A stretch of 63,287 nucleotides of DNA, filler included, from Collodictyon triciliatum (lineage: Eukaryota): NCBI GenBank assembly GCA_043381765.1. It is 9 parts of 9 records of this genome, joined end to end, with 100 filler letters (N's around TTAATTAATTAA, not from the genome) between each part and the next. Parts side by side here need not be neighbours in the genome. Positions count along the whole stretch, not along the records: positions 1 to 7,093 come from JBHJMP010004067.1; 8 more parts are not named here. One strand, 5' to 3'. Positions within the stretch are counted from its first letter, which is position 1. Each line of letters begins with the position of its first letter. The translations under genes and the position numbers were made by a program. Positions 1-63,287 of this stretch are shown one piece after another. The notes below the pieces were generated by a model that saw nothing but the letters and a program-made list of their open reading frames with translations, did not search any database and was not told the DNA's origin.

Positions 1-1
1 C

Positions 2-3000
2 TATGTTTCTGGCGCATCAGGAATCCCTGAAGAAAAATACAAAGGCTACAAGGAGACATTTGACCAAAGCTGGATTGATAAAAAAATTGAGACTCGTGGT
101 GAAGAAATCGAAAACAAAATGAAAATTCAATATGTTCAGGCCAAGAAATCTTTGTTCTGTGAGCTACTGAAGCATATTGGCGATGGCCAGAGTCCAGTCG
201 TGAAGAATCTGAAAATAGCTGGAAAAGTTGGACTTGGTTTGTTTAACGCTGCATCTGCTGCTTTCTCTTTCGACATCAGCGGCACTCTGGATTCATTGCA
301 GGAGGTTGCCACCGCTGTTGGAGAAATCGATATCAAAAAGAGTTGGTTTACATTCTATCAAATGCTTCGCGTTAGTTTATTAATCAGCGTTGATGAGGCG
401 AAAAAAGTATGGGATTCTCAATTTTCAGGAAAGAAGGACAAAGTTGGAGAAACCCTGGCATTCCTTATCATCGACACGATTTATGAATGCTATATCCACA
501 AACACAATACCTCTGAGGGAAAAAAAGTCCGCGAATTGATGGACCATATTACACGTCATGAAAAATGGTTGAAAAGTGAGTTTATTAACCGATTTGTGGA
601 AACAAAAAAGCAAGAAATGACAGAATATGAGCCAAAAGAGTCAAAATTACCTACAACTCTTTTTGAAAAGGCTGGTAAAGACGAAAGAACGATTCAAGAC
701 ATCGTCGAGAATATCAAGGAGGAGACCATTCGAAATGTAGAATTCAAAAGTCGTTTTAATACGTACATCTCTGGCCAAGCTGAAAGAATTGCTGAGAAAG
801 GAAAGGTGTTTGGTGCGCAAAAGTACATCCTGAGTTTTTTCACATCACCAAAAGAAAAAGTGCTGCTTATACTCGGCGATTCTGGATCTGGAAAATCACT
901 GTTACAACAGTATATTGTGCGATTGCTTTGGGAAAACTATGAATATGGAAAGTCGCATATTCCATTGTATGTTGCTCTTACTTCGTTGGTAAAGCCTAGA
1001 GAAAACGCCATCGAGGAACTGCTTCTTTCTGAAAGTAAAAACAGCTTCTACATCCCAGACTCTGATTTTCGAGTCGACCAAATTAAAGAACTGAAAAAGA
1101 TGAAATTCGTATTTTTCCTGGATGGTTACGATGAGATTGACGATAGTGGTGCATCTTTCTACAAATCAAATAAACTGGAAGAATGGCCCAACTGCAAGTT
1201 TGTCATTGGATGCCGCAAGCAGTTTTTGGACAAGAAATCTCAGTACCAATCACTATTTGCACCCAAAGCTAGTCATGGATACTCTCTGGATGAAATATAT
1301 TTGAGACCTTTTGAAACTAAGCAAAGGCTTGATTACTTCAACAAGTATGCTGAGAGAAATCCCATTGAAGGATGGGAAAATGGTGAAAGGTACGAGGAAG
1401 AGTTGAAGAACATCAAAGAGCTTGACGAATTGGCTGTCACTCCGTTTATGATTTTCATGGCAGCCACCACCCTGCCGTCTATACTGAAGGAAAAAGCTGA
1501 GTCCAAGTCGAAATATAACGCAAAGATGCTGAGGACGGACTTTCTAAACAAGTTTTCGAGAAGATGGTTTGAACGCGAAAGAGAGAAGCTTGAAAGTAAT
1601 ATATCTTTAAAGAAAATAATGCCTGAGGATTTAGAAAGGCTGCTTTGGGCAAAGTGCAAAGATATTGCAGAAGTCATGTTCCAGAAAGGCCATCTTGCTT
1701 TGGAGTACGATAAAGTTGAGGGGAAAGCAAAGAAGCACGAATATGACGAATTTTTTCATCCAAATCCAGACCATATGATTGATGGTGAGCGAACTTACTC
1801 AGTTTTTGTATTGCGATGTGCACCCATTAAGAAATCTAGTGGGACGACCTATGAGTTCTTCCACAAATCGCTGTACGAATTCTTTGCTGCTGAGTACATC
1901 AAAGACGAAATTATTAGTTCTGGTGCGGAAAATCAAAGTTCTGCCGAATCATCAACGGAAGCTCAAAATGTTGCATCTTCCTCTGAACCCGTGAATTCTA
2001 TGCCTGGGAAATCTGATCCAAAATCACCAAGCTTCAAACTTTTCAATGCTGTCCATTCTGTGATGAAATCAAAACTGAAGACGAATGTTCTGGATAAAAA
2101 GCTTGAGCCTGCCATTCTGCTCAACCTGAGTGAAAAAGTGAACAAAGACAAAACTTACAAAGACAATCTCTTTTCAATCATCGAACAATCTAAGGCAGAT
2201 GCAAGCAAAGCGCAAGCTGCGTCAAATGCCATCACAGTTCTGAATTATGCTGACGTTTCATTTAGTGGCATGGATTTCAGAGGGATTCAAATTCCAAATG
2301 CCGACATGTCACAGTCTGTTGCTGATGGTGCTGACTTCACTGGCGCCAACTTGGAGGGTGTTTTGTTCTATAATGCGTGCATTTCAAACTGTGTTTTTGA
2401 TAGTGCTAATATGAAAGGCGTTAGTTTTGGTCGCTTGCCTTTGTTTTTGGGACATACAGATGAAGTCAATAGTGTTTGCAGCATTCAAGGACCGAACGGT
2501 GAAAACTGGCTGGCTTCTGGAAGTCGTGATAAAACAATACGTGTTTGGGATGTAGCCACAGGAAACCAAATCAAAACATTTGAAGGCCATACAAGTTCTG
2601 TTAATAGTGTTTGCAGCATTCAAGGACCGAATGTTGAAAAGTGGCTGGCTTCTGGAAGTAGTGATAGAATACGTATTTGGGATGTAGTCACAGGAAACCA
2701 AATCAAAACATTAGAAGGTCATACAAATTATGTCAGGAGTGTCTGCAGTATTCAAGGACCGAATGGTGAAAACTGGTTGGCTTCTGGAAGTGAAGATAAA
2801 ACAATACGTATTTGGGATATAGCCACAGGAGACCAAATCAAAACATTAGAAGGCCATACAAATGATGTCATGAGTGTTTGTAGTATCCAAGGACCGAACG
2901 GTGAAAACTGGTTGGCTTCTGGAAGTGAAGATAAAACAATACGTATTTGGGATATAGCCACAGGAGACCAAATCAAAACATTGGAAGGTCATAAAACATC

Positions 3001-6000
3001 TGTCACTAGTGTTTGCAGTATTAAAGGACCGAATGGTGAGAATTGGCTGGCTTCTGGAAGTCGTATTATCTATGGAGGTGGTGATAAAACAATACGTATT
3101 TGGGATATAGCCACAGGAAACCAAATCAAAATATTAAATGGTCATACAGAACCTGTCACCAGTGTTTGCAGTATTCAAGGACCGAATGGTGAAAACTGGC
3201 TGGCTTCTGGAAGTGTTGATAAAACAATTCGTATTTGGGATGCAGCCACAGGAAACCAAATCAAAACATTAGAAGGACATTCAAATTGGGTCAAAAGTGT
3301 TTGCAGTATTGAAGGACCGAATGGTGAAAAGTGGCTGGCTTCTGGAGGTCGAGATGATACTAACATACGTATTTGGGATGTAGCCACAGGAAACCAATTC
3401 AAAAAATTAGAAGGTCATACAAATATTGTCAATAGTGTTTGCGGTATTCAAGGACCGAATGGTGAGAATTGGTTGGCTTCTGGAAGTTTGGATAAAACCA
3501 TACGTATTTGGGATGTAGCCACAGGAAACCAAGTCAAAATATTAGAAGGACATACAAGAGGTGTCAACAGTGTTTGCAGTATTCAAGGACCGAATGGTGA
3601 AAATTGGTTGGCATCTGGAAGTTCTGATGGAACAATACGTATTTGGGATGTAGCCACAGGAAACCAAATCAAAATATTAAAAGGTCATGCAAATTTTGTC
3701 ATAAGTGTTTGCAGTATTCAAGGACCGAATGGTGAAAATTGGTTGGCCTCAGGAAGTCGTGATAAAACAATACGTATTTGGGATGTAGCTACAGGAAACC
3801 AAGTCAAAATATTAGAAGGCCATAAAAATGATGTCTGGAGTGTTTGTAGTATTCAAGGACCGAATGGTGAAAAGTGGCTGGCTTCTATTGGAAAATATGA
3901 TAATGCAATACGTATTTGGGATGTAGCCACAGGAAACCAAATCAAAACATTAACAGGACATACATGGTCTGTAAACAGTGTTTGCAGTATTCAAGGACCG
4001 AATGGCGAAAACTGGTTGGCTTCTACTGGAAGTGAAGATAGAACAATACGTATTTGGGATGTAGCCACAGGAAACCGAATCAAAACATTAGGAAGTCTTA
4101 CAGAACCTGTCACCAGTGTTTGCTGTATTCAAGGACCGAATGGTAAAAATTGGCTGGCTTCTGAAGGTGGTAGTGATAAAACAATACATATTTGGGATAA
4201 AACAATACGTATTTGGGATGTAGCCACAGGAAACCAAATCAAAACATTAAAAGGACATACAAATGCTGTCTGGAGTGTTTGCAGTATTCAAGGACCGAAT
4301 GGCGAAAATTGGCTGGCTTCTGGAAGTGAAGATGAGACAATACGTATTTGGGATGTAGCCACAGAGAACCAAATACATAGCCTGCAAAAATCAGAAGTGA
4401 CCTACCATGAAAAGAGCCAATTGGTTACGAAAGATAAGTCAGAAGAAATCATTGCAATGTTAAATAGAACAAGTGATGCGATGAACATGATTGATACAAG
4501 CAGGATAATGAACGTGAGAACTGTTCGAATTATTGGCCCAAGAACACTTGAGGCTGCAAATACTCTTATAAACAGAGCTGAATTGGGTGAGATGAACAAG
4601 AAACTATTCCTGCAAGAAGGTGCTGCCTCCTTTGATGCGGACTTTGTTGCCTATTGTGAGCAGGGTAAGTTCAAACAGCTCCAGGCTCAAATGATGGCTG
4701 AATGCTATGAGAATGGATGGGGTGTTGAGAAGGACACAGAGAAAGTAGTTGAATGGTTTGGAAAAGCTGAAAACTTTGACAGACTGAGGCAACTCGTACA
4801 GCAAGGCTCAAAGGAGACATTCAATGTCTTGAATGAAATGGCTGACATTGAAGACGAAGAATATGGGGAATACAAATATCCACAAGCTGTTTCTACTGTT
4901 GCTGAATGCTATGAGAATGGATGGGGTGTTGAGAACGACACCGGGAAAGCAATTGAATGGTTTGGAAAAGCTGAAAACTTTGACAGGCTCAAGCAGCTCG
5001 CGCAACAAGGCAAAATGGAGGCATTTAATGTTTTGAAAGAAATGGCTGAAATCGTAGACGAGGATTATGGTGAACACAAACATCCACAAGCTGTTTCTAT
5101 TGTTGCTGAATGCTATGAGAATGGATGGGGTGTTGAGAACGACACCGGGAAAGCAACTGAGTGGGGTCTATTGGCTCTGAAAGCAGCTCAAAACTTTGAC
5201 AGGCTGAGGCAACTCGCACAGCAAGGCTCAAAGGAGGCATTCAATGTTTTGAAAGAAATGGCTGATATTGAAGATGATTTTGGATACAAACATCCACAGG
5301 CTGTTTCTATTGTTGCTGAATGCTATGAGAATGGGTGGATTGTTGAAAACGACACCGGGAAAGCAATGGAATGGTTTGGAAAAGCTGAAAACTTTCACAG
5401 GCTGAGGCAACTCGCGCAACAAGGCAAAAAGGAGGCATTCAATATTTTGAATGAAATGGCCGAAAAGAAAGATAGGAATAACGAACAAAAACATCCACAG
5501 GCTGTTTCTATTGTTGCTGAATGCTATGAGAATGGATGGGGTGTTGAAAACGACACCGGGAAAGCAGCCGAGTGGTTTCGAAAAGTTGAAAACTTTGACA
5601 AACTGAAGCAACTTTCACACCAAGGCTCAAAAGATGCATTCAATGTCTTGAAAGAAATGGCTGAAATGAAGGATAGTAGGAGATACAAATATCCACAGGC
5701 TGTTTCTATTGTTGCTGGATGCTATGAGAATGGATGGGGTGTTGAAAAGGACACCGAGAAAGCAACTGAGTGGGGTCTATTGGCTCTGAAAGCAGCTCAA
5801 AACTTTGACAGGCTGAAGCAACTCGCACAGCAAGGCTCAAAAGATGCATTCAATGTCTTGAAAGAAATGGCTGAAATGAAGGATAATAGGAGATACAAAT
5901 ATCCACAGGCTGTTTCTATTGTTGCTGAATGCTATGAGAATGGATGGGGTGTCGAAAAGGACACCGAGAGAGCTATCGAGTGGCTTGGAAAAGCTGAAAA

Positions 6001-6202
6001 CTTTGAAAAACTGAAGCAACACGCACAACAAGGCAAAAAGGAGGCATTCAATATTTTGAAAGAAATGGCTGAAATGAAATATGAAAATGAATACATATAT
6101 CCACAGGCTGTTTCTATTGTTGCTGAATGCTATGAGAATGGATGGGGTGTTGAAAAGGACACCGAGAAATCAGCTGAGTGGGGACAGAAAGTCTCAGCTT
6201 AA
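2..6202 (+). CDS. NLR-like STAND protein: helical N-terminus, NACHT NTPase, pentapeptide repeats, 14x WD40, 8x Sel1-like repeats (5'-truncated)
   Basis: The frame is open from nt 2 (YVSGASGIPEEK...ENK then M at 119) to TAA at 6200-6202, with no intron. Walker A LILGDSGSGKS (~865-898), Walker B FVFFLDGYDEI (~1106-1138), winged-helix FFHKSLYEFFAA, pentapeptide block NAITVLNYADVSFSG...ANMKGVSFG, WD40 array and AECYENGWGVEKD Sel1 motifs. Confidence 0.92.
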   Translation, partial: YVSGASGIPEEKYKGYKETFDQSWIDKKIETRGEEIENKMKIQYVQAKKSLFCELLKHIGDGQSPVVKNLKIAGKVGLGLFNAASAAFSFDISGTLDSLQEVATAVGEIDIKKSWFTFYQMLRVSLLISVDEAKKVWDSQFSGKKDKVGETLAFLIIDTIYECYIHKHNTSEGKKVRELMDHITRHEKWLKSEFINRFVETKKQEMTEYEPKESKLPTTLFEKAGKDERTIQDIVENIKEETIRNVEFKSRFNTYISGQAERIAEKGKVFGAQKYILSFFTSPKEKVLLILGDSGSGKSLLQQYIVRLLWENYEYGKSHIPLYVALTSLVKPRENAIEELLLSESKNSFYIPDSDFRVDQIKELKKMKFVFFLDGYDEIDDSGASFYKSNKLEEWPNCKFVIGCRKQFLDKKSQYQSLFAPKASHGYSLDEIYLRPFETKQRLDYFNKYAERNPIEGWENGERYEEELKNIKELDELAVTPFMIFMAATTLPSILKEKAESKSKYNAKMLRTDFLNKFSRRWFEREREKLESNISLKKIMPEDLERLLWAKCKDIAEVMFQKGHLALEYDKVEGKAKKHEYDEFFHPNPDHMIDGERTYSVFVLRCAPIKKSSGTTYEFFHKSLYEFFAAEYIKDEIISSGAENQSSAESSTEAQNVASSSEPVNSMPGKSDPKSPSFKLFNAVHSVMKSKLKTNVLDKKLEPAILLNLSEKVNKDKTYKDNLFSIIEQSKADASKAQAASNAITVLNYADVSFSGMDFRGIQIPNADMSQSVADGADFTGANLEGVLFYNACISNCVFDSANMKGVSFGRLPLFLGHTDEVNSVCSIQGPNGENWLASGSRDKTIRVWDVATGNQIKTFEGHTSSVNSVCSIQGPNVEKWLASGSSDRIRIWDVVTGNQIKTLEGHTNYVRSVCSIQGPNGENWLASGSEDKTIRIWDIATGDQIKTLEGHTNDVMSVCSIQGPNGENWLASGSEDKTIRIWDIATGDQIKTLEGHKTSVTSVCSIKGPNGENWLASGSRIIYGGGDKTIRIWDIATGNQIKILNGHTEPVTSVCSIQGPNGENWLASGSVDKTIRIWDAATGNQIKTLEGHSNWVKSVCSIEGPNGEKWLASGGRDDTNIRIWDVATGNQFKKLEGHTNIVNSVCGIQGPNGENWLASGSLDKTIRIWDVATGNQVKILEGHTRGVNSVCSIQGPNGENWLASGSSDGTIRIWDVATGNQIKILKGHANFVISVCSIQGPNGENWLASGSRDKTIRIWDVATGNQVKILEGHKNDVWSVCSIQGPNGEKWLASIGKYDNAIRIWDVATGNQIKTLTGHTWSVNSVCSIQGPNGENWLASTGSEDRTIRIWDVATGNRIKTLGSLTEPVTSVCCIQGPNGKNWLASEGGSDKTIHIWDKTIRIWDVATGNQIKTLKGHTNAVWSVCSIQGPNGENWLASGSEDETIRIWDVATENQIHSLQKSEVTYHEKSQLVTKDKSEEIIAMLNRTSDAMNMIDTSRIMNVRTVRIIGPRTLEAANTLINRAELGEMNKKLFLQEGAASFDADFVAYCEQGKFKQLQAQMMAECYENGWGVEKDTEKVVEWFGKAENFDRLRQLVQQGSKETFNVLNEMADIEDEEYGEYKYPQAVSTVAECYENGWGVENDTGKAIEWFGKAENFDRLKQLAQQGKMEAFNVLKEMAEIVDEDYGEHKHPQAVSIVAECYENGWGVENDTGKATEWGLLALKAAQNFDRLRQLAQQGSKEAFNVLKEMADIEDDFGYKHPQAVSIVAECYENGWIVENDTGKAMEWFGKAENFHRLRQLAQQGKKEAFNILNEMAEKKDRNNEQKHPQAVSIVAECYENGWGVENDTGKAAEWFRKVENFDKLKQLSHQGSKDAFNVLKEMAEMKDSRRYKYPQAVSIVAGCYENGWGVEKDTEKATEWGLLALKAAQNFDRLKQLAQQGSKDAFNVLKEMAEMKDNRRYKYPQAVSIVAECYENGWGVEKDTERAIEWLGKAENFEKLKQHAQQGKKEAFNILKEMAEMKYENEYIYPQAVSIVAECYENGWGVEKDTEKSAEWGQKVSA
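2447..4380 (+). repeat. 14 tandem ~135-nt (45-aa) WD40 repeats with high internal identity
   Basis: Consensus LEGHxxxVxSVCSIQGPNGENWLASGSxDKTIRIWDVATGNQIKT repeated 14 times. The copies are also near-identical at DNA level. Confidence 0.95.
4695..6190 (+). repeat. 8 tandem ~66-70-aa Sel1-like helical units
   Basis: CYENGW occurs 8 times within the unit AECYENGWGVExDTxKAxEWFGKAENFDRLxQLAQQGxKEAFNVLxEMA...YPQAVSIV. Confidence 0.88.
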
Positions 6203-6995
6203 CTAGGTAAGGAATATTAATAAATGCATATTAAAATACATGTTTCTTAATTATGTCTATAATAGATGGAGGGATTCTTGGGGTTTTTTCAAGCAGACCT
6301 CCGCTTTTTCCCAGAAGGACGCTCCATGAAAACAGAATAAAAACAAAAAAAAATGGAAGCAGAGCTGATTGATGTCTGTCCAAAACCTTTTCTTTTCTTC
6401 TCTGCTTAGAATAGTGACATGATTACTTTTATTCGCACAGACAAAGCATCGCCTTCTTTCCTGATAATCGTGTTGTAACATGAGCTGTAAAGAGGAACCA
6501 AGAACCCAGAAAAAAACCTCACAGTCTCATCGGCGTAAATCGTGTCCATAATGACTGCACATAAAGCATAGTTTTTTTTTTCATTTTCAAACTTATCTAT
6601 TCAATTTTGTGTGCTTATGTCTCTACTTTATGCATTTTTTTACGGGTCGAATTTTTCCCTTTTTATGTACAACAATATGTATTGTGCACTTAACCTTGTT
6701 TATTCCAGGCGATTACTTTAGCCTCATTGTGCTTCCTTTGGATTGCCTCTGGTTAGTCGCTTTCAAATCCCGCATGTTGTCTTCATCTGATGACTTTTTT
6801 TTTTATCACCATCTACACGTTTTGGCTACTTTTGCTTCACAACAAACCTTTTTTTTCCTTGATGAAATAGAACCCTCCATAATCCAACAATTAAAACATT
6901 AATTTTGAACCTTTTCTATAAAAAAAGACTACAAATTACTTCATGAATAAAAATTAATTCACCATTTCATCTCGTTTTCATTTAAAAAGAACACA

Positions 6996-7009
6996 TAGAT
7001 GGATAGATG

Positions 7010-7093
<84 letters not shown>
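6996..7093 (+). repeat. (GATA)n microsatellite at contig end
   Basis: Direct reading. Confidence 0.95.
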
Positions 7094-7193
7094 NNNNNNN
7101 NNNNNNNNNNNNNNNNNNNNNNNNNNNNNNNNNNNNNTTAATTAATTAANNNNNNNNNNNNNNNNNNNNNNNNNNNNNNNNNNNNNNNNNNNN
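7094..7193. other. Artificial contig-joining spacer
   Basis: 44 N + TTAATTAATTAA (stops in all six frames) + 44 N. Confidence 0.97.
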
Positions 7194-7194
7194 A

Positions 7195-7290
<96 letters not shown>

Positions 7291-7485
7291 GAGGAGAGAA
7301 AAGAAAAGAAAAGAAAAGAGAGAAGGAAGAAAGAGAAAGAGAGAAAAAAAACCTCCACCCATCCACCTATCCGCACTTTCCCTCACAACCACATATCCAC
7401 CAATGCATTACAGATATCTGCCCGCTTAATCGTTGTGTCTAAAACAGCGACTGATTCAAACATACTTGGAAGCACACTGAAAGCA

Positions 7486-9288
7486 ATGAGCTCGAGTCAA
7501 TCCCAATCCCATGAAAAGGCCCAGATTGTACCGAGCGGCAGGCATGCTTGGAGTCCGGTTCAGAACGCCAACCACGCTTCCCGCGCTGGATCTGAGGCCA
7601 TCGTCCGCCTACATCTACCCCAAACTACGAAGCAAATTAAAAAGAACAGACTGGTCTTTTCTCTTCTGATTCCAAGCCGACTGCTCTTCGACCGGTTCTC
7701 TGAGATATACAGCACTAATGCCATGGAGATGATCACTTTTTCCCTATGGCTCTTTTGTGACTTTCAGTTTCTCTCTGTCTGTTTTGCAAGCGATTTTCTG
7801 AGGCCTGCGACTTACATTCCGATTCAAATGATGTGCACAGTAAATCTGTTTCTACATTATTGCTTGTTCCTAAGAGTGGACATTATTCTGGAGTTGGCAA
7901 AGTCCTTCAACTTTTGGTTTGCTCTTTGGAATACCGTCTCATTTAATGTTTGCTTTGTTATATTGTGGACTCCGGTGCCGAATGTTCTCTTTGCAGCGCT
8001 TCATTCTTTGTCAAGTATGCTGCTCATGGTATTTTATGATGCACATTCACAGAAGGACCAGCTCATTGTACGGGCCATCAGTATCGTGGGCATACTGACG
8101 TTTGTGCCCATCCTTGTAGTTCTGCTTTTCAGTTTGGTGGAATTTCATAGCGAAACCTTTCATTACGACGAGGGTGGTATAGAGATTATTGATGTTCGCC
8201 TTCATGCTATGGACAACTTGTTGACAAGCATTATGTACTTTCTTCGTATAATACACATTCAAATGATTTTGAAAAAGTCCTCATCCATCGCGTTTGTCTC
8301 GAAATTTTTTGAAATCGACGAGAATCATACAAAATATCGTAAAAACAAGCAAAACCTTAACAATCAAGAGCCTTTGACAAACAACCACGCATTCCATCAA
8401 AACGAACAGCAAGTGACTACTTTCAACAAAGAAATACCTTCTCATAGCATCGCAGAAGGTGCAGACGTGCTCGATATCAAGAACAACGAGGATGCTATAC
8501 AAGCGAGCTCAAGCCTCAGTTTTGCGATGAACATCGAACAAGCTGGTCATTCACAATCTGAGAGTTATCTTGTCATGGGGATACTGGAGCAAAAGTCCAT
8601 CGAATATGACATACGAAGGACCCTTTATCACCAGTATTTGGTAAAAAGTCTTCCAACTTTAGCATCACTTCTTAGGTCAAAAAAATTTAGCATCTTGACC
8701 CTTCTGCTTGGATTATTGCCTGCCTTTTTCACATTCACACTTGCCGCTGGATTCGATTTAGGCAACTCGTTCAAGTATGTGGGTCTTGTTTTCGTGTCAG
8801 TTGGGTGTGTGAACATTATTTTCCAGACTACATGTATGAGTAATATAATTATGATTCACCACATGATTCGCTCGTTCGACTACTGGTATCTCATGTTTCT
8901 AATTTCGAAAATCTTTGTCTCGTCTGGAATCCTTTGCAACTGGGATGTGCGCATGATATACTGGCTCTACACCATTTTGGTTTTGAATTCCTACATCATG
9001 ACTGATACGCTCCATATCAAGACTCGCAACGTCTCATACGTATCCATAGTTGCAATTATTTGGGGGCTAGCAATAGTTCTTTTGTGCAAATTAAATATCG
9101 GTGCAACATTCTCTCATGAAAAATATATTTACATCGGGAGTGTGCAGGTTATGTCGGCGAAAATCACCCTCTCCTCGTCCTTGTTCTCGGCATGCATCTT
9201 TTTGATTCGATTTCTGTGGAGCTATCACAAAAACCACAGGCGCATCTTGTTCATCACAGAAAATGTTCGAGTAGAAGAAATAGGATAA
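7486..9288 (+). CDS. Intronless multi-pass membrane protein with two internally homologous halves
   Basis: ~600-aa ORF (first ATG at 7486). Two hydrophobic blocks are separated by a hydrophilic linker. Matching motifs: AKSFNFWFALWN...FYDA versus IRSFDYWYLMFL...MTDT. Confidence 0.8.
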   Translation: MSSSQSQSHEKAQIVPSGRHAWSPVQNANHASRAGSEAIVRLHLPQTTKQIKKNRLVFSLLIPSRLLFDRFSEIYSTNAMEMITFSLWLFCDFQFLSVCFASDFLRPATYIPIQMMCTVNLFLHYCLFLRVDIILELAKSFNFWFALWNTVSFNVCFVILWTPVPNVLFAALHSLSSMLLMVFYDAHSQKDQLIVRAISIVGILTFVPILVVLLFSLVEFHSETFHYDEGGIEIIDVRLHAMDNLLTSIMYFLRIIHIQMILKKSSSIAFVSKFFEIDENHTKYRKNKQNLNNQEPLTNNHAFHQNEQQVTTFNKEIPSHSIAEGADVLDIKNNEDAIQASSSLSFAMNIEQAGHSQSESYLVMGILEQKSIEYDIRRTLYHQYLVKSLPTLASLLRSKKFSILTLLLGLLPAFFTFTLAAGFDLGNSFKYVGLVFVSVGCVNIIFQTTCMSNIIMIHHMIRSFDYWYLMFLISKIFVSSGILCNWDVRMIYWLYTILVLNSYIMTDTLHIKTRNVSYVSIVAIIWGLAIVLLCKLNIGATFSHEKYIYIGSVQVMSAKITLSSSLFSACIFLIRFLWSYHKNHRRILFITENVRVEEIG

Positions 9289-9631
9289 AGTCACGCTAGG
9301 TCTTAAAGTCTCGAATCTTTTCCAGCAACAGTGCCTCTTTCGTCTAATATATTTCCCAAGTATACTAAACAGAATAGACTTATGTAAAGACTTAGGCACT
9401 CTAACTCGCCTATTTTTCTTGAAGGAATATTTTTTTCCTTTATTCGATTCAAAGTTCTTAAAGGAATATTGATATGTTTTTTTTCAATTATCTGAATAAA
9501 AAAAACACCGAAAAAAATTGACTGGGTGATTTAAAAAAAATATATTTTTGTGTTTAAAACCCAAGTCCATGGTACTTCCATTATTTATCTATTTCTTTAT
9601 TTTGTGTGTATGGTATTTCTTTATAGAACCC

Positions 9632-11211
9632 CTATGGTTCTGCGTATAGCTTCTTTAATTTAACAAATGTGGCGACCGACTCTGGTATTAAATGAGCAAT
9701 TGATTCGCTGGCCCGGACCTTTTCTCTGACCTGTGTTGAGGATATGTCTGCAAATCTGAATAGTTTTGACCATTAGTTATGTACACAGCATATATGAATC
9801 GGTATAACTTAGTTGTGTGTAAGATGAGATTGGGATGTATTCCATTTTCTTCATTTATTAATTTTTATTTTACTTTATGCCTATTGCTCTGTTAATTTTG
9901 ATTTTTAGTTGATTCAAATAGACAAACCCTCGACTCATCTCCATAATACGAACGTTGCTCGAGTAAGGAACTGTTGCAACCTTTATATCAACGGTTTCAA
10001 GTTTAAATCAATCAATCAATCTTTATGGATCTGCTGGCATAAAAGTGTGTTGGTATTTGTACAATCCGCAGCTGAATGCAGCAATTTAGATAATCATACC
10101 TTTCCCATAAAGGCAGATATTTCTTCTTTTCCGTCACTACCACGGTTAAAGCAGACAAGGCTGCATTTTGAGAAGAGCCTAAATTATTTAAGAATAATAT
10201 ATTTCTCGTCTACGTGGCGAATTGATATTTGGGTTTGTGTGCATTGAAGTATTTGTGACCGTACATAGACATCGCTGTGTCAAGGTTGTCATAATATTTG
10301 GGATTAAAAATGCGCACTAATGTGTCAAATCCCACAATAAAATTTAACGAGTCTCCAGGATACACATCATTTAGGGCAGTCGCCTGTGTGGCAAGTGGGA
10401 ATAATAATAATCATAATAATAGTAATAGTAATGAAAACTAAACTTCAGAACATACATTCATATTTTATTTTCTTGTAAATTGAAAAAGTACAGAGACGAC
10501 ACAAATCGACACTATATAAACAGATGTGTGTCTATGAGCAAATGAATAAAGCACCAGAGTTACGTGGTTCGGATATACCAACCTGGTCAACAAAACGACC
10601 TTTGTTACATGCTGCAACCCCAAACTGCACCTCACTGTTACTTTGACTATTCTATCAACTCGAAAAAAAAAATAGCGGTAAGTTGATAGTAAAAAGGAGT
10701 TGCATGGCTTTGCTCTAGGAAAAAATATGAATCATAGGCCAGAGTCATAATTCAGATGAAATCGGCAAACATACAGGAAAAAAAAAAATAGAAGCATGTG
10801 TAATTAGCGAAGCATGGGTTTCACTATTCATTCTTATATATAAATGACATCGACCATTCTAAATAATATCGAATAAATGAAATATACATGTCCAGCTGCA
10901 AAGTCACAGAGCATCTCCAAACGAAGCTCCGCAGACAATTGTCCTGCTCCTTTGTCTGCGTTATCGATGGGCAGCAGCAAAAGGGCCCGAGTCGACGAAA
11001 GCGAGCGACACGCTTCCACACACATTTCCCTGTGAGAGATCGTCAGCGGGTTGAACGACCCTGAAAACACAACAAGTGGTGGTTTTCGTTCTTCGGCGTG
11101 GCCTCGTTTGCGTTCGGCATTCCCAGCAAAGTCTGATAAAACCACGGCTGCAGAAGACGATTGGGCGCGCAGTTGCGAAAGAGCAGAAGTGACTCTCGAC
11201 TGAATCATCAT
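9632..11211 (-). CDS. Cytidylyltransferase-like (HxGH-superfamily) nucleotidyltransferase, POF1-type NMN adenylyltransferase-like; spliced
   Basis: Successive exons encode VFSGSFNPLTISH, LPIDNADKG, NKGRFVDQ, FIVGFDTLVRIFNPKYY, VCFNRG and DISSTQVRE...LYAEP*, separated by GT-AG introns. Confidence 0.82.
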
Positions 11212-11395
11212 TGTTATATGTCGTCTAATTCGAATACGCAGTTAAGCTGTTTGTCCTTCGAACACCAACGGCCGAACTTGGTGGGGAGTTGGTGACAGTG
11301 CACATAACTAATTTTTATTTTATTTTATTTTGGCTATTGCTTGAATATCCCGTGCGATCCACAAATTTGACGAATGTCAAAAAAATTTAAAAATC

Positions 11396-11505
11396 AATCG
11401 CGTCGGTGGGAATCGAACCTGCAAAAATTCCTTCTGGAAGGTTCTGCTGGGATTAAATTTTATTGCCTCTACGCTGTGGTGTGCACCCCGCCGATCGATT
11501 TTTTT
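11396..11505. ncRNA. Candidate ~105-nt structured RNA or degenerate tRNA-like Pol III element
   Basis: Terminal panhandle 11396-11410 pairs with 11487-11500, followed by T7. Internal hairpin at ~11421-11447. B-box GGTTCGATTCC on the minus strand at 11409-11419. No full cloverleaf could be built. Confidence 0.3.
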
Positions 11506-11580
11506 CTCTGTACTTGCTTTTTGTTTACTAGAACGGTCTGCGGGGTGGGCACCTTGATGATATAACCTCGTCTCTCTCTC

Positions 11581-14080
11581 TCAAAAGAGACCGGAGTTTC
11601 GCATGCGAGATAGCAAGCAGGAGAATACGATGTAGAATACAAGCATTCCTAATATCCAGGACGATTCCACCGTAGCAAAAGTTAACCTTGGGGCAAACAC
11701 ACCCCAGAGCATTAGATGGTGCCTTTGAAGAAGACAGGACAGTGCTATACTCCACCAAAATGAGGCAATATGAGGCACTATCAAGAAGGACATGGTGCGT
11801 TCTGGGCTACAGTCGATTTGGGAGTACACAAACGAATGTCTAAATACCCTCGGAGTGGTGACCATGAACGCAATCGACAGATAAATCGAAAATCCCCATG
11901 TATTAATGAAAAGAAGAAATCCATTAAGATAAAAGTTGAATTCAGACAAACCAGTCATTCCTCGACTTATCTGTAAAGCTCCAAAAACAGGTGCATGGGT
12001 AGTGGCGTAAAATGCGTATTGAATGAAAAGAAACCACCAGGTGCACCAGATAAAAATATTTGATAAAGAAGCTGGCTCTTGTGTGCTGGTGTATTTTTCA
12101 AATTTAGTTCTTTCCTCCAAACAGGCAAATATTTCTGTCACAAATATTATAGTTGCCGACATGAGAACCGACACGAATATGGTGCTCATCCCACCGATAA
12201 TCCAGAGTAATGGAAGAGCGAATTGTGCGTCATCCAAGTATCTAACCATGATGTTTTGTTGGGTTGGTGTGACGTAGTAATTTCCTTTCAGTAAATGGTC
12301 ACTTGTAGGTTTCTTGGCTGGTATCACAGATATGATAACCCACAAAAATAGTATCCTCGGAGTCCACAAGTGTAAAAGACTAGTCACAACAAACACAACT
12401 GAATCTAACGGCATGTGTAATTGCAGAGTCTCCACGATGTAATAAATTTGGACCATGGCCACTGATATCAACCAGCGCGCGGTATATGTTTGGTTTGAAC
12501 CGAATTTTTTTTTCATGATAATAGTGTAAAATAGAGCGGGCAATGTTGTTTGGAGTAAAATCTGAAAAGACGATCAGAAAATTGATGTTTGAGGAATAAT
12601 TGAATGGCATCGTTACTATTTATTCATATGTCGGTGGAAATCTATATATATATATATCTGTTACAGCAATAAATGGGAGGGGTATTTTACTTTTCAAACC
12701 AAATAATTGAGCTACCTTGATCAATGGTATTGTGAAGGTCGTTTCAAGAAAAAGCTCCAATATGGGCTTCGGTCTTATTTCTGGTATGTCATGGTCACCA
12801 AGAGACTCCGAATATTCCCCAAAGGTCAGACAACGGATGCACAGGAGGGTTCCAATCAAAAGTCCGCTCGTTCTCTTTACAAAATTCTGAATATTTGCGC
12901 ACAATATCAATTGTCTTTTTTTTGTAATTTACCATGTATGTGTGATATTGACGCACAATCTTTTGGCCATTAAAAATGAATTATAATTGAATATGCACAT
13001 TCAAATAATCTACCAACCTTTTCTGGTGGTGACATACGAGTCTTTGATATCATATTATGGATTGGAGAAAAGACAAACATGACAGTCAAGGACAAAATCA
13101 AATATCGTAAAACATAAGGTTCACAAATAATGAAAGAATTCGAGAATAAAGCACAACAACGGAGAGTCCAGACGAAAATAGTTGTAACACAGGTTTTTGA
13201 TATAGACCATAATCGGAAATTGCCGGAGTAGTTTGTTTGGAATATGATAATTATAGCACCAAAACCGCCGAGGGCGACTGCGACCAAGCCCAGAATCATC
13301 GGCTTCAGTCGGAAGGTTGACCAGTACATTCTCCCAAGCGACAGAGCAGTACGATAATATTCATCTAGTAGTAGGTGTGTATGACTATTATACGAGGTTT
13401 GATTAATATTAAAGTCTGATGACCAGAATTCCCTCATTCTTTCGTCGAGGTCGATCTTCAAAAACCCAAGTTTATTGATAAGCACTTCACTGTTTGATAT
13501 CAATGTATTTCCCTTTCTTCTTTCTTCTATTTGAAACATCATGTACTCGTGAGTGAAATTTGCAACGAGGTAAGAGTTCATTAAAGCGCATGCAGGTCCA
13601 GGCTGGCAAAATCCATTCAGCTGGTTCTGCAGGGAAACAAGTTCCCCGATGGGGTTGCCCAAACTTCCCCACGGTATATCTGTACCCAGAAGAAAAGCGA
13701 GCGTAGGACCTATGTCGATTTGATTTATGGTTCGAACGGTCCTGGAATATTCTTCTTCCCTAGATGCAATAAGATTTTCTCATTGATTTCAGAAAAGATA
13801 AGGAAAAGATGAAAAGAAATTGGCCAGGTTGGATGGTACATTCGTAAGAAATAAGGGTTATGTTTCTATGTGTGCACTTTACTTAACGGTATGGTACATA
13901 TAATAAGGAGGTCGTACTAAACTATTAAAGAACTCTAATAAAAAAAAAAAAAGATTTTATACATTCCACCAAGAGTGTCTGCGTCTGGCCAACCACACTT
14001 TGAAAATGCATACAAAAATGTGAATATCTCATCAGGACTAGAGCCCCCGTGGTTTCCCTCCTCTGTAGTTCCGTGGTCTC
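11581..14080 (-). CDS. PIGO: GPI ethanolamine-phosphate transferase 3 (PIG-O/Gpi13), 5'-truncated; spliced
   Basis: GDHGTTEEGNHGGSS, INQIDIGPTLAFLLGTDIPWGSLG, many TM helices, FYATTH, and C-terminal QRHHLMLWGVFAPRL. Confidence 0.85.
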
Positions 14081-14117
14081 CTGTTATAAAGGTCAATTGG
14101 TTTCTAAATAAACTTTA

Positions 14118-14286
14118 ATAGGGATAGTGATAGTGATAGTGATAGGGATAGGGATAGGGATAGGGATAGTGATAGTGATAGTGATAGTGATAGTGATAGT
14201 GATAGTGATAGTGATAGTGATAGTGATAGTGATAGTGATAGTGATAGTGATAGTGATAGTAATAGTAATAGTAATAGTAATAGTAA
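14118..14286 (+). repeat. (GATAGT)n-type hexamer microsatellite at contig end
   Basis: Direct reading. Confidence 0.9.
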
Positions 14287-14386
14287 NNNNNNNNNNNNNN
14301 NNNNNNNNNNNNNNNNNNNNNNNNNNNNNNTTAATTAATTAANNNNNNNNNNNNNNNNNNNNNNNNNNNNNNNNNNNNNNNNNNNN
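14287..14386. other. Artificial contig-joining spacer
   Basis: 44 N + TTAATTAATTAA + 44 N. Confidence 0.97.
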
Positions 14387-14388
14387 GC

Positions 14389-14565
14389 ATTCACATTGTG
14401 CATGACGAAGCCAAGGACAAGGCCTTCGAGTTGGAGATGAGCTGGCTCAGCGAGGAGACCAAATGGCAGCACCGCTCAGTGCCCAGGGATGTGAAGGACC
14501 AGGCCGAGGCTGCGGCGAAGGCATCCCTGGAAGAAGACATGGGCGATGACGAAGACGAGGCCTAA
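14389..14565 (+). CDS. PSMA3: 20S proteasome subunit alpha-7 (alpha type-3), last exon
   Basis: Manual translation [58 protein letters not shown] matches the alpha7 C-terminus. Not in the ORF track. Confidence 0.9.
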
Positions 14566-14707
14566 AGAAAGCGACGCAGGGCGGCACAAGAAAAGACGAG
14601 GAGAAAAGAAAAGAGAAAAAGCATCGCCCTCATAAAGAATCGCAACATCGGACTTTACTTTATTGTTTTCATCCTGTCTTCCCCTCCTCGCCTGGCTGCC
14701 AGGCAGC

Positions 14708-16128
14708 TTATGCATCATCGACGATGTGGTATGAGAAAGGGCGCAGCATCAGCCACTCGCCAGCGGCTCCGCTCTGCAGAAACGTCACGACCGAGTGGAG
14801 TCGGCCGTTCGTGGCATTGCGGACGTCGATCGTGACGTAGCGGCTCTGCTTCCCGCCGTCTCCCGGAACAACCTGCGCGAACCACGACCCGATGTTTGCT
14901 GCAATCGCGCACAGATATCGCTCCGAGGGCGGCGCAAAGGTCGGGCAGCTCACTTGCACGTACGCAAAGCCTTGCTTGGCCTCCAGGCGATGTGACCCGT
15001 CCTCCTGTTCCACGCGGATGTGGATGGTCAGGCATTCGTGGCGGTACCAAGTTGGCCAGCCTTGAATGTGATTTGATGTGATTTAGTGTGATTTGGTGTG
15101 ATGTGGTGTGATTTGATGTAATGTGATGTTTGTAATTTGATGTGATTTATTGTGATGTGATTTATTGTGATGTGATGTGATGTGATGTGATTTAGTGTGA
15201 TTTAGTGTGATTTAGTGTGATTTAGTGTGATTTAGTGTGATTTAGTGTTATGTCAGAACGTACTTTCAAACCCATCAACCTTTGCAATCTCCTGTGCGGT
15301 GATGCGTGTTGCGGTCCCATGAGTCTCTGCAGCCTCGGTAGATGGAATCAGAGTGGATACACCGCCTTCTCCCCAGTTTCGAGACCTGTGATATATGGTC
15401 AGTGATGTCAAAGAAAAAAAANNNNNNNNNNNNNNNNNNNNNNNNNNNNNNNNNNNNNNNNNNNNNNNNNNNNNNNNNNNNNNNNNNNNNNNNNNNNNNN
15501 NNNNNNNNNNNNNNNNNNNNNNNNNNNNNNNNNNNNNNNNNNNNNNNNNNNNNNNNNNNNNNNNNNNNNNNNNNNNNNNNNNNNNNNNNNNNNNNNNNNN
15601 NNNNNNNNNNNNNNNNNNNNNNNNNNNNNNNNNNNNNNNNNNNNNNNNNNNNNNNNNNNNNNNNNNNNNNNNNNNNNNNNNNNNNNNNNNNNNNNNNNNN
15701 NNNNNNNNNNNNNNNNNNNNNNNNNNNNNNNNNNNNNNNNNNNNNNNNNNNNNNNNNNNNNNNNNNNNNNNNNNNNNNNNNNNNNNNNNNNNNNNNNNNN
15801 NNNNNNNNNNNNNNNNNNNNNNNNNNNNNNNNNNNNNNNNNNNNNNNNNNNNNNNNNNNNNNNNNNNNNNNNNNNNNNNNNNNNNNNNNNNNNNNNNNNN
15901 NNNNNNNNNNNNNNNNNNCCCTTGCCCAGCCGATTCGCACGGCCCGGAGCAGAGTGTCTGTACCTCCTGCGGATCAGCCTGGATGCGGGCCGCAAGGACG
16001 TCGATGCCGTTGCAGCCGTGGGAGAAGAGGAATATCTCGCCCCGCATGTTCTTTGCGTCGCCCTCGCAGCCTTCCCAGACGCTCGTCTGTCGGGCCGGCA
16101 GGCTGCTCTGCCCAGCGGCTTCGGCCAT
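14708..16128 (-). CDS. Gamma-glutamylcyclotransferase (GGCT/AIG2-like fold) family protein; spliced, spans an N gap
   Basis: LFSHGCN (corresponds to YFAYGSN), SRNWGEGGVSTL, THGTATRITAQEIAKVDGFE, WYRHECLTI, FAYV and PPSERYLCAI occur in GGCT order. Confidence 0.65.
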
Positions 16129-16377
16129 GACTCCGCCCGGTGCCCGTTTGCGCAGATCCGTCTGCTTGTGTGTTGCCGAGTGTTTATTGTGCTGTGTGTT
16201 GTGTGTTTGCTGACTCTGTCTTGCCCGGCCCTCAGAAAAAAAAAAAGAAAAAGAAAAAAAGGCGATAGAGAGAAGCAAAAGAAAAAAATAAAAAAGGGAT
16301 AATGTTGGTTGAAAGGAGAATGAGTGGGGCTTTCTTCTGTCCTCTTGTTCTTCTGTTCTTCTGTTCTGTCACGACGG

Positions 16378-19300
16378 CTAGCTCTGGTCGAGCGCAATCT
16401 TCTCGCGCATGACGCGGGCTGCCACGGCGGCGTCCTCTGCTTGGATGCTGTATCTCGTGGCGAGGGCGGCTTCGTCCATGGAGCAAAACTCCTCCGCAGA
16501 GAGCGTGTCCTCCTCTGCAAGAGCCTTGCTGGCGGCAACCGCCCCGTTCTCGCGCAGATACTCGACAAGCTCGCCGTTGTACATATCCAACAGACGAGGG
16601 TATTTCACCGGCAGCATTTCGTCCAGCGCCTCCTGCGGCAGCTCGTAGCCCGAAAGAATCAGGTTCTGCAAAAAGATAAAGATGGACCGCAGCGTCGGTC
16701 GCGTCTTGTAGTTCTGCCGCCAGCAGGCCTTGATCAGATGCTGGATCTCCTTGGGCGTGTGCGCCGGAATCTCGGGTCTGCCTCCGCGAATCGTCTTTGC
16801 CTGTGGCAGTGGATGGTTTGCAAACGGCTCTGCTCCACAGAACATGTACCACAGCACAAGTCCAAAGGCATAGACATTGCTGGGTTCTCCGCGGTGGCCG
16901 ATGTTCGCCCCGTCCTCCCCGTAAATGCTTGCGTCTTCGTAATGCGGCTTGCACACAACATCGTGGATCTCGGGTGCCTGCCAGTTCGTTGTGCCGGACT
17001 GCTTCCATTCCCCAAACTTGGTGGGGAGGTTAGACCCCACCTTGTCCCCGTCGCGGCGGCTCACGATTCCAAAGTCAGATATCTTTGCAGTCCCATCGCA
17101 TAGCATGATGTTTTCGGCCTTCAAATCTTCGTGGTACAGGTTCTTTGAGTGCATGAATATCAGTCCCTGGCAAATCTGTTTGGAGTAACGGACGATGTCT
17201 GGAACAGCCAGCGTCTTGGTCTCTGTGCTGTCGCTCAGTAATTTCTTGAGTGACACACCAGCGTCTTCCATAACCATGTAAAACTGATTGCCCTTTCGGT
17301 AGACGCCCAATAGCTCAACAATATATTCGCATTCGCGGCATTCATAGAGGAATTTGCTCTCTAAAATCATGGAGCCAACCACCTCAGCAATCGTAGAATA
17401 TTGAGTTGCCTTGATGGGCTGCACCTTGACAACAACATCGCGGTCATGTATCTTGGTTTTGTGCACAACTGCAACTCCCTCGGTTGAGATGACCTCTCCT
17501 AGTTGTACTTCTTCGCTAACCCAGATTTCCTTAAGTTCCGCGTCTATGTTCTCAGCAAGTTCACCTAGGATTAGACTCAACAAAATTAGTAATCAAGTAC
17601 TTATCCACTTGCTTATCCCTAGAGGCATGATGAGCCCTTGTAAATGTATATATATATATATATTTAAAAATTCTCGGATTGCTACCTTCGTGCACATCCT
17701 TTTTGTTCTCAGTTTCGGACTGAAGGGCCGCTTTTACTATCGGCCCGATAACAGGGAGCATAATTTCTTCCTTCTTGGGCTCCTCCTTCTTGGGTTCTTC
17801 TTTCTTGGGCTCTTCCTTCTTGGGCTCTTCCTTCTTGGGCTCTTCTTTCTTGGGTTCTTCCTTCTTGGGCTCTTCTTTCTTGGGCTCTTCCTTCTTGGGC
17901 TCTTCTTTCTTGGGCTCTTCTTTCTTGGGTTCTTCCTTCTTGGGTTCTTCTTTCTTGGGCTCTTCTTTCTTGGGCTCTTCTTTCTTGGGCTCTTCCTTCT
18001 TGGGCTGTTCCTTCTTGGGCTGTTCCTTCTTGGGCTCTTCTTTTTCCTTCACTGGGGACGATACCTCAACTGGCTTTACGTCTTTTGATTTCGGATCCGC
18101 GAAAAGTTTCTTTGGTGTTTGAGGCGATGATGAAGTTCAGTGCGAGGGCTCAGACATATTTGGATGCGATGTGAAATATCTAATGATGGGAAGCTATCAA
18201 GGACTAGACAAACCCCTTTGCTGCTTGATTCAGATCTGAGCTTTGTGGGAGTTTCTGTGTTATCAAAGGTTAAGGCAAACATTATGATTCATTTTTTTGA
18301 AGAATACGAAAACGAATTAGGATGATCTAAACAAAATCTCAAAACTTTCACATACCCTCTTCAATAAAGACTCTGCCTCTTTTCACTTTTCTGATATCCA
18401 GAATGTGACCCATGGAACACTTGTTCAAGTCCGATGTTTCAAAAGTGGAAGTTGTTTGAATGAATCCCCCAGTGCCCTTCGCACGACACTCGTGGCACTC
18501 CATCCGTGAATGTTTGAAAAAGTTTTGGCGGATTGAGATGATCTTGTGGCGAAGATATTCTAAGGCCTTGAATATGTCGATGTACTCCTTCTTCTCAGAG
18601 ATGACAACATACTTTCGAACTGTGATAGTCAGTTTGTGCTTATGAATTTGGAAGAGAATCTTCAGGTCATCTCCTGGCACATAATTAATGGTTTCCTCTG
18701 TCAAGTCTTTCACAGGACTCAAGCCTATCAAGGCAAGGTTTCGTAGATAAATGTTCTCGCCTTGGCGTTTTATAGAGGTGGTGTTTGACATCTTGATTAT
18801 GTTAAGTATGATATTGCTACTGTCAGCGGCTTGTATTTCTCTTTCACTGATCAAATCGATGTAGATTTCGGCTGCACAATTTGACTCTGCTTTTGGGCTC
18901 CAAAGAGCTTTTGTTGCTTCACCTTCACCCATTAAGGAGGGAAATACGATTGTATCCTGGCTGGACACCAAACCTAGGCCAAATGCATCAAATACAAACA
19001 AAAGTGTAGAGAAAGCTTGTTCAGTAATCTCAAGGCCAAAGTCCTTATTGACTTTCTTTTTGAAGTCTGCGATAGAGATTGTGCCGTTTGTTTGTGCGCC
19101 AGATTCCTGAACAGAAAATACACTACGGAACACGTGGACCAAAAAGAAAGGGTCCAGGAAGACTACACATCTAAGATTCTCGAAAGATGGCTGCCACACA
19201 ACAGTCCCAAGGCTGTGAAGGAAGGTAAGGACGGCTGTCACTTGAGATTGATTCATTTCCAGTTTGTCTCTTGCATATTCATAGATGTGATCAACGTTGA

Positions 19301-21380
19301 TATACTTTTGAGTTTTCCCATGGGCTTCCAGGAATGATTTCAGCTGGAGATAGGATGCTGGAATGACTTCGCTGATGTGATCCAGTCGGAGCATTCCTTG
19401 GTAGATGATCTGTTTGAGGTTGGATATACCCTTTCCATCTAGGTTGCTCACAGAGACAGTAGAGTCTAGGAATGTGTGGATTTTGTTCTCCTTTTTGATT
19501 TTTTCAATATCTTTTTTCATCTCTTCAGCGAACCGAGGGTTTTGCTTGTCACTATGGGTGCCGATCATTATGATTGTGGAACCAGGGGCATAGTCGTCAA
19601 GGAGTTTGGTCCAATGGGAAACATCGTTCTTGTCTTTGCCTTGGTCTAGGCGATAGACTATCAAAGCAAGAGCACCAGCTGATAAAAAGAAGGGGCGTAC
19701 TGGCTGGAATTGTTTGCTCCCGCCAAAGTCCCACATCTTGACAGAGATAGAATCTTCCTGTGAATCGCCGAGAGACATATCAAAGAAGTCCAGCTCTGTG
19801 ACTTGGACACCATCAGTGGGTTCCGGGTTTCCGACCACGGCGCTCTTGAATGACGCACCGGCCTGAGCCAACGATTTCGTAAGGGTGGTTTTACCTGCTC
19901 CTGGGTTACCCAACAAGACTAACCTTCCTTGAGTCCATTTCTGAGGAGACGTCTTTGCTTCATTTGCACCAGATATTGGTACCGTATTTGTGGTTTGTAA
20001 GTTCTCAGGCTCGGGTGTTTGTGTGATAGGATTTCCTTGGAGGAGAATGACGCTCTTGAGTCTGTTGAGCTTTGTAATTACTGGCGGTAGGACCTCGATG
20101 GCATTGTCGGAGAGATCGATTCTTTGTGCATTCTTGAGGTTGACGATGTCAATAGGGATTGCAGAGATTTTGTTTCCAGACAGATCAAGAACCTGGATCC
20201 AAGACATTTTTAAGAGCACCAGAGGTATCTCCACAAACTGATTTCGTCTCAAGTTCAGCTTCGAGAGATTGGAGAGGATCAGAACGGACTCTGGGAGGGT
20301 AGATAGCATGTTTTCAGACAGGTCGATAGAAGTCATACTGCCCCAGCGCTCCAACAAAAACGAAACGCTGGTGATGCTTTCGTTGACATGAACGCGGTCG
20401 TAGAAATCGAGGGCGTGAATAGCGCGCCGTTGCTCTGGGTCTAAGGGTGAGGCCCAGCATGGAAGTGTCGAGAGTCCGCGAGGCGACCGCTTCACTGCCG
20501 TCTTCCCTTCAGAAGCAATACGGAAGTCCTGCAGGCTCTTGAGGCGAGTGATTCCCTCAGGGAGGACATCGAGCTGCAAAGCATGCAAGACGATGAGGGC
20601 AAAGAAAAGGGAGCCGTCAATATTTAATCACACATTTATCAAAGAAAGAAAAAAAACACATACACAAATCACATCATCATCATCACATCACCACCACATC
20701 ATTACATTATCATCTTCACACCACCACATCATCGCATTATCACATCACCATCACATGACCACATCACCACCCACCGGCGTGTTCTGGATGCAGAGGGCAG
20801 AGAGGCCGGTCAGGAGCAGGACCCAACGGGGGAGATAGGCGACGGGGTTGTCGTGGAGATAGAGGGCGGAGAGAGCCGTGAGGGTGGAGACGCCGGCGGG
20901 GACCGCGGCAAAGCGGTTGTGGGCGATGTCCAGCAGGGTCAGGGCGGAGAGGGCGGAGATCCAGTGGGGCAGGTCGGCCAGCGCGTTGTGGCCCAGGCGC
21001 AGCTGCAGTAGGCGGCCCAGCAGCGACACCGGCTCCGGCATCCGCTCCAGCCCCCGCGCCTCCAGATCCAGCGCCGTGCGCCTCAGCAGCCCCCGGTCGC
21101 CCCCGGCCCACTCCGGCCGCAGCGCCTCGAGCAACCCCACCAGGTTCTCTGCTTGGGTCCCGGCCGGTGCCTCCGCTTCCGCTTCGGCCTCCATCTCCAC
21201 TTCCACTTCCATTCCCGCCTCTCGAACGACGTCCTCGTGATCCGCTTCTGGTTTGTCTGCTGCTGCTGTTGTTGCTGCTGCTGCCGCCTCATGTCCTGCC
21301 TTTCGGCGTCGCGTGTTGCCTGATTTCTTGCCCATGGGTGGTCTCTTGAGCTGGACGGTTGGGTTGCGTCGGGCTGTCAT
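16378..21380 (-). CDS. Roco protein: LRR, ROC GTPase, COR, (PKKEE)18 linker, protein kinase, SAM-like tail (~1491 aa, 5 exons)
   Basis: Predicted exons 21380-20775, 20573-18356, 18254-18214, 18109-17686 and 17564-16378 all have GT-AG ends and total 4476 nt in frame. ROC motifs GNPGAGKTT, PTDGV, WDFGG, GTHSD. COR motifs IPASY...FLHSLG...VFLDP. Kinase motifs VVVK, HEDLKAEN, DFG, APE. Confidence 0.85.
17765..18034 (-). repeat. Coding 15-nt tandem repeat, (PKKEE/Q)x18
   Basis: Direct reading. Variation between units is mostly synonymous. Confidence 0.93.
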
Positions 21381-21553
21381 TGGTTGTCAATGGTGATCTG
21401 GTTCCCCACCCAACATTTTTTTCTCTTTCTTTTTCTCTCTTTTTCTCTCTTTTTCTCTCTTTTTCTCTCTTTTTCTCTCTTTTTCTCTCTTTTTCTCTCT
21501 TTTTCTCTCTTTTTCTCTCTTTTTCTCTTTCTTTCTTTCTCTTTTTCTTTCTC

Positions 21554-21653
21554 NNNNNNNNNNNNNNNNNNNNNNNNNNNNNNNNNNNNNNNNNNNNTTA
21601 ATTAATTAANNNNNNNNNNNNNNNNNNNNNNNNNNNNNNNNNNNNNNNNNNNN
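21554..21653. other. Artificial contig-joining spacer
   Basis: 44 N + TTAATTAATTAA + 44 N. Confidence 0.97.
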
Positions 21654-21732
21654 AAAAAGAGGCCAGTAAGAAAATAATGCAAATTCTAATCATTATTAAT
21701 ATCCGTGTCATACGGTCATATGATTAATGTTG

Positions 21733-21811
<79 letters not shown>

Positions 21812-21989
21812 GTTGTTGTTGTTGTTGTTGTTGTTGTTATTCGATGTGTTGCTTCATAATACCACCCACTTCATATATTTCCTTTGTTTCATATGTGACG
21901 GATGATTCAAAAAAGAAATAAAAATTTCATGTGCAACAGACCTAACAATAGCTGGTAATCAAAACATAAGGAAAACTTTTGAACACCAG

Positions 21990-46758: not shown

Positions 46759-48835
46759 AAGAAAAAGTGAGCTCTATCCACTAGCACAAGGTCCAACGTA
46801 CCCCTTTTTATCAATTAGCTCCCATGTATCCAGAATTTTTTTCGTGAACTCTAACCAGTTCATCTTCTTACAGTCAATTATAATTTTTTCTACTGTAGTA
46901 CTGGCGCCTTAATGCCAATTAAACGATAAGAACGAAATAAGCAATGGGTTTAATGAGAGAAGTTAAAAACATGATAGAATGATATTCCAAAATAAAACTG
47001 CGAATAATTGGAAATTGGATTAAAATTATGCAAGAAATAAGTGATGAAAGCGATAGAATCAAACCTTCATATCGGGGTATCTTTTTCGATCTTTCTATCA
47101 AATTATCAGCAAGTCTCTTAACTAATCTAATAGGATTTGGTTATCATGGATGACACGAATGTAAATTGGGTTGTAGCAGTCCAATCATATTAAATGAAAA
47201 AATATTGAATGCTATTTTTTTTAAAAGAACCGGTGATTATAAATTATGGTTATGTATATTTAGTGAGTGACTAAAGTAAACAGTGAGTTATCATACGATA
47301 AAATGCATACCCAGTACCACTGGGATGTTCATCTTCCTGCTCTATTTTGATTGCTTGAATCACGGCATCCCCCACGAAGAAATCAGGAATATGTGATCTT
47401 GCGAATTCAATCCACGTCTGACACGAAGCAAAGTCCCCAATAAGGAACAGGACCTTGGTTATTTATTAATTTCAGCTCTCTATCGACGGTATCTTGCGTG
47501 TGATATCCATCTTAATGCACGATTGAAAAGAGATAAGAAATTTCTATATTATAAAGGTTCTGCCGGATACATACTTTAATGTTTAATCGCCAAAGTTCCC
47601 CTTTACTTGATTAAAGGGAAAATGTATAAGTGACAATATATTACCTCACATAAAGACTCCAATGCTATCCGGTGATGCGGTTTAATCATCAAAATATTTT
47701 CATATGCAAACCGAGCAATTTTAAGATTATGGCTATCTTTGGCCACTTTTGCAATTTGAAGCCAAAGTGAGACGTCCGTCGTGTCTATTGTGGCTGCCTT
47801 AATATTATTCAATTTTATTTAGAAATATGTGAATTTTACATGATTACTCAATATAATACCGCATTTTTCCTTCGAGATTAAATAATGAGAAATGACCGAA
47901 AAATATCAGTTCATAGATGAATACCTCGATGAGATAATGAATTGATTCCTTAAACAGTTTTTGTTGGTAGAAAATCATTCCAACATTTTTCAGGATCGCG
48001 TAGCGTAACTGTTGATTTGTCTTCGACAAAATCTTTTCCATGAATCAGCCAATTAGATATTTTTTAAAGTAAAACTTTAATATATTCATCAAGCGAATAC
48101 TCAAAACTACATATCAAAGGTACTTTTTTTTTCTCTGAAGAGAGTAAAACAAACCTTTTTCGTCAAAGACTCACTATTTAGGAGTCTATCCAGTATTTTC
48201 CTGGCTGATTCTATTTCTCCAGAGGCAAGAAGTTTCAAACTCTCCTCATACTCTAAAACATTCTGGGCATCCTAAAAGGTTATCAGAACACGTAAACACC
48301 ACCTGAGAGAAACAACCGAATTCCAATAAAAATCAATTTTCTTCAGAAATTACATCCATTTAATAAATAAAATGGCACTGTGTTAAAGAATCAATAGAAC
48401 AAAAGATCGCAAGATAAGTGAATTCGTCTTTAATTATATTTATTTTTTTTTAAAAAAAAATAAGCACGGGTAAAAATTAATAGAGGGAGTACACAGTCCA
48501 GCCTTTAAAAATTATATGGGCAAAATTCTTATTCAGCGTCCTCTATTTTAAATATGGAGATATACATTCCTCGCTTTTTTTTATCAAACTTTTATTATTA
48601 CTATTACTATTACTATTACTATTACTATTACTATTACTATTACTATTACTATTACTATTACTATTACTATTACTATTACTATTACTATTACTATTACGTA
48701 GATTTTCCTCACTCGGGTGAGTAACTTGAGTTATTTTTAGGCTAAGATGAAGCCTGTATACTTACTTTAGCCTCTGAGCTAAGAACATTCTGGTCCTCTT
48801 TTCGATCTAAATCGTTAATTGCACGAACCTGAAGC
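43225..48835 (-). CDS. CABIN1: CABIN1/Hir3-like TPR protein (HIRA complex), 3'-truncated; many exons
   Basis: VRAIND...SSEAK, LRYAILKNVG, and AATIDTTDVSLWLQIAKVA...IARFAYENILMIKPHH..ALESLCE|VLFLIGD match the Cabin1 N-terminal TPR signature. Confidence 0.75.
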
Positions 48836-50118
48836 TAGAAGGGAAGCAAGTGGTCAAGGAGAGAATATCGCCATGTTCATAATTGTTTCTTAGTTACATA
48901 GTTTTCAATTAATTTTCAATGTCCGACACAAGTAGTATTCTAGAGAAGCTATGTTGACGAATATGAAAATTAAATAAAATTGAAATTATGTAAAGCAAAA
49001 AGAAAAAAACAAGTATGAAGCGGGAAAAAAATAAAGATACCACAAGATTTATTGCTGAAACATAAATAAATATTTGTTTACCATGATGGACAACCAATCT
49101 GTTGACCTCGCTTATTGGTGAAAACGGGCTGTACTCGAAAAAAACTGTAAACATAATCAATTCTTTGGTGATATTTCACTATAGGTGCCCTTCCCCGTCG
49201 AACATTGCATTTCACAAAGGATTTACACAGGGAAACAAGAAACATTTTTTATGTGAAATGATAAAGAGAAAAGAAGAAAAGAAGAAAAGAAAAGAAGAAA
49301 AAGAAGAAAAAAGAAGAAAAAAGAAGAAAAAAGAAGAAAAAAGAAGAAAAAAGAAAAAACGAAAAAAAGAAAAAACGAAAAAAAGAAAAAAAAGAAAAAA
49401 GAAGAAAAGAAAAACAAGGAAGTAGAATAGAGAAAATATGGGAGTTCAGGGGAATAATAATGACACAGTGGTACTACGACAAATACATTATTTGATACTT
49501 TTAGAGTCTCCACTTTGTTTCACGAGATTCACCTCCGATCATCTTAAGCAACTTTTTTTGAAGCAGAAATACCGGCGGGCACACACGATTTAGTTTATGC
49601 CAGCTAATCTATGCTAAACAATATGAGAGCTTATATTGCTTATTTTAAAAGAGTATCTATCACTTACAAATTTGCACAGTGTTGTATATAATACATTTAT
49701 CTATTGCAGCCTGCACTCAAATATGTCTTTAAAGTGCCATTTTTATTTAAATTCCATAATTGTGATTCTAACAAAATTTGAATATTTAAACACACAACCT
49801 TGCGTTCGGCAAGGAGATGCGGAGATCGTTTTCCTCCAATTTTTTTTCCCCTAATTCCCAGAGCCCGCCTTGCGTTCTTTGTAATACAAGCATTCCAGAC
49901 GTTCGAACGGAACGGTGTTACTTGAAACAATGCGCAATACAAGTACAGCAGAGAAAAAAGCAGAAAAGAAAGAAAGAAAGAAAAAAGAGAGAACAGCAGA
50001 AAAGAAACAAACCAAACCAAACCAAACAGATCATTACAACAATAAAGACAAGAAAACGGGTCACCCAAAAAGGAGAGGATCCACAACGAGGGACAATGTC
50101 ACCTTCACTTCAGTGTCA

Positions 50119-50309
50119 ACACCCACCACCATCACCATCACCAATATCATCACCAATATCATCACCAATATCATCACCAATATCATCACCAATATCATCA
50201 TCAATATCATCACCAATATCATCACCAATATCATCACCAATATCATCACCAATATCATCACCAATATCATCACCAATATCACCATCAAACCATCACCAAA
50301 TCACCATCA
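50119..50309 (+). repeat. (ATCACCAATATC)n 12-mer tandem repeat at contig end
   Basis: Direct reading. Confidence 0.9.
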
Positions 50310-50409
50310 NNNNNNNNNNNNNNNNNNNNNNNNNNNNNNNNNNNNNNNNNNNNTTAATTAATTAANNNNNNNNNNNNNNNNNNNNNNNNNNNNNNNNNNN
50401 NNNNNNNNN
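50310..50409. other. Artificial contig-joining spacer
   Basis: 44 N + TTAATTAATTAA + 44 N. Confidence 0.97.
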
Positions 50410-51089
50410 TGTATGTATGTATGTATGTATGTATGTATGTATGTATGTATGTATGTATGTATGTATGTATGTATGTATGTATGTATGTATGTATGTATGC
50501 ATGTATGCATGTAAAAGCAATTTCAAAATCTCCATAATTTAGAAAAATTAAAGGGAAGAGAAAAATGTATTTTAAAAGCAAGAATTATTCATAAATATAT
50601 TTGATTTTTCTTCCCAAAAAGAAACAAAAGTTTATGGATTACATAAGCACAAGTCAAGGTAATTTCAGGGTACATTATTTTTCAATAATCCATGAATTAT
50701 CTTTTATTCTAATTTACCCTAAAACCATGCATAAGAAAAAGAAACATAGCTAAAACCTCTATTTCATAAATGATCCCTTAGAGACCAAATATCAACAAAA
50801 GCAGCTTTGGGACCTCCAAACACCGTGCCAGCTGGTTCCCAACGAAAATAGCTTAGTAATAATCACTAAATATTTGATAATTTTTTTATTAGTATAATTT
50901 AACACTGTCATCTGCAAATATTTTATTCATACATATTTATGTATACTATCAAAATCAACGACTAGTATTCATTCTGCTTATGATATTAATATATCATTAA
51001 TACAGAGAGCAGTTTAATATCAGTTTTCAATTGTGTCTGGGTCATCATATATTCTAAACATATGAGACTAATGTAAGAATATATTCCTG

Positions 51090-52428
51090 TAAAAATGATC
51101 AAGGGATCAGACGAATGTAAAATTAAGGTATCAGAGGCATGCCACGGAAGGTTTTCCTACAAATCTTACTTGTTTGGGAAAAAATATGTTGTTTGTCCAC
51201 ACTACGACCAGAAATCTGGGTGAGCTATAAATATTTGGAAATAAGTCCACTAAAAAAAGAAAATTAAATAAGTAATTCATCTACCAACTATAACCTACCG
51301 GTGAATTATATGCCATAAATATTCTTAATGGATCAGGCTTTATATTAACGAGTTTAATCAGGCATTGTGGTCCCTCCCTGTTCATCATCGGCGCTCAGAA
51401 AGCTGGAACAACCTCTACCTTCCAATTTATCAAAAAGCACCCTGATTTTCAAGATGGCATCAGAAAGGAAATGAAGTTCTACTCATGTAACACTGTGAAA
51501 GATGCGTGAGTTTGTAATTTTTTTTGTTTTGTTTTTATTAGTATATTATCGCCGCAACAAAAAAAAAATTGACCCCATAAATTCATATCATGTCAAAAGT
51601 GATTCAGTCTGCTGTTTAAAGTATGAGTAATAGTTCTTTCATGTTTGATCAAATCCTTTGCCATGCAGGGAGCTAAGAAAAATTCAATATCTAAGTCTTT
51701 TCCCTGCATGCAAAGTAAGCTCAATTTCATAATCCTTCAATCCTATGACCCGCACACCATATTAACTGAACAGCGCTATAGTTTTTCTACATTAAGTGAT
51801 TAACCCACTGTAGTACTGCGTCACTGGAGAGGCCACGCCAGAATACTCCATGAAGCTTCACGTCGCAAAAGCTATCAAAGAGGATTGGCCAGATGCCAGA
51901 ATCCTATTTCTAATTCGCAATCCAGTTGAAAGAGCTGAATCACACTATCGAATGGTTTTTAAGAAGAATAAGACTGATGAGAATCCAGACCTTCATACAT
52001 TCGCACATCATGTGAAACATAACCTCAAGATTGCGAGAAAGTACGACATTTTCGATGAGAAAGAGGGTAAATTAAACATGGCGAGATTGGATAAGCACAC
52101 TCATTTTTCACTGTTGGAAAGAGGTATGTACGCCAGTATGATTGAAGAGTGGACAAAGGTATTCCACCGGAACCAATTCATGGTTGTTCTATATGAGGAA
52201 TTGGTAGACACCGAAAAGCAAAGCTGTATTTTGCGGGAAATTCTCAAGTTCTTTGGACTTCGGCACACCCACCTTCCAAAGTCCATGGTTCGATTCCCAT
52301 CAGCCAATGTCGGGATGAAAAGGAAGTCTATAGATAATGAGACGATGGACTATCTGCGAGAGTTTTACAAACCATTCAACCGGCGCCTTAAAGAAGTGCT
52401 AAAGAGGGACATCCCTTACGAAATGTAA
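51090..52428 (+). CDS. PAPS-dependent sulfotransferase (heparan-sulfate 3-OST/NDST-like domain), copy 1; 5' end uncertain
   Basis: 5'-PSB FIIGAQKAGTTS (exon from 51362), KEMKFY, TGEATPEY, 3'-PB IRNPVERAESHY, RGMY, and LREFYKPFNRRL. Confidence 0.88.
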
Positions 52429-53652
52429 TGAGACTACAAGCTAACCCAACATTACTATTACTTATCTTCTACCAATTTATCCTCTTTTCTATCCGAGTCA
52501 AACCGAAGGGATGTAACCCCAATAAACTACAAAACCCGACGATTGCTTAGAGCAGAGCGCAAGTGGATGAGAGTCATGCCGAATAGACTGGTATTCCTTC
52601 AAGGGGAAGTGAGCGTGAGCCAAAAACAAAGATTTCCGAATGCTGCACTTTTTTTTTATTCATCCTTTCAATTTTGTGCAATTTCCGAATGCTGCATATG
52701 CATACATACATACTACATTAGTTACAAATCTGGAAAATATAACACACAATTTATTTCTATATACAAAATCATCCTGTCATTCGCTGCTCACAATGCAGGG
52801 TCTTTTATTATGTATGCATCTATATCTATCCCAATACCTACGTTCATATCATCATCATCCACACATATTTGTTTTATATCATGGCAACTCGTAACACTTT
52901 CATGAATCCTGTCCCAATATGGACTTCATCTCTCATCACTCTATCGCATCACTCCCCACAATCCGGCGACCAAATATGTACTCAAACTTCCACCATTTTG
53001 GATTTCGACCAGCCATTATGGTATCAAAGCGCAAACAAACAAACAAACAAACAAACAAACAAACAAACACACAGTTCTGTCCTCTGAGTGTCCCACGCGT
53101 TGGAATGTGTGAAAGTCTCATGTTTTGCACTTCGCAGCGGTGAGAACAGATCGTGTGGGAGGCTTTGGGAGGCTGTCCAAGTGCCACTCTAAAGCAGAGA
53201 CGCAACCCATTTTGTGCAGAGTCTGTGTACCTGCAAGTCTGTTTTTTCCTTCTTCTTTTGTTGTTCCTCCTGTTGTTCTTGGGTCATGTATGTCGAACGT
53301 TAAAACACACGTTAAAACACACATAAAAACACACATAAAAACACACATAAAAACACATAAAAACACACAAAAAAACACACACATATAAAAAACACACACA
53401 TAAATAAACATACATAAAAAACACACATAAAAACACACACATAAAAACACACACATAAAAACACACACATAAAAACACACATAAAAACACATATAAAAAA
53501 ACACATATAAAAAAACACATATAAAAAAACACACATAAAAAAACACACATAAAAAACGCACATAAAAACACACAAAAACACACACATAAAAAAACGCACA
53601 TAAAACAAAAACAAGCTAGGCAGAGACACAAGACCGCCGCCCACACCCCGTC

Positions 53653-56219
53653 ATGATGACCAGAGGCTTGGCCGTCGCTGTTGCGGCCATGCTATGCGTT
53701 TCGGTGGCCGCACTTGTGTGGCTCGGCGCAGAGAGGGTAAACCCACCTACTCAGCTTTCTCGGTGCAAACTGACACGGCTGCAATGCTGCACGGCCATAT
53801 GCAAAGCCGCAGCACACGCTCTCCCTCGAAGGCAACCATTGTGCGGCGAGTTCTCGCGCTGGAAGCCCGGGAGAGACGCTTGCAAGTCCACATTCCAAAC
53901 AGCATCGCTGGCACATAATAGATGCATGCTTGCATTCAATAGGCACACGCGGCACACAGCCAGCATTATGCGTCCAAGGCACTGAAAGTACCAGGCAGGC
54001 TGGGTGACGAGAAGGTATGTAGGTTGATAAGTATATTGGGATTATCGTGGGATCATACAAAGGTCGTTGATAAGTCAAAGGGCAAGAGATATACAAAGGA
54101 CTTACGTACGCAATGGTATCCACAAATGTATTTGATAGCTGGACTTGAATCTATCAAAGCAGGATGGGAAGAGCGCACCACGCTTCGAGGGACAGAACGA
54201 ATGTTTGAGCTGTCTATTTGTTTATTTGTTTATTTTTTTTACTTATTTATTATATGTGCTTTTATTTATTCGTTTATTTTTTTTTACTTATTTATTATAT
54301 GTACTTTTTTTATTCGTGTATTTTTTACTTATTTATTATATGTACTTTTGTTTATTCGTTTATTCGTTTATACGTTTATTCTTGTATTTGTGTATTTGTG
54401 TATTTGTGTATGGATGATATTGATCAAATGAAAATTTTATTCAACAAACATGAGATAAGCATCAAGCTTGGTGTGGTACTTAGTTTCATATATCTTTCTG
54501 GAAAAGTAATTCAATTAAAGCACTATCTCCCAATAAATAATCTGGACAATCATTCAGCTATCGTGGTGCAAAAGAATGAGGTGTTGGAAAATCATGGAGT
54601 TTGTCAGTTAGAGACAAGAGGGAACAAGACGAAGGTATTATTATTATGTCCATGTAATGGTTATATATCTTATAATGTCAAGTTTTCGAAAGCGAACGAA
54701 TGTTGATACATATTGTGAGTTTAATTTGTATGACCGCAATAACAGAGAAGCAACGAGTGCAGCATCGCTTTACCGACGAGTTGCTACGGGCACCTTCCCT
54801 ACAAAAGCGATTCTAAAGGAAAGCAGCATGTCATTTGTCCTCACTACGACTCTAAACTCAAGTATGCATGCCATTTACATCATAACATTTTGAATTTTTT
54901 TCTAGAAAGATAACTGAATGGTTGAGTCATATCCTTCTGTAATGGCTTTTTGAGAAAAGAATTGAAGCTGAAATATCACAGCGGACAGTAGTGTGTCTAT
55001 AAGAGGATATTCAATATTTAAATACACTATGCATACCATGCACGATTGTAAATAGGCGATGTGGACCATCGATTTTTATCATCGGGGCCCAGAAAGCATC
55101 AACAACATCGACTTTTCAATTTATTAAGAAGCATCCTGATTTTAATGATGGATTCAGAAAAGAGACGAAATTCTACTCGTGTAATCAAGTACAAGATGCG
55201 TAAGTTGTATTTTTTTCAACAAGTTGCGTACTGCGCATCCATCCAGCTATTTCACTTTTTCTTAAAATCGATACATGGGACGTCCATGAGTGGCCATCTT
55301 ATCCACATAGTACTTCATGTACCAAATGAAAAGAGAATACACCAAATGTTTCTTTGATAATTTTTGAACATCAAGGGAGCTCCGAAAAATAGAATATTTG
55401 AGCTTATTCCCACCATGCAAGGTATCTATTTTATACTGATTTTTACCATTTTTCAACTTTTCGGTTATTTTTAAGCCTTATCGAAAAGTGATATATCAAA
55501 AGAAATCTGACAGTGTACGCTATATACTTATGCATTTAATCTCCTGTAATACCACCATTCAGTACTCTATTTGTTGATTAATATTTGATTTAATATTTTT
55601 CAAGAGCTGTGTTACAGGTGAGGCCACCCCTGAGTACTCTATGTCGATTCGAGTAGCAAATACTTTGAAAAAAGATTGGCCAGACGCTAGGATACTTCTT
55701 TTGATTCGAGACCCAGCCGAACGAGCTTTTTCAAATTATCGTATGGTCGTTCGAAAAAATTCGACAACCAAGAATCCAGACTTGGAGTCTTTTGCAGAGG
55801 AGGTCAAAAAAGACTACGAATACGCCAAGTCATATAATATATTCAACGAAAAAGATGGGACTCTCAACATGAACATACTAGATGGGCACAAGCACTTCTC
55901 CTTTTTGGAGCGGGGCATGTATGCGAGTATGATTGAAGAATGGGCAAGACTTTTTAACAAAAATCAGTTTATGGTAGTTCTTTACGAGGATTTGGTGGAC
56001 CCACAAAAACAAAGCTGCGTTTTACAAGAGATACTCAAGTTCTATGGTCTTCGTTCTGACGAACTTCCCCATAATTTTTTCTATCTACCATCGGCTAATA
56101 TTGGCAGTAGGAAGGTAATTGAGGATGAGGAAACTATGGCGTTTCTGCGAGAGTTTTTCAAGCCATTCAATCGTCGTTTAAAGGCAGTATTGCAGAGAGA
56201 CCTTCCGTATGCCATGTGA
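53653..56219 (+). CDS. PAPS-dependent sulfotransferase, copy 2, type II membrane-anchored
   Basis: N-terminal TM (MMTRGLAVAVAAMLCVSVAALVWLG), FIIGAQKASTTS (exon from 55056), TGEATPEY, IRDPAERAFSNY, and LREFFKPFNRRL. Confidence 0.86.
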
Positions 56220-57490
56220 CATGATGCGCCCTGATGTTTTGGTATCATGGAGTGCGAGGCCAATCCTTCAGCAAGCAGACGATGCACCTGTCTCCTATCA
56301 AAAAATATATCCAAGATGTTCTAGCCTTCAGCTGTTTTGGTCCTGTTTTTATGACATACTTTATCTCAGAGTCGATTGCTGGTGTGTGGATTTTTTTTTT
56401 TGAGAATCCGTCTTTCGCCGACTATCTCATGAGAAGACTTTGAAGGTGTGAAAGTATAAAAAACAGAATAAAAAAAAGAAGAGTGAATGGAAATAAAGAA
56501 GATATAGGATGCTACGCGAAGCATATAAAATAATAAGAGCAAAAACTATGAAGCTGACTAAAGAGACAAGAAGAAGGAGAAGGAATAGTAATAAAAGAAA
56601 AAAGGAATAAAATTAGGCTACCAGAGAAGGTGAAAGCGAATAGAGAAGAGCACCGTCATCCGAAGCACAAGCGGATTTTGCGGAATGGTATTGCTTCGCA
56701 TCCAAGATAAACCGATCTGATGTTACTGTCTTTTTTTCTTGCTTTTTTCCCCGATTCACACCAGCGAATTGAGACATCCCGCTTTCAACGCATCGGGACC
56801 TCTGTTTCGATGCTTTTACATAGCAACTACCCAAAGTTCATAGCATCTCAACCTGAAGTGTCTCGCTACCTCTAACTTAATCTAATTATCTACAACTCGC
56901 TATAACTGGTTTCTATCCAGTAATACCATTTTCATAATATTGTCTTCTACTCGTGTTTGCTCTCTGTCATGTGCATTCATCTCGCTCATCGTACAGCTTA
57001 ATCTTTTTCGCTGTGAGTTAAACAAGCGGAAAAAATCTATCACATGCCCGGTTTCAGGAGCTCTGGGATGAAAGCAGGGCCAGCGACAAGATGTTGCTAA
57101 AAGACTCATATGATACAACTTTTGCCTTGAATCCGCCAAATGGTGGCTAGTTCCGCAACAGATACATTTAAGTTATATCATTTTCATGCTAGGCGTACTT
57201 TTATCGACCCGAAAACTTGATCCTTTCTTCTGTCAGTCTCGAATACAACCAGAAATCGCGTTGGAGCTGATTCACCTCGGGTAGAATAGCCTGCGTGTGA
57301 GAACACTTTCTCTCCTTTCTATTTTCTTTTTCCTTTATTTTTTCTTTCCACCCAAAACACAAAACCTCCAACCACACAATCCGGGGGTTTCCACTGTCTT
57401 GTCCACAGCTCATTTCTTGTCCTAGAGGCGAAGGCGGTTTCCTCGGCTTTGTTTTCTCTCAATAAACTGTTGAAAAGAAACCAAAAAAAA

Positions 57491-57590
57491 NNNNNNNNNN
57501 NNNNNNNNNNNNNNNNNNNNNNNNNNNNNNNNNNTTAATTAATTAANNNNNNNNNNNNNNNNNNNNNNNNNNNNNNNNNNNNNNNNNNNN
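57491..57590. other. Artificial contig-joining spacer
   Basis: 44 N + TTAATTAATTAA + 44 N. Confidence 0.97.
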
Positions 57591-57964
57591 ACAAAACAAA
57601 ACAAAACAAAACAAAACAAAACAAAACAAAACAAAACAAAACAAAACAAAACAAAACAAAACAAAACAAAACAAAACAAAACAAATAAACAAACACCGCA
57701 TATGACATGTTGTGGTTTCTTTTTTGATATTCCTATGCTACAGCGTAAATACCTAAACATGATTAAGATATGTGGCTAGCTATTTTTTCATTTATAATAA
57801 GCTGTTTGATGGTATTTGATGTGATTTAGAAGCCGCAGGTGCAGGAATTATTGAATGCTGGTCCGATAACTTTTGTTGAGCGGTCGGGCTGTCGTGGATT
57901 GTCAGTGGCAAGGGCGTTGATAATAAATGAAAGATATACGAGTATCATAATTATCGCTTCGGGT

Positions 57965-60228
57965 TTACAGTTTGCGTAAACCCAAAAATCCCTCCGCTAC
58001 ATCTTCACCGGTGTAGCTAATCGATATTCGAGCCTACAGAATGAAAAGCAGTAACTATGTGTCAGCATTAAACTAAGTGCTCTGTGTTTCACAAATGCTT
58101 CCTACATTATACATTTACAAGAATTTAAGAAGTAAAATAGAATGATTATCTCAATTTAAGATTGGCCAGCTAGTGCATTTATATCACACGCCAACAAAAA
58201 ATTAGTGTTAGATAGTGATTCAGAGTAAATTGTGGAACGTGGACTTTCGATGGGAATCACCTTTGCTGGAATGGATATAAAATCGATTCCAGTCAAGCCG
58301 GTGACGTTACCAGCTGAATGATTCGTTACATGGGCCAATCGCCCAGATGAGTGGTGTATGGCATATCTGTTACATATTAAATAGGAAAAATACACAGCGA
58401 TAGGGAAAGGCTCAAAGAAGGTAACGAATCAATAAAAATGAAACGTGTGTTTATTTGGGATATTGAATAGAGTAGAGTATAAATAACATTTATGGGTGGA
58501 TACGATGCTGAGTTGACCGAGCTCATGATTGGCTCCCCATTTACCAATAATTGAATTGTTGGTTTCTTTCGAGAATAAAATCCGAAAGTAATTTCATATA
58601 GGCCAGCCAGTGAGACTGTAATTGAAGCTTTATCCCTGGTGAATAAAAAAAAAAAAAAAGCACTAGTGATTGAGGGAAAGTTGTGCACTTAAGTAAAATA
58701 AATATATAAAAATAAAATTGACTAAATAAAAAAAAATAGAATATAACAATATAATTTCATTTGTTTCTAAAAAAAAAAAAATCATTTAAAATTGGAAACA
58801 GTATGCATCATGAGAGTTTATCTCTTGGTATCTTTTTTCCTTTATTCGATTCATCTCTTGGTATCTTTTTGAGCGCTTACCTCTCCCATCCAAACACATC
58901 AGGGCTGGTATTCACACTTTGGACATTCCATGGAACCAAATTTCCTGCCTTCAATTTCCCACTCTTCCACAACTTTTTTTAAAAAATAAAATAAATGTTA
59001 AATAATAATGCCGACAAAATCGATAAATACATGTACTTTTATAAATTTATCGAAATTGATTTCATTGTAATGTGGTTTGAAATCCACAAAGCGTACCCAT
59101 CGACCCAATAGTGTATCAGCGCACAAAGCTTGATTTATTGCTGCTTGAGCTCTTAATACCTTATGAGATTTATAATAAGTTTGCGCGAGAGAAAGAAAAG
59201 GATAGGAAAAGGACCTTTCTGTTTCACCAAAGGTCAGCAAAGAAGCTACTGTATTGGATAACTATATGGGAAAAAATCCACCGGGAAATAGAACACTTGA
59301 TGCGAAATGGATTTACACTTATACCTTATGCAAATCCTCTACCAATGCGCGCGCCTCTAGTTCTCGATTTACATCTGACAACGCCGTATTGATATCATTT
59401 ATATTGGCCTTTTGGTCCAACAGTGTACAAACATCTGAGAAGAGTTTCATCTGTCAGTGGCTTTATATGTGATAAAATTACTTGCGTCTGGAATTCATTA
59501 ATAAGCTTTAGAAACACCGTAAATCAGAGTAGTGCAAATTTGGATGATAAGGTTATTTACATCATGGATGTGAATCAAACTGTAATATAAGGCGAATCTA
59601 GAAGAAATAAATCGCATTTGATATATTTAAATCGAATAAATGAAAAAATTGCCTTTGATATCTGGTTTGTTGCTAATTACATGCTTTAATTCATCTAATT
59701 CTTCGCAGTCAGCTTTGTTCCTATGAGAAAAAAAATATGTATTAAGCTATCAATTTTGATATACTACTTGAGTTAATAAGAAATTGCACATGTTAGTTTT
59801 ATATGCGTTTATGAGTGGTCCAGTTAAGGCGCCTTGAAATTATTTGTCAATTTACAACCGACATATGTATAGGCAGCTATAAATGTTGATCAACACGAAC
59901 CGTAGCTCCGCGATATTAGCTTTGAGTTCTAATAATCGAACTACTTCCTCACTATCAGCTTTCCTTTTCAATACAACTTCAATATCTGATATATTTGCTT
60001 TTCTTTCTAACAAGCGACTAATTTGATCTTTAAGATTTTTTTAATTTTTATCATTATTATTGGATGAATTGAGAAAATTGAGAAAAGAATGAATAAGAGG
60101 AAAGCATTGACCGATGAAATAAACGTATAAAATTTTGTGCCATTAATATCATATGTAGGATGCCCCGCACTTCTTTACGAATAAGCGTACTAAAAGATAA
60201 ACATTAAGCCACAAAAAATAATGGAAGT

Positions 60229-60294
<66 letters not shown>

Positions 60295-60304
60295 AGTAGT
60301 AGTA

Positions 60305-60384
<80 letters not shown>

Positions 60385-61864
60385 GGCTGCAATCTGTTCA
60401 AATAAAGCAAAATGAATTGATAGGACAATCTTACCGGAATCTAGTTTCTCCGATAGCAAACTTAACATAGTAGTTTTGTCAGCTTTTTTTGAAAGGGCGA
60501 CATTAACATCTGATATCGAGGACTTGGTTGTCGCTAGCTCAGTAATGTCTCTCTATACAACAAAATAAAATGGTGAAATATACTGGATTCCAGAAGTGTA
60601 AAAGGAGATATAAAATTTAACCTATTTTATTATGTTAAGAACAAAGAATTGAAAATCTATAGTAGGTGTACTTGGTGGATAGAGAGTTCTCTGCGAACGT
60701 CATCAATTTCTGATGTTACTGAGTCCATCGTCTGCTTGAGTAAGCTCGTCTATCACGTGAATGAGAAAAATTACAATAAAATCTAGCATATTATCAATCT
60801 CATAGATATCAGATCGATGATCAAATAATACTTTGTTAATATAGAATGCACTCACAGATGATGCAACTAAATCACGACAGACAGTAAGATCCGCCTTCTC
60901 TTTGAGAGCACTTTGCATATCTCTTGATAATTGGATACAGCACGCTTCAGACTAATATATAAATTTTAAATAATGTTACTTTGCAATCATGATGTTATGG
61001 TTACAATAAGATATTATGTAAAATCCAAATGATGTCAAAACCATTTGAGAAGATATTTGCATTCGATTCCTTCACTTTTTTTTTCTAATTATAGTGGCTT
61101 TTGTCTTATGGAGTTCTAACACTGAGAGTATTCAATCAATAACCATACTATAGAACGCGCTGATGCATCAAAATCTTGTTTCAACTTTGCTCCTGTTTGT
61201 TCGTTTCTTTGAAGCTTAAGATTCATGTAATGTAATGTAATTAATATTTAAATAAATAAATAAATAAAACATAATGTCCTCCGTTTTATCATAATAGCAT
61301 GTATTATCTTCTGTATATGCGTTCATTATTCGCCGAGAATACAGGCTCCCCTACCCTCGATTGAACATCAGAAGTTAAGGCTCGCATCTCATCGTGTAAG
61401 CGTTCTCCCTAATATCATTTCAAGGTGATAGGAAGTGAAAAGTTGGTGAGTAGACTTATGTGAGTGGATACATACCATCCGCTGTGTTTCCGAGTGAACA
61501 AATGTAATATCTGGTTTTTGCGTAAGGAGAGTCTTAATATCCCCTATTGTGGCTTTCATGTCTTGTTCTAAAGCAGTCACCTACAGACCGTACCACTTGT
61601 GAGAAGGAGAGGTAATTTTATGATAAGGCATCCCCGTGTACATGACAACAATAAGGTAGTGCGCGCAAAGCTTTGAAAAGTTGGGCCAACCATTCTTTGT
61701 GACGATGAACGCGACTCTTGGCTTAGCATTTTCGCAGTTTCCTCGAGAGTTCTTTCGTGCGCTGTGAGTCTGTCCGCCTGTAAAAGAACATCAGTGTGAC
61801 AATATAGGGAATAGAGATGCAAAATTTATCCAAAATTTAGACCATTCAGGCTGGTTACATCAAC

Positions 61865-61895
<31 letters not shown>

Positions 61896-61933
61896 TGTAT
61901 GTATGTATGTATGTATGTATGTATGTATGTATG

Positions 61934-61964
<31 letters not shown>

Positions 61965-62905
61965 TTAGCCCAATTACCGTTTGTTGAGATGAAGATAAGA
62001 ACTCTTTCCTCGAGACTTTGGAAGATAAAAGCGCGTGTACATCAGCCATATTAACTTTCATCTCTACTTCTTCCATTGTCGGCCTACGGTTCATCTATTT
62101 ATTTATTATTTATTTAGTGCCAATGATAAGCCATTAGATGAATGTTTTTAATATATATGATTAAGCTTTCACTAGTAACGCACTATGGCAAAATAACAAG
62201 GGTAAAGTACCTCTTTGGAGAGTTCGATATGTAGGTCTTTGGCCATAGACTCTACAAGGTCCACAACATCCCTGCACGTGTATTTTAAGCGAGAGAATAT
62301 ATTTCATCCACAAATCAGTTGAATTCAAAGATTTGCTAGTGAGGGACAGCGAGAAGAATAACACAACTAAATAATAATCATAACAGCGGTAATGATATAA
62401 AAACTTGAATGACGAAGCAAAACATTCATCAAATCACCTCTTCAGTGCCCTCTGCTGCATTAGTTGTGTAACAGTCTCAATATCAGCTTTTCGGCTAAGA
62501 ATTTCATTAAGCTCGGTGATATTTGGCTTCATTAGTAGGGACTCGTCAAATTCAGTTTTACCAACTTTTTTCTGAAGTGCTGCTATTACACTTTGTTTAT
62601 TTGCTTTCTGATTTAAAGCTTCATTTACCTAATAATTATAAAATCAGATAATTAATTGTATCGGGTGGGGGAGGGGCGTACAGTATAAAGATATTAGCGT
62701 CATCCCAAAAAAGAAATATGACACAAGGCAGACTACTTGAAGATAATTAAAAAGAAGAAAGAAGCAACTACATGATCGATGTTTGCCTTTGTTTCAAGTA
62801 AACGATTGATTTCCAGGCTATTTGCTTTCATATCCAAGATACGATGCATGTCAGATGAGTTTGCCTTCAAAGAGAGCAATTCATGCACCTCTCGCATGGA
62901 GATCT
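57965..62905 (-). CDS. Long coiled-coil protein with repeated LxxKA(D/N) helices and a C-terminal C1q/TNF-like beta domain; many exons, 5' end uncertain
   Basis: Repeated LNQKANK, LSRKADI, LKEKADL and LDQKANI. C-terminus GRW..KSGKLKAGNLVPWNVQSVNT..AGLYEITFGFY..PTIQLLVNGEP..EGFLGLRKL*. Confidence 0.7.
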
Positions 62906-63287
62906 GGAAGCGAAGTTTTTGAAGAAACTTAGAAAGCGAAGAATATCCGGATATAAAAACGAACGAAGAGGACGGATTAGCAAGGAATGAAAGGGAAGGG
63001 CCGTCATATCATTCAAGGATGGATGTCAGTCCTGTATAGTGATCCTAAAAATTGCATGCCTTCTCGTCCAAGTCTACTCGCAGATTATCAAGTGATCTTG
63101 AGACTTGGTCCAGTAGAGTGGAATAATCATTGGCAGAGGCCTTATTTTCCAACATTCTCTGAACCTCTGCTGTACTGGCCTTAAAGTTGAGTGCGACCTA
63201 TTGTGGCAAAAAAAAAAAAAAAAAAAATTTTTTTTTTTTTTATAAAAATATTTTTTTTTTTTTAACCTTTATTTAAATTTTTTTTTT

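What the first reader, a model, noticed from the sequence alone, without database searches (positions are those of the whole stretch)
2447..4380. Protist NLR with HET-E-style hypervariable WD40 repeats (diversifying innate sensor)
Seen: the 14 WD40 repeats are almost invariant in their beta-strand scaffold but vary strongly at two loops. After GH the xxxVx positions read TDE-N, TSS-N, TNY-R, TND-M, KTS-T, TEP-T, SNW-K, TNI-N, TRG-N, ANF-I, KND-W, TWS-N, TEP-T, TNA-W. The residues around SGSxD also vary (R, S, E, V, L) and carry insertions such as RIIYGGG, GGRDDT and IGKYDN. Known: Podospora HET-D/HET-E/HET-R NACHT-WD proteins combine concerted evolution of repeats with positive selection at the equivalent loops on one propeller face. 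Inference: this protist carries a somatically or population-diversified recognition receptor with two 7-blade propellers, for allorecognition or pathogen sensing.
Basis: partly seen in the sequence, partly recalled or inferred. Interest (0 to 1): 0.82.

Follow-up and report, generated by a model that had tools for sequence, protein, structure and literature searches.

The report
Protist-type NLR with hypervariable WD40 blades
A very large immune-receptor-like gene, probably from a freshwater protist, carries 14 look-alike WD40 blades that differ mainly at the loops expected to touch a ligand; this design is already known from fungi and bacteria, so it is a good new example rather than a new kind of thing.

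Summary
One intronless ORF (window 2..6202, +, 2066 aa, open at its 5' end) reads: helical N-terminus, NACHT ATPase, pentapeptide repeats, 14 WD40 repeats (2450..4387), 8 Sel1-type units.

The 39 scaffold codons are 90% identical in DNA (third positions 86%). Six loop codons are 51% identical. Their dN is 0.93 against a scaffold dS of 0.24, and 0 of 500 neutral simulations reached this.

The variable codons lie in the D-A loop and the B-C turn, as in Podospora HET-E. Relatives in Mortierella-type fungi and their endobacteria vary at the same positions.

The best full-length relatives are two Diphylleia rotans transcripts, about 33% identical. One has all the same domains including Sel1. The other has 14 repeats of the same 45-residue type, only 33% alike.

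Not shown:
- somatic diversification
- a 7+7 blade split
- repeat-number variation
- assembly integrity; the contig is a roughly 7.1-kb scaffold and no outside contig among the pieces listed spans the array

Verdict: new member of a known kind.

The parts
2..6202 (+). Single ORF of 2066 codons plus stop, open at the 5' end of the contig; first ATG at 119. It encodes the NLR-like protein P0001.
   Evidence: A related contig in run X1 extends at least 649 nt upstream of window position 1 (record 1), so the N-terminus is probably cut off by the contig end.
2..751 (+). All-helical N-terminal region (aa 1-250) of unknown family; possibly a remnant of the ARM-like solenoid that precedes NACHT in relatives.
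   Evidence: The AF2 model is all helices there, with pLDDT mostly 50-70. Matches to Pfam ARM_5 are only sub-threshold (E 0.098). A profile built from relatives gives domain E 0.0019. hhalign probability is 24.8%. Only the two Diphylleia proteins match this part clearly (E about 5e-10 in a set of 194).
860..1351 (+). NACHT NTPase domain (aa 287-450), with Walker A GDSGSGKS (aa 292-299, nt 875-898) and Walker B FFLDGYDE (D374, D377).
   Evidence: Pfam PF05729, E 2.2e-8, 34.6 bits against a cut-off of 26.7. G292, G295, G297, K298, D374 and D377 are invariant in 40 aligned relatives. pLDDT exceeds 90 and the best PDB matches are NLRC4, NOD2 and NLRP3.
2246..2434 (+). Pentapeptide-repeat beta-helix linker (aa 749-811) between the NOD module and the WD40 array.
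   Evidence: Pfam Pentapeptide, E 9.4e-7, 28.7 bits against a cut-off of 20.2. The AF2 model shows one strand every 5 residues with pLDDT above 92.
2450..4387 (+). 14 tandem WD40 repeats with a 135-nt / 45-aa basic unit. Unit starts: 2450, 2585, 2717, 2852, 2987, 3140, 3275, 3413, 3548, 3683, 3818, 3956, 4094, 4253. In each unit the hypervariable codons are 3, 4, 5 and 7 (GH-xxx-V-x) and the two codons flanking the Asp of SGS-x-D-x-T.
   Evidence: In the AF2 model each unit has four strands, and the variable residues lie just before and at the start of strand A and in the B-C turn.
3065..3082 (+). 18-nt in-frame insertion (IIYGGG) in the B-C turn of repeat 5.
   Evidence: pLDDT is below 50 at model residues 222-226.
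4175..4219 (+). 21-nt in-frame tandem duplication in repeat 13 (DKTIHIW / DKTIRIW). This repeat also has SL instead of GH.
   Evidence: pLDDT is below 50 at model residues 589-599.
4667..6199 (+). Second internally conserved array: 8 Sel1-type units of 66-70 aa (the last one truncated), core motif ECYENGWGVEKD.
   Evidence: Pfam Sel1, E 8.9e-47, 8 stretches. Tandem Repeats Finder gives a 198-nt period, 7.3 copies, 82% matches. Unit DNA identity is 82.2%, third positions 76.5%.
6207..6265 (+). 59-nt GT..AG intron-like element starting five bases after the stop codon.
   Evidence: Sequence. One contig in each of runs X1 and X2 joins 6203 to 6264 with one extra letter. That equals exact removal of 6207..6265 plus one substitution (tables 5 and 5c).
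6995..7093 (.). (ATAG)n microsatellite at which the contig ends.

Best explanation
The region encodes the ligand-sensing end of a STAND/NLR-like receptor of a eukaryote, most likely a freshwater protist.

Shown:
- The domain order is helical N-terminus, NACHT ATPase, pentapeptide beta-helix, 14 WD40 repeats, 8 Sel1 units.
- The 14 repeats share a DNA-level scaffold (dS about 0.24).
- Six codons per repeat, all in the D-A loop or B-C turn, have diverged faster than synonymous sites.
- Single-residue and longer indels also fall in the B-C turn.

Inferred:
- The repeats arose by amplification of one unit, with some later exchange between units. r3 and r4 share an identical 83-nt stretch. r6 and r13 share their D-A loop codons.
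- Selection then favoured new residues on the ligand-binding (top) face of a double propeller.
- As in other STAND proteins, ligand binding to the repeat domain would release autoinhibition and allow NACHT-driven oligomerisation and signalling through the N-terminal part. That part is of unknown type and probably cut off by the contig end.
- A role in non-self or pathogen recognition is likely by analogy only.
For: Architecture: (NACHT, Pentapeptide, WD40 and Sel1 all above their Pfam cut-offs).

Intact ATPase motifs.

Fold: the NOD module model has pLDDT above 90 and matches NLRC4 (4kxf, E 6.6e-11), NOD2 and NLRP3. The WD model has four strands per unit, mean pLDDT 70.4, and its best match is 2ymu, 'highly repetitive propeller' (E 4.1e-29), followed among others by Apaf-1.

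Evolutionary pattern:
- scaffold (39 codons): dN/dS 0.28, dS 0.243
- six loop codons: dN 0.93, dS 0.37, ratio 2.5
- 0 of 500 neutral simulations reach the observed top-six pN

Exchange or burst: distances in the 5' and 3' halves of the scaffold are uncorrelated (rho -0.13). r6 and r13 differ at 2 of 18 loop bases but at 10 of 117 scaffold bases.

Same positions elsewhere: in 7 of 7 relatives shown, entropy peaks at positions 4, 5, 7, 23 and 25 of their 42-aa repeat. I picked these 7 for repeats that matched my profile well and were alike, out of 38 relatives with any match. Paoletti 2007 (PMC1805685, passages read) places the selected HET-E positions in the D-A loop and the B-C turn on top of the propeller.

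Family: 3657 proteins match at E <= 0.001. The best are Diphylleia rotans proteins. P0046 is colinear over 1188 aa at 32% identity, including the same long A-B loop, and has Sel1.

Eukaryotic origin: (GT..AG element absent from related contigs), and the microsatellite end of the contig.
Against: - Assembly integrity is unverified. The contig is a roughly 7.1-kb scaffold ending in a microsatellite. Among the pieces that one search lists (32, with 1126 more not shown), none spans the array. Many related contigs exist that could have been mixed in.
- The repeats are less alike than the Podospora ones: mean DNA identity is 85%, with a single shared exact stretch of 50 nt or more. Ongoing concerted evolution is therefore not shown.
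- I chose the hypervariable sites after seeing the data. The simulation allows for that but uses a simple tree and mutation model without recombination.
- Repeat 13 is irregular (no GH, a 7-aa duplication) and may be a defective blade or an assembly error.
- No effector domain was identified and the N-terminus is probably incomplete.
- No paralogue, allele or close relative could be fetched as sequence.
- The codon usage of the ORF does not closely match the few other ORFs of the same assembly.
Confidence: 0.72

Rival explanations
1. Assembly artefact. The array is a chimera or a collapsed/expanded reconstruction from several paralogous NLR genes that share the scaffold, so the number, order and combination of the 14 units are not those of any real gene.
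For: The window is a chain of roughly 7.1-kb scaffolds that end in simple repeats, typical of a fragmented short-read assembly. Runs X1 and X2 hold 392 and 423 contigs that lie on this stretch, most of them on the two repeat arrays, with many joints that skip or go back by whole units. A join between homologous positions of paralogues would keep the frame open.
Against: Only one exact stretch of 50 nt or more (83 nt) is shared between units, so reads of 100-150 nt can in principle order them. The frame stays open over 2066 codons. A Diphylleia relative also has 14 repeats. Even if the order were wrong, the individual units and their loop variation would still be real sequence.
Confidence: 0.2
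2. Neutral relaxation. A recent amplification of one WD40 unit was followed by ordinary purifying selection on the strands and no constraint on the loops, with no diversifying selection and no recognition role.
For: Loops are the least constrained parts of WD40 blades. The scaffold dS of 0.24 shows that the units are not very young. Indels and an irregular repeat 13 could be decay.
Against: Loop dN (0.93) exceeds both loop dS (0.37) and scaffold dS (0.24). 0 of 500 fully neutral simulations reach the observed top-six pN. The same positions vary in relatives from fungi and bacteria.
Confidence: 0.12
3. Bacterial gene. The contig comes from a bacterium (symbiont or contaminant) in the sample, like the many bacterial NACHT-WD40 genes with the same repeat pattern.
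For: The 6.2-kb ORF is intronless. Relatives include Mycoavidus and Glomeribacter endobacteria. All 8 earlier notes that the scan's look-up displayed for such arrays are bacterial. Codon usage differs from the other ORFs of the assembly.
Against: The two best hits, and the only ones that clearly match the N-terminal part, are from a Diphylleia rotans transcriptome. About 890 nt of AT-rich non-coding DNA and an (ATAG)n microsatellite follow the stop codon. A 59-nt GT..AG element is exactly absent from related contigs of two runs. No protein above 37% identity turned up among 1.84 billion representatives, which include prokaryotic genomes.
Confidence: 0.1

Closest known systems
Podospora anserina HET-E / HET-D / HET-R and the HNWD/NWD family (NACHT-WD40 fungal NLRs; Paoletti 2007 PMC1805685; Dyrka 2014 PMC4986451; passages read)
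   Same: NACHT followed by internally conserved WD40 repeats. The variable, positively selected residues form two pairs, in the D-A loop and the B-C turn on top of the propeller. Here the matching positions are 5 and 7, and the two residues flanking the Asp of SGSxDxT.
   Different: No HET domain. A pentapeptide linker and a C-terminal Sel1 array are present. The repeat is 45 aa with a longer A-B loop instead of 42 aa. DNA identity between units is lower (85% on average, not up to 100%). There is no RIP-like bias in the scaffold substitutions (C>T plus G>A 26, T>C plus A>G 32). Exchange between paralogues, repeat-number polymorphism and a genetic role are untested.
NACHT-pentapeptide-WD40 ('NACHT-PPR-WD40') NOD-like receptors of Mortierellomycota and Mycoavidus/Glomeribacter endobacteria (Ciach et al., bioRxiv 10.1101/2021.12.02.471044; Wojciechowski et al. 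2022; passages read)
   Same: Same domain order NACHT, pentapeptide, WD40. Recognisable sequence relatives: 29-31% identity over about 65-73% of aa 40-815, with E down to 8e-51. Many have internally conserved repeats that vary at the same positions.
   Different: Those proteins carry a clear ARM_5-type alpha-solenoid before NACHT (for example P0048, E 7e-42). Here that match is inconclusive. They use a 42-aa repeat. Among the family members whose domain lists I saw, only P0029 and the Diphylleia protein P0046 carry Sel1.
Diphylleia rotans transcriptome proteins P0045 and P0046 (EukProt EP00002)
   Same: Best hits overall (E 1.3e-74 and 2.3e-73). P0046 is colinear from the N-terminal helical part through NACHT, pentapeptide and WD40, and has Sel1. 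P0045 has 14 repeats of the same 45-aa type, with the GPxGExWLAS loop.
   Different: Only about 33% identical. Their repeats are 33% alike on average, not 78%. The internal conservation here is therefore a lineage-specific state.
PDB 2ymu, 'Structure of a highly repetitive propeller structure', and Apaf-1 (PDB 3sfz)
   Same: Best structural matches of the WD model: 2ymu_A E 4.1e-29 with 31% identity, and Apaf-1 E 2.3e-21. Apaf-1 is also a STAND ATPase with a tandem propeller sensor.
   Different: TM-scores are low (0.37-0.43) because the relative position of the two halves is not predicted.

Membership tests
STAND NTPase of the NACHT type (NLR-like) | NACHT domain detected above the curated threshold | tested here: met
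   PF05729, aa 287-450, E 2.2e-8, 34.6 bits against a cut-off of 26.7.
STAND NTPase of the NACHT type (NLR-like) | Intact Walker A (GxxGxGKS/T) and Walker B (hhhhDGxDE) motifs; the motif definitions are recalled | tested here: met
   GDSGSGKS at aa 292-299 and FFLDGYDE with D374 and D377. These columns are invariant in 40 aligned relatives.
STAND NTPase of the NACHT type (NLR-like) | NBD-helical-winged-helix fold like solved NLRs | tested here: met
   AF2 model from 40 sequences, mean pLDDT 75.7 and above 90 over the NOD core. Foldseek matches: NLRC4 4kxf E 6.6e-11, NOD2 5irm E 1.3e-10, NLRP3 NACHT 7alv TM (target) 0.57.
STAND NTPase of the NACHT type (NLR-like) | Tripartite build: N-terminal effector, NOD, C-terminal repeats | tested here: inconclusive
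   The NOD and the repeats are present. The N-terminal 250 aa are helical and of no recognised family, and are probably cut off by the contig end.
Highly repetitive / highly internally conserved WD40 repeats (Hu 2017: internal identity >= 0.7; Dyrka 2014: over 85% over at least 100 aa) | Internal identity above the published cut-offs | tested here: met
   Mean pairwise identity 0.78 and identity to the consensus 0.857 over 14 units, 646 aa. It clears 0.7 clearly. It sits at the 85% line only when measured against the consensus.
HET-E/HNWD-type hypervariable WD40 sensor | Variation concentrated in the D-A loop and B-C turn, with dN > dS | tested here: met
   compared with Paoletti 2007. Caveats: one gene only, sites chosen after seeing the data, and a simple null model.
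HET-E/HNWD-type hypervariable WD40 sensor | Concerted evolution of repeats within and between paralogues, and repeat-number polymorphism between strains | not testable with these tools
   No genome is held. No paralogue lies in the other scaffolds of the window. No close relative could be fetched. Within the gene only two signs of exchange are seen.
HET-E/HNWD-type hypervariable WD40 sensor | N-terminal HET death-effector domain | tested here: not met
   No HET match at E <= 1 in aa 1-815. The true N-terminus may be missing.
NACHT-pentapeptide-WD40 clade (Mortierellomycota / Mycoavidus) | Domain order NACHT, pentapeptide, WD40, and sequence relatedness of the NOD module | tested here: met
   Named hits include Linnemannia, Modicella, Mortierella, Entomortierella, Benniella, Dissophora, Mycoavidus and Glomeribacter.
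NACHT-pentapeptide-WD40 clade (Mortierellomycota / Mycoavidus) | ARM_5-type alpha-solenoid directly before NACHT | tested here: inconclusive
   Pfam ARM_5 E 0.098. A profile built from relatives gives domain E 0.0019 on aa 55-109. hhalign probability is 24.8%. The model is helical but of low confidence.

The most novel reading that the evidence does not exclude
A little-sampled freshwater protist lineage keeps a whole repertoire of NLR-like receptors built on one shared 45-aa WD40 scaffold, plus a second shared Sel1 scaffold. The units are shuffled between genes and selected for new ligand-contact residues. That would be a HET-E-like non-self or pathogen recognition system in a probably unicellular, non-fungal eukaryote, evolved from an ancestral 14-blade receptor that in Diphylleia is not homogenised. 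The hundreds of related repeat-bearing contigs in two related organisms would be that repertoire.
Probability: 0.3. Interest if true: 0.65.

Novelty: new member of a known kind. Interest (0 to 1): 0.42.

Why it matters
Internally conserved, loop-hypervariable repeat sensors on NLR-like proteins have been documented in filamentous fungi and in (mostly multicellular) bacteria. They are discussed there as a way to generate recognition diversity without adaptive immunity.

A clear case in a non-fungal microbial eukaryote would extend that strategy to another branch of eukaryotes. Its relative in Diphylleia has the same 14-blade build without homogenisation. That pair would give a natural before/after comparison for how such arrays arise.

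It also adds a receptor with two different internally conserved arrays in tandem (WD40, then Sel1).

My full-text searches found no paper describing such an NLR in protists. Hu 2017 counts some protist WD40 proteins among the highly repetitive ones without naming them in the text I read. Its supplementary tables, which I could not open, may list such proteins.

Tried and rejected
- Whole genome: none is held.
- Paralogues in the window: tblastn of the whole protein found 0 hits beyond position 7093. The other genes of the window are on other scaffolds and are not neighbours.
- Close relatives by protein search. Region 817-1462 against shorter proteins gave 7008 hits at E <= 1e-20 among 8000 candidates scored. 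Of these, 120 were listed, all 31-51% identical, and short fragments would rank below long WD40 proteins. Two repeats as a 90-aa query gave 3 hits out of 5 candidates, none above 54%.
- Metagenome contigs: a 30-nt degenerate pattern of the scaffold gave 0 matches. A protein-guided scan matched 211 stretches by pattern, and none was confirmed.
- Sequencing runs: five holders with small shares (0.05-0.10), and no RNA holder listed. Laying four of them showed related contigs, but no listed piece spans the array. Depth is not a copy number, so I draw no copy count from it.
- N-terminal domain: protein atlas best score 0.83 (DUF4765), below the level of a usable lead. The ARM_5 link is inconclusive.
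- Diversity-generating retroelement or RIP-like mutagenesis: the loop codons do not vary at adenines only, the scaffold substitutions show no C-to-T excess, and no reverse transcriptase lies on the contig. Rejected.
- Codon usage as a test of common origin with the other scaffolds: uninformative.
- One search was a pilot of the simulation. One search was an empty script run by mistake.

Full report
**What is in the sequence.** Window 2..6202 (+) is one uninterrupted ORF of 2066 codons that runs off the 5' end of the sequence; the first ATG is at 119. Pfam finds the following, all above their curated cut-offs:
- a NACHT domain at aa 287-450 (E 2.2e-8, 34.6 bits, cut-off 26.7)
- pentapeptide repeats at aa 749-811
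- WD40 repeats (PF00400, E 1.3e-120, 13 stretches)
- Sel1 repeats (E 8.9e-47, 8 stretches in the C-terminal 606 aa)

Nothing is recognised in aa 1-280.

**The window is a chain of scaffolds.** It consists of scaffolds of about 7.1 kb joined by spacers of 44 N, TTAATTAATTAA, 44 N. Most scaffolds end in simple repeats. The finding's own contig is therefore only window 1..7093. The ROCO kinase, PEX11 and PIG-O-like genes further on are not its neighbours. No whole genome is held.

**Checking the observation.** Splitting the protein at the SVC motif gives 14 units at nt 2450..4387. Tandem Repeats Finder independently reports the 135-nt period. Repeat 13 is irregular: SL replaces GH, and a 21-nt in-frame duplication is present. 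Repeat 5 has an 18-nt insertion.

The scaffold is well but not perfectly conserved:
- pairwise amino-acid identity is 0.78 overall and 0.86 without the six variable columns
- identity to the consensus is 0.857
- scaffold DNA identity is 90.4%, third positions 85.6%
- DNA identity at the six variable codons is 51%
- only one exact stretch of 50 nt or more is shared between units: 83 nt, between r3 and r4

**Is the variation more than chance or relaxed constraint?** I counted changes by the Nei-Gojobori method over all pairs of units. The 39 scaffold codons give dS 0.243 and dN 0.069 (ratio 0.28). The six loop codons (alignment columns 3, 4, 5, 7, 27, 36) give dN 0.93 and dS 0.37 (ratio 2.5).

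I picked those columns after seeing the data, so I simulated 45 codons evolving with omega = 1 on a UPGMA tree of the scaffold. Branch lengths were scaled until pS matched the observed value. From each run I took the six most variable columns. Their mean pN was 0.365 (maximum 0.474) against 0.549 observed. None of 500 runs reached the observed value. The result was the same with pS set to 0.26 and to 0.33.

The null model is simple: one tree, no recombination, kappa 2. This is good evidence, not proof, that the loop codons change faster than neutral.

**Where the variable residues lie.** An AF2 model of the array (single sequence, mean pLDDT 70.4, pTM 0.47) is all-beta with four strands per unit. 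In unit 1 the strands are VNSVCSIQ (A), NWLASGS (B), IRVWD (C) and QIKTF (D). The xxx residues therefore sit in the D-to-A loop just before strand A. The fourth variable residue is the second residue of strand A. The SGS-x-D-x residues form the B-C turn.

In a four-strand antiparallel meander, the D-A and B-C connections lie at the same end of the sheet. That is the 'top' face of a WD40 propeller. I did not have coordinates, so this rests on topology and not on measured distances.

Paoletti et al. 2007 (PMC1805685, passages read) report that the four positively selected HET-E codons are a pair in the D-A loop (7, 9) and a pair in the B-C turn (25, 27), on top of the propeller. The spacing and location match positions 5 and 7 and the two residues flanking the Asp here. 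One-residue insertions (r11, r12, r13 before the Gly; r7 after DDT) and the longer r5 and r13 insertions also fall in or next to the B-C turn.

The best PDB matches of the model are 2ymu ('highly repetitive propeller structure', E 4.1e-29, 31% identity) and, further down, Apaf-1. The split into two 7-bladed propellers is plausible but was not measured.

**Relations among the units.** The units are roughly equidistant. Differences in the 5' and 3' halves of the scaffold are uncorrelated (Spearman -0.13), and loop differences do not follow scaffold differences (0.11). Distance in the array has little effect.

Two signs of later exchange or duplication exist. r3 and r4 differ at 1 of 60 bases in the 3' scaffold half but at 5 of 57 in the 5' half. 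r6 and r13 carry the same D-A loop codons (2 of 18 loop bases differ) on scaffolds that differ at 10 of 117 bases.

Scaffold substitutions show no C-to-T excess, and loop codons do not vary at adenines only. So neither a RIP-like process nor a retroelement-type process is indicated.

A single amplification burst (dS about 0.24 ago) followed by divergence fits the data about as well as ongoing concerted evolution.

**Relatives.** A search of 1.84 billion representative proteins with aa 1-815 gave 3657 hits at E <= 0.001 and 432 at E <= 1e-30, but none above 37% identity.

The two best are from the EukProt transcriptome of Diphylleia rotans, a free-living protist:
- P0046 aligns colinearly over 1188 residues at 32% identity (E 2e-149). 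The alignment runs from the N-terminal helical part through NACHT and pentapeptide into WD repeats with the same extended A-B loop (GPEGESWLASG), and the protein has Sel1 repeats further on.
- P0045 has 14 repeats of the same 45-residue type, only 33% alike on average.

The 14-blade, 45-residue build is thus old, and its homogenised state here is specific to this lineage.

The next hits are Linnemannia, Modicella and Mortierella proteins. A word-based search also found Entomortierella, Benniella and Dissophora proteins and the endobacteria Mycoavidus and Glomeribacter, all with NACHT, pentapeptide and WD40. This is the 'NACHT-PPR-WD40' family described for Mortierellomycota and Mycoavidus (Ciach et al., bioRxiv 10.1101/2021.12.02.471044, passages read).

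Of the 38 relatives that matched my repeat profile, I displayed seven with well-matched, alike repeats. In all seven, variability peaks at positions 4, 5, 7, 23 and 25 of their 42-residue repeat. These are the same structural positions as here.

**The NOD module and the N-terminus.** In an alignment with 39 relatives the Walker A residues (G292, G295, G297, K298) and Walker B residues (D374, D377) are invariant and are present here. An AF2 model built on that alignment (mean pLDDT 75.7, above 90 over the NOD core and the pentapeptide helix) matches NLRC4, NOD2 and NLRP3 (E 6.6e-11 and weaker; NLRP3 NACHT TM 0.57 on the target).

The first 250 residues are predicted as helices with low to moderate confidence. 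Their link to the ARM_5-type solenoid that precedes NACHT in the fungal relatives is inconclusive: Pfam E 0.098, profile domain E 0.0019, hhalign probability 24.8%. The protein atlas gave no usable lead.

A related contig in run X1 continues at least 649 nt upstream of window position 1. P0046 has about 185 more residues at its N-terminus. The effector end of this protein is therefore probably missing from the contig.

**Other sequence data.** Five public runs hold small shares of the stretch, and I laid four of them.
- Two small runs from organisms coded A and B hold a relative about 88% identical over the N-terminal part (94 differences in 804 bases). They also hold 392 and 423 contigs that lie on the stretch, mostly on the WD and Sel1 arrays.
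- Two freshwater metagenomes hold fragments. One is a 160-nt piece with no differences.
- Among the 32 pieces listed (1126 more were not shown), none spans the array. The many joints that skip or repeat whole units cannot be told apart from paralogues or assembly tangles. Collapse or chimerism therefore remains untested.
- One contig in each of X1 and X2 joins 6203 to 6264 with one extra letter. Read against the sequence, this equals exact removal of a 59-nt GT..AG element at 6207..6265 plus one substitution. That hints at a spliced 3'-UTR intron and so at a transcribed eukaryotic gene. The run type, however, is only guessed to be RNA.

Attempts to fetch related DNA or protein from the large collections found nothing close.

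**Second array.** The C-terminal 8 Sel1-type units (66-70 aa) are also alike in DNA (82.2%, third positions 76.5%). Their variation is mostly in the linker between units and at one position of the KAxEW motif.

**Comparison with what is known.** Internally conserved WD40, ANK and TPR repeats with positively selected ligand-face residues are established for fungal NLRs (Paoletti 2007; Dyrka 2014, PMC4986451; passages read).

Highly repetitive WD40 proteins with variable 'hotspot' sites have been catalogued. About half of the 305 are bacterial, about a third fungal and none from animals or plants, and protists are among the groups named (Hu 2017, PMC5587647, passages read). Its supplementary tables were not available to me.

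This scan has itself noted at least 15 such arrays in at least 13 genomes, and the 8 displayed are bacterial. My three full-text searches found no paper describing such an NLR in a protist. That is not proof that none exists.

**Verdict.** It belongs to the NACHT-pentapeptide-WD40 family and works, as far as sequence can tell, like the HET-E type of sensor. It is not a member of the HET/HNWD family.

What is new is the host lineage, the extra Sel1 array, and the contrast with a non-homogenised 14-blade relative in Diphylleia.

Somatic diversification, population polymorphism, the blade split, the effector and the integrity of the assembly all remain open.

Noticed in passing
window 7094-7193 and seven further places (14287, 21554, 28745, 35940, 43125, 50310, 57491): The window is not one molecule. 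Scaffolds of about 7.1 kb are joined by spacers of 44 N, TTAATTAATTAA, 44 N, and most ends lie in microsatellites or homopolymer runs. Gene neighbourhood across these points is meaningless.
   Followed up: yes
window 6207-6265: A 59-nt GT..AG element starts five bases after the stop codon. One related contig in each of two runs lacks exactly this element. It may be a 3'-UTR intron, which would mean the relative's gene is transcribed and spliced.
   Followed up: partly
window 4667-6199: A second internally conserved array of 8 Sel1-type units (66-70 aa, 82% DNA identity) lies behind the WD40 array. The Diphylleia relative P0046 also ends in Sel1 repeats.
   Followed up: partly
window 2450-4387 against 2-2446 and 4388-6199: Third-position G+C is 0.25 in the WD40 array but 0.41 and 0.39 in the rest of the same ORF. 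This may simply reflect amplification of one AT-rich unit.
   Followed up: no
window 16378-20588 (-), on another scaffold: Two adjacent ORFs carry LRR, Roc, COR-A and a protein kinase domain: a ROCO/LRRK-type kinase, probably one gene. Its G+C (0.46-0.54) is higher than that of the other scaffolds.
   Followed up: no
window 30977-31714 (+) and 11581-12543 (-), on other scaffolds: PEX11-like and GPI ethanolamine-phosphate transferase (PIG-O/PIG-G)-like ORFs. These are eukaryotic housekeeping genes in the same assembly.
   Followed up: no
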